64,000 bases of DNA. Source: Podarcis bocagei (taxonomy: Eukaryota). Position 1 is the first letter of the stretch. Every line of letters begins with the position of its first letter. Shown here piece by piece: positions 1 through 64,000 of this stretch. The notes beneath the pieces are model-generated. The model had not been told where the DNA came from, searched no databases, and saw nothing but the letters and a program-made list of their open reading frames with translations. A program made the position numbers and the translations under genes. The stretch lies in NCBI GenBank assembly GCA_964188305.1, contig OZ076888.1, one strand, 5' to 3'.

Positions 1-177
1 AATAAATCATTTAACCAAAGTAGGAACAAATAATCACATTACAATTGCATAACTGAATATTATCAAAGATCTTGGGTAAACAGAAGTACCTTTGGCTAGC
101 ACTTAAAAGGTACTAAACTATGTGTAATTTTTGGCAATAGGAATGGGGACGGGGCACATTCTGTTACTGGAGTATAG

Positions 178-601
178 TGTTGGAAAACATGCCACCCCCG
201 GGAGAGGCTGGCCCCTCACCCTGGCTCCCGGGGCTTGTTTACCGGTGATCTACTCTGGCTGGCATCCCTGCAGTCCAGGCAGATCTTGATAGGCGACATC
301 CCCCAGGGCGGAAGATGCATACCAGCAGGAGAAAGAAGATAGTCAGAAAGTCTATTACATTTCTACGGTTTATTTCTGACTTTACAGCTGTACAAAAACA
401 TGTCCGATCAGTTCAGTCTCCTCCTAGCAACTCTGTAAGACTTCTTTCACATACGCAACAGGAAGGTCTCATATTACACACAGAACAAATCTCTGTGAAC
501 CGCCCTGTGAACTGCCTGGTACATTCTTTCCCAGGACTAGCCACATCATGTGATGTAAACACCGAGCTAGTTTGCAGCTGCGTAGTACTCATATCCCAAC
601 A
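178..601 (-). mobile_element. Solo LTR of an LTR retrotransposon (Copia/Gypsy-like)
   Basis: TGTTGG...CCCAACA inverted termini, exact 5-bp TSD TATAG (173-177, 602-606), AATAAA on minus strand near 370. Confidence 0.75.
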
Positions 602-997
602 TATAGGAGGGTAATAGGAAGAATAGTTAGATATGTTAGTGGCCTTGGTTGTGGTGATCTTTTAAGTGGGGTGGGGAGGACTTTTTCTGTTTAAATATAT
701 TGTCAGATGAATATTTTTGTTTTTGTGTATTATTATGTGTGTTTATCTGATTTTTGATATCCGTGCTATTTTACTTTACTGTGTTACTGTGAGGCACTTG
801 AGCGAAAAAATGTGACTAAATAACAACAACAATATACAATTCAGAAGATCCTCTTACTAAAATTCACCTTCCTCATCTTCCAGAGATGGACATTTTTGAA
901 GCACATTTTTTGCACCCCAAGGCGTTTGTATCAAGGACAGAAAATGTGTGTGTGTTGAAAACTCTTCAAAATCTAAATATATTAAATATTGAACCTA

Positions 998-1925
998 CTG
1001 TATTTTTCGCCCTATAGGACGCACTTTTCCCCCTCCAATGAAGGGGAAATCTGGGTGCGTCCTCTGGGGCGAATGCAGGCTTTCGCTGAAGCTTGGAGAG
1101 CGAGAGGGGTCGGTGCACACTCTCAAGGCTTCAAGAAGACATCCGCAGCCTAGGCAGCCCTGCGGGAGGTCCCGCAGGGCTCCCTATGCTGCGGATAGCA
1201 GCCTGCCGCCCGACGGGCAAGGCGCCCTGAAGCAGAGTGCCCCTCGCGCCGGGCAGACATCCGCAGCATGGGGAGCCTTGCAGGAGTTCCCTGCAGGGCT
1301 CCCCATGCTGCAGATATCCTGTCTAGGCTGCGGATAGCAGCCTGCTTCCTGGAGCGCTGGGCGCACTGAAAGCAGAGTGCCCGGCGCTTCAGGAACACAT
1401 CCCGCAGGTCCGGCAGGGATGTCTAGGCTGCGGATAGCAGCCTGCTTCCCGGAGTGTCGGGCGCCCTGAAAGCAGAGCGCCCGGCGCTTTGGGAACACAT
1501 CTGCAGCCTAGGCAGCCCTGCGGGAGGTCCCGCAGGGCTCCCTACGCTGCGGATAGCAGCCTGCCGCCCGGCAGGCAGGGCGCCCTGAAGCAGAGCGCCC
1601 CTCGCGCCAGGCAGACATCCGCAGCGTGGGGAGCCTTGCAGGAGTTCCCTGCAGGGCTCCCCACATTGCGGATAGCAGCCTGCCACCCGGCGCGAGGGGC
1701 GCTCTGAAGCAGAGCGCCCCGCACGCCGGGCAGACATCGGCCAGCCCCACAAGCTCGGGGGACAGCAGGGAGGCACAGCGCCGCCATCCCGCTGTTCCTC
1801 GACCTGGTTCGGTTTCCCCAACCTGCTTTTTGGGGGGAAATAAAGGAAATTCCCCCCCTTTATTTCACCCAAAAAAACCTAGGTGCGTCCTATGGAATGG
1901 AGCGTCCTATGGGACGAAAATACGG
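998..1925. mobile_element. Non-autonomous Tc1/mariner-superfamily (Tc2/pogo-like) TIR element with internal GC-rich tandem repeats
   Basis: TIRs CTGTATTTTTCGCCCTATAGGACGC / GCGTCCTATGGGACGAAAATACGG with TA on both flanks; internal repeated units (GCGGATAGCAGCCTGC...GAAGCAGAG) about 1140-1745. Confidence 0.8.
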
Positions 1926-2759
1926 TATTTGCAAGATCAAGACCAGCTTTGGATTACCTTTTTAGGGTATATAATTTACTATGCTTAAGGGTGGAGGAGA
2001 AATTCGCTTTCTGAAGCACTTTCTGAAACAATATTCAAACTCAAACACAGCCATTCTTTGAAAATGGCACTTTTCTGAATTTTTGCAGTGCAGTTTTCCA
2101 GTCATGTAATGTGTGCAAAAATGCATATAAGCGTAAGCTAGCGCTCTCTCTCTGTCTGTCTGTGTTTGTGTGATGCAGATTTTGGTGAAAATAGCATTCA
2201 CTATATTGGGGAACATTGGTTTGCAAAAATGTGTATATTAGGCAGGATTGCATTCAACAGTGGCTGGATCTAGACACATCAAAAAAGCCATGTAGTTAAA
2301 CGCATTGTAAAATTCGTAAAGGGAAATCCTGTTGGCAAAAGATCTTCACAGTGCCATCTGGTGTCACAGTGTTATAACTCATATAAAGTGCTTTTTCTTT
2401 ACTAACGTAGCTGAGTCCAGTATGTTTCTCAGGAGAAATTTGCACAAAAATGTGATTTGGATGAGGATTTTTTTTTTTAAATGCAGATTGCTGTGGAAAT
2501 GTGGAAAACTCAATTTAAGATGGGAAAAATGATAAATTAAGAGAAGTAACTACATCTAAGTTTAGGGAGAATGCTGTTGCACTTGGTCCTGTTTGTGGGA
2601 GTCCCATAGGCACCTGATTTTGGATGAGACAGGCCTCAAACCTGATCCAGCAGGCTCTTCCATTTTATAATTTTAATTATTTGCATTTCTGGTATAATTC
2701 CATGTCAGTGAAATATGGACAAAAAGAACACAATAAGAAAAGAATCTCTGAAATAAAAT

Positions 2760-3130
2760 AGAGGCTGCAATTTAAAATGTCTAAAAATAGACCAAAAAAC
2801 ATTCCTTACCCAACTTCCTCCCCTCTCCTTCCATGGTTCCTTTTATCTCTTTCCCCCATGTTTTGTTGGTTCACCCCATCTATTGTAACTACTTTTATAA
2901 ACTTTATTTATTTCTTACACTGCTGAAAATCTTACCATCCTGCTAGGTAGATTGTTTGCTTATAATACTTTTTCATATATTCAGTAAACAATATCCAGTC
3001 CTCCTTATATCCTTAATCATTTACATTTCTTATTCCAGTGGTCATTCCTGCAAGCTCCACATATTCTAACAGTTTAATATGCCATTCTTCTTTTGTTGGT
3101 ACCTTATCTGTTTTCCATTTTTGGGCTAGT
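2760..3130 (-). mobile_element. L1-clade LINE 3' fragment (ORF2 C-terminus and 3' UTR)
   Basis: Minus translation LAQKWKTDKVPTKEEWHIKLLEYVELAGMT..YKEDWILFTEYMKK, homologous to the L1 piece at 13.2-14.0 kb; left boundary approximate. Confidence 0.7.
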
Positions 3131-3155
3131 GACACACGCTTCCTTCTCTTCCCAG

Positions 3156-3461
3156 GTTTGCAGGACAATCCTTGGACGTGCGACTGCAGCCTCTACGAAA
3201 TGGTCCACTTCCTCAATTTCCAGTCCCCCAACGTAGCGTTCATTGAATCCAGACTGAAATGCTTCACTCCCCGGAGCTTGGCTGGAGTTTTCTTCAGCCA
3301 GGTTGAGCTGCGGAAGTGTCAGAGTCCCGTCGTGCACACATCCGTCGCCAAAGTGAGGACCATACTGGGAAGCACTGTGCTTCTGCGCTGCGGCACCACA
3401 GGAGTGCCCATTCCTGAGCTAAGCTGGAGGAGGGCTGATGGAAACCCTCTAAATGGCACAG
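3156..3461 (+). CDS. LRIT1: LRIT1 penultimate coding exon (LRRCT plus start of Ig domain)
   Basis: cccag|GT TTG CAG GAC AAT CCT TGG; GLQDNPWTCDCSLYEMVHFL...LRCGTTGVPIPELSWRRADGNPLNGT; donor G|gtagg; phase 1/1. Confidence 0.95.
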
Positions 3462-3560
3462 GTAGGTTTTCCTTTCTCGGTTGCAGGCCCTGTGACTGTG
3501 GTTTGTAAAGAAGAGTGTAATCGTATGGTGTCCCTAAAGGATCCTGCTAAGTAGGTAAAT

Positions 3561-3939
3561 GGGACGGAGGTGGCGCTGTGGTCTAAACCACTGAGCCCCT
3601 TGGGCTTGCCAATCAGAAGGTCGGTGATTTGAATCCGTGCGAGGGGGTGAGTTCCTGTTGCTTTGTTCCAGCTCCTGCCAACCTAGCAGTTCGAAAGCAT
3701 GCCAGTGCAAGTAGATTAATAGGTACCACTGCAGCTGGAAGGTAAACAGCATTTCCATGCATTCTGGTTTCTGTCACCGGATTCTGTTACACCAGAAGCA
3801 GTTTAGTCATGCTGGCCACATGACCTGGAAAGTTGTCTGTGGACAAACGTCAGCTCTCTCAGTTTGAAAGAGGGATGAGCGCCACAACCCCATAGTCAAA
3901 TTTGACTGGGCTTAACCATCCAGAGGTCCTTTACCTTTA
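3561..3939 (+). mobile_element. Sauria SINE
   Basis: GGGAC..GGTGGCGCTGTGG tRNA-like head, AGCTCCTGCCAACCTAGCAGTTCGAAAGCA core, CCTTTACCTTTA tail. Confidence 0.9.
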
Positions 3940-4589
3940 GTTCTGCTAAATAATTTGTTAGAACATTCAACAAAGTCCTTTGGGCAGTTTGCATCAAGTT
4001 CAAGCCATGTTCAATTAAGCCATTGGAACATTAATTGAGACATTAAAAATCTATTGATGTGGTTCACTGCCTAGAAACCAACATAAGCAGCACAGCAGCA
4101 TTTAAAGCCAGCAGAAACAATCTGCTCCAAGGGCAGATGATTTCTTGAGCTATGCAGCTACAATCCTGTACATGCCTACTCAGAAATAAGACCTTGTTAA
4201 TTTAATGGTGATTATTCTCATGTAAATGCGTATAGGATTGTAGTCCAAGCCTGCTGCTCAGGTCATGGTTTAAAGATATACTTTAAATTGCATTAGCATC
4301 TTGCATCTGCAAAGGCATCCTGTTCTTATGTCAAAAGATATCATGGGGCCCTAATTAGACTTCTTTAGAAATACACTAGGGATGGGGAACTTGTGGCCAT
4401 CTAGATGTTGTTGGGCTATACCTCCTATCATCCCTGACCACTGTCATGCTGGTAACAGGAGTCTTACAACACCTGGAGGACCACAACACAGGTACCCCAA
4501 TCCTGCTATAAACAGCGGCAACTGATATGATCATATATTCAGAGCACTTTCCCTTTAAGGGAAGGCAAAAGCATCTGAGGATTTTCAGT

Positions 4590-4804
4590 AGTAGATAGGT
4601 AGCCGTGTTGGTCTGCCATAGTCAAAATAAAAAAATTCCTTCCAGTAGCACCTTAAAGACCAACTAAGTTAGTTCTTGGTATGAGCTTTCGTGTGCATGC
4701 ACACTTCTTCAGATATCTGAAGAAGTGTGCATGCACACGAAAGCTCATACCAAGAACTAACTTAGTTGGTCTTTAAGGTGCTACTGGAAGGAATTTTTTT
4801 ATTT
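4590..4804. mobile_element. Penelope-like element terminal-repeat fragment in head-to-head inverted form (perfect palindrome 4622-4807)
   Basis: 93-bp perfect arms centred on GATATC (4712-4717); 14-bp TSD TGAGGATTTTCAGT at 4576-4589 and 4805-4818; family assignment from recollection of squamate Penelope terminal sequences. Confidence 0.75.
4714..4749 (+). ncRNA. Minimal hammerhead ribozyme motif (mirror copy on minus strand, 4680-4715)
   Basis: UAU-CUGAAGA-A-[GUGUGC AU GCACAC stem II]-GAAA-GC-UC-AUA; predicted cleavage after C4746. Confidence 0.6.
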
Positions 4805-5477
4805 TGAGGATTTTCAGTGGGACATGGTTGAGGTTTATTAAATGATGGTGCTCCAAGAATGGTTGCAGGAATGGTCTTTTTATTAACACTGGGACTCACT
4901 GGGAACTGAATAAATGGAAGCACTTCTTCACACAGTGTGAATTGACTTTTGGACACTAGCTTAGAGATGGCTTTTAAAAGGATTCTACAACTGCATGGAT
5001 AATGGGTCTATCAATGGATGTTAGCCATTGTAACTAAAGGGAAGCCTCCATGTCCGGGGCGGGGGGAGGGGTATATATCTGGTATATATCTGGTAATCAG
5101 ATTCTGGAGACAAATGGAAAAAGATTGGAAAAAGATTGCTATTGGAAAAAGATTGCTGGACCACACTGGTTATAGATAGCAAGGCGGTTCTTAAACAGAG
5201 GGATGTTCTTGCCACGCTATGGTTGTTCCTAAGCTCACTTGAGTTAGGTCTACAACTTTTGCTCAAGCGTTCAGGGCGGAGCAGATAGAAGTTTGTCCAA
5301 CCAAGCAGAGCACCTTTTTTAAAAAAAAAGATGAACTAATGTCCTAATTCAGTAGAAATCCAATGAAGTTATCAGAACAATGATAACTTTTAGGTAATGA
5401 AATGATTATCTAAAAGAGGGGGGAATGGAATCTAAGCAGTCTGTTTTGCTGAATTTCATCCTGTTTCTTCCTTCCAG

Positions 5478-6478
5478 TGCACCAAGAAATTTCCAGTGAT
5501 GGAATGAGCTGGTCTATTCTAGGCTTGCCTGTCGTTTCTTACCTTGATTCTGGAGAATATATATGCAAAGCAAAAAACTTCCTGGGAGCAACAGAAGCTT
5601 TCATCTCCCTTATCATCACTGACTCAGAAAGCACAGATGACCCCACCACAAACTCAAAAGGGACATGGAATGGAAAAGTGAGTGGGATGGAAGCAGCGGC
5701 TTACAACGACAATTTGGTAGCCAGGTACGTGATCACCACGTCAACTTCCCCTACCATGGGTGCTCGGTCCATTCGTGCCAACACAGAAGGGAACCTGGCA
5801 CTTCGAGATCAGGCACTAAATATGATCAACAACCCAAGAAATCTCTTAGCGAGTCCGCCTACTGCCCAACAGGAACCAGAGCGCATTGTGAGGTCTGTCA
5901 GAGTCATAGGAGATACCGACCACAGTGTCTCCTTGGCATGGAAAGCTCCTCAAGCCAAGAACACAACCGTCTTCAGCATCCTTTATGCGATCTTTGGAGA
6001 AAGGGACATGCGTAGAATCAATGTGGAGCCAGGTAAGACCAAGATCACTATCAATGGCTTGATGCCGAAGACCAAATATATAGTGTGTGTCTGTGTGAAA
6101 GGGCTGATTCCCAGGAAAGAGCAGTGCATCATCTTTTCCACGGATGAAGTAGCCAGTGCAGGTGGAACCCAGAAACTTATCAATGTTGTGGTCATCAGCG
6201 TGGCCTGTGTCATTGCCGTCCCTCTGACGTTAGTGGTGTGTTGCGGGGCGCTGAAACGGCGCTGCAAAAAATGCTTCACCCGGAAACCCAAGGAAATCCA
6301 GGACTCTTACGTCACCTTTGAAAGCCTCTCTCCAGGCGCCAAAGCCAAAGGAATGGAAGGTGAATACTTGACTAGACACACACCTGACGAATCCAATCGG
6401 TTGCTCTCTGCCAGGTCGAGTGTGGACTCAGAAGCAATACCAAAGGCAGAGGGACAGCCGAATGAGTACTTTTGCTGA
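5478..6478 (+). CDS. LRIT1: LRIT1 last coding exon (end of Ig, linker, FN3, TM, cytoplasmic tail ending NEYFC)
   Basis: ttccag|TG CAC; DSGEYICKAKNFLG Ig motif; FN3 VRVIGDT..LAWKAP..LMPKTKYIVCVCVKGL; TM LINVVVISVACVIAVPLTLVVCC; RLLSARSS and EYFC-stop typical of LRIT1. Confidence 0.96.
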
Positions 6479-7787
6479 CATTGATCTGTTAGTGTGCAAA
6501 GCGATTGTGGTTATACTTCTATTGGACAGTGCAGAAATGGCATGACTTTGAAGACTCACATGTTGCAAGTATTGTCTCGATATATTTGTCAAAAGAACAA
6601 TGGACAGCTCTACCTGGACTGTGTTCCCCTCACACTTCAACAGCGAAAAGTCTATGTGTGCATTTGCTAAGACCTCTCCCCTGCCAATCCAGTCCAGAAC
6701 TGAGTGGAGTACTTATTGAATCTACCCTGAGAAGATTTCGTTTTTAATTTTTGTCTGTTGGGGCATGCAGGAAGGAGGATAGAAGTGGAAATTGTAGGTT
6801 ATTAGGACCCAGCAGATGATGGCTGGATTCTAGTTTCCTGGGACTCCAGAAAGGGAGTGGGTGAGAAAATGTTTAGGCTGAGAGGATGGAAGATGGGTGG
6901 GTTTATTTATATGCAGAGAAGCAGATTGTTATGGGAATGACTTGAGTCTTTGTCGGGTAGATGATGCAAAAAGGAAGAACACACCTCCATCACAAAAAAT
7001 AGAAAGAAAATGTGGAAAATGACTCAGGTGCAGAATAAATGTTATAATATTATCAAGTACAAAAAGTCTGATCAAGGACAAAATGAAATGTGAACACATT
7101 TAGAATAACACTCATCTTCAGGGAATTAGTTACAACTATTCTCCTGTTAAAATACAAAGTAAAGGAGGAGACAATTTATCAAGGACTCACAAGAGATGAT
7201 GACCAAAGGCTTCATCTAGGTGAATACTTTAAAGCAAAGGTAGACAATGTGATGCTCTCTAGATGTTGTTGGGCTCTAACTTCCATCAAGTTCTATCATG
7301 ACCAATGGTCAGTGAATCAAAGCAGTTGCAGTCCAACAACATCTGGAGGGAACCACGATGACTCCCCCTGCCTTAAAGTATCTGTCTAGTCCCAAATTCT
7401 CTCACCACTCCTGCTCCTAATTAATGCATGGTTTCCTGGAAGGAAGAAGGATGGATAGTGGGAATGTCCCCCAGTCTAGGCCTATGGTTCCCTTCTGCAA
7501 AATAAACCCCATTCCATGAATACATGTACATATATGTCACAATGTTAAGTGTATATTATGGTGTGTTGTCTATTCTCAGTTTTGAAGTACATTAAATAAT
7601 TTAAAACATGGTTTCCTAAATTTATTTTAGGATGCTACGCAGAGAAATGGCTTTTGATAATGATAAGGTAAAATTTAATTACTGTCCGGACTCACAGTCA
7701 TCCTTCTGACCTAAAAGAGAAGCGACTTCAAGGACTGTGTGTCTCATCATTCTCTATTCTCTTAGACTGGGAGGAAGACAAAGAGCT

Positions 7788-8036
7788 CCATATTTTTCGC
7801 TCTATAAGACGCACCAGACCACAAGTTTTTGGAGGAGAAAAACGAGAAAAAAAATATTATGAATCTCAGAAGCCAGAACAGCAAGAGGGATCGCTGCGCA
7901 GTGAAAGCAGCGATCCCTCTTGCTGTTCTGGCTTCTGTGATAGCTGCGCAGCCTGCATTTGCTCCGTGAGACGCACACACATTTCCCCCTACTTTTTAGG
8001 AGGGAAAAAGTGAGTCTTATAGAGCAAAAAATATGG
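7788..8036. mobile_element. Short MITE of the same TIR family as 998-1925, with internal hairpin
   Basis: TIRs CCATATTTTTCGCTCTATAAGAC / GTCTTATAGAGCAAAAAATATGG; internal 30-bp perfect inverted arms about 7868-7935. Confidence 0.75.
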
Positions 8037-8992
8037 TACTATTTAGCAGTTATATCTGCTACTGAATTAAGTTTTCTAGCAGCCACCGCCTCTGTCTAGC
8101 TAAGCAAGATCAGTTGCTGCTAGAGCAGACTACTCAAAGCCTTTTTCTTTTTTTTAAAAAAAGGTAGCTGGAACTGCTGAATGGGAAGGGTTAAAAAGGA
8201 GTGGCAATTGCTCCTCATTATCCTCTGCACCTTCCTATCTACCCCCCCCCCCACCCGGAAAGGACAATATGATGAACTGTGCATTGGTCCTAGAAATCTC
8301 TCTTCCCCTGCTGATCAACGGGACACCCTTCCACTCCTCATAATTCCAAATGAGCTGGACTCTTCCCCATGTGGTGGAGAGAATGTTCTAACAGCTTCAG
8401 GCCTTTTAGAAAATACTTTGATTGCCAGATCACAAAGTCAAAACCCACCAGCAATGGCCGAAAGTTAAACTTTGTATTGATCTAATCAGATACAAAAAAG
8501 CTATACAAACAAGTGACACTTATTCAGAGTGGGGATGGGGGTGAATGATGGTATTTCATTTTGCTTTTTTTAGTGTTGGGTCCTCAAGGAGATTGACCAG
8601 ATGATGAGATGACCTAAAATCTCTGACCTGGCTACGGCAAATGTTTAATAAAGTATTTCCAAAACATATCACACCTCTTGCCCCAACATGCACCAGCTGT
8701 TGAAAGATCGCCAAGATGATGGGTGGCTTTCATGTTGTGCTACGTCTTCTAAAAAAGTTGTCTGGGTGAATATATCTTGGAGGTGCTTCCTGCATCTCAA
8801 CTCTGTGCCTAGGATTTTATATAGTCAGGACAATGTATGGCTTTTGGGGGGTAAATGGAGCAAAGCCCGAGTGATGCATTGTTCTGGAACAAGGCCCATG
8901 AAGAGAAATGGTGTGGAGTAGATTGAATTACAACTGCTTCAATTTCAGCAAGACTAGGATGTGTAAAATGCAGGCTCTACAGTAGTAAATGT

Positions 8993-9125
8993 NNNNNNNN
9001 NNNNNNNNNNNNNNNNNNNNNNNNNNNNNNNNNNNNNNNNNNNNNNNNNNNNNNNNNNNNNNNNNNNNNNNNNNNNNNNNNNNNNNNNNNNNNNNNNNNN
9101 NNNNNNNNNNNNNNNNNNNNNNNNN
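8993..9125. other. Assembly gap
   Basis: Run of N. Confidence 1.
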
Positions 9126-9929
9126 CTCCTGGAGACAGACTGTATATACTGAGAATCCCGTCACTGTTTAGTCAATATTTTGACTGTCTGCCAAATTTTG
9201 CAGAAGGCAGCTTTAGTCAAGAGAAAAGGCAAATGAAGGAGCCTCATTAGTTTAGTGCTGAAAGAAAACAGTGATATGTTCAAAGCCCAGTTAGATGCTG
9301 CATAGAGTATCACCTGTAATTCCAGACTCAGATTGGAGTTTTCAGCAAATCACATACAAATAATCAGCGTTATTCTACTACTAGACCAACCAGTTCAAAC
9401 TGTTACAGTTTCTTCCTACTTCTTACTCTAATGGGTTACAAAATACAGAAACCATCAAGTCTATCTCTAATGTTGCAACACCATGGTATAAAATAACAGG
9501 GAACGGGAAGCATCAAGTGTACACCTCAAATGTTAGAGTGCTGAACTGAGATCTAGAAGACCCAGGTTCAAAACCCCACTCAGCCATGAAGCTCACGGGG
9601 TGATCTTGGGCCAGTCACGATGTCTCAGCCTACTCTACCTCGCAGGCTTGTCGTGAGGATACAATGGGAAGGGAGAGAGTCATGTACAATGCCTTGAACT
9701 GCTTGGAGGAAGGGTGGAATCTAAATGTAATAATAAAATAAATGAATCTAGCCCTGCTAGTCCAGCAGCTTATTCTTACAGTGGCCAACTAGATGCCTAT
9801 GGGAAGCTTGCAAGCCGGATGCAAGTGGAACAGATGTGGATCTCTAATGTGAACCCAGTTAAAATTGTAATACAGTGGTACCTCAGTTTTTGAGTGTCTC
9901 AGAAGCTGAACCCAGTTAAAATTGTAATA

Positions 9930-10180
9930 CAGTGGTACCTCAGTTTTTGAGTGTCCCAGAAGTCGAACGTTTCGGTTTTCGAACGCCGAAAACCTGAAAG
10001 TAAAGGCTTCGATTTTCGAACGTGCCTTGGAAGTCAAACAGCTTCCGCTGAGGTACCACTACATTTTTCTCAATTTCCTCTTTAAATTTGCAGGCCGCCC
10101 TTTGCGCCTCGGTTTTTGAACGTTTCTGAAGTCAAACGGTCTTCCGGAATGGATTACGTTTGAAAACCAAGGTACCACTG
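9930..10180. mobile_element. Tc1/mariner (Tigger-like) MITE with CAGTGGTACC termini
   Basis: TA-CAGTGGTACCTC ... AGGTACCACTG-TA. Confidence 0.8.
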
Positions 10181-11715
10181 TACACAAAAAGGCATTGATT
10201 TTTTAGGAATGTGATTTATGATAAAATTTGAGTTCCATTAAACTTTTTTGATGGGACGCAGTCTTCTAACCCAAATTGGAGCCATTCTCTCTTGCTGTCT
10301 CTCAACTGTTCACATGAGATCAACCTTGACTCGCAGACCTTCTCAAATAATGAAATCCAAGCTCAACATTTGAATTTGGAATGATGATTGGAAAATGTGA
10401 GATGCTAAATAGGACTTTTAAAAATATTTTTTAGAAATGTAAATTGTGCTATATATTTGGGAGTTGGAAAACAGGAGAAAATTATAATGGAATTCCATTC
10501 ACTATGCACAGTGAACTCTCGGAGCTGAATTCATAAGGTGTGTTGGAGGCCACAAGGCAAGATAAAAGATGAAAATGGGAAAGTGACATACACATCCAAC
10601 CAGCAATCACCTCTAGATAGTTTTTTGTTTGAGAGTGAATTTCATAGGAGAGCTAGTGGATTACGTGCAGTGTTAACTATCAATAGGTTGCAGAGCTGAT
10701 GGCATGTAGTGTTTAGTTCAGCATCAGTACCTTGGACAGCTCACAGAGGAGGCAAGAGCTAAGAAGCAGGGCTGTCCCACTTCACCTTCAAGCAGCATAA
10801 AAACTCTTCCATCTCCTGCCTAAATATGCATTCCATTGACAGCATAAGAAGCAGCCACCTTGCCTGGGCAAAGCTACTCCAGCATTTCTATATTTTAAGC
10901 ATAGATTGTCTGGGAGAATGAAGATCTTCTTTACATGTAGACCTCTGCCTGCTCTTACTTCCTCTTTTGCTTCACCTTCTGTCTTTTTCTAGTGGCACAA
11001 GCGTCATCCAGTCCATTTCCACACAATTTAACTATCTCAAGCTGTAGAAGAAGCTGTACTACACATTCAACAAAAGGCCTCTTCATATGTTGCTTGCATG
11101 TAAGTCTTGGCTGTGTTGATCCTGGACCAGATCTTTAGTCCCGCCTACGGACATCACAATTCCTTCCTGCAGCAACATTAGGATGAGGATCAGGCTATTG
11201 CTTTGTCCCACCCCAATCTCCAAGTGGTGAGAGACTCCCAGGGTGCCTGTTGTCCACTTCTTTTCCAGGAGGCTGTTTTGGTGCCCCCTTTTTTGGTCCT
11301 ATTGGGGATTCTTCTTCATAATGCTATTCCAGCCAATCAGGGATTACTTTGCTGATGTCACAATGCCAAACAGCTCAACAGAATCAACAGTGCAGCAATG
11401 ACACGGGAAGCCAATGTTGCCAGTTCAGAGTAGGGACATTTCTTTCTGTATCACATTGCCCTGACCAGTCTGGCGGGATTAGGGTGGCGGGCACAGCTGC
11501 TATTGTAAATGCTATTGTCTGAGGTGGTTATACAGACGAGTTGTAGGAGCAGCATAAAAAACACAAGAGCCTGTTGGATCAGGCCAATAGCCCATTTAGT
11601 TAAATACCCTATTCTCACTGTGGCTGACTAGATTCCTGTGGGAAACCTTCAAGCAGGACCCAAACGCAAGATCACTATCCCATTTCTGGCTTCTAGCAGC
11701 TCCCCTATCCAGACA

Positions 11716-11890
11716 GAGAGAGCCAGTGTGGTGTAGTGGTTAGGAGCAGTAGACTCGTAATCTGGTGAACTGGGTTTGCTTCCCCGCTCCTCCACATGCA
11801 GCTGCTGGGTGACCTTGGGCTAGTCACACTTCTCTGAAGTCTCTCAGCCTCACTCACCTCACAGAGAGTCTTCTTCTTCTTCTTCTTCTT

Positions 11891-11920
<30 letters not shown>
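11716..11920 (+). mobile_element. tRNA-derived squamate SINE (Squam3-like), internally deleted, (TTC)n tail
   Basis: GAGAGCCAGTGTGGTGTAGTGGTTA A-box head, GCTGGGTGACCTTGGGCTAGTCAC body, TTC repeat. Confidence 0.75.
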
Positions 11921-11923
<3 letters not shown>

Positions 11924-12467
11924 GTTGTCTATGCTCTGGTAACCTCAAGGTTAGATTACGGTTCAGAAACTTCAGCTAGTGCAGAATTCAGTGGTCAGGT
12001 TGCTCACCGGAGCAAGACAGTTTACACCAATCCTGGTCCAACTGCACTGGCTACCAATTAGTTTCTGGGCCCAATTCAAAGTGCTGGTTTTGACCCATAA
12101 AGCCTTAAACAGCTCAGGACCGCAATACCTCAAGGACTGCCTCTTCCCATATGACCCTACCCCTCTGAGGCCCTCCAACGTGTGCCCCCTCCTTGAGAGA
12201 TCCGGAGGGTGGCAACTGCAGTGGCTCCCCATCTGTGAAATGCTCTCCCCAGGGAAGTTTGCCTGGCGCCTTCATTGCACACCTTTAGGTCCCTTTTTAA
12301 CCAGGCCTTTGGTTGATCTGATTTACATCCTATGCTCTTTTAAAATGTGGGTTTTTTTTGGGGGGGCTATTGGGTTGTTATTTTTATTATGTATTTTGTG
12401 GTTTTCTATCTTGATTTTATTCTGTGAACTGCCCTGAGACCCCCAGGTATAGGGCGGTATATAAATT

Positions 12468-12509
<42 letters not shown>

Positions 12510-12520
12510 ATAATAATAAT
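11921..12520 (+). mobile_element. L2 LINE 3' fragment with (CTA)n/(AAT)n tail
   Basis: QNSVVRLLTG..LHWLPISFWAQFKVLVLTHKALN L2 ORF2 C-terminal motif. Confidence 0.8.
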
Positions 12521-13202
12521 CAGAAGCATTATGGCCTCCAACTGTGGAGTGTTTGGCTAGTAATAAGCTTGATAGCTATCTCCTCCATGGATTTGTCCAA
12601 TCCTTTTAAAAAGCCATCTAGATGGGGAGCCATCACTGTTTTGCATGGGAGCAAGATCACACTTGTACAATAAGAATTATTAGCAAAACTCTGAGATTTT
12701 TGGAAAGCAAAAAATAACAATGAACCAAAAAAAGAGATAACACTTGCAACAACTTTCTAAATATCTGGCTAGGCTTGTCTAAACAAAAATCTTTTCGGCA
12801 TTTTGATAAGGTAAGCATCCGAGGGGGTAATCTGTTTCGCTGTGTTGAATGCTCGGCTCCGAAGCAAACATAAAAATTACAGAACATTTGGTGAATGTTT
12901 GCGATATAATTGTGGTGGGATTGAGCAAATATGATTTCATTTTGAAATATAATTTTCATTTTGAAATGCTCCTCCAGAGCATTCTTTTTCTTGCTGCTCT
13001 AATTTAAATGTAATTGGACACATGGCCACCAGAGGGCAGATGCAAGCTTAATATCTTATGCTTATTATAGCCTATTGTTGTCTACTTCTGGTTTAATACC
13101 CAGTTTCTCATGTTTTCTATAAGTTGTGTAGCAGTATTCTTGTAACAGTGCGTTCTAGAATATGTCTGCTTATTGTGTTGAGTGATTCCTTTACATAGTA
13201 TA

Positions 13203-13593
13203 TATAATTTTTATTAAATTTTCTAATTTACATTTCGAAATATTCAGTTGAACAACGTTAAATCAATGACTTCCCTCCTTATCTTTCCGTGGTTCATCCC
13301 TGCATATTTTACATGCGCTAAACCATTCAGTAACCCATTGTTACATCCATCAAAACTTATTTACACTGTGGAATTTATCTTAATGCTACCAGCATTTTGA
13401 AATGAACAGTTTTCACCTATGTATTCAGTAAACATTTTCCAGTCTTCTTTAAATGTGCATTCTTCTTGTTCTCTTATTCTATATGTTAAATATTCAAGCT
13501 GAGCATATTGCATCAGTTTAAGTTGCCATTCTTTGGTTGGGACCTCGCTCGTTTTCCATTTTTGGGCTAACAAAAACATGGGCCGCAGTAGTG

Positions 13594-13631
<38 letters not shown>

Positions 13632-14020
13632 GAGAGTTTCCCTCTGAATTATCCGCAACAAAAAGGACTTTTTTTTTTGAAAAGGTACTTTTAAACTTAC
13701 TTTTCAATTCATTATATATCATTTCCCAATACTCTTTTACCCTTTTACAAGTCCACCACATATGATAAAACGTACCCTCAACCTCATTACATTTCCAACG
13801 CTTATCTGATTTGGACTTAAACATTTTAGCGAGTCTACTTGGAATTAAGTACCATCTATAAATCATTTCAGGTAGTTTTTCTGCAAAGAATAACATGCAG
13901 TGAACTTCAAATCGCTCTTTCAAAGTTTTCCCCAGAGATTCAAATCTATATTATGTCCTATATCTATTGCCCCTTGTATTATAGAAACTTTAACAAGCTC
14001 ATCTTTTGTTTCCCAATCTA
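13203..14020 (-). mobile_element. L1-clade LINE 3' fragment with degenerate CCHC zinc knuckle and internal (CA)n
   Basis: YRWYLIPSRLAKMF..KRWKCNEVEGTFYHMWWTCKRVKEYWEMIY..LAQKWKTSEVPTKEWQLKLMQYA; frameshifted. Confidence 0.85.
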
Positions 14021-14961
14021 ACAGCAGATTGTACATTTTTGTGATTCCTAGGCTTGGAGAGATGGCAGATGTGAGATCTATATGTTGGCCTTTATTCTAT
14101 ATCTCATCTTTTGGTTGGTCTTGTATCATGTGATACAAATGTCTGATGCAGCAGCACTACACATACCTTGCGACAGTGTGTTTCCTGACACCTCTGCGGT
14201 TGCTCCCTAAAGTCATCCGTCCCCACAGACACCTCAGAGATCTTGGTTAGCAGTCATGCAAACACCACACCTTTCAAGGCAACCTTCCTGTCACCGGGAG
14301 GAAAAAGCTGCAGCAGCCACAACAGCCACTGGCAATTTTGAAGACCCTCACCAGTCATGACGTCACTTGCATGCATCATTACACCAAGCAACAGGCAATG
14401 ACATCACAAACGGAGAGCTTACCTCACTTAGCCCACTCCTCCAAGGGGACAACGGTACCCTTCCTTTGTTGGCCCCTCTTAGCTCTGTCCCCGTTGCTGA
14501 GTGGTGAGGAAGGTGACTTCTGGAACTGGGGTTCAAAAATCAAACCTAAACATTGTCCCTTGGGAGGATGGTTCAAGCCTACCATTTGCTCTTGCCAAAT
14601 CGACACAATGCAATGTCTCTAGACACTGAGGCCACCAGGAACAGCAGACAGATCCAATTTTTATTTCAGTGGTGTCTTTGAGGGCAGTGGAGCATGGCTG
14701 CCATTCATATCTATGGGGGAAACCGAGGGCTGCTCTTGAGAACAATGGGGCAAAACACCTGTAATGAACCAGCCCCATATTCTGTGATGAACTGATTTCT
14801 GCGATGAACCTGCCCCTGACCATTTTTGCTGATCTGGTATTGATTCCCCCCCCCCTTTTTAATCCCACCCCCTGTTCTGATATGGTTTCAAATACAGTAG
14901 CTGGGTTTTCTTGATTATGTGCTATTATGTTTATATGTTTTATCTTTATATGTTTTATATG

Positions 14962-15369
14962 GTCATGCTGGCCATATGACCTGGAAAGCTGTCTGTGGAC
15001 AAACGCCAGCTCCCTCAGCCTGAAAGCGAGATGAGCCCACACCCCATAGTCGCCTTTGACTGGACTTAACTGTCCAGAAGAGAAGAAGAAGAAGAAGAAG
15101 AAGAGGAGGAGGAGGAGGAGGAGGAGGAGTTTGGATTTGATATCCCGCTTTATTACTACCCTAAGGAGTCTCAAAGTGGCTAACAATCTCCTTTCCCTTC
15201 CTCCCCCACAACAAACACTCTGTGAGGTGAGTGAGGCTGAGAGACTTCAGAGAAGTGTGACTGGCCCAAGGTCACCCAGCAGCTGCATGTGGAGGAGCAG
15301 GGAATTGAACTCGGTTCACCAGATTATGAGTCTACCACTCTTAACCACTACACCACACCTTTACCTTTA
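14962..15369. mobile_element. Sauria SINE 3' fragment (+) interrupted by a Squam3-like SINE (-, about 15079-15357)
   Basis: Sauria body runs to ..GGACTTAACTGTCCAG, then (GAA/GGA)n tail and reverse-complement tRNA SINE, then resumes with CCTTTACCTTTAC. Confidence 0.8.
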
Positions 15370-16969
15370 CGTTTTATATGTAAACCACTTTGATGAGACG
15401 TCCCAGAAGTGAAAAGTGATATAGAAACTCTCCAAATCGTTAATAAAAAAAGACAAGCTTCACTTTTCCATAGGACAGCCACAGTGTCAAAACCAACATT
15501 TTGTGGCGAGAAGTACTGCAGATCTAAAGGGAGAGAAAAAGCAGGCTCCCTATAACAGCTTCGTCAACACAGGGACTTCCCACTCAAAGGAAATACTGTC
15601 ATGGTTAGGATGACTGTATGGGGGTTTATACATAGCACTGATCCAGTCTGAGTAAATAGGATTCCAACTGAGGTTACTTATCCCATTCTCGCCCCTCCTG
15701 CTTGCACCCTTTCCATCATCACCCATTTTGACCTTTGTTGACATTGCAATGTTTTAGTAATGACACGGGGCACAGCATGACAGCAGCATCACAATGTCAG
15801 ATTATGGCATGCTAGGGGACTTAGTAGTGACCCTGCCTTGTCCAGCCTGCATAACAGGAGGATAGGCTCATGCTGTAAAAACAGCCAGTAATTAAATACC
15901 TTATTTGGGAGCAACGCTGAGCACACAGCCTGATGGTCTTTGTTATAATTAGCTAATGACACATAGAACCAAATATGCAAAGCAGGTATCTTGGGGGCTC
16001 TCTTTATACGACAGAACTTTTCCAGAATATGTCTGCCGTGTTGACTATGTCCATTTCCTACTGGGGATTCAAAGGCTCTTGTGACTTAAAGGGCTCTACA
16101 GAATCAGGACCAGTGTTCTCTCTCTCTCTCCAAACCAAGTAGGACAAAGATGTTTATAGACCAAATCTGTCACCTAGGTAGCTATAAATACTTTTCTATC
16201 CTAGTCTTCTAAGGTGATGGGTTAAGCAGGTTCAGGCTAATCTCTGTTTTCAGCTAGGCTTCATGGGGATGAGACTAATCATTTTTCCATCAACATAGTG
16301 TTCTCTGAAAACACTAATACCAACTACTGACACTAGATGTCACCAAAAGAATAGATCATTTCCCACTCCAAAAGGTGCTGGCTCTGTGTTGTTGACACAT
16401 TTTCATGCAGGTGAAGGCTAATACCTGTTTTTGACCCATCTTCCTAAGGATTGTTGTTCCATCAGCAGGGTTTCTGCCTTTGCTCCTTGCTTAAGACATA
16501 TCTAGGTTTTTATTGTTTTATTTTTGTTACTGTTCTTATTTATGCTCTGTTACTTAAGCCATATTTATGCTACATTTGGGTTACAATTTGTGAGAGCTTG
16601 CTGAAAACTACAAAACTAGCACTAGATGTTGCCAAAGGAATACAGATTCCTCATTTCAAAATGTTTCAGCCCTGTGTCGATGTTTTTTAAGTGCCATATC
16701 ACTTTTGGTGATCTCCATCGAACCAAGTAAAGAGTAGCATCTAAGCATTTAGTTTGTGGTTTTCATTGCAGAGCAAAAAGCTGATGGGTCCCCCTCTCCC
16801 CTGTTAACACCAGCGAACAATTATATATAGGATTAGGCTGATGGGAGTACCTTGGTCTTTGCCCAACAACTTAGGCACCAAATTTTAAGAGATATTTCAT
16901 TTGTAATAGTGGGCCCCATGCAGTTGGCTTGTGAGAACATTTCAGCAACAATGCAGCCATGGCTGTCTT

Positions 16970-17343
16970 TGTTGGGATACTGCCAGGGAGACGGAGGCAT
17001 CAGTCAGGCCTCCAGTTGTCTCCGGACGATCACCGGTCTCCCGTGGAACAGCATCAGTCAGTTAGCGACACGAGCCTCAGAGACATTCCAAGACCTGTGC
17101 ACACCCTTTCAGCAGTCTCCACAATGAAAGATGCAGACAGGAGAGCATATTTACAGCTTTATTCAACGTAATTCAGAACAAAGGAAAGCATGACTGCTTG
17201 CCTCCGTGTCCAGGAAATAAGTCAGAAACAAAAGCTATATACAAAATGGAAGTTCCCAGCAGACAGTGCTGGGAGTAAACAGGCATGTGATACACAACAA
17301 TCATGCCTGACCCTTTAAGGTGGAACAGAACTATATCCTAACA
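16970..17343 (-). mobile_element. Solo LTR (Copia/Gypsy-like)
   Basis: TGTTGGGATA...TATCCTAACA inverted termini, exact 5-bp TSD GTCTT (16965-16969, 17344-17348), TATATA followed by AATAAA on minus strand. Confidence 0.8.
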
Positions 17344-17427
17344 GTCTTGTACAGGAATTACTGTTTGTGTGAACCACCAACATGGGTGTCGTGTATGTTT
17401 CAGTGGTGGAGATGCTTGTTTGTACAG

Positions 17428-17806
17428 ATGGGTGGTGCTGTGGTTTAAACCACTGAGCCTCTGGGCTTGCTGATCAGAAGGTCGGCAGTTCAGATCCCTG
17501 AGACAGGGTGAGCTCCTATTGCTCTGTCCCAGCTCCTGCCAACCTAGTTTTTCGAAAGCACGCCAGTGCAAGTAGACAAATAGGTACCGCTCCGGTGGGA
17601 AGGTAAATGGCGTTTCCGTGCGCTCTGGTTTCTGTCACAGTGTCCCGTTGCACCAGAAGCTGTTTAGTCATGCTGGCCACATGACCTGGAAAGCTGTCTG
17701 TGGACAAACGCCGGCTCCCTCGGCCTGAAAGCAAGATGAGTGCCGCAACCCCATAGTTGCCTTTGACTGGACTTAACCATCCAGGGTTCCTTTACCTTTA
17801 CCCTTT
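17428..17806 (+). mobile_element. Sauria SINE
   Basis: Full head, core and ACCTTT tail. Confidence 0.9.
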
Positions 17807-18863
17807 TACAGACGGTGGATCCATGCAAACACGACTAAGCCAGCATCAGCCCTCCATTATGACATGTGGGCATAATGTCATAGGTGAACTGTTGCTTTGC
17901 GCCACCTTTTATCCGTCTCACAGGCCCCTTTAGATGAAAATTGTGAGACTACCCCCGGTGTCACTGAACTCTCCCACTCCATTTGATGTTCACCAGTTTC
18001 TTGTGTAGAAGATCTAGTGACTTTAGAGGTTTATTTTCTCTTGTGTCATTTACACCTGGGGTGTGTTATTTTCTTTTGAGTCTTTTAGGTAATTCTGGGT
18101 CATTTAGCTTGTTTTCTGCTGTGTTGTTTACACCTGGGGTGTGTTGCATTTCCAGAGATGGTATAGCAGAGCCAGTGAAGCAATGTGGCTATGAGCTAGA
18201 AAGCCCCTTGTTTAAACCTCACCTTAGCCTTATACCCCTCCCCCCAAGAAGCCTATATATGTTCTTCCCTGGTCTCTTATCACAGGCATGTGAACATCCC
18301 CCCTCCACCAGGCATTTGGGAATTAGATTGAGATTCCATTTTTATTTTCTTTTATGACCTTCCAATTTTTTTTTGGGGGGGAGGAGGGTAATTAATTACA
18401 TTTTCAGTGCTATTTTTCTAGCAATGGCGCCCACCTGAGAGGTGCTGGAACTGAGTTTTGTTGAGTTTCGGCTGAAAATCAGGCCTGTTTATTCTTATAT
18501 TGGGAACTTGTGTCATGTTGAAAGCTGGTCTCTAAACAGTTTAGAGTTAACCTATCACTTAACCATGGGCTTCCTGGCTGAATGTCCACTGTAGTTTCCT
18601 TTGCCGTATTCTATATTCTCACGTCATCCATTGAATTAAATATAACTGTTACTTAGGGACAGATTTATAGCTACCTAACAGAGCAGTTACTTCTTGATAC
18701 AGTGATGTTTGGAAAAACATGTGCAAAAATCCATAGGATCCCACCAGGTCTTCAGAAGCAGCTATCCCTGCGTCAAAGAAGATTACTCCTAATAGGATTT
18801 GCTACTTGGAGGCTGTTGTTCTGTCTGTTGCAAAACCTGCACAGTGTTTACTTCAGGAAGAAT

Positions 18864-18976
18864 ATGGATCTCATCTGTCATGCATGTCTTCTTCTGCTGC
18901 TTTTCTCTTATGGGACAACCCCAACAATTTCATCTTGTGTCACAGGATGCACCTGTTCCAACGATAACTTTGGAAG
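18864..18976 (+). CDS. LRIT2: LRIT2 exon 1 (signal peptide plus LRRNT)
   Basis: MDLICHACLLLLLFSYGTTPTISSCVTGCTCSNDNFG(R); donor AG|gtaaga, phase 2. Confidence 0.9.
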
Positions 18977-19253
18977 GTAAGAAACATTGGTAGGACTATA
19001 GAGAAACTTGGGAACAAGTTTGGGCTGAATTGTGCCCAATATTGCTAGTATTTTTTAAGAATTCTGTTTAATTTCAAGTTCATTTTTAGGACATGATTAG
19101 TTTTCTGAAATAGTAAGTCTTCGGATATGATGCTAATAGCGATGTTAATGTACTTTTGTTTGGGTGTTAAAACAAGAAAGATGAAAATGAAGCAAGTGCA
19201 TTCTTAACAGTGTCATAAAAACAGAAACCTTCACTTTGCTGTCATTCCATGTA

Positions 19254-19495
19254 CAGTGGTACCTCGGGTTAAGTACTTAATTCGTTCCGGAGGTCTGTTC
19301 TTAACCTGAAACTGTTCTTAAACTGAAGCACCACTTTAGCTAATGGGGCCTCCTGCTGCTGCTGTGCCGCCGGAGCACGATTTCTGTTCTCATCCTGAAG
19401 CAAAGTTCTTAACCTGAAGCACTATTTCTGGGTTAGCGAAATCTGTAACCTGAAGCGTATGTAACCTGAAGCGGATGTAACCTGAGGTACCACTG
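19254..19495. mobile_element. Tc1/mariner MITE (CAGTGGTACCTCGGG TIR)
   Basis: TA-flanked TIRs, internal AACCTGAAGC repeats. Confidence 0.85.
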
Positions 19496-19549
19496 TAATG
19501 GATTAAAACCAACTAAGCAACATGTTAACTTTGCTGTTTTGCTTTCTAG

Positions 19550-20331
19550 GAGTTTGCTTTGCATGTCAACATCATTGAGAAAGATCCCTGGGGGCATCCC
19601 TGATGATATGAAAAAAATTAGAATAGAAAATTCTCACCTAACAGAATTGCCTCGTGGGTCATTCTCTAATGTCAGTGCCTTGGAATATCTTTGGCTTAAT
19701 TTCAATAACATCACGGTCATGCATCTGAAAAGCCTCGAGTACCTGACGGATTTGACTGAGCTGAGATTGCAGGGGAACAAGCTGACTTCAGTACCATGGA
19801 CAGCGTTCCAAGACACGCCGGCTTTGAAAATACTGGATCTAAAGCACAACAGGCTCGATGTCCTTCCAGAACATGCCCTCCGCTACCTGCCTAGCCTGAC
19901 CTATTTAGACATCTCTTCCAATCAGCTTACTGTCATCTCCAAGGATGTTTTCAATAACTGGCCTGTGTACCAAAAAACCCAGCAGCTGGAGAAGAAGCTA
20001 GATGCTATTTCCAACGCGGTCTTGGCTTTGCATGACAACCCCTGGATATGTGACTGTCGCCTGCGAGGGTTTGTCCAGTTTATCAAATCTATTAGCCCAC
20101 CCATCATTCTGATGAATTCTTACTTAACTTGCTCAAGCCCCAAATTCAGAGCAGGAAAGTACTTTCATGAAGTGGAGCTGAATAACTGCATGAAGCCGTT
20201 GGTATCACCCTCTGAGCCAAATCCCACTGTATATGTTGGGCTGAATGTGACCTTGACCTGTCTGGTGCAGGCCAGCCCTTCCCCAGCAATCTGGTGGACC
20301 TATATGTTAAAGCACCTACGAGGATTTAATG
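19550..20331 (+). CDS. LRIT2: LRIT2 exon 2 (LRRs, LRRCT, start of Ig)
   Basis: ttctag|G AGT TTG; [46 protein letters not shown]; donor G|gtaag. Confidence 0.96.
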
Positions 20332-20844
20332 GTAAGCATTACTCCAAGGAAAGTTATATTCATTTGCCTCTGAACTTCTAGTCAGGGGCTGACCGCAAAC
20401 CAGTTAAGCTGAGTTAGCCCACTGGATTCAATGAGACTAAACTGCCTTATTCACTTTTTTGTGAATAGGCTGCCACTTACCAAATAGAAAAGGTGGGTGA
20501 AACGTGGACAAACATTGTGTGATATTATATGAGTATAGCCAGTCAGATTCTTGTTAAAAAATCATGTTGATTTAGGAGGGCTGAAGTATTAGATACCTTC
20601 ACCACCAGTCCCTTCTCTGCCTATTATGTCTATATTCCACCTTTCCTATAAGAAGCTCAGGGTAGCATGCATTGTGCCCTCCCTCCATTTTGTTCTTACA
20701 ACATTTCTGTGTCCCTTCCCTCCATTTTGTTCTTATAACATTTCTGTGAAATTGACTGGCAAAGGGATAGCAACTGGACAAGATCACTGAATGAGGTTCA
20801 TGGTTGAGTGTGGCTTTGAACCTGGGTCTTCTCAGTCCTGTTTG

Positions 20845-20847
<3 letters not shown>

Positions 20848-20886
<39 letters not shown>

Positions 20887-21211
20887 TTATTTGTACCCCG
20901 CCCATCTGGGTGGGTTTCCCCAGCCATTCTGGGCGGCTTCCACAAATACCAAAAGTACACTAATATGTCATACATTAAAAACTTCCCTGAACAGGGCTGC
21001 CTTAAGATGTCTTCTGAATGTCAGGTAGTTGTTTATCTCTTTGACATCTGATGGGAGGGCGTTCCACAGGGCGGGCGCCACTACCAAGAAGACCCTCTGC
21101 CTGGTTCCCTGTAGCTTTGCTTCTTGCAATGAGGGAACCGCCAGAAGGCCCTTGGCGCTGGACCTCAGCGTCCGGGCAGAACGATGGGGGTGGAGACACT
21201 CCTTCAGGTAC
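20848..21211 (-). mobile_element. L2 LINE 3' fragment with (AAT)n
   Basis: YLKECLHPHRSARTLRSS..APALWNALPSDVKEINNYLTFRRHLKAALFREVFNV. Confidence 0.85.
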
Positions 21212-23365
21212 AACCAACAACCAACAATGGCTCCCCTCTATATGAGCAGGAGACTGATGAAACAAGCATAGTTTTGGTTTAGATGTACAAAAATCTCTCT
21301 CTGTGTCATCAAGAGAAATATGATTGTCATGATTTCAGATTGAGTATTATCATTTGATTTAGGTTTTGTATGCCCTGTCTTCAGTTGGCTATATTATTGA
21401 ATTTTTTTATTGTTGTTTACTTGTTTCTCTGGTTCCATAATATTTTTTTGGGGGGGGAGGGGTGTGTGGAATTAAAACAAAAACAAACATACTATGCCTG
21501 GATGGATATGCTGAGCTTCCCGGATGCTCACATTTATTATGACTTGCTTAAAAATACCATCCTTTGGGTATGAAACCCGTACCACGGTGACTTAGGGAAG
21601 GAGCATAACCCAGTGGCTGATCACATTCTTTGAATGTAGAAAGTCCCAGATTTAATCCTTGGAAACTCTAAGCTAAAAGGATCAGGTACCCAGTGATTCC
21701 TGCCTGAGATCTTACTAGTACTAGTAAGACTATAATGGGGTAGATGGGTGAATAGTCAGACTGGATATAAAATAGCACTCTATGTTCCTTAGAGTACATC
21801 AAATGATTTTAATTGGACTGCTCCAGTGTCAATGAATTGCTGAAAATAGCTGAATATATCCATCATATGCCATGTGCTCTCTCACATTTTCTTTGAAACA
21901 TCTTAATGAGATTGCCAAGTCTACTCATATTTCCCTTCTTCCAGACCCCTCCTCACATCCTCAGGGTTGACCCATCACTGGAGTGCCATTTTGTAACAAT
22001 GACTTCTCTATATCTAGTATGACTTGCTTCATTAGTAATACTTCGTTTATTAATTACTTTATACATTGGCCATGGTATAGCATCCAATTGAAACAAATTG
22101 AATTGTGGGCTTTGAGGATAATCCAGCACAAATTAGCCACAACTGCATTCAGCTAAAATCAAGGGAAGCTGAATTATTTTCTTTCCCTTCCTTCCCTCTT
22201 TATCTCTTTCTCTCCCCCACCCTTTGATTTCTTAACTGTGCTTTCCTCTAATGTCCTGGGATGACTTACACAAGCTAAAAAACAATCATGAAATAGTAAA
22301 TATAACCCACAAACCATAAAACAACAGTAGCAATGAATGAGATACAACTAATGATACAATTTACAGGGAGGACGACGACGACGACAAAATACGTCAGTTA
22401 CAAAAGGAGAGGTGAAAGATGTGCCCTTATGGGAGGGAAATTCCACAGTTTTGAGGACACTTCAGAGAAGGCCCTGTCATGAGTCACCACCCTCACACCA
22501 CAGAGGGTTTCATTAGTCACAATGAAGCCCCTTTCCATTGTTTTTGATAAGAAATAGTTGTCAGCAAATTTTTGCAGGACTGTGACTCTTTAAAGCATAT
22601 TTGATCCTGGAGCTTTTCAGACATCCATTTACTGCTTATGAATATCTGAATGGTGTATAAAATGAAGGCAAGAGTTAACAATATCAACCAAGCAATTCTA
22701 TACACTTATACCTGGAAGCAAGCTCCGTTGACTTCAAGGAGACGTAGTCTTGCATACAACCAAAGGCTGCAACCCAAAGTTCCAGATGGAGGCAGTAGGC
22801 CTGAATGGAGCTGCATTTGAATCCCTGCAGCTCGTGCCAACCATGGCTGAAGTTGGCAGAGTAGATCAGTAAGACGGGTGATTCTTGCTGCCCCACTTCC
22901 AGGCTGCCACAGAAGAGAATCCTGGGTTGCCCCATTGCCAGTAGCTGCTCTGGCTTAGGATACAGCAGAGGCTTGGTGGGCATCCTCCCTTCCCACAAAG
23001 TGACCCCATTTGGGGAGTTTATGCTGGCTACCACAGGCGAGCATATAACCAACCAATTGGTAGCATGTGTTGCCAGCAGAAACAGTAGGGACCTCCCTAG
23101 CAGCAGGGACCCCCTAATAGCAAAGCCTTGTAGAGCTGAGTGGAACCAAGTGGAAGGAATCCTTTGACACATCCTGACCCCCTCCAAGCCATAAACTGGG
23201 GGTGAGGATTGCTATAGCCACATTTGCAGTCTTACTGTATTGGCTAAATTGCATGCAGCTTTCATAAACTGATTCCTACAGGGCTGGAATTTTCCTAGGC
23301 TGGACTCAGCCTTGAAGTAAATTATTCTAGACAGTTGAAATGAAATTGCTTCAGCTAGTTTCTGA

Positions 23366-23414
<49 letters not shown>

Positions 23415-24898
23415 TTCCCATAGGTCTTAATTGCTTCTTTTGCAGTTCACCTGAATGGTTGTAGCTAGAAACAGTGACCTTGATTTGATTCATAGACCTT
23501 ATGGAGAGGAAAGGAAAGTCTCAAGAGCACGGTAAAAGAGTTCCATATTATTCTGGCATTTGGGGGTCAGTTGCCAACCAGTATGGATGACTGCTGCGCT
23601 GTTGACTTAAAAATCCTGAATGACACTAGACACTTCATCATTTTTGAAGTTAGGGTTTCCCACTGCGTAGCTACCTTCAGTCAAGACCTGCCATGTCACA
23701 CCTGAGAGTTCTACGATCACTGGATAAATCCATGTTCTTCATAACAAGTGCTCTTGGGTCTCCATGGTGTATGATGATAATGTGAACTAAATAAGTGTAG
23801 GGGTATCTGAGGCCTTCTTCATCCTGTGCCCTTCGATGGCACCTTCTCCGACATCGTCTCATCTCTCGGTAACGAATATGATGAGGTCTAGTGGTGATTG
23901 TAGTGAGGGTCCCATCTTGCTCAGGAGGTCCTCAGAGAATAACAGGATCAGAATTCCAGAGTCCACAATCAGGGAAGACTGTTTTAAGGCTAACCAAAAT
24001 AAGGAGCAAGTTTCTGGGTTTCCCAGAACTCTTCATCGAAAGCTTGCACACCCTTCTGACATTTTTCATGGCATTGCCCTAATATGGAATTTGCTGCTTT
24101 TCTTATGGGCCAACACAGCTGCCTTTCAACATGGGAAGGTTTAGAATTGTCGTTAATATTTTGTCTAGTATGATACCTTTCAAAGATGAGTTTGGAGGTT
24201 CTTTTCAGGCAAGAACACCTGAGATCATTGTGAGAGAAGTGACAAGAAGGGCAGTGAAATTTCTGGGGAAGACTTTCCAAAAAAGCAAACCTTCTGGGAG
24301 ATTAGTTTGGTCATATTTGCATACTTCCTTTTCCTCCAAAGTAGCATGTGTGGGACTTCCCTGTTTTATCCTTCACATAGTGTGAGGATAAAGTTTCCCA
24401 CTTGATCCCCACAACAGAAGTCTTTTAGGCTGGGGGTTTTATTTAAAAATAAATAAAAAGAAAACATTTTATTGAGTGTTGTTGGAAGCAGTAACGTGCA
24501 AGCCCAACCGTGGGACACAGGTGAGGTAGCATGGAACAGAGAATCTGAAGGATCCATCAACCATGGGAGAAGGGATAAGGGAAGAATAACTACTTCCACC
24601 CACGGGGTTGTATCCACACTCCTGTTACCTGAGCAGAATAGGATCGGCTCATGCAATGGGACTTCCCCTGCCTCGCCTTCCTCTTACAGCCCTCCACACA
24701 CCCTGAAAATATTCTGCAGAATATTGAAGGGCTATGTGGGGGAAGGAGTGAAAGGGAAATTCCATGAGCAGGTCTACTTGCACAGTGTGGGATTTCACCC
24801 ATTATCTGCATTTACAGCAAAACAATGGATTTTATGCTGCTAAATTCTACTGAGTAAAATTAATGGACCTACATCAGTTATGTTCACTAATTCTAAGG

Positions 24899-25102
24899 CA
24901 GAGCTTTCCAAACTGTGTGTTGCAACACATTTGTCTGTTGGCTGCAGTGAGTGGGTGTCACACAAACGCTCCCTGCACCCCTCTAGGGCCTGGAATGGGG
25001 TTAGTTTAACCACCATTTTGCTAGTAAAACTGAATGACTGCGTTGCGAAATGATGCGTGTCTAAAAAGTGTGTACCCAACATGAAAAGTTTGAAAAGTTC
25101 TG
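24899..25102. mobile_element. hAT-like MITE
   Basis: TIRs CAGAGCTTTCCAAACT / AGTTTGAAAAGTTCTG; degenerate 8-bp TSD TTCTAAGG/CTCTAATG. Confidence 0.65.
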
Positions 25103-25380
25103 CTCTAATGGGTTACTCTGAGTATGACTTGCATTAAATACAACACTTTTATTACGATGACAGCAACCAGCATCATCATAAGTTATAGGATATGTTGAAC
25201 CCTAGAGAGATTAAAAAGGAAATGGCTGGCATAAGCAGAGATATAGTAAGTCCTAATCCAATATCGCTGAGGGAACTTCATGAATGAGCATGGACCTGAG
25301 CCCAGGTCTCCCCAGTCCAGATTCAGTACTTTAAGTATATCACACCTGCTCTCCTAATTTGGTAAACCATTTAAGGAATG

Positions 25381-25745
25381 TCAAGCCCTTAATGGCCTCG
25401 GCCCAGTATACTTGAAGGAGCGTCTCCACCCCCATCGTTCTGCCTGGACACTGACGTCCAGCTCTGAAGGCCTTCTGGTGGTTCCCTCACTGTGAGAAGT
25501 GAGGTTACAGGGAACCAGGCAGAGGGCCTTCTTAGTGGTGGTGCCCACCCTGTGGAACGCCCTCCCATTCAGATGTCAAGGAAATAAACAACTATCTGAT
25601 TTTTAGAAGACACCTGAAGGCAACCCTGTTTAGGGATGTTTTTAATGTTTGATGTTTTAACGTGTTTTTAATATTCTGTTGGGAGCCGACCAGAGTGGCT
25701 GGGGAAACCCAGCCAGATGGGCAGGGTATAAATAAATAAATAAAT
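25381..25745 (+). mobile_element. L2 LINE 3' fragment
   Basis: Same L2 3' sequence, (AAAT)n tail. Confidence 0.85.
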
Positions 25746-25888
25746 AAGAATAACTGAAACCATTGCAATTTTCAAGGAATTTCTGCACATATCTATGTTG
25801 TTCTGAGGCTTGGATCATGCTGTTAAAACATCAGGGGAATGCCGGTACAACTAACTTGTGTGTCCTTATTCTCCTTCCCCCTCCCTAG

Positions 25889-26688
25889 CATCCACCACCC
25901 ATATTAGTGAAGACAGAATTAAGTCAGAATTGATTATTCCTTCCACCCACCTTGTGGATGAAGGCAATTACACATGCACAGCTGCTAACTTCCTTGGCAA
26001 CACCTCAGCCACAATGATGCTGAAAGTTCAAGCTCCAAGGGCGGCGGCCTCCTCCTTCTCTTCCTCAGTCTCAGGTGAGAATTCATACATCGATGTGAGG
26101 ATTGCCAAGCAGACGGTCTATGGGATCACTTTGGAGTGGTACAGCTTGACAGAGAATCCAGGGGAAGCCTGGTATACCCTCCATTTTGGGAAGTATGATG
26201 ACTCTAAGAAAGACATGATATACATTGGCCCCGGCATCAATAGCTACTCTGTCAACGACCTTCTCCCTGCCACCAAGTATGAAGTGTGTGTTACTCTGAG
26301 GAACCAGGTGCCTCAAAAGGGGCAGTGCATTGTGTTTGTTACAGGAAGTGACATCAGCGAGCTGGAGCAGCGAGAGAAGCTCATCCATATCATCATCATT
26401 GTATGTGCCATGGTGCTCGCAGTCCCTGCTGGGATGTACGCATGTACCACCGAGACCAGGTTTAATTGCATGGAGAAATGTGCCGACCTCTGCCGCCAGA
26501 GCAGGAAAGGGCAAAATCTTCGGGGGGTCAATAAAGAGAACACGTTTGACAGTTTGCCAACAGGCAGTGAAGAGGGGCTGTGCCACCGAGACTCCAGTGA
26601 CGACAAGAAAAAGCTGAAGTCTTGCGAGGACAAGGAGAAGGCCAACAAGCAGAAACCCGAGCACAGAAATAGCGCTGATCTCTATTAG
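25889..26688 (+). CDS. LRIT2: LRIT2 exon 3 (end of Ig, FN3, TM, cytoplasmic tail)
   Basis: ccctag|CA TCC; DEGNYTCTAANFLGN; IDVRIAKQTVYGITLEW; YIGPGINSYSVNDLLPATKYEVC; TM LIHIIIIVCAMVLAVPAGMY; joined CDS 113+782+800=1695 nt, 564 aa. Confidence 0.96.
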
Positions 26689-27123
26689 CCGATCTCCAAG
26701 CACAATCCCATGTTAGATAAGAGAAAGGTAAATATAGAAAGACTGGTGGAAATATCTCACACATGTGGACAGTAGGTTTTCATGATACATCAGTGTCAAC
26801 AGGTGACAAGCGTACACAACAGAACTTCTGAGGCCACCAAAAACCTACAGCGGTTGAAGTTGTTGGAAGGCAAAAGAGGAACGTGCAGGGTCATCATTTT
26901 AGCAGGAACACTATGCCTCTGTCAGCCTTCTAGCTGTGATTTATGGTTAACAATGCAGGGGATGGATGGAATTGCATTGCTTGTTGAACGAGCATAGAGT
27001 ATGATCTATCAATATACAACCGGAGGGTTTTTCTAGAGGCATATCTGTAATTTAGATTACTGAATTGTTTTAGGACATCCCCACACCTTTCCTTCCCATT
27101 GTAGCTGCTGGTGATGGTTTTTA

Positions 27124-27154
<31 letters not shown>

Positions 27155-28012
27155 AGCAAGTTCAGAAACAGGACCTTAGCAACAGCACTGGTCAGAGCAG
27201 GAGAGTTTGCCCAAGTGCATTTAAAAGGTGCAAAAGGTGGTGGAGATTTCTGATTCAGATTAAGAACTCTTCTGCACAAGAATAACTCAGAAAGACTGAA
27301 GCTGTTAAAGAAATAGAAACAAAATGGTTTTCTTAAAATACACTGTTTGTTTGTTTGTTTTAAAATCACGTCAGTCCAAATCCAGCTTCAGTTGTGTGTA
27401 ACGACTATTGGTTTCAGAAGTAAACATGCATCTCTACCAGCATGGAAAGAACATTAAAGAACATTTAAAGCACATCCATAACAGCGTTTACCCTTAACTG
27501 AGCTACAGTTCCTAACACAATTCAGTTATCATGCTTGTTTGGAGCAGGGATCTGCTTTCAATGTCTGGTATGTGTGCAGCTTTGGTTAGATCCAGCAGCC
27601 TCCTCCTAGGTTCTTGTAGATCTCTCTTACTGGTTATAGTCAGCCATAACTTTAGATTTAACTTTATTGTCGCCTTCTAGTGAGCTTGCAGCACTAATTT
27701 TTATCAGCAGCACAAAAAGTTAGTGGCGTCTTAGTTAATGGTGAAATTAGATAACAGAGCTTATCGTACAGAAACCCTATTTGCTGCTAAAATGAAGTGA
27801 TACTTAAAAATACAACCAGCCACACAAGGTACACACTGATCACAACAAGGATTCTTAGTTGTCTCCACAGACCAAAATCCAATGTCCACGGAGAAAACAT
27901 GCCAGTTTCAGGTTTCCCTCCCCTGGTAGTGGGGGGGGGGAAGACTGGGGGGGGGGGAGAATCTTTAAACAGGCAAATAATATGTGGGGAAAGGATGAAG
28001 CACATCTCTCCC

Positions 28013-28676
28013 TAGGGATGTGTGAATTTGTCAATTTTGGTTCTCCCAGCTTCTCATTTTTCCAACTGATACTCAGTCCTCCGCATTTTGCAGCAGTGCA
28101 GATTAAAAAAAAAAATCTCATGAAAATTGTCATTTTAATGTGAATTTCTCCTTTAAAAAGTATGTTTTTAATACGCATTGTTGACTAACGTCAAGCTTTG
28201 CAAGCAATTTCCCCCCCCCAAATAACACCTTTTTGTACGCTATTTTCACCAGTATCTTCATTCTTGTGCCCACTTTCCTCTAATACAGTAGTACCTTGGT
28301 TTAAGAACTTAATTCGTCCCAGAGGTCTGTTCTTAACCTGAAATTGTTCTTAACCTGAAGCACCACTTTAGCTAATGGGGCCTCCCACTGCCGCCGTGCT
28401 GCCGGAGCATGATTTCTGTTCTCATCCTGAAGCAAAGTTCTTAACCTGACGTACTATTTCTGGGTTAGCGGAGTCTGTAACCTGAAGCGTATGTAACCTG
28501 AGGTACCACTGTAGATACATTTTTGTAGACACTGGCTGGAGAACTGCATCGCAAAATTCAGCTAAGTGCGAATTTTGAAGGCAGGTTGTGTTTGGTTTTG
28601 CTTATTGCTCTGAATGTGCAGTTTTGATAGATTCAGCTTTAAACGCACAGTTAATTGGGTTACTCCTCCATCCCTA
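28013..28676. mobile_element. Old non-autonomous DNA element with TAGGGATG/CATCCCTA termini, containing a nested mariner MITE (28286-28511)
   Basis: Terminal inverted octamers; nested TA-flanked CAGT(A/G)GTACC element; related sequence near 1985-2560 and 31500-31610. Confidence 0.6.
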
Positions 28677-29386
28677 CCGATCAATTTCACACACACATTG
28701 CATTAAAAAAAGGGGGGGCGAACTTCTCAGATCTTCCATGCCACATCTGATTTTGCCATTAGAAACAATCCAACAATACTTTATTCCCCAAATGTAAAAT
28801 AATTGATAATAGGACACGAGGGGGGAAATGCAATCCATTTTCAGCAGAACTTACTCGTCTCCTTTTTGCAAAGGACACCCAAGGCACTTTACATTAGAAG
28901 AAGTTAAAATACAAAATAGAAATTTGCCCCCATCAGTAAATGATCATTATGTTTATTGAAGCCATTCTTTTTTAAATGTGTGAAATTCCCCCCTCCTGAA
29001 AAAGTTATATAAACACAGTTGCATATCTGCATGCAGAAAAACTCTATTATCTACCTGTCTGTCTTTATGTATGCACGTGGCAATTTTGCCCCAGAGTCTG
29101 AAACTTTCATCAATATTTTTTAACTGGGCTCTTAAGAGATGATGTAGAAACAGTGCTATTTTTTAAAAAAAGAATAATAATTATTTTTGAAGTTTACTCT
29201 TCTTCAAAAGAGTTCAGCATATTTAGTTTAATCTCCCACAGCAACTCTATGAGGTAGGTGAAATTGAGTGGTCCAGTGACACTTAATGATGTTCACAACC
29301 AAGCAGAGATTTGGCCACAGGTCCCCACTGTTTCCTATGCCATGTTCAAAAGCTCAGCAAAGTTTTATATTCCAGATCTTCTAGAG

Positions 29387-29574
29387 CAGGCATGTCCAAG
29401 TGGCCGATCGCGAGGTGTCCCTGGTCTACTACTGGTGCTCCAAAAAAAGCTCACCAACTTTGGTTAATGCAATGGTTAATCCATTGCCAGTAATATATAT
29501 AATACACACACACACATATATATATGTATGGAGTAGATTGCAGTCTCTTGGGAGTTGGACATTGGACATGCCTG
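29387..29574. mobile_element. hAT-like MITE
   Basis: TIRs CAGGCATGTCCAA / TTGGACATGCCTG; 8-bp TSD TTCTAGAG/TTTTAGAG. Confidence 0.8.
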
Positions 29575-30242
29575 TTTTAGAGCAACTAATTTACAGGATT
29601 TCCTTGCTCCTCTAACAAAGACCATTTCAACACATTATTATCCCGATCCTTAGATATGACTGTGTTATCTTTTGGATATTGAAAGTATGTGCAGTAGAAA
29701 GAAGTTGCTGTTAGCTGGAAACACATGTCTTGAAATAAAAGAAATGGTTTTTCCAAATGCTCTGGCGTTTCTTCTCTGTTGCGACACCATTTTGCACATA
29801 TACATGTGGAGGTTGATGGGGAGGGGGCATGTGGGAAGGACACACACCCCAGCAAAAATGGAAGGCTTCAAACATTAATGCTTCAAATGATTGAGGTGAT
29901 CATATTGGTGACCAGCTATTAGGAAGAGTGAACAATTCGGGGAGTTCAGTGACCTCATTAAATAGATTAAAAAAAAGTGGGATGGGAGAGGAGGGAAATG
30001 AGCCAGCTTTTAATTTGGCATCTCAAGCATCCTCTGCAAAGCAAAGTGTTCTGAGCATGAAGCACCTTTGGAACAATGTAATCCCGCTTGACACTTCTAT
30101 GCCATTAGCTCACGCGAAGATGGTACAAATGGGGAAATGGAGTGGTCGAGATAAGAGTGCATAGATCTCAGGCCTGCCGATAAAGTTTTGACTTTTAAAA
30201 AACTTGTAGCGCAATGGAAGTTGAATTGATCATGGCTCAGAA

Positions 30243-30693
30243 CAGCGCCGGATTTATGTATAAGCTAAACAAGCTATAGCTTAAGGCCCCACTTTCTTGG
30301 GGCCCCCACAAAAAAATTAAAGGAAAAAAAACCTGGATGTACATTTCCAAAATATAAGATAAAAAACAAATAAAATAAAACCTACATCCAGCAACAGTGT
30401 TTTGTGTTGTGTAGGCTCCTATGATGTAAGTAATGGGCCCCGCCTGTTAGCCTGCTCCCTAAAATATCACTGGTTTGCTCATTTCTATAACGGTGCCTAC
30501 ATTCTGCATGGACTGGTTGTATGGGCAACATGTGCAAATGGCTTTAGATACCTATTAGGTCCATAAATTACCATATTGAATATTCAACACAAAAAACAGC
30601 AACAACTTGTTGTTGACAAAGGACAGCTGGAAATATAAAGGGCACCATTACCTTCAGTACTTTAGGGCCTCATCAAACCTAAATCCGGCCCTG
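30243..30693. mobile_element. hAT-like non-autonomous element
   Basis: TIRs CAGCGCCGGATTTA / TAAATCCGGCCCTG. Confidence 0.65.
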
Positions 30694-30986
30694 GCTGAGG
30701 GTAGCGTTTCTAATGAGTGGGTAGCATTTCTAATGGTAAGAGGGTGCTGTTTAAGTGCCATGAAAAGCTACTTGTCCTTATCCATAACTTCTACTTCTAC
30801 TCCTTGCCTCTGAAACCCTACAGTCCGTCTCCCTGTGATCCCCTTTCTCTGCCAATTGCTTCAAAAGGGTGAATCTTAACAACAAAATTGTGCGTATTGT
30901 ATTTGCACCATGGCAGTGAAATCCTGCTAGTGGGCTTCACAGGGACATCTGATTGGCTATCATAATAACAGGATGCTGGAGTAGAT

Positions 30987-31370
30987 ACTGGGGGTGCAGG
31001 TGGCACTCTGGTCTAAACCACTGAGCCTCTTGGGCTTACCGATCAGAAGGTCAGTGGTTCGAATCCGCATGATGGGGTGAGTTCCTGTTGCTCTGTCCCA
31101 GCTTCTGCCAACCTAGCAGTACAAAAGCACGCCAGTTTAAGTAGATAAATAGGTGCCACTGTGGTGGAAGGTAAACGGTGTTTCTGTGAGCTCTGGTTTC
31201 TGTTACGGTGTTCCATTGTGCCAGAAGCGGTTTAGTCATGCTTGCTACATGACCTGAAAAGGTGTCTGTGGACAAATGCCGGCTCCCTTGGCCTGAAGCG
31301 AGATGAGCACTGCAACCCCATAGTCGCCTTTGACTGGACTTAACTGTCCAGGGATCTTTTACCTTTACCT
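30987..31370 (+). mobile_element. Sauria SINE
   Basis: Full length; 13-bp TSD TGCTGGAGTAGAT. Confidence 0.9.
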
Positions 31371-32002
31371 TGCTGGAGTAGATGGGACATGGCCTGACCC
31401 AGCAGGATCTTCTTATACCCTTACAAATCAGATATTAGGTAAAAGTACATACCAACTTAGTGTACTGGGATAAATCCACACTGACGTTTTCATGAGGCCT
31501 TTAAAAAAAACAAAAAACGCAAACAGATATGGAAATGTGGCTAACTGGACTTAAGGTCGGAAAAATGAGAATCTGAGAAAAGCCAAAATCGATAGATTCA
31601 CCCATCCCTAATTGTGACCTCGGGGCCCTAAAAGCATTGGAGGCCAAGACATCTTCGCCAGTGGCAGGGTTGTGAGAACAGGATCTCACCTATTGATTTG
31701 CAGCAACCGGGAATTTTTTGGGCTGGAGGCTTCTAGCAGAATCTGGGCCAGATCTAGGCACATAAAAATAAAGAAGTTACAGGAAAATGCATATTAAACC
31801 TCATGATGCCAAAAGATGGAACTCCACAGCGCCATCTGGTGTCAGTGTTACAACGCATTTGAAACGCTTTTTCTTTACTAATGTAGCCGAGTCCCTGGAT
31901 CGCCTTCCTTTATGGAGCACTTGCAATGCTGAATATGAAGAATTGAGAGGGGTAACAATGGTCAGAACATCAAAATAAGGCAACGAGTGCATTTTTCAAG
32001 TT

Positions 32003-32008
32003 TTTATT
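32003..32008 (-). promoter_or_regulatory. Candidate distal CDHR1 poly(A) signal
   Basis: AATAAA on minus strand at the end of a U-rich, 3'UTR-like stretch; would imply a 3' UTR of about 3.9 kb; inference only. Confidence 0.3.
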
Positions 32009-33605
32009 AACAAAAAACATTTGGAACGCAGTTCACTCAGTACAGAACACCTGCATTCGGTTTGGGGGGTGGGTGGGGAGTTACACGATGTAAAAGAAAA
32101 AAACAGTTATCTCTTAACTATGTTGAAATCTATTAAGTCTAATATTATAAGTCTTTTCTTGACCATGATTTTGAGGGTTGCCACCTTTTCAGCTGCTAAA
32201 GGATGGGGCAATACAGATGTTTTTTCATGTAGGTGGGCAATATGTAGGGGGGAAAAGAAGAATTATTCTTTGCTGCCCATTCTATCAGCACAATCAGGCC
32301 CTTTGACGGGTGCAGCACACTTCTGCTGGGGAGAGGGGAGGAGCTGCAGGAGAAATTTAATCCTGCTACACCTTTCCTCCCGTCTCTAATTCTAATTCCA
32401 ACATTCTATTGCTAAAACCTAGTAAAATCTTGCGGTACCTTAAACACATTTTATGGCGGCATCTTTAGCATAATCAAATGTGCTGGTCTTTAAGGTTCCA
32501 CAGGGCTGTTTGTTAGTTAGCTACAGGCTACCACAAATCACCCCCCATCCCCCCTAAAACCTGGCAAAATGCACAAGATTCTTTTTGTGGTTCCGTCATT
32601 CCCCCCCCCTCAAACGCATAATTTAAAAATAAAATGTAGAACTGATTCAAGTTTGTGCACAAAATGTTGATTCCATAAAAAGTATATCTGCAATAGGTTT
32701 TCTACATATAATACACACAGATATATTTCAAAAATATGAACAATCCATACAGATTACAAATGGATGGCAGCCCTAGAGTTTTTTTTGACCTTCGTTGCAT
32801 TGTGCAAAAAAACACTGTGTTAAGAAAATAGCAAGGCAGACAATTCTTGGAAGCTTTTGGTACCTCAAAGAGAATTTGTTTAAGTAGGTTCAGAAACAAA
32901 AGGAAAGATGTTGCATGATTTACAAATAATCCCATGATTTGGATGTGCCTCTCTGGGTGTAATATAAGAAATGTGCCTCTTTTTAAAGCTATTTATGATG
33001 CATATACTCAGCTCTTCATCTGAAGAGCTCCAAGCACCTCATATATAGTTCCTGGGAGGACTTCCTTCCAAGCCATTACATGGCCAGACCTGATCAACAA
33101 TAGGACTCTTTCATGTGCCTTCAAGCTATTATCTTCTCCTGTGACTATTCATGGAGATGTCATGTGGGGGATTCGCTCGGGAGTGAAATTTACCAAATTG
33201 AACAGAGGGACATTTTGTTAATCTGGTTCGGGGGTAGCCAATGTTGCGCCCTCTGGATTTTGCAGGGCTACAAGTCCCAACACCACTGGCTATTCTTATT
33301 ATTTATTATATTTGTCAGTTGGTTTTCTTGCAAAGCAAATGAAAAAAATTAAAAAATGAAAAACACAGCAGCACAGGCTAAAAACATAACTAAACGAAAA
33401 GGCAGGGATACAAGTCCCCCCCCCCCGCAATGCCACCCTTCAGATCAAGGGCCCAAAACAGAGGAATGGAGAAAGCAAAGGGGGTACCACTGAAAAGGCC
33501 CATTCTTGCATTGTCACCCTCTAAATCTCCCATGGAGGTGGCACACAAAGAAGGGTCATGCTGGCTAGGACTGATGGGATTTGGAGCCCAATAATATAGA
33601 GGGGA

Positions 33606-33968
33606 GGGGGACGCGGGTGGCGCTGTGGGTAAAACCTCAGCGCCTAGGGCTTGCCGATCGCATGGTCGGCGGTTCGAATCCCCGCGGCGGGGTGAGCTCC
33701 CGTCTTTCGGTCCCAGCTCCTGCCCACCTAGCAGTTCGAAAGCACCCTTAAGTGCAAGTAGATAAATAGGGACCGCTTTATAGCGGGAAGGTAAACGGCG
33801 TTTCCATGTGCTGCGCTGGGGCCGGCTTGCCAGAGCAGCTTCGTCACGCTGGCCACGTGACCCGGAAGTGTCTCCGGACAGCGCTGGCCCCCGGCCTCTT
33901 AAGTGAGATGGGCGCACAACCCTAGAGTCGGACACGACTGGCCCGTATGGGCAGGGGTACCTTTACCT
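33606..33968 (+). mobile_element. Young Sauria SINE (distinct subfamily)
   Basis: CpG-rich, intact; perfect 14-bp TSD TAATATAGAGGGGA (33592-33605, 33969-33982). Confidence 0.92.
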
Positions 33969-35904
33969 TAATATAGAGGGGAATGGAACCACATTGGTAA
34001 CCCCATGTCTGATTGAACCAGCCTTTGCCTCCTTCAAACACCCTGATGTTCCTTCCCAAAATGAACCCATGAAGTCACCATGAATTGCTTTGATGGCAAC
34101 TCTTGCTTAGAACTAGTAAGGAATCAAGTTAGGGCCACCAGCAAACCAGTCTAGATATGATACAGATAGTGTTAGGCTTCCCTCCGCCTTGCGGCTATTA
34201 GAGCCAGGGGAAGGTCAGGCTACCTGGACAGTGTCTATGTCACAGCTCACCTGTGGACCAGTCACAATGGGTGAAATGGAGGTGGTTTCAGGAAGAAAAC
34301 ACACACAACCCCCTCCTATTTTCCTTGGTTGGCAGGATGCAGCATGAAAGCCTTACATCATGTTTATAAGGATATGGCACTACCATTCCACATGACACAA
34401 TTTTAAGGGATGTTGCTACATTCCTTAAAATGGCCTCAGCTCAGAAGTTTACCTAAATTGTGCTGCATTTCAAAATGATGCAGGGCTGCAAGTGATTTCT
34501 GTCTTTCTCCTGTTCACACCTTTTCTTTGCCCAGCTCCACTCCAAGGCAAACGCTTCTGACACCATGTTTCTCGTTTAACTGCCTCGTTAGTAGTAATTT
34601 AACACCAGGGGAATGTTCAGGTTGTCCCTCTGCAGCACCTTAACTTCAAATTCCCATAAACACCGGCATTTTAAACATTCAGTGGTTAGGATGCTCGTAA
34701 AGCAGTAAAGCACTGTTTTGCAGCAATGTAGGGAGCAATTTTGCCTTTTATAGAGAAAGAACTCTTGGTTTTTCCACTCCTCCATAAAAAGTTTTACGTC
34801 ACTGGTCTGTTGCGATGAGGCATATCACATAGAGACGAGTCGACTCTCAATAATACTGAATGTTATGAAAACATTCCTGTTTTCAGTATAACTCATCGGC
34901 TTACTTTATGGACAGAAGTGGCTCAGATCTCTGCGTCTGATAATTTTTTGTCAACCTATCCTTACTTGTCATTCAGTGCATGTGCCCCAATACTGTTCAT
35001 GTTACCTGTGATTAGGGATGACATGAATACCCTTGACTGCACACCTGTGAGCAGAATCAGGGTAAACACAACTCTCCTTGCTGTCTGTGTTCATTTCAGT
35101 CCTGAGAACTGCCTCCTCCCTCACCTTCCCAAAGGTGAAAAAACTGGATTGCCACTAGAAATACCACAATCCTTGCTGGGAAAGTGATGCTGTTGGCTGT
35201 CACCTCCTGCCATGATCCCTCACCTCCTTCCTTTCTCATTCAAGAGATTTTCTTGGACAGGTTAGGGGAAATCGCATTATTCACACCTCACATTGGGACA
35301 TGTTAATCTGTATGCTTGATGCCTATATGATTGGGAATACTGTCAAATTCCAGCCCCAGTAAAGCCCGAGTTATGGCTGGGGCAGAACAATTTAAAAGGT
35401 CAATCAACATCTGAGCTGGACCCTGGAGCTACTGAATTTCAGCAAGTGGCATGCTAGGAGATGGGGCAGCTTGTTAGGCTTACTTGGCTATTCCTTGAGG
35501 ACTCTGGAATGAGATATTTTAAAACATTCAATATTTCAAGCTGAACTTTAAAACAGATCACTGGAAAGCATTGGCCAGATACAGAACAAATTGGCATCCT
35601 GAAAATTGCAGCACACAAACACGCAAGCAGCCTTTGCAGCGGGAACCTGTATAAAAATATTGTAACAAATGCGCACCACATATTACCATAAAGTTATAGG
35701 TGAAACAATTGCACCGGGCGAGAGGATATGTACCGGCATGCGATCCGGGCGAATGGATGCGAAACACCGAGAAGAGATAATGAGCGTTTTCAGCTTGCAG
35801 GGAGATGGGGAATTGGTACAAAATGCAAAAGAAGAAAATCACACCATGTACCTGGAATGGCACACAGAAGACACACTCCACATGCAAGCTGTGGGGAGGA
35901 GACA

Positions 35905-36456
35905 CTAAATGTGAGGGCTTGCCGCATTTCTCATTTCAAACCTCTGCTTGAGCTCCGACACCAGGGCATTATGGGATGTGCAGACCGCGGCACCTTTCTT
36001 CGCCTGCTTTTTAATAATCTTCGGACTCAGCGATCCGGATACTGTGGGGACCCTCCATTCAGAGACATTAGTCTTGAGTGCCGGGGCAGGAGGTAGGGCT
36101 GGAGCAGCAGGTGGTGGAGGAGGAAGGGGCACCTGGAAGTTGTTGTTGCTGTTCTCATTTTGCAGACTTTTGGTATCCTCTTCGACGACAAACTTCTCTG
36201 CAGCATTGCTGGGCCTCTTGAATTTCAGCCACTCCATTCTGATCATCCTGGTTGGTTGGTGGTTCTGCCTTTTTTTAATGATCCGTCTCACGGGCATGAT
36301 TTTGTTGGACCTCTTATTGCGCCAGAACATGGCGGTGGAGATTAAGATGGTGATGGCCACCATCACCCCCATGACACCAGCTAGCACTCCTAAGGCTTTC
36401 ATGGGGTTATCTTTTGTTTGCATCAAAAAGGCAGCCATAGGCCCTTTGTGAAGAGT
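35905..36456 (-). CDS. CDHR1: CDHR1 canonical last exon (TM plus long proline-rich cytoplasmic tail)
   Basis: ttttacag|ACT CTT; PMAAFLMQTKDNPMKALGVLAG..ILISTAMFWRNKRSNK..VPTVSGSL..LVSELKQRFE. Confidence 0.96.
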   Translation of the reverse strand, partial: TLHKGPMAAFLMQTKDNPMKALGVLAGVMGVMVAITILISTAMFWRNKRSNKIMPVRRIIKKRQNHQPTRMIRMEWLKFKRPSNAAEKFVVEEDTKSLQNENSNNNFQVPLPPPPPAAPALPPAPALKTNVSEWRVPTVSGSLSPKIIKKQAKKGAAVCTSHNALVSELKQRFEMRNAASPHI

Positions 36457-36828
36457 CTGTAAAAGAGTACAAAGAGAACATGGTGACTTAACTCTGGGGC
36501 ACAGAGAGAGAGAGACTGCACTTTCATTTGTCCAAAATATGTGATCCACACCACCAAGCCACCTCCAATTTGGCATCCAAAATTCAGATTTAACACTAAG
36601 AAGGCCAACTGCAGCAATTAAATAGTGGAGCCTTTCACTCAGGATGTGGGGAGTTTTGCATCATTCCTATGCAATACTCTATTGTCCGTCGGTTGCAAGT
36701 GGAAACAAAACCACTGGGTTGTGCAGTCAAGGACATACCCATACAACAAACCGGTGACAACAGTCATTCCCTATTCTCCGAGGAACCCTGGAAATTGTAG
36801 TCCTGTTAGAATGGACACCAGGGATCCC

Positions 36829-37068
36829 TAACCAGGCAGAGGGCCTTCTTGGTAGTGGCACCTGCTCTGTGGAATGCTCTCCAATCAGATGTCAATGAAA
36901 TAAACAACTATCTGACTTTTAGAAGACATCTGAAGGCAGCCCTGTTTAAGGAAGTTTTAAATGTTTGATGTTTTATTTTGTTTTTAATATTCTGTTGGGA
37001 GTCTCCCAGAATGGTTGGGGAAACCCAGCCAGATGGGTGGGATATAAATAAATAAATAAATTATTATT
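36829..37068 (+). mobile_element. L2 LINE 3' fragment
   Basis: Same L2 3' sequence and tail. Confidence 0.85.
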
Positions 37069-37527
37069 GTCATGAACACCCATAAACCAAAATGTCTCTG
37101 ATTCTTTGGGGAAAGCTGTCACAGTTAAAACTGGTATCAAACTGAGATAAACTCAGTATATATCCATAACTGGAAGGTGTTCCTTTTGCTTTAGATTTCA
37201 TTTCAGAATCTCCCAGAATCAAACAAATGCTTTCAGAGAAAATACTAGTAATAAGATTTTCTCATCCTATTGATGCATCTTCAACTGAAAACATTTTGAG
37301 GCTGTCAAATCGGTTCTTAAACAGCCGAAACTGAGCATGTTCTAGTACTCTTTTACAGACGTTACAAAAACAAAACAAACCACTCCAATGCTATGAGGTA
37401 ATGAATCTGAGATGAAGAGACAGGCTGTTTGTTTCCCTTTTAAAGAATCCAAAGCTTGATTTAGAGGTAATGCAGCCTCTCAATATGGCATATTGAGGAC
37501 AAATGAATGAAAAGTTCGCATAGCATT

Positions 37528-37740
37528 TTAGCACACAGAGCGCTGTGGTAGTCGTCGTTTAATTTTCCTGATTTTTCCCTGAGGATGGAGTCTGGATCTT
37601 TTCACACTTTTCCAGTACATGATGGTGGAGATCACCATGGTAACAGAAATGGCAGAAAGGACGCCACTCGTGCAAATCCCAAATAATGTCCATGGATGTT
37701 TCTTGAGGCCTAAAATATAGGATCTTACCCTTGATTTGAT
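37528..37740 (-). CDS. CDHR1: Putative alternative (duplicated) CDHR1 terminal exon: TM plus short basic tail, 70 aa
   Basis: Pyrimidine tract and acceptor ttttcttatttttgacattttcag|ATC, phase 0 matching the upstream exon; IKSRVRSYILGLKKHPWTLFGICTSGVLSAISVTMVISTIMYWKSVKRSRLHPQGKIRKIKRRLPQRSVC-stop; aligns with the canonical exon (ISTIMYW vs ISTAMFW). Confidence 0.8.
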   Translation of the reverse strand: MKSRVRSYILGLKKHPWTLFGICTSGVLSAISVTMVISTIMYWKSVKRSRLHPQGKIRKIKRRLPQRSVC

Positions 37741-38403
37741 CTGAAAATGTCAAAAATAAGAAAACCAATCAACCTGTGGACCACCGTCATAAAGGAAACA
37801 TTGGATGCATTGGTTGCATCCAGTGTAGTGCAAAGTACCTCATTCTGTCAGTGCAAGGATGTCTGCTTGTGGGACACAACTTTCTCCTCCCTCCCTAAAT
37901 ATGTTTTGGGATTCCTCCCAACCCCCTGCGACATATTTGGGGAGGGCGTGGGGTGAACACAGGCAAGAGAACGGGGAGGGAGTTCTGTTGTGCAAGTGGA
38001 AATCCCCACACTGCCAAAATACATTGGCAGGTAACTGAAGCAGATAATTTAATTAGACAGTGCCTATATGATATCGAGCAACAGAACAAATTGGCCACCA
38101 TAAGGAAATTTTGTCCATTGTATGATTATTTCCCACCTAGTCATCTTGACACTTTGGCACCCTATTTGCAAAATTTAACAATTCCAAAATATACAGATGC
38201 ACTTTTACTTATGCAAGATTAAATACCGGTATACTGCCTACAGCTGTGCTTGAGGGTCGATTTCAAAAAAATCTGCGGGGGGAAAAGGCTATGTCCATGT
38301 GGAGAGGGCAGTATTGAATCATTAGCTCATGTGCTTCTAGCTTGCATTCTGTATAAAGATTTGAGGAGTGAGGTTATTACCCCTCTACTACTATCCCTAC
38401 CAG

Positions 38404-38491
38404 AATAAAAAAATTCCTTCCAGTCGCACCTTAGAGTTTGTTATTGGTATGAGCTTTCGTGTGCATGCACACTTCTTCAGATACACTTCAG
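38404..38491 (-). mobile_element. Penelope-like terminal fragment with minimal hammerhead motif (38447-38484)
   Basis: Same sequence family as 4622-4714; 11-bp TSD ATCCCTACCAG (38393-38403, 38492-38502). Confidence 0.7.
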
Positions 38492-38707
38492 ATCCCTACC
38501 AGGTCGCTCAACCATTGCTACTGTGTGCTTTCTTTTAGCAGATCAGGATAACCAGGTGACAGCAAAAAATGCAAAAAATAAATAAATCAGCAGGGGCAAC
38601 TAGAATAAGATGTATTATTTGATTATTGAGGTAAATCTCCAGAATGTAATTTGTATAGTTAAGTTTTTACCTCTATCTCCAGTACATTTTATTTTACTGC
38701 TATGGCT

Positions 38708-39061
38708 GGTAAAGGTAAAGGGACCCCTGACCATTAGGTCCAGTCGTGGCTGACCCTGGGGTTGCGGCGTTCATCTCACTTTACTGACCGAGGGAGCCGA
38801 CATACAGCTTCTGGGTTATGTGACCAGCATGACTAAGCCACTTCTGGTGAATCAGAGCAGCGCACGGAAACGCCATTTACCTTCCCGCCGGAGTGGTACC
38901 TATTTATCTACTTGCACTTTGATGTGCTTTCAAACTGCTAGGTTGGCAGGAGCAGGGACTGAGCAACGGGAGCTCATCCCGTCACGGGGATTCGAACCGC
39001 CGACCTTCTGATTGGCAAGTCCTAGGCTCTGTGGTTTAACCCACAGCGCCACCCACGTCCC
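38708..39061 (-). mobile_element. Sauria SINE
   Basis: Reverse-complement full element; TSD CTGCTATGGCT. Confidence 0.9.
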
Positions 39062-40566
39062 TGCTATGGCTAGTAGGGGATGCAAAAAAAAAAATTCTTC
39101 TGAATATATTGGTTGGAGACCATCATAGGACCCTCCCCTCTTTAAAACATAGCAGGGCTAAGAAGCCACTTGCTGTACCAGGACATTAACAAAAAGCGAT
39201 TGTGCGGGGGGGATGCAACTACTAAATATTTTTGAGCCCATCCTCCTCTAATACATGGTGCTGGGACAGAACACAATAATAAAATTAAAACACCAAACAA
39301 ACAAACAAACAAACAAACAAACAAACAAAACAACAACACACCACTCAGTGTAAACACAGGCAAAAGAATAACATCACAAAATTGGTGGTTAAAAGACCAA
39401 TTTTAGGAGCTAAAAAAACCCTACCCAGGTAGCACGGATAAATGAGTGCCTGTAATTGCACATAATAGTAAGAGAAACAGGAAGGCTTGAAGAATGGAGA
39501 ATGGAAACATGCAACCACAGGAGATGTTTATAAGTCATTATTACTGTAACCATGCAGTTACATATGTGCATGTATAAACACCTTCAGAACGAGACTGGCT
39601 TAGTTGTACGGTACCTATATCTAATCATGAAGCAGGTGTTCTTCATCTGAGACCAGGGACTGGAGCCTGAGCTGCAGAAGCAGGCAGAAGATACTGCTCT
39701 CTTGAACTGGCAAAGGCAGATATCCAAGCTCCTATTATCTAGCTTGGACTTGGCCAACTTTTCCTCCTGACTGTCCATTGTAGGAGACTGCAATCTCCTC
39801 ACAGGATTGTGAAGCAGCAGATTGCCAACCCCTGAGACACCATTCCTTTCCAGCACCCAGTGCTTTCTGCCTCCTTTCTTGCTTCCTGCCAGCTGCCTTG
39901 ATGGCGACAGCACAGTTACAACCCAGAGGTAATGGTGCGCAGAATTCCAGCCTCGGAGACTGACTACACTGCAGCCCAGGTCAATGGGAAGATTCTTCTA
40001 CTGATTTGAATGGTACAGAATCTCGTCTTCCGAGGATTTGTGGAGCAAGCCACAATCAATGCATGTTCTCTTTAGCTGCCTGAATAAGATTATCTGTTAC
40101 ACACTTGACTCGGCAATGAGCGTGCCAGAGAAAAACATATTCATCGCATGAGGCACACTTAATCTGAGTCCCATCTCCTCAGTGTCCCTGCGCGTCGTCA
40201 CGACACATCCTGAGTCTGCTTATGTCAAATGCAAAGGAGATGAGGCTGTTAATAAAACACTCAGGTGTGTATTCAGTGCTACCTGATTTCTCATACGAAA
40301 GCTTCCTGCTGCATGCCGTGCTCATTTCCCACATGGCACTAGGATGCTATTGCAATGCTATGTATCGGGGCTGGAGCATCCAGAAAATCGTGGAGCTGTT
40401 AGGCTGCTAATTGGGCTCAGCCATTGTGAACCTATTTTGCCATTGCTTAAAGAGCTGCCCTGGCTCCTGGTTCATTTCTGAGAGCAATACAAAGTGTTGG
40501 TGCTGCCTGTTAAGGCTATATATGGCTTGGGATCTGGAAACAGCTCACATAGCTGCCTGCTCTATA

Positions 40567-40808
40567 CAGTGGTACCTCGGGTTACATACGCTTCAGGTTA
40601 CATCTGCTTCAGATTACAGACTCCGCTAACCCAGAAATAGTGCTTCAGGTTAAGAACTTTGCTTCAGGATAAGTACAGAAATCGTGCTCCGGCGGCGCGG
40701 CGGCAGCAGGAGGCCCCATGAGCTAAAGTGGTGCTTCAGGTTAAGAACAGTTTCAGGTTAAGAACAGACCTCCAGAACGAATTAAGTACTTAACCCGAGG
40801 TACCACTG
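40567..40808. mobile_element. Tc1/mariner MITE nested in an old L2 fragment (about 40330-40910)
   Basis: TA-CAGTGGTACCTCGGG...CCCGAGGTACCACTG-TA. Confidence 0.85.
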
Positions 40809-42932
40809 TATTCACCTGCCTGTGCACTAAGATCATCTTTGGATGTCCTCCCCCAGGTACCCCGCCATCTGATGCAAGGCATGTGGCAACTGGGAAGAGG
40901 GACTTTTCCAGAAGACTAAGCAGACAGAGCCAGGCTGCCTCCCAAGCCTACACAAGTGTAACATGTAGCTCGTCTCTGAATGAACCTTGTTCTTATCCAT
41001 TTATGTTCAGGGCAGAGGGTTAGGTAGCCACCCCTTCTAATCTTGTGGACTATAGAGAAACTTTTGCAAAACTATTGGTGTGCTCTGTCACTGCAATGAT
41101 CAGTCTTTCCATTCCAGGTCAGGGAAATCTAGGACTACGTATTCTGTCATAAAAAAAATACCTGTAATCAAGAATAGGGGGAAGCAAACAGCATATGCAC
41201 TTCAGCACTTTCCCCCCAGTGGGTATGAAAGAAAGCGTTGGCTTATAATCAATATCCCCCCCCTTTTTTGTAAAAATAGGATCCGTTAAATTAAATAGTC
41301 TTGGGATTTATTTATTTTTATCACTGCATTGTTTCAAGAGCAAAAGGTTTTTTTGATGCATGAAACCACCAAACCTAGCCGCAGGGCATTCATCTTGAAG
41401 GGAGCATTGTTCTGGCATTGTTCTGCTAATTGTGATGGTAAATGTTAATCAAAAATAGGCCTGTTTAATTGCTCATTGTGATTAACACTGCTGGACACCT
41501 CTAGTTCTGTTGTCAAAAAAGCTTTTCCTTCAGAAAGGAAAACAGAGCACTGTTCTGCGGGATGAAGAATGCCGGGTCAGACACAATGGAAGAGAAACAG
41601 ATGCATTCAAGTACATCCTGGGGCACAGTATACAAAGAGAATGCCTTATTTGCATGCCACTAGCTTCGATCCTGCCATCTCCAGTTGGAAATGATTCCCA
41701 GTGTAGTATATGCTAACCCTTTTCCTCCTGTAAAAAGGTCACAAAGAGGGAGAGCACAGTCTCAGAGATGGATTCATGTACCATGCAAGCTTAGGGTTCA
41801 TCCACACTTCTGTTTGCTATCGAATTGGAGCAAACATCAGTCAGGTTTTCTCCAGATTGACATTTGCTCCAATTTAGTACAGAAGTGTGGGTTTCCTGGG
41901 GGAAAGCAGTGAGGAAAAGGCCAAACTGCTCGTGGGAGAAGTGGAAATGTGGATAAGACCTATTTACAGGGACTAAGCACCGCTGCAATGAAGGCACAAA
42001 GAGGACAAACTGTCACAGGCTCTACTATAAAGAGACCAAGATATGAAAGCAAGGAACTAAGCTATTGCAGAGGAAATTACAGACAGCATAGCAAAGACCG
42101 GGGAGTTTCAGGTGGACACTTGTAAATTATAAGGTTTTGGGATAATAAAGCTAGATATGGCTGAGGGGGTGGCATTTCAAATCTCTTCACCACCAATTTG
42201 CAATGCTTATTCAAGGGAAATAAATATTCTAGAACAGATGGGTAGCATTCTGTTTGCTGATATTAATTGGCATTAGATCGCTGCATGTCCAGGTTGCCCC
42301 TGCCATATCTATGTGGTCTGCAGGGTATAAGGGAAATGACAGTTTAACGAATCCTCTGTATATGTGAAGCAGATTGACAAGTCTGTCACACACCCCGCAT
42401 TGGACCCACCATCGCAACCATTCTGAAAATATTGTTTGGGAAGTTAAATGTAGTAATAAAGGAGGAGTTATTCTTCTAATGAACCATCTGGAGAATGGTT
42501 GGTAAAATCAAGGGTGAGTTAAGATACAAAGTTAAAAGAAGAAGGACAGATTAGGTGTGGACCTTTAAGACCGTTGTGGTGGGCCTTCATAAATTTCTCC
42601 TTCTCCATTTTCAGTATAGGGAAAGCAATTGTAACTTCTATTTGGTAGCAATGAGGCTGAACAATGCAACAGAGAGGTCAGGGATGGACCCATTGCCAGC
42701 AGCTGAAATGGCTTAGGATCCACTTGATCCTTCGGCAGACTCCACGCTTCCTTGACCCAGAGATGCCAGAAATTCTCATTTCACAGCTGACAGCACTCCC
42801 TTACTTCAATTTAACTTCAACGACTCAAATTATGACGCTACTGCAGCAGTGCCCATTACAAATCACTGTTTCTCAGCCACAAATCTTGGGTCTCCCTGTT
42901 TGCCATTTCTCTCCAGTATCCTATCCCCTTAC

Positions 42933-43187
42933 CTCTTCTGTGATATCAATCTTCAGGACAGCGGTGGTGCTAAATGAAGGAGAGCCCCGATCTTTGGCTT
43001 GAACTACCACCGACCATATGCAGTCTTTGTTGTTGGTGATGTTGTGAATTATGTCCAAGGATCTTATGTAGGATTTCAGTTTTATTTCGCCGGTGCTTTG
43101 GTCTATATCAAACACATTGGCAGGATCTGCTTGCATAATAGAATAGTCAACTATGTTATTGGGTTCTTCCGCATCTTGGTCTATTGC
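42933..43187 (-). CDS. CDHR1: CDHR1 exon (about exon 16; last cadherin repeat)
   Basis: caacag|GCA; [39 protein letters not shown]|gtaagg; 255 nt, phase 0/0. Confidence 0.95.
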
Positions 43188-43350
43188 CTGTTGGGGATGG
43201 GGAGAAAAAGTGAAAGAGAAATGTTTATTGAATGGCAATCTATTTTAAAGAGGACTGGTTCTTTTGGATTCTGAAGTTCCATACTTCTGTACCAGAACTT
43301 TGTGGGGTGGGGTTTGGTTGGATTCCGGAGTAGTTTAAAAATCTATCTTG

Positions 43351-43640
43351 TACCAGTCTTCCATTTTATATTCTGCTTGCTATAGAGAGGTGTGGGATAC
43401 AGCTATTAATGATAAATTGACATGTGCCATTAAGGCAAGGCAGGGAATATGCAGGAGAAATGATTCTGAGGACATATGGAGAATGTTTGTAGAATTTGGA
43501 CTGTTAAAATGGAAAGGAGTCAAACCATCGCAAGAGGTGTTGAAATTTTGGGAGGCGGGATAGTTACGATGGTTTCAGTGGTGGGGTGCACATTTTTATT
43601 CTTATTTATGATTATTAATTTGTTTAAAAATTGAAACAAA
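43351..43640 (+). mobile_element. 5'-truncated L1/Tx1-type LINE 3' end
   Basis: REVWDTAINDKLTC..IWRMFVEF; A-rich tail; TSD AAAAATCTATCTTG on both sides. Confidence 0.7.
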
Positions 43641-44786
43641 AAAATCTATCTTGGAGAAAATTGAAATGCTAGGAATTTGAAGGAACAGTTCCCCCCTTGG
43701 AAAAAAAAAACCCTTGGAAAATTCAGATCTCCTACCAATTATCCCCTTCCCCCTTTTCATTTGAAAAACTCTGTAATGGGGGATTTTTTATTATTTTTTT
43801 TACAAAAATAAAACCAATGTATGTTTAATTTTCTGATTTGAAGATAATGGCCATTGTGCAGAATTCTGCCCGCTGCATCTGAAATCAGCATTTCCCATCA
43901 GAAAAACAGTAGGGGGTTGGAATTCTAGAACAATTCCAGAATGGAACTGCTCCATCCTGCTCGACCTATTAACAGTTTTGTTGTATTCCATCAAAGCTAA
44001 AGAGTAATGAGGCGCAGCAAAACAGAAATCGCACCTGTGATGCAACTCCAGTATTTGAAGAATGGTTCTAGACTATCCTTTTATGATTATTTCTTGTAAG
44101 CAAAAGACCCATGGCATTTCATGAGTAATAATAATAAATTATTTATACCCCACCCATCTGTTTGGGTTTCCCCAGCCATTCTGGGCGGCTCCCAACAGAA
44201 CATTAAAAATACGATAAGATTGGAGAACTTTCCGATGCCACCTCTCTGAAACAATCTTCTCTGTCTCTCGCCACCTCTCTGACACTGTCATTCTCTGCCT
44301 CCCACTCCAACCTTGACTCTCTTTGTGCCCAGACACTCTTCTGGGTCTTCTTCTTCACCCACTCTGTGCCCTGATTTGTCTTCCTATTGGTATTTCCATG
44401 GGATGACTGGCATCTATTCACGTATGAAGGAGAACGTAACGGGATGCCCTCAAGTGTACCATTAGGGCTTAAGGCAGGGTAAGGAACCTCTAGCCTGCGG
44501 GCCAGTGTTGGACTGCCATTGGGCTCTGGGTTGGCCTGTGAGGCCTTTCCCCCCAAACCATGCCCAAATCCCAATCAGCTGACTTAATTTGTGATGTCAT
44601 CTGATGGGCACTTCAGTATGGTTAAATCCTGTGCTGACCCTCTGTCTGTTCCCAGCAGGGAATAGCAGTGTGTACCCAAACTGAGCAGGATTTAACCCCC
44701 CACTCATTAGTTGCCTGCTCCGAGCCATTAAGAAGAAACAACCCTGCTCTTACAAGCCTTGATTTTCCACAGGTCTCCCTAAGCTG

Positions 44787-45115
44787 TAAAGGTAAAGGTA
44801 AAGGACCCCTGGATGGTTAAGTCCAGTCAAAGGCGATTATGGAGTTGTGGCACTCATCTCTCTTTCAGGCTGAGGGAGCCGGCGTTTGTCCACAGACAGC
44901 TTTCCAGGAACACCATGACAGAAGTGCACAGAAGCGCCATTAACCTTCCCGCCACACCTATTTATCTGCACTGGCATGCTTTCGAACTGTTAGGTTGGCA
45001 GGAGCTGGGACAGAGCAATGGGAGCTCACTCCATCATGGGGATTCGAACCGCCGACCTTCTGGTCGGCAAGCCCAAGAGGCTCTGTGGGTTAGACCACAG
45101 CGCCACCCGCGTCCT
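44787..45115 (-). mobile_element. Sauria SINE (internally deleted)
   Basis: AAAGGT repeats, core and head in reverse; TSD CTAA(G/A)CTGTAA. Confidence 0.88.
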
Positions 45116-45301
45116 CTAAACTGTAATGGAAGATTGAAAAGTGGATTATACCCATAGCTGCACAGATTTACTTACAGAAGTGTAAGCTCCTTATTTAGCC
45201 TTTGAGTCCATAACAGGAACCATTGCAACATAACAAATCCATTGCAATCACTTCAATACCAATCACTACAACCAAACACACAAACGCGCAAATCGACCAA
45301 C

Positions 45302-45530
45302 CTCCACTTTCACGGGAGTGCCTATAATCATGGTTTTTTCCTGGATGTTCTCGTTGAACTCTGGGGAGTGATCGTTGACGTCAAGCACAGTAATGAAGAC
45401 TTCAGCCAAGCTATACTTCCCCTCTGTATCTTCTGCCTTCACATAGAAGTTGTACTTGGATGTAACTTCTGCATCTAACGTGGCCCATGGCTGGGTGTAA
45501 ATGATTCCAGTGGATGGATGGATGAGAAAT
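45302..45530 (-). CDS. CDHR1: CDHR1 exon (about exon 15)
   Basis: ttccag|A TTT CTC; [39 protein letters not shown]|gttggt; 229 nt. Confidence 0.95.
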
Positions 45531-46608
45531 CTGGAAGAAGAAAAACCAATGGCCAATATTTCATCTATTTCCAAGTTAGCTGCACAGACAGAAGAAAAGA
45601 GATCACCCTTATGTTCAGATGACCCTTTTCAGAGTGATTTCTCCCCCTACAGTAGCTGCTGTGGGTGGCTGCAGTCCCAATTGTGCTTTGAAAATGGGAA
45701 TTTATTTGTTACAAATCATATTAACCAATTCTCTATAAAATACTCCGAACAACATACAGTAAAACAAGTGTTTAACGTGCTGCATCTCTTAAAAAGAACA
45801 TTTCATACCAATTGCTACAAAATACCCATTTAAAATCAAGCTCAACTCAGCTATTCAGCATTTTTGAAAGTCGTGGCGAATAAAAACTGTTGACCTATAG
45901 GGAAAAAAGGGAGCAAAAGGATGGAGTCTGGTATACTTCCATGTGTACAGAATTCCACAGGGAAGAGTGTCATATCACCGAAAGCCTTGCTCGCTCTGTG
46001 GCCAGCCTTACCAAAATCATTTTTCTACGGAAACTTCTCAGTTTGTACAGCTTATGGGCATGGAAAAGATCCCAGAAGAGGCCCATTTTGATTATTAAGA
46101 TTAATTAAGGATGGAGTTATTTGTGTAAGATGGCAGAAGTTATTAACACAAGGGCTCTGAAGTAGGAAGCGATGTCTTATATTGAGGAAAAACGTTAACA
46201 CCTTTGGACTCCTCTAATTTGAGTTATTTCCTGTTTAATTTTAATTAGAAATGATTTTAAGGAAACGAGAAAGCAATCTGGAACTCATGGAGTATTCCCT
46301 GGGTCTGTCAGAGGGGTCATGTTATTCTTGCACTATTATATATATATATATTTAAAAGTTCATGTTATCTGTTGATCTGAATATGCTTTCACCCTTCACC
46401 TTACTTCAACATATTTTAGAAGGCCCTACAAGAGTTGAAAACTGCTCAGAGGAGTGTGTGTGTGTTGCTGCCCATTGGATATTTTGGTTTATCTCCCCCC
46501 AACAAAAAAATAAATAAATTCCTGAGCATTGGCCATGCTTGCTGAAGCTGATGAGAGCTGCAGTTCAACAACAGGCATGGGGGGGGGAACAGGTTGCTAA
46601 AGAGTGGC

Positions 46609-46610
<2 letters not shown>

Positions 46611-46648
<38 letters not shown>

Positions 46649-46997
46649 ATAGTCATGTCCGACTCTTTGTGGCCCCATGGACCAGAGCATGCCAGGCACT
46701 CCTCTCTTCCACTGCCTCCTGCAGTTTGGTCAGACTCATGCTGGTAGCTTCGCAAACACCATCCAACCATCTTGTCCTCTGTCATCCCCTTCTCCTTGTG
46801 CCCTCCATCTTTCCCAACATCAGGGTCTTTTCCAGGGAGTCTTCTCTTCTCATGAGGTGGCCAAAGTATTGGAGCCTCAGCTTCATGATCTGTCCTTCCA
46901 GTGAGCACTCAGGGCTGATTTCCTTCAGAATGGATACGTTTGATCTTCTTGCAGTCCATGGGACTCTCAAGAGTCTCCTCCAGCACCATAATTCAAG
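46611..46997 (-). mobile_element. BovB (RTE) LINE 3' fragment with (CAA)n tail
   Basis: ELWCWRRLLRVPWTARRSN..LRLQYFGHLMRREDSLEKTLMLGK; TSD GAGTGGCTT. Confidence 0.92.
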
Positions 46998-47012
46998 GAG
47001 TGGCTTAAGGCA

Positions 47013-47078
<66 letters not shown>

Positions 47079-48007
47079 GTGTGTGTCTATTTGTATCTAT
47101 ATACAGTATATCTGCATGCAAATAATTATATTAAATCCAAATCTGCAAAAGTCAAAAGGGGGGGGGGAATCAGTTCCAGTGTAACATGGATATGTTTAGA
47201 TGTAATACTATTTTTATACAAGGTCTCTGGAGCCTTTGAATATGGCGAAAAAAATGAGGGGGTGGGTGAATTGATTGCCTGGCATTTCAAGTTTCATATT
47301 TTTTAATCCATTTTGGATGCGTCCCTTGTTTTTGTGAACAGCACAGTGCGGTGGATTTCCACTTAGTCCCTCTGCACTGAAACAAGGGAGAATGGCGCAG
47401 TTGTGCAGTTTGTAACAACAATGTATTGAGTCATGCGCTGAATAAAACAACGCAGAGACCTTCAGCACGCAAGGAATGGAAGTGTGATGAATGCAACGTT
47501 TGGCTGTAGGTTAGTTTGGCTGAACGCTGCATTGGATCCCTTATAAAACAAGAAAGGGGAGAAGAATTTATTTCCTTCTGCTTCTAAAGGGAGTTAAGAT
47601 CTGCTCCTCAAACTCTGAGGTACATTTAGACTATCTCAGAGTAGGCAAGTCTGAAAATCTTTGCTTAAATGAGTGTAGGACTGCAACTTCATCACACACA
47701 GACACACCCTGAAGGCAGCAGGTGAGCAAAACTATTTGTCATACATTATATACCAATCATTTCAAACGGCAGACTGAATTTATTTGAAAGATGCTAATAT
47801 GAAATCTGATTCTATGAATTTGCAGATAGAATGATTTGGGGGTGCCTTTTTTAAAACACAAGATAGTGCTAAGTGTTCTGGGGTCCCCTCACCACTTTGA
47901 CTTTTCCAATAGCAAGGCCAAGTCATAAATTCTCGAGTAAACTTATTTTACTCAAAAATGATTTGGGGGTAATGGAAGTTGCCCAGAGTGGCTGGGGATG
48001 GGTGGGG

Positions 48008-48061
<54 letters not shown>

Positions 48062-48744
48062 TCACAAACCCTACTCACACCTTTTCTTTTTTGCTACCAA
48101 CTCCTCTTCCTGCCCTTACTCCATATTGGCTTCATAATAAAGCCAAATCAGAATGAGGGCAATGTGTCCTGCCATTACTCTGATTGGCTTAATTGTAAAA
48201 TAAAGACAACAAGGGGGTCCAGTAGCACACAGAACCATTGCTATGGCAACCAGGAATATCAGTAAGTGGAATAAACTTCACAGAGCCCCTACAAAATTGC
48301 TGAAAAATTGCCCCACACAACTCTTGGATTCAGCCCAATAACAACAGTAATAACAATCTCCTAATGTAAAATGTCCCAAGCAGAAATTAAAAATCAACAT
48401 TGTTTATTGTTGTTTTTTTCATGCTCAGTGAGTCGGTGTAAATATTGGAAGTAATTAAAAATCTAATTATTTTTGCTAATTCCTTTTGAGACCATTTGCT
48501 GGGTATTAGAGTTATGACTAGGGATCTATGTCCAACTTTCTGCAAATGCAAAGGGCAAGATATTCAAAAGGTTGTTCGTGAAGACAGAGAAATACTATTA
48601 GAATTCTGCTCTTGTAGAAGTGCCTTGAGTTTTTCAGGTGTAACCAGAGAGACAGCCCATCCCACGAATTGCTTAACGGCATCCTAAAAGAGGGGAGAAA
48701 TATCTAAAGGAGATGCTTAACTGTTGTTGCTGTCATATATATAT

Positions 48745-49202
48745 GACAGCAAAGGTCCGTATAGTTAAAGCCATGGTTTTCCCAGTAGTGATGTATAGAA
48801 GTGAGAGCTGGACCATAAAGAAGGCTGATCGCCAAAGAATTGATGCTTTTGAATTATGGTGCTGGAGGAGACTCTTGAGAGTCCCATGGACTGCAAGAAG
48901 ATCAAACCTCTCCATTCTTAAAGAAATCAGCCCTGAGTGCTCACTGGAAGGACAGATCCTGTAGCTGAGGCTCCAATACTTTGGTCACCTCATGAGAAAA
49001 GAAGACTCCCTGGAAAAGACCCTGATGTTGGGCACAAGAAGGGGACGACAGAGGACGAGATGGTTGGACAATGTTCTCAAAGCTACAAACATGAGTCTGA
49101 CCAAACTGCGGGAGGCAGTGGAAGACAGGAGTGCCTGGCGTGCTCTGGTCCATGGGGTCACGAAGAGTCGGACACGACTAAATGACTAAACAACAACAGC
49201 AA
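48745..49202 (+). mobile_element. BovB (RTE) LINE 3' fragment
   Basis: KVRIVKAMVFPVVMY.SESWTIKKADRQRIDAFELWCWRRLL; CAA tail. Confidence 0.92.
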
Positions 49203-49477
49203 TATATGATTATTTTCTGCATGCAATGCAGGAGACACTGAGGGTTTTCAAGGTCACTTAGGAAATGTGGCTCAGAACTGGAGGAAAAAGCACATGGTTT
49301 TCTGACTCTCTATCAGGGTCCATCCAAACCTTTTCATTCTCCATGGGTGAGGTGCTAAGCATCCTGCCGATGGATGTGCAGGAAGAACAATGGCTCCCAG
49401 GACCAGGATATGGCTGTGCTGGGCAGCAAATACCACTTACCTGAAGCCCCAGTTCAGTGGAGATAATCAGAGTTCTA

Positions 49478-50078
49478 AGGGATGCAGGTGGCGCTGTGGT
49501 CTAAACCACTGAGCCTCTTGGGCTTGCCGATCAGAAGGTCAGCGGTTCGAATCTGCGCAACGGGGTGAGCTCCCGTTGCTCTGTGCCAGCTCCTGCCAAC
49601 CTAGCAGTTCAAAAGCACACTACAGTGGTACCTCGGGTTACAGACGCTTCAGGTTACAGACACTTCAGTTTACAGGCTCTGCTAACCCAGAAATGGTACC
49701 TCGGGTTAAGAACTTTGCTTCAGGATGAGAACAAAAATCATGCGGCAGTGGGAGGCCCCATTAGCTAAAGTGGTACCTCAGGTTAAGAACAGTTTCAGGT
49801 TACGAACGGACCTCCAGAATGAATGAAGTTCTTAACCCGAGGTACCATCGTAGTTCAAATAGATAAATAGGTACCGCTGTGGCAGGAAGGTAAATGGCGT
49901 TTCCGTGAGTTGTGGGTCCCGTCACAGTGCTCCGTTGCACCAGAAGTGGTTTAGTCATGCTGGCCACGTGACCCAGAAAGCTGTCTGTGGACAAACACCA
50001 GCTCCCTCGGCTTGAGATTGAGATGAGCGCCTCACCCAACAGTTGCCTTTGACTGGACGTAACCATCCAGGTCCTTTT
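49478..50078 (+). mobile_element. Sauria SINE interrupted by a mariner MITE (49623-49850)
   Basis: SINE head to AAAAGCACAC, TA-CAGTGGTACCTC MITE, then SINE resumes AGATAAATAGGTACC. Confidence 0.88.
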
Positions 50079-50787
50079 TAAATCAGAGTTTGAGGAGAAT
50101 TCCAGCCAGGTAAAGGCACCAAAATATGACACGAAGCAGGAAAAGGAAGGGGCCTAGATGGGGGGCAGATTTTTGGCATGAGGAGAGTCCAGAGGGCCAG
50201 ATGGAGAGATTTATTAGGTCCCAGGGGGCCTTACAGTGTTCCAGAAGGGTGATTATAAGTGGCACATCTTTTGAACGACATGCAGTTTTCATTGATAACC
50301 TCCTCAAAATTATTTGCTGCCCCCTAAGTGGCACATCTCTTGAATTGCATGCAGTTTTATTTGGTATCACCCTTAAAATCATTTGCTCCTCCCGATCCCA
50401 ATTTTTTATGCTTTTACGTTTTCTTTATGCAAAACTTTTACAACCCACAGTTGCTCAAGGCGGCTCACTCCATTGGTTTCACACAGTTCCATACATCAAA
50501 ACAAACGAAAAGCACACACTAAAACGGCAAACGTTAAAATGAAAAACAGCAACACCCTTTCCACAATCTGTTCTTCCTTTATGCATTATTGTTAGGTTCA
50601 TGTGGAAGAACCTGGAGGTTTGGTTCTCTGCATATTGCTTAGCTTGAAATAGAACACTGTTGGTGTGAAACAGCCAGGAAAAAGATATACATCCCCTTTA
50701 AGAATGAATTTCATCATGTTTGAATTTGATGCATCAGACAGAACATTACTCTCATTCATTTGCTAATAGCAATAAAAATTATGCAAA

Positions 50788-50840
<53 letters not shown>

Positions 50841-50887
50841 CTCTTAAACAAAAATATGTATATATCCATATGTATGTTTAAACTTAC

Positions 50888-50955
50888 AGATCTGCACCTG
50901 TTCCATAAATGGAGTATTTCATTTCACCCCAAAGTCCTGAATCAGGGTCTGTTGC
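50888..50955 (-). CDS. CDHR1: CDHR1 exon (about exon 14; 68 nt, not in ORF track)
   Basis: cttaag|GCA ACA GAC; [22 protein letters not shown](L)|gtaagt; phases fit both neighbours. Confidence 0.93.
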
Positions 50956-51159
50956 CTTAAGAAGAAAATGGAAAGGGGTACTGATGGATTAAAATAGAAA
51001 CGAAGCAGACTTTCATGACATGCGTAATTGGTCACATTGAGGATGGAAAATAGCAAAAACCAGAAGGCTACTTTCCCTAGGGGGGGCGCAGCTTTGGGAG
51101 TGGGATTTGGAGGACAGAAGTAGCCAAGGTGAGAGAGGGTGCCTCACCACTTTTCAGTC

Positions 51160-51164
51160 TAATA

Positions 51165-51218
<54 letters not shown>

Positions 51219-51600
51219 GTAATAATTTATTTATTAATTTATACCCCGCCTATCTGGCTGGGTTTCCCTAGCCACTCTGGGCGGCTCCCAATAGAATATT
51301 AAAAACACGATAAAAACATCAAACCTTAAAAACTTCCCTAAATAGGCTGCCTTCAGGTGTCTTCTAAAAGTCAGAAAATTGTTTATTTCCTAGACATCTG
51401 AAGGGAGGGCGTTCCACAGGGCGGGCGCCACTACCGAGAAGGCCCTCTACCTGGTTCCCTGTAACATCACTTCTCGCAGTGAGGGAGCCGCCAGAAGGCC
51501 CTCAGAGCTGGACCTCAGTGTTTGGGCTGAACGTTGGAGGTGAAGATGCTCCTTCAGGTATACTGAGCTGAGGCCGTTTATGGCTTTAAAGGTCAGCACC
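51160..51600 (-). mobile_element. L2 LINE 3' fragment with (AAT)n
   Basis: VLTFKAINGLSSVYLKEHL.. Confidence 0.85.
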
Positions 51601-51733
51601 CCAAATGGCCACAAACTGCTTCTATCTCCCCACCCCACCCTTTCACCACCAAGGTATTTGGAAATCAAATGTGCAACTGAAAGTTTGTGACAGGGTGGGC
51701 AAATTTAACGGTGGGGAAGAGTCATGTCAATTA

Positions 51734-51968
51734 TAGTGGTACCTCAGGTACAGAAGCTTCAGGTTACAGACGCTTCAGGTTACAGAGTCTGCTAACCCAG
51801 AAATAGTACCTTGGGTTAAGAACTTTGTTTCAGGATGAGAACAGAAATCACGTGGTGGCAGCGTGGCAGCAGCGGGAGGCCCCATTAGCTAAAGAGGTAC
51901 CTCAGGTTAAGAACAGGTTAAGAACGGACCTCTGGAATGAATTAAGTTCTTAACCAGAGGTACCACTG
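51734..51968. mobile_element. Tc1/mariner MITE
   Basis: AGTGGTACCTC ... GAGGTACCACTG-TA. Confidence 0.8.
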
Positions 51969-52544
51969 TAATCTGCATCCATCTGCAAAGTGTTGGGAGA
52001 GGATGTCGCTAAGAGATGTGTGTGTGTGAGAGAGTAAACTTCAGGATCAGGCCTACACACAAAGAAAAGGTGAAAAATTCCACCTCTGTACTAGCAGCAT
52101 AACCAAGCGGGGCCACTGGGTGGCTCCCCTCACTTGAGATACATGTCACCATTAAAGTTTGGGACATGGAAGATGATGAAATGATCCTCTTTCTGAGCAT
52201 ATTATTCTGCTAAGAAAATATCTAGGCATTGTGCAGATTGGGCCCCTAGAAAATACGGGAGAAAATCAATCATCTAGCCATGTTTTATTTTCCACTTAGC
52301 TGTTCTAGTTTAAGCTAAACAATGTGTGAGATGAAGAAAGCATGCTATGCAGAAAGGTTCAGTTCTCTCCAATGGCTTATTTGGCGCAGACGCAGCGGTT
52401 TCATATCAGCTAACTTTCATATCTTCCACTACAGAATCATAGGAAGTATAGTTTGTAGTGCAATCCTAACCAAGTTTGTCCTGCTTACTTTGGTGGGAAG
52501 AACATCAGTGGGAATTATGTTAATCCAGAAGATATCATCATTAT

Positions 52545-52986
52545 CATCATCATTTATTATTTTTACCCTGCCCATCTGGCTGGCATTCCCCAGTCACTTT
52601 GGGTGGCTCCCAACAGAATATTATTATTATTAATAATAAAAGTGATAAAGGGTCAAACATTTAAAACTTCCCTAAACAGGTCTGTCTTCAGATGTCTTCT
52701 AAAAGTCAGATAGTTGTTTATTTCCTTGACATCTGATGGGAGAGCAAGCGCCACTACCGAGAAGGCCCCCTTCCTGGTTCCCTGTAACTTCACTTTTCTC
52801 AGTGAGGGAACCGCCAGAAGGCCATCGGAGCTAGATCTCAGTGTCTGGGCAGAACGATGGGGGTGGAGACGCTCCTTCCGGTATACTGGGCTGAGGCCGT
52901 TTAGGGCTTTAAAGGTCAGCACCAACACTTTGAATTGTGCTGAGAAACATACTGGGAGCCAATGTAGTCTTTCAGGACTGGTGTTA
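52545..52986 (-). mobile_element. L2 LINE 3' fragment
   Basis: AQFKVLVLTFKALNGLSPVY..TFRRHLKTDLF. Confidence 0.85.
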
Positions 52987-53543
52987 TATCAAATTATAGT
53001 GTGAATATTCTCCTGGGGTCCCTTCATATTCTACAGAGTCCAGCAACATCTGGACCCAGTTTATCCACCCCCACTTTAAACAGCCATATATTCTGAATTT
53101 GTAGAACATGGGGAAAAAATTCGAGGATAAACTTAGCTTGGACAGACAAACCATCTATCAAGTAGTTTCAGTACAGTTTTAAAGTGGTGGCATTATTATT
53201 TTATTTGTGTGGATACTGACAAACTATAATTTAATTTAAGAAACACACCCTTGCTCAGCAGAGCAAATTCCAGCCTGCATTGCTCTGTGCAGAATAACAG
53301 ACTATGGTGAATTCAAATTCAAATTCTAAAAAGCAATCCTAGCTTGCGTCTGTGCTTAGACTCATGAGAGATTCAGCTCTACAACTCTGTGATTCTATGA
53401 TTCTATTTTTTTTGTCAGTTTCTGAATATATAGATCCCCACCTCTTCCCAGGGGCAATAATTACAGATATCGAGAGACTCATGGAACTACACAGAATTAT
53501 AAGTCCAACAGAGCATGGCTGTAGAGGAATGAATAAAATTTAC

Positions 53544-53708
53544 CGTTACAGCCACAACATTGGAGCCGCCAGGAGAATTCTCGGGGATCCTTGCGATGTA
53601 GTAATCAGATGAAAACTTTGGGACATTATCATTCGTATCCAAGAGACGGATCACAATATCTGCCGTTGAACTGAACTTCTCAGGTGTGTTAACTTCTATT
53701 GCAAGAAG
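53544..53708 (-). CDS. CDHR1: CDHR1 exon (about exon 13; not in ORF track)
   Basis: ccttag|CTT CTT GCA; [55 protein letters not shown]|gtaaat; 165 nt. Confidence 0.95.
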
Positions 53709-53868
53709 CTAAGGAGGTAATTGAGAAATTACGAGCTAGTAAGTCATGCAAAATCCAACAGTTGTGCTTCTACAGAACCCAGCTATTTTATATGGAACTG
53801 ACTAATTTGCGTTATGGCTAATAATGATGATAGATAATCCCATCAACAGAATATATTCCACATGGAAC

Positions 53869-53903
<35 letters not shown>

Positions 53904-54378
53904 AAAAAAGAAAGGAACTCACAAAAGTTGGAATTCCGTCATTGTTACATTAATACAAAGTTAATTTTCAAATGACTGCAAAAATCTGAGTATAAATCCC
54001 TTATGGCATAGCCATGTCTGTGTGCTGCCTGTATATCATTTCATTAACCACGGGAAGGACTCAAGTTTTCAGCACATCCTGAATCAAAGAGATTCAGCCA
54101 ATGGGGATGGAACATTAGCATCGCCACCAAATAAGGAAGCAGAACAAAAGAACATAAGAAGAGCTCTTGCGTTCCTTCTTTGTTGAGACCTTGATGGCGA
54201 TGCTCAAGAAAACTACATGGCAAGTAGCAACCCAGAATAAAATGAAACCAATAAAGCAGAATAAAATGAAACCAAATCAATCTTGAACATCAATACACCA
54301 GAACAGGTTATTTGGCTAAGGCATGAAGACGTTAAACTGTGTGGGGGGGGGGGATGAGTGGGATACACTTATGAGAAG

Positions 54379-54380
<2 letters not shown>

Positions 54381-54429
<49 letters not shown>

Positions 54430-54667
54430 TTTTATTACTTATACGCCACCCATCTGGCCAGACCTTCCCAGCCACTCTGGGTGGCTCCCAACAGAATATT
54501 AAAAACATGATAAAACATGAAACATAAAAAACTTCCCTAAACAGGACTGCCTACAGATGCTTCCTAAAAGTCAGGCAGTTGTTTATTTCCTTGACATCTG
54601 ATGGGAGGGCGTTCCACAGGGCGGGTGCCACTACCGAGAAGGCCCTCTGCCTGGTTCCCTGTAACCT
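54381..54667 (-). mobile_element. L2 LINE 3' fragment with (AAT)n
   Basis: Same L2 3' sequence. Confidence 0.82.
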
Positions 54668-55520
54668 GAGTATTATTCTTGTGACTAACTTAAAGCCAAC
54701 ATTTTATTATTCTGCGTCCAGCAATTCCTCAAAGAGAACATGGAGCAGCATTGAGAACATGGAGCAAGATGGAGCAATGGTCTGCCTTCTGTCTCTGGGA
54801 ATCTTAACAGGCCACTTCCACAGGGATGTTCACATGTCTTCTGAAGACCATGCGTTGAATACAGTATAAAGATTGGCGGAGTCAAGAGCCAAGGAGGTCA
54901 TCTGGAGTAATAGCAAGATGGTAATGAATCAAAGTGGGCATCAAGCTGCCCCCCCCCAGGAGAACATGCAGGGGCAGAAGACAGAGGTGACTATTCCTCC
55001 CCCCCAAAAAAAATTTCAAACGCCCAAGGACCCAATCCAAATCTGTCTCTGAAATATTGCTTTCAGCTTGAATCGAAAGCTGCTGCAAATAGATGATGAT
55101 ATGCCTATTAAAGACTGTTAATCATTCCCTCCGGTAAGAATAATCAAATATCGGGGACCGGCATAAAACAAAGGTTATCTAAAATTAGCTTTGTATAATC
55201 CATTGCTCTTGGATGAAAATACCAGGTCTGCTATCTTAGATATGTCAGATAACGAACCATTGGAGGCAACACTGACACCACAAAACATTTTGAATGTACA
55301 ATTTCATGTGGAAATCTGGTCTCCAATCAAGTTACATGTCTTTAGGTGCCAGGCAAAAACATTCCACTTCTCCCAGGCCTGTGACCAATTAAACAATTTA
55401 TGGCAAACTGTGTGTGGCAGGGTTGGGGTGTTATTGCTTTTGCTTGTGAGTATGTTTTGCATTTTTGTGTTTTTATATCATAAATTGCATTGTGTTCCTC
55501 GGATGAATGGCAGTAAATAA

Positions 55521-55571
<51 letters not shown>

Positions 55572-56871
55572 TCAGTGGAGAACTCTCTACTGGCACCCAC
55601 GGTGAATGCATCTCTGCCTTCCTTTGTTGCCAATGAATTTGGAATTTATAAAAGGGCTTTAAAATGTTGTATAAAAGCCCTTTGCTGTTTATCTTCAATC
55701 ACTTGCAAACAACAATAACAACAACAACAACCATTTTTCAGAGACAAAGTGTACAATTTATCAAGTAAAAAGAAACACACACTTTTCTCTTTTAATTACT
55801 TCCTTTGGTGTTTACAGCGGTGCTCTTAATCATGCTGAATTCTATTAGTATTCATGAGGCCACGCTTTGTAATTTCCTTACCATGCATACTTGGGCAGTG
55901 CTTTATAACCTTCTGAGAATTTTCTAGTTGTAACAGGAATAATTATAGGTTGTGTTCCATGTGCACCTCTTGGATGAAACACCCCATGAAATAAACACCC
56001 AAGGGCCTTGACAGGGCTCAAAAGGAGCACACAGTCATCAAATCCAGCCCTCTCCCATGAGGCAGAAATATCCACACCTCCCTCCCTCTGAGATTTACCC
56101 ACACAAGCCAGAACACTGTATGCCGCAAACAGAGAGGTCAAACAAGTCGTAAATAAGACAGCAAGATACTTGCAAATCGCGTAGGTTGAGGTGGCTCTTG
56201 CAAATGAGCCAAGGGACACACTTCGGAAGGGCTTCTATAATTTTAGCCGCATTAAAAACTATTTTGGGGGCGTTTATTGTTTGTTTACAGATAGTTGCCT
56301 TGGTGATGTTATCTTGCGTCTATTGAAGTAGCTGTTGCATCACCACCTGGTTTATTTTTTTCAGTATATATGATATGCAGTGTTTTTTCCTTAAAAAATA
56401 TTTTTAGGGGTAGTCTCATTTTGACTCAAGAAAATCACCATTTTGTAGTTCAAATTGGGGAAAATAAATACAGTAAATGGACAAATGGACAAAGATTCAC
56501 AGAATGTTTAGGGGTATGCGTACCCCTGTGTCCTCCCAGGAAAAAAAGCACTGTATATATGACATCTCAAGATTCTATGCTGCAGCTTTAACCCTTTGCG
56601 TAGTATTTTGGATGCAGGATTCCCCCACGCGCCCCCCCGGTCGCCATTCCAATCCTCCTTCAGGAATTGGAGGGCAATTTTCTGAAGGAGGAAGCCTGCT
56701 GTAAACCCACAGAGGCTTCCTGCACATTTTAGAACAGGGTTCTAAAATACCGAGGGAGAGTCAGCCAGGGCAAGAGACTCCCCGCTTCAGAAGATTGTGC
56801 TCCAGCTCATGATGAATGATCGGAACGGCAATGCAGGAATGAAGTTAGCACGAAGGCAGAAGTTACAATAC

Positions 56872-57024
56872 CTTGAAGGTGAAGACCTGGAACTTTTCGT
56901 AGTCAATGGCAGCTGAGTTTTCTACGATGATTGTGACCTGCGCTTCATTCAGCACAGTCTGAGGGACAACGCGGAAAATGCCGCCTGGCCCGACAAGCCG
57001 GAGGTTGAATTTTGCATTCGCCCC
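56872..57024 (-). CDS. CDHR1: CDHR1 exon (about exon 12)
   Basis: tcacag|GGG GCG; [51 protein letters not shown]|gtattg; 153 nt. Confidence 0.96.
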
Positions 57025-57827
57025 CTGTGAAGAAAGAGCCGGCATTAAAAAATAAATGACAAATGTATCATAGCATATAACCCAGTACTGTTGATTTCCT
57101 TACAGAAGAGACACATGTGTGTGTGTGTAGGTGTAAAAAAATCCTAGTCTTCCCGCAATAAATGTGGGAGTAGTGGGATCAATATTGGTAGTTCTATCCT
57201 TGACATAAATGGCCAGCTATCCATCTCTGCACAGTAAATGGAAAATATGCTTGCATAAGCGAACATGCGGAGGTCCTGCATTCACAACCAGGAACTCTGC
57301 TGTTATCATGAAACCCTGTACAACATGTAGAAATTGGGGGATTGAGTCAGCATTTCCTTTTCCACATGTGGGGGAGAGAATGAGAGGAGAGGGCAGGAAC
57401 GACTGCTTAGTATCTTCAGTTCAGCAGCTACTGGATGAGAGAGAACTAAGAGGCTTTCTGAAGTAATCTCCCCAAGCTTTGGCTCACAAGACATCGGTGG
57501 TTTTGATAAAAATAGATTTGGGAGCTTGCCTATTCCTCTAGTCACACTGGAAGAGCACCTAGTTTAGGTTGGCTAAGTGTGAGAATAATCTGGAAGGTAG
57601 ACTCTGAGATGCTGAACATTCAGAATGACCCGATTACCTAAATATGGGTCATTTTAGGTACAAGGTACACCTCCATATACTTTGACCAGAGGCGTGCTTG
57701 AATATTATCCCTCCTTCTGCTAAGAAAGTACTGGGAGTGGCCTTAGGTTGGTGGCACAGGTCTTTTTATTATTATTCCAGATTAATATGGTTGCTGCTCT
57801 GGAAATAAGTCATTACACCTTTCTGAG

Positions 57828-58565
57828 AGACAGGTGGCAGGCAGGTGTGGGGGACTCCCTGGTCCTGAATGGGGTATCTGTGCCCCTGAAGGACCAGGTG
57901 TGCAGCCTGGGAATCATTTTGGACTCACAGCTGTCCATGGAGGTGCAGGTCGATTCTGTGTCCAGGGCAGCTGTCTACCAGCTCCATCTGGTACTCAGGC
58001 TGAGACCCTACCTGCCCGCAGACTGTCTCGCCAGAGTGGTGCATGCTCTAGTTATCTCCTGCTTGCACTACTACATGGGGCTACCTTTGAAGGTGACCTG
58101 GAAACTACAAGTAATCCAGAATGCGGCAGCTAGACTGTTGACTGGGAGTGGCCACTGAGACCATATCACACCAGTCCTTAAAGACCTACATTGGCTCCTA
58201 GTACGTTTCCGAGCACAATTCAAAGTGTTGATGCCGACCTTTAAAGCCGTAAACGGCCTTGGTCCAGTACACCTGAAGGAGCGTCTCCACCTCCATTGTT
58301 CAGCCCAGACACTGAGGCCCAGCTCCGAGGGCCTTCTGGTGGTTCCCTCACTATGAGAATTGAAGCTACAGGGAACCAAGCAGAGGGCCTTCTTGGTAGT
58401 GGCGCCTACCCTGTGAACACCCTTCCATCAGATGTCAAGGAAATGAACAACTATCTGACTTTTAGAAGACATCTGAAGGCAGCCCTCTTTGGGGAAGTTT
58501 TTAATATTTGATGTTTTATTGTGCTTTTAATTCTGTTGAGAGCTACCCAGAGTGGCTGGGGTATA

Positions 58566-58616
<51 letters not shown>
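57828..58616 (+). mobile_element. L2 LINE 3' fragment (longest copy in window)
   Basis: LGIILDSQLSME..LRPYL..VVHALVISCL..QNAAARLLTG..LHWLLVRFRAQFKV; (AAT)n tail. Confidence 0.9.
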
Positions 58617-58617
<1 letters not shown>

Positions 58618-59948
58618 CTACTACTATATGGTCTGCCTTGCATCCTATTGGCTAGCCTGATGCCCTCATGTGTAGTAGACAATGCACACTGGTTGGGGCC
58701 AGTGAGTGCTGCTAAACTTTCCCCTGAACATCCAAAGACTGCTCCAGTGAGGAACAAACAGGTGCAAGTGGAACCAGAGATCAATTTTGGGTAGGGACTG
58801 GAAATATAAATATAAATTAAAAAGCAATCTTGAAGCTCAACAGAAAATCGCATGGTTTCCTTGTGATAGGAAGGGGAGTAGAACATAGCAAACAAAAGAT
58901 CTGTGCAAAATATACTGGCCGTGACAACTTTTGGCTGGTCTCTGCTTGCTCCGTAATATTAGTAAGCGGTTAATTTAAATTTTGCTGCCTTCTGCAACTG
59001 CCGAAGTAGCAATTACTTATCCTTTTGCAGCAAGCTGGCAGGGAACCTGCTGACTTTTATATAGAGCAGAATGCAACCATGTTAGCACAACACTGAGTAT
59101 ATGCTACATGTTGATGGACTAGATTTTCTTTTCAATAATTGCAGTCCTTTCATGTGTATTAAACTTTCAGGCCTCAACTTTTCCTCTCCGGTTAGCTCAG
59201 GTGGAAGCTATTACAGAGGTTTCCTTAGCAACCTTTGCCATAGTTTCCACATAAAATAAACTGTACTGAACCTAAAGGAATCCCATTCCTCTGGTTAAAG
59301 AATACTGCACTCACTGCATATGGGATAGAGTGCTTATTTTTCAAAATAAGGCTCTAGTAGAGTAGCTTTCACAATGCTCCAGAAAGACCAGGACCAGAAT
59401 TACTATTTTTTAAAATAAAAACTAAAAACTACGTGGGGAAGCACAGAATATTATCTCCATCGGCTGATGAAATAAATCAGCAATAATGCAATAAAGAAAG
59501 GGCACGACCCAGTCAAACTAAGAGGACAAGGCTTGCTGAATCAAACAAAATATTCATCCATTAACAGCATTTCGTTTCAAGGACACAAATGTCATATGCC
59601 CCTGGAAATCAAGCAGGACAAGAAGACAGTGGATTGTTGGCTGTCACCACCTAGTTTTCAGTGCTGTGATACTTAAAACAAAAGGTTTATGGAATCAAGG
59701 CCAGCCCACCCATGAGGCAAGATGAGGCAACTGCCTCAGGTGGTAGGATCCACAGGGGCAGCAGATCCTGGTGTAGATCTTTATGCCCCCACCCCCCGAT
59801 CTTCCCTGGCAGGGAGGAAGCATTTTGTGGTTTGCCTCAAGTGCGAAAATGTCTTGGGCTGGCCCAGAATGGAGGTATAAGAGAGAGGCAAAAAAGGAGA
59901 GATAAACAAAACAACAACAAACAAAAAAACCAAAAACACCACACTGGC

Positions 59949-60152
59949 CTGATCTGAATCATTGACGGTAATTTTGAGGCCTCTCAGAATCTCGCCCTCC
60001 GGCGGATGCTCATACATTGTGAGTTCAAATCGGTTCTGTGGCCCGTTTTCTCCGTAAAACGTTGGCGGGTGGTTGTTGAGGTCCACAACTCGTATGGTTG
60101 CAGTGGCAAAGGCATGAGCAGTCGCCTCACCCTCCGGGCTGATTTCGGAAGC
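59949..60152 (-). CDS. CDHR1: CDHR1 exon (about exon 11), probable GC donor
   Basis: ctacag|GCT; [68 protein letters not shown]|gccagt; 204 nt. Confidence 0.93.
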
Positions 60153-60929
60153 CTGTAGTGAACAAGAAATGGATTTGCATGGGCTTTCCCTCCTGCTTAC
60201 GATGCTTCATCCGACATGCAATTCCAGAGTTTGATCATATCAGTATCTTCTGCTGGTTGCACTACCAGCTCTTCACCATTCGCCTCAGGGCTGACTAGAG
60301 GTGAAAGGTCGAGATTCGACTTCCCACAGCCCCAGCCTTGCACGGTGTTAAGCATACTTAGCTAAAATGAGGAACTGTCAGCTCTGTGTACAGTTGCCCT
60401 ATATATTAGAGCATATTCCTGACAATGAAATACTTCTCAAGTTCAGACCTACTCTGACCATTTGGTCCTCCTGGACAGAAGGAACTCCAGTAGGCTTGCT
60501 GACCAACAAGGACTTCCTAGTTCTGGTATGTTTCTGTGCATTCCTCCCTGACGCTTGGCTTAGTCCCTTGGCTTAGAGTCTCTGGTGCAAATCTGACAGC
60601 TTAACCTATGGTTTAGCCATAACACATACTACATATGTGAACAAATTTGCATAACTTGAATAATGCATTCCTATCAATCCTATTAAACTGTCTGGTTACC
60701 TAGTTAAAGAATCCAGATCTTTTCTCTTTCACATACCAGACCCTTTGGGTAGAGTTGGCATTGACAGAGAAAATTGTTTTTAAAAAATGGTATAGCAGAA
60801 AGCAGCAATATGCATCAATTCTCCTATGTAAAGAGGGCACTACATTTTCAGTAGTTGAAATTCAGCACACTGCAGATCCATCAGAAGTGGTAAGGGGAAA
60901 CATTTATAGCAGGAGAGTAAGACAAATAC

Positions 60930-61030
60930 CTGAATTTTCAGTTCATATACTTCTTTCTTCAGCTGATTTGGGCTTTTAATAACAGAAATAGCTCCAGTTG
61001 CGTTATTTATTTCAAATGAGCCTTCACTTC
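60930..61030 (-). CDS. CDHR1: CDHR1 exon (about exon 10; not in ORF track)
   Basis: taacag|GA AGT; (G)SEGSFEINNATGAISVIKSPNQLKKEVYELKIQ|gtattt; 101 nt. Confidence 0.92.
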
Positions 61031-61124
61031 CTGTTACAAAACAGAAATATACCTATCAAATTTTCTAGCCCCCTCAAAAAGAATCTGCTTCAATCCAGTT
61101 GCAGTCAGAGGTAACTAGTTGTGC

Positions 61125-61324
61125 NNNNNNNNNNNNNNNNNNNNNNNNNNNNNNNNNNNNNNNNNNNNNNNNNNNNNNNNNNNNNNNNNNNNNNNNNNNN
61201 NNNNNNNNNNNNNNNNNNNNNNNNNNNNNNNNNNNNNNNNNNNNNNNNNNNNNNNNNNNNNNNNNNNNNNNNNNNNNNNNNNNNNNNNNNNNNNNNNNNN
61301 NNNNNNNNNNNNNNNNNNNNNNNN
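61125..61324. other. Assembly gap
   Basis: 200 N. Confidence 1.
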
Positions 61325-61477
61325 ATCATAGAATCAGGGATTTGTTTTCAGCCGGAACTTGCCAGAACTTAGTTCCGGCACCTCTCTGGTGGGCACCATT
61401 GCCATGAAAATAGAACAAGGGTGGAGTTCGTGGTGAGTTCTGGCACCTCTTTTCTAGAAAAATAGCACTGTATGGGA

Positions 61478-61620
61478 TCATAGGATGGTAGAGTTGAAAG
61501 GGAGTCTGAGGGTCATATAGTCCAACCCCCTGCAATGCAGGAATCCTTTGCCCAACATGGGGCTCAAACCCACGACCCTGAGATTAAGAGTCTCATGCTC
61601 TAGTGACTGAGCTATCCCAG
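61478..61620 (-). mobile_element. tRNA-Lys(CTT)-derived SINE with CR1-like 3' tail
   Basis: Minus: GGGATAGCTCAGTC..GAGACTCTTAATCTCAGGGTCGTGGGTTTGAGCCCCATGTTGGGC then GGGGGTTGGACTA..CAACTCTACCATCCTATGA. Confidence 0.8.
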
Positions 61621-61986
61621 GACCATGTGCAGCCAGAAATTGTTGCAGTTGAGCATACATTTCTGTCAATGTGCATGCATGTGCTGGCACAATGCATGCC
61701 TTTGTGCATGCCTGGGCACTGACAGCAACCTCAGCTCAGCTCAAATCTTTTCTGACCCTCTGATCCTAGCAACTGACTAACAGGATACTATAAGGTTGTG
61801 ATGGCTACTACACTGTTGGGAGAGATAGAGTTGTGAAGGCCAGGCAGTCTAAAGCAAACATCTACCTTCAATTAAAGCTCAATCCCTTCACCAGAGCATC
61901 ACTGAAGGTGGCTGGCAGCGATCTCTGAGTGCATTCTCCAAAATGACATCCATACAGTTTGCTCTCCTATTCATAGCACAGATAAA

Positions 61987-62352
61987 GGTAAAAGGTAAGG
62001 CAAAGGACCCCTGGACGGTTATGTTCAATCAAAGGCGACTATGGGGTTGTGGTGCTCATCTCACTTTCAGGCTGAGGGAGCCGGTGTTTGTCCACAGACA
62101 GCTTTCCGGGTCATGTGGCCAGCATGACTAAACCACTTCTGGTGTGACAGAAATCAGAGCACACAGAAACACTGTTTACCTTCCACTGCAGCAGTACCTA
62201 TTTATCTACTTGCACTGGCGTGCTTTCGAACTGCTAAGTTGGCAGGAGCTGAGACAGAGCACAGGAGCTCACCCCGGCATGTGGATTCGAACCGCCAACC
62301 TTCTCATCGGCAAGCCCAAGAGGCTGTTTAGACCACAGCACCACCTGTATCC
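61987..62352 (-). mobile_element. Sauria SINE
   Basis: 13-bp TSD TAGCACAGATAAA (61974-61986, 62353-62365). Confidence 0.9.
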
Positions 62353-63336
62353 TAGCACAGATAAACTAGGGAACCCACAGTAGATCATGAGCTCCCGTCC
62401 CTCAGAAATCTCACCCCAGGCCTTAAATCTCACTGACTCAGGTCTACTTTCAAGCAGTGCAACATCTGGGGACACTGCCATAGGGAGATTGAGTGCCCCT
62501 GTCCCTGTCCCCCTACCCTTCAGACCTGACAAAAAAATTATCAGTGCTATCCTCTGGTTTTCTGACCATTGCTGCATGCATGCGACCCTGACTGGTGCAT
62601 GCACGTTCAACATGTTCAGTACAACAGGAGTGCAGCATGTGTTCAAGAGAATTTTCATACGGGGGATGAAACACCTTCTGGGGCTTAGCCAAGCCTAGTT
62701 TGAAACTAGGAGTGTAGGAAATCCAGTTAAAGAAAACATAATCGATACTCTTCTCTGTTTCCTTCTCTAATTTAACACTGATGCTCATTTTGAAAACTGT
62801 CCAATACTGTCTCATTTTGCTAATATCTGCAATAACTGTGACTTCATTAGAAGGCATTAGACTTCGCACTGAACACGGATTGACTTATGTGGAGGGCCAT
62901 TATCAAGATTCATAGGGCAGAAAAGGAAAGCTTGACTACAATGGAAATGAAGTCAATAGCAGTTTCAAGTGCTCATATATCATGCTATTTACTGCCTAAT
63001 TGCTATGTGGAAATAGATAATTCAGAGCATGGTCCATCATGTGTTTTCTGGAGGATTTGCCAGCATATAGAATATAAAGTTATTTTCAATGGTTTAGCAC
63101 TATTTATTCTTTAATAAGAATAACAGACCTTCCTACAATCCCACTGGGTAACAGGTATGAAACATAAAATGGGACTGAGATGGTACAAAAAGCTTGGGGA
63201 AGAACAAGTATGCAGAAAACCTGCATCTGTTGTTACGACATGTAAGGAAAGTAATTGGTAGTTTAAATAACCCACCATGATATGCGTGTCTGTTTTGTGC
63301 TATGCAAAAACAACCACAGCAATTTAAATGCATATA

Positions 63337-63416
63337 CAGGGTAAGTCCTTTAAAAGAGGTCCCATGGATACAGAGTACACATGTTCCATGGGGCCTCTTT
63401 TAAAAGACTCACCCTG
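63337..63416. mobile_element. 80-bp hairpin MITE (mariner-type)
   Basis: TA-CAGGGT.AGTC.TTTAAAAGAGG.CCCATGGA ... TCCATGGGGCCTCTTTTAAAAGACTCACCCTG-TA. Confidence 0.7.
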
Positions 63417-64000
63417 TATTTTCACATTGGAAGATAATGAAGTGCAACCTAAGACGTGCAAAATAAACCGATTGCAGAGGAATGGAAAAGACCAGATAAA
63501 AATGCAAATTAATGTTGGAACGGATTGAGGCGTGTCCGTACGTCATTCTTATAAAGCGACTGAAAGTCAAATGGCAGAAAACCTATTCTTTGAAACTGGG
63601 TGTGCCCCAATCATGTATAAATTCAGAGAGAGAAAGAAAGAGAGAGAGGGAGAGAGGGGGGAGGGGGGAGGTTGAAGAGCAAAATGGGATGTAGATGAAG
63701 GGAGCTGCACTCTCCCATTCCAGTTCTATACCTCTCTTCCCCTGGCCCGCACAGTTTGGACCCCAAAAGTGAAAGCAGGACTTTCAGGGAGGGGAAAACA
63801 ATACCTGGGAGACAATCTGTGAGGAGATAAACTGCAGAAGTGAGGAAGGAAGGTTCTGCTCTTCAGCGGCAGAGCATATGCCTGTGCTGCCCAGGGCGGG
63901 TGCGCTTCCGAGGGGGGCAGGGCACGGAGGCCCCCCCCCCCAGGCACAGGATAGCCACTCGGGTGCATGGAGCGGCACACGTGCTGGGGGTGGAGTGAGT

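Follow-up and report, generated by a model that had tools for sequence, protein, structure and literature searches.

Whether the last intron of CDHR1 harbours a second, functional last coding exon, and what might then decide between two alternative ends of the protein, is the question raised by an open frame of 70 codons in a stretch of Podarcis bocagei DNA of 64,000 nucleotides (contig OZ076888.1 of assembly GCA_964188305.1; this whole stretch is referred to as the window). A sequence-only reading of the window had taken the frame for a diverged duplicate of the transmembrane (TM) part of the canonical last exon, maintained by selection and spliced to the same upstream exon. Loss of CDHR1 leads to cone-rod dystrophy and retinitis pigmentosa. 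The explanation put forward in the current work, to which as a whole we assign a probability of roughly 0.8, is that the frame represents an alternative exon, and that the choice between its acceptor and the acceptor of the canonical last exon is tuned by an RNA duplex.

The identity of the host gene as CDHR1 was established from the matches of the canonical-exon profile, from a Cadherin domain encoded upstream and from neighbouring genes of the LRIT type. The profile built on the canonical last exon matches a protein from the frog Pelobates cultripes named 'cadherin-related family member 1', which is 60% identical to the window and whose annotated junction reads KIDVTEE/TLLHKGPMAAF (here and below, a slash marks an exon boundary), as well as a 'CDHR1-like' protein of Lates japonicus and three further sequences (P0125, P0128 and P0131) that are 75-83% identical to the window across this exon. 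The exon at 43187-42933 matches the Pfam Cadherin family with an E-value of 7.6e-9 and shares 64-73% identity with the counterpart exon in 12 fish loci. On the plus strand of the window, long open frames encode LRR, Ig and fn3 domains (5453-6475, 19470-20378 and 25855-26685), which fit LRIT1/LRIT2-type genes lying convergently downstream of CDHR1, and the same neighbourhood is present in one of the fish loci (L002).

The arrangement of exons and splice signals was determined by direct reading of the minus strand (Table 1). The upstream exon ends in GAT ATC ACA GAA GAG/gtaagg (protein ...KIDITEE), with its donor at 42932 and in phase 0. The alternative acceptor consists of a tract, ending in ttcttatttttgacattttcag, that runs straight into ATC AAA TCA AGG at 37740, and the canonical last exon is preceded by ttttacag, starts at 36456 and comprises 183 codons, with its stop at 35907-35905. 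The pyrimidine tract, the AG and the phase-0 frame of 70 codons that joins the exon ending in DITEE were all found as previously described, and the encoded peptide proved identical letter for letter.

Table 1. Positions of the exons, splice signals and putative duplex arms within the window.
Feature	Position	Strand	Basis or remark
Acceptor of the alternative exon (CAG preceded by a pyrimidine tract)	37741..37765	-	Direct sequence reading; acceptor conserved in orthologues
Alternative exon (70 codons), encoding a juxtamembrane linker (extracellular), a TM helix (~37692-37612) and a basic tail of 27 residues	37531..37740	-	
Stop codon TAA of the alternative exon	37528..37530	-	Orthologue stops at the aligned place
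85-codon CDHR1 exon that corresponds to human exon 16 and closes the last cadherin repeat	42933..43187	-	Pfam Cadherin
Canonical last exon, coding part: linker, TM, long tail (polyproline tract, VPTVSG, LVSELK), stop	35905..36456	-	
Conserved intronic block GTCTGTAAAAGAGTAC, putative 5' arm of the duplex	37345..37360	-	168 nt past the alternative stop
Canonical 3' splice site GTACTCTTTTACAG/AC, putative 3' arm of the duplex	36455..36470	-	Positions -14 to +2

Of 6189 stop-free stretches in the window, 232 reach at least 70 codons, so that frames of this size are common; this speaks for a duplicate that has died, or a frame open by chance, without ever being spliced in. The alternative frame itself measures 73 codons from stop to stop. 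As its openness is within what is expected by chance, the case for an exon rests on homology and on conservation, and both the similarity of the alternative exon to the canonical one and its conservation among vertebrates go beyond chance.

With respect to homology, the proposed paralogy between the alternative exon and the TM part of the canonical last exon was upheld by two types of comparison. BLASTP aligned the two in register from the exon start (E-value of 1e-7, 24% identity), and hhalign matched the profile of the alternative exon (A1) to that of the canonical exon (A2) with a probability of 96.8% and an E-value of 2.7e-10, columns 2-59 being aligned with columns 4-61. Landmarks common to both are a proline before the helix, a threonine within it, an IST motif near its end and, following the helix, a basic segment that contains a proline. 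Being adjacent, on the same strand, in the same phase and with homologous products, the two represent tandem duplicated alternative exons, and the alternative exon would stem from an ancient event in which the first third of the last exon was duplicated in tandem.

Conservation was assessed by an exhaustive phmmer search in which the 70-residue peptide was compared to a database of 1.84 billion representatives, yielding 11 relevant intact ORF clusters (E-values of 4e-16 to 1e-7; 43-63% identity), and by a profile search that returned 15 intact ORF clusters, with nine sequences beyond the phmmer set. A word-indexed search with the lizard peptide, whose length window for a 70-residue query leaves out proteins of 745 residues, gave no match, and no 5-residue words were found in common. 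All of the orthologue matches come from genomic or metagenomic contigs, on which they were called as short ORFs that include intron read-through, and the sample comprises ray-finned fish besides the lizard window. Because the called ORFs read through the acceptor, the residues FQ (ttt/c cag) appear directly before IK or VK. In five sequences (P0005, P0009, P0010, P0011 and P0021) an apparently longer tail was dismissed as an artefact, the gene caller having taken the stop codon TGA as W, and for L009/L010 the translation of the contig sequence differs from the database protein.

At least 17 intact orthologues of the alternative exon were thereby identified in contigs of ray-finned fish, always located between the same two exons, and in the 16 contigs retrieved the order, wherever the flanks suffice, is cadherin exon, alternative exon and canonical last exon. 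In all 12 distinct loci a pyrimidine-rich tract ending in (t/c)(t/g)cag immediately precedes [AG]T[CG]AA[AG], and the upstream donor is in phase 0 in each of the nine loci that include it. The exon as read through to its stop encompasses 65-66 codons in fish, compared to 70 in the lizard window. These observations bear on the notion that the frame is an independent nested gene for a single-pass membrane micro-protein, which would agree with the separate ORF given by gene callers and with the nearest neighbours found by a protein language model (ESM Atlas look-ups of both exons returned generic, small single-pass membrane proteins, at low scores). Such a gene is the least credible of the explanations considered, given that its start codon is not conserved, that conservation begins exactly at the CAG acceptor, that what precedes it in the called ORFs is unrelated read-through of the intron, and that in every species the frame agrees with the phase of the upstream donor.

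The alignment underlying profile A1 contains 14 invariant columns, and substitutions across the alternative exon are those of a sequence under purifying selection: each of the 28 pairs has a dN/dS (Nei-Gojobori) below 1, the values ranging from 0.07 to 0.51, and the codon positions differ in the order 2<1<3. Mean amino-acid identity over 55 pairs amounts to 58.6% for the alternative exon, 62.4% for the first 65 residues of the canonical exon and 49.3% for the rest of the canonical tail; the alternative exon is about as conserved as its canonical counterpart and more conserved than the long tail. Two paralogue types can be told apart among the fish loci by their canonical exon, the first being Pampus-like and resembling tetrapod CDHR1, and the second corresponding to the 'CDHR1-like' genes of Xenoophorus and Lates, and the alternative exon is kept in both. 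A dead duplicate or chance frame is very hard to reconcile with a frame, acceptor and stop that are intact in every orthologue, from two teleost paralogues to the lizard, with a dN/dS well below 1, and with a surrounding intron in which, apart from the block described below, nothing else can be aligned. The view of an old duplicate kept by selection is therefore supported, and it appears highly probable that CDHR1 possesses a functional alternative exon in the frame at 37740-37531. Judged from the sequences compared, this exon is at least as old as the bony vertebrates.

The sequence-only reading had doubted that mammalian CDHR1 has such an exon and had regarded it as potentially new, an expectation that the human annotation does not support. 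Human CDHR1 isoform 2 (NP_001165442.1) consists of 745 amino acids and is identical to the 859-residue isoform 1 over the first 680 (PMC6201214). The donor of human exon 16 is located at c.2040+5, so that this exon ends at c.2040, corresponding to codon 680, and the exon encodes 86 residues (PMC5539332), as compared to 85 for its equivalent in the window. The 65 residues by which isoform 2 extends beyond codon 680 (745 - 680), taken together with the position of the end of exon 16, imply that an alternative exon of 65 codons is already annotated. The exon that distinguishes human isoform 2 (NM_001171971) thus occupies the same intron as the lizard and fish exon and is likewise in phase 0, with 65 residues as against 65-66 in fish and 70 in the lizard. 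On the basis of position, phase and length, the alternative exon is very probably the orthologue of the human isoform 2 exon.

In a literature search no study was found on the expression or function of the short CDHR1 isoform, nor any report of RNA structure in CDHR1, and in the functional CDHR1 literature that was found the protein is handled throughout as a single, long-tail isoform. The exon is probably not new, and it is the conserved complement of the canonical acceptor, described below, that appears to be undescribed in the searchable literature.

When spliced to the exon that ends at 42933, the alternative exon would attach the same six-repeat ectodomain to another juxtamembrane linker and another TM helix, followed by a tail that is short and basic. 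The predicted linker is extracellular and approximately 16 residues long, and the Kyte-Doolittle maximum over 19 residues is 2.01 for the alternative helix versus 2.58 for the canonical helix. The tail contains 11 K or R among its 27 residues and no D or E. The short form would be devoid of the polyproline tract, VPTVSG and LVSELK, and would retain nothing of the long tail beyond the juxtamembrane basic segment. The SVC at its C-terminus had been suggested to act as a class I-like PDZ ligand. Among the sequences compared SVC is found in the window only, the orthologues ending in PVP, AVP, PV, QIS, IK, IKN, VK, LK, AK, HKP, RRL or PAP, and no conserved S/T-X-hydrophobic C-terminus (class I PDZ) was found across them; since the last residues are not conserved, the idea of a PDZ ligand fails.

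For the long form of zebrafish, a Siah1 degron has been reported from residue 857 (PMC7719784). This residue falls within the long tail by position, so that the short form should be without the degron. Strong expression of CDHR1 has been described in human skin and keratinocytes (PMC3688712), and the role of the short form could be situated outside photoreceptors and need not be retinal. Selection on the exon in both teleost copies and in the lizard suggests that the short form has a separate job.

One ectodomain combined with alternative C-terminal ends is also a property of PCDH15, a cadherin-related protein of sensory cells in which alternative 3' exons specify the cytoplasmic domains CD1, CD2 or CD3. 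In contrast to PCDH15, the switch in CDHR1 replaces the juxtamembrane linker and the TM helix itself, and the alternative tail is limited to approximately 22-27 residues and does not contain a conserved C-terminal motif.

The manner in which the short transcript ends was considered next. Upstream-terminal-exon switches such as those of calcitonin/CGRP and of secreted versus membrane IgM need a regulated poly(A) site following the upstream exon. CDHR1 resembles these systems in that an upstream, stop-bearing exon competes with a downstream terminal exon for a single donor, and differs from them in that no conserved poly(A) hexamer follows the upstream exon. No conserved AATAAA or ATTAAA was found after the alternative stop, three loci (L002, L006 and L009) having none at all; the two poly(A) hexamers of the lizard occur in no fish locus, and hexamer positions are inconsistent elsewhere. 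A conserved donor was not found after the alternative stop either. A plain model in which the alternative exon has its own poly(A) site was accordingly dropped as the default. The missing conservation of both signals implies that the short mRNA may keep the interval and the canonical exon as its 3' UTR, in which case the event would be one of alternative 3' splice site use within a composite last exon; a poly(A) site that is lineage-specific is possible.

A stop located upstream of another exon, with no conserved poly(A) signal after it, is also what would be seen if the exon were a 'poison' cassette that merely supplies a stop for nonsense-mediated decay and whose peptide is irrelevant, and such exons are often flanked by conserved intronic elements. 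For that purpose a stop alone would do, yet 65 codons are under purifying selection in frame, with the hydrophobic helix, an invariant proline (P16), the IST motif and the basic stop-transfer segment all kept, the stop is always placed at the end of the homologous module, and no conserved donor follows. A poison cassette is for these reasons considered improbable.

Alignment of the inter-exon stretch from four related fish revealed several conserved non-coding blocks, among which is GTCTGTAAAAGAGTAC. In the window this block (read from 37360 to 37345) matches, at every position, the reverse complement of GTACTCTTTTACAG/AC, the canonical 3' splice site (36470 to 36455). In the nine loci scanned it is positioned 49-168 nt after the alternative stop, and together with the acceptor of its own locus it can form 13-21 uninterrupted base pairs, one of them a G-U pair in fish, since fish acceptors read GTGC. 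The helix is extended to 19-21 bp in several lineages, the extensions being lineage-dependent. A single internal mismatch is present in each of L011 and L012, the helix is limited to 13 bp in L009, and the element is partly degraded in L015/16. Among exact non-coding words of at least 15 nt, the block alone is common to the lizard and fish intervals, as seen in 8 of 10 comparisons.

The pairing of the block was recovered by several procedures. An inverted-repeat search independently returned arms at 36445-36470 and 37345-37370 of the window (26 nt, 85% complementary) and corresponding pairs in four fish loci (L001, L002, L005 and L007). Each locus was furthermore scanned in 30-nt steps against its canonical acceptor in order to retrieve the best duplex partner; the block was the best partner locus-wide in 10 of the 15 loci and the second best in one more, with duplex energies of -25 to -39 kcal/mol as opposed to a background of -7 to -10 (sd 3-5). 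RNAalifold, applied to an alignment of 1107 columns, predicted the block/acceptor helix as its sole helix, 169 of 176 cells being paired. In mononucleotide shuffles the same stem length was reached in 0-1 of 300 per locus, and in 11 of 300 for L009, a modest result. The acceptor arm is moreover the most conserved of three acceptors compared: identity at positions -20 to -1 over 11 lineages is 75% for the canonical acceptor, 54% for the alternative one and 43% for that of exon 16. Conserved complementary arms of which one overlaps a splice signal, as expected of a long-range duplex that controls splice-site choice, are present at this locus.

A different function for the block, namely that of a 5' splice site for the alternative exon, was rejected, because TCT/GTAAAA fits U1 at just four positions and because the 16-27 nt that are conserved extend far beyond what a donor needs.

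The proposed choice follows from a geometry in which two acceptors face one phase-0 donor and a conserved complement to the downstream acceptor is located shortly after the upstream exon. Once transcribed, the canonical acceptor would pair with the block, whereby its pyrimidine tract, its AG and the first two bases of the exon would be hidden. Masking of the canonical acceptor would allow the upstream acceptor to compete, generating the short form, and melting or covering of the block would favour the long form. That acceptor choice is tuned by this conserved RNA duplex is, considering the sequence evidence at hand, about an even bet. Somewhat more tentative is the wider proposal that the intronic 16-mer, unaltered since lizards and ray-finned fish shared an ancestor, serves as an RNA switch which hides the canonical acceptor and thereby selects between paralogous anchor/tail modules.

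The principal competitor of this duplex accepts the exon as real and has the block act without pairing, for instance through proteins that bind it as a splicing or 3'-end element. Several of the results can be read in its favour. No compensatory double changes were observed among the 16 core pairs (the covariation term of the RNAalifold alignment being -0.06), the UGUA and purine-rich run of the block could bind proteins, and the stem is degraded in L015/16 though the exon there is intact. In folds of the whole interval the helix belongs to the minimum-energy structure, with a probability of approximately 1, in 5 of 10 loci, and in the remaining five it is equalled or outdone by local hairpins, which are ahead by 1-4.6 kcal/mol in three loci and by 0.9 in one; for L011 the enforced fold is slightly lower. 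With regard to covariation, the core of the duplex is invariant, which leaves the covariation test without power, so that what argues for pairing is conservation and complementarity. A perfect reverse complement of a splice site, 16 nt long and held at a fixed place from lizard to fish, would nevertheless be a large coincidence if no pairing took place, the acceptor arm is far more conserved than the neighbouring acceptors, and nine one-sided changes keep the pairing by means of G-U, with some of the helices reaching the lengths given above. A block that acts without pairing is thus deemed rather unlikely, though less so than any of the alternatives to a functional exon discussed above.

RNA structure is known to direct the choice between homologous exons in other genes, as exemplified by the docking and selector sites of Dscam exon 6, exons 7a/7b of human ATE1 and exons 6A/6B of chicken beta-tropomyosin. 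In common with these, CDHR1 has tandem paralogous exons and a conserved intronic complement to a site near one of them. It is distinguished from them by having a single complementary pair, no competing selectors and no covariation; inverted-repeat scans of seven loci gave one common pair and none of the competing selectors of a docking/selector system. Because one arm in CDHR1 is the 3' splice site itself, the expected action of the duplex is masking rather than bridging, and because the upstream exon carries a stop, exclusivity is built in.

Should the duplex-tuned choice be correct, the balance between isoforms could be shifted by variants that affect the block or the alternative exon and that are ignored by diagnostic panels based on the main transcript. 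The conserved block would then offer a testable handle on isoform choice and a defined non-coding target for variant interpretation.

A number of further elements were observed within the inter-exon interval. In six fish loci (L001, L002, L006, L007, L012 and L013) the sequence TCAGTCC(C/A)(A/T)TGGA occurs approximately 25-45 nt before the canonical acceptor; this could be a branch-point region, and it is not obvious in the window. In 'CDHR1-like' fish, the 3' end of the alternative exon (GKIRK codons, CAAGATCAGAAAG) is complementary to an intronic block, CTCTGATCTTG, located ~285-310 nt downstream, the pairs being 4798-4823 with 5109-5134 in L001, 2197-2213 with 2498-2514 in L007 and 203-224 with 533-554 in L006. 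The CTCTGATCTTG block is absent from the lizard and is conserved in L013 and L011 too.

The lizard interval contains a second inverted repeat on the minus strand (37489-37507 with 36523-36541; 19 nt, 89% complementary), the arms of which lie 22-40 nt past the alternative stop and 67-85 nt before the canonical acceptor. This repeat and the main duplex would cross each other in a pseudoknot-like manner; no counterpart was observed among the fish loci, and chance may account for it. Both this repeat and the pairs of the 'CDHR1-like' fish are lineage-specific and form no part of the proposed model. In the interval between the two exons the loop measures 888 nt in the lizard versus 369-572 nt in most fish. 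On the minus strand at ~36860-37075, the window has, on visual impression, the look of an interspersed repeat, with an (ATTT)n run, an ATTAAA and an AATAAA, and this apparent repeat would account both for the long loop of the lizard and for its only poly(A)-like hexamers.
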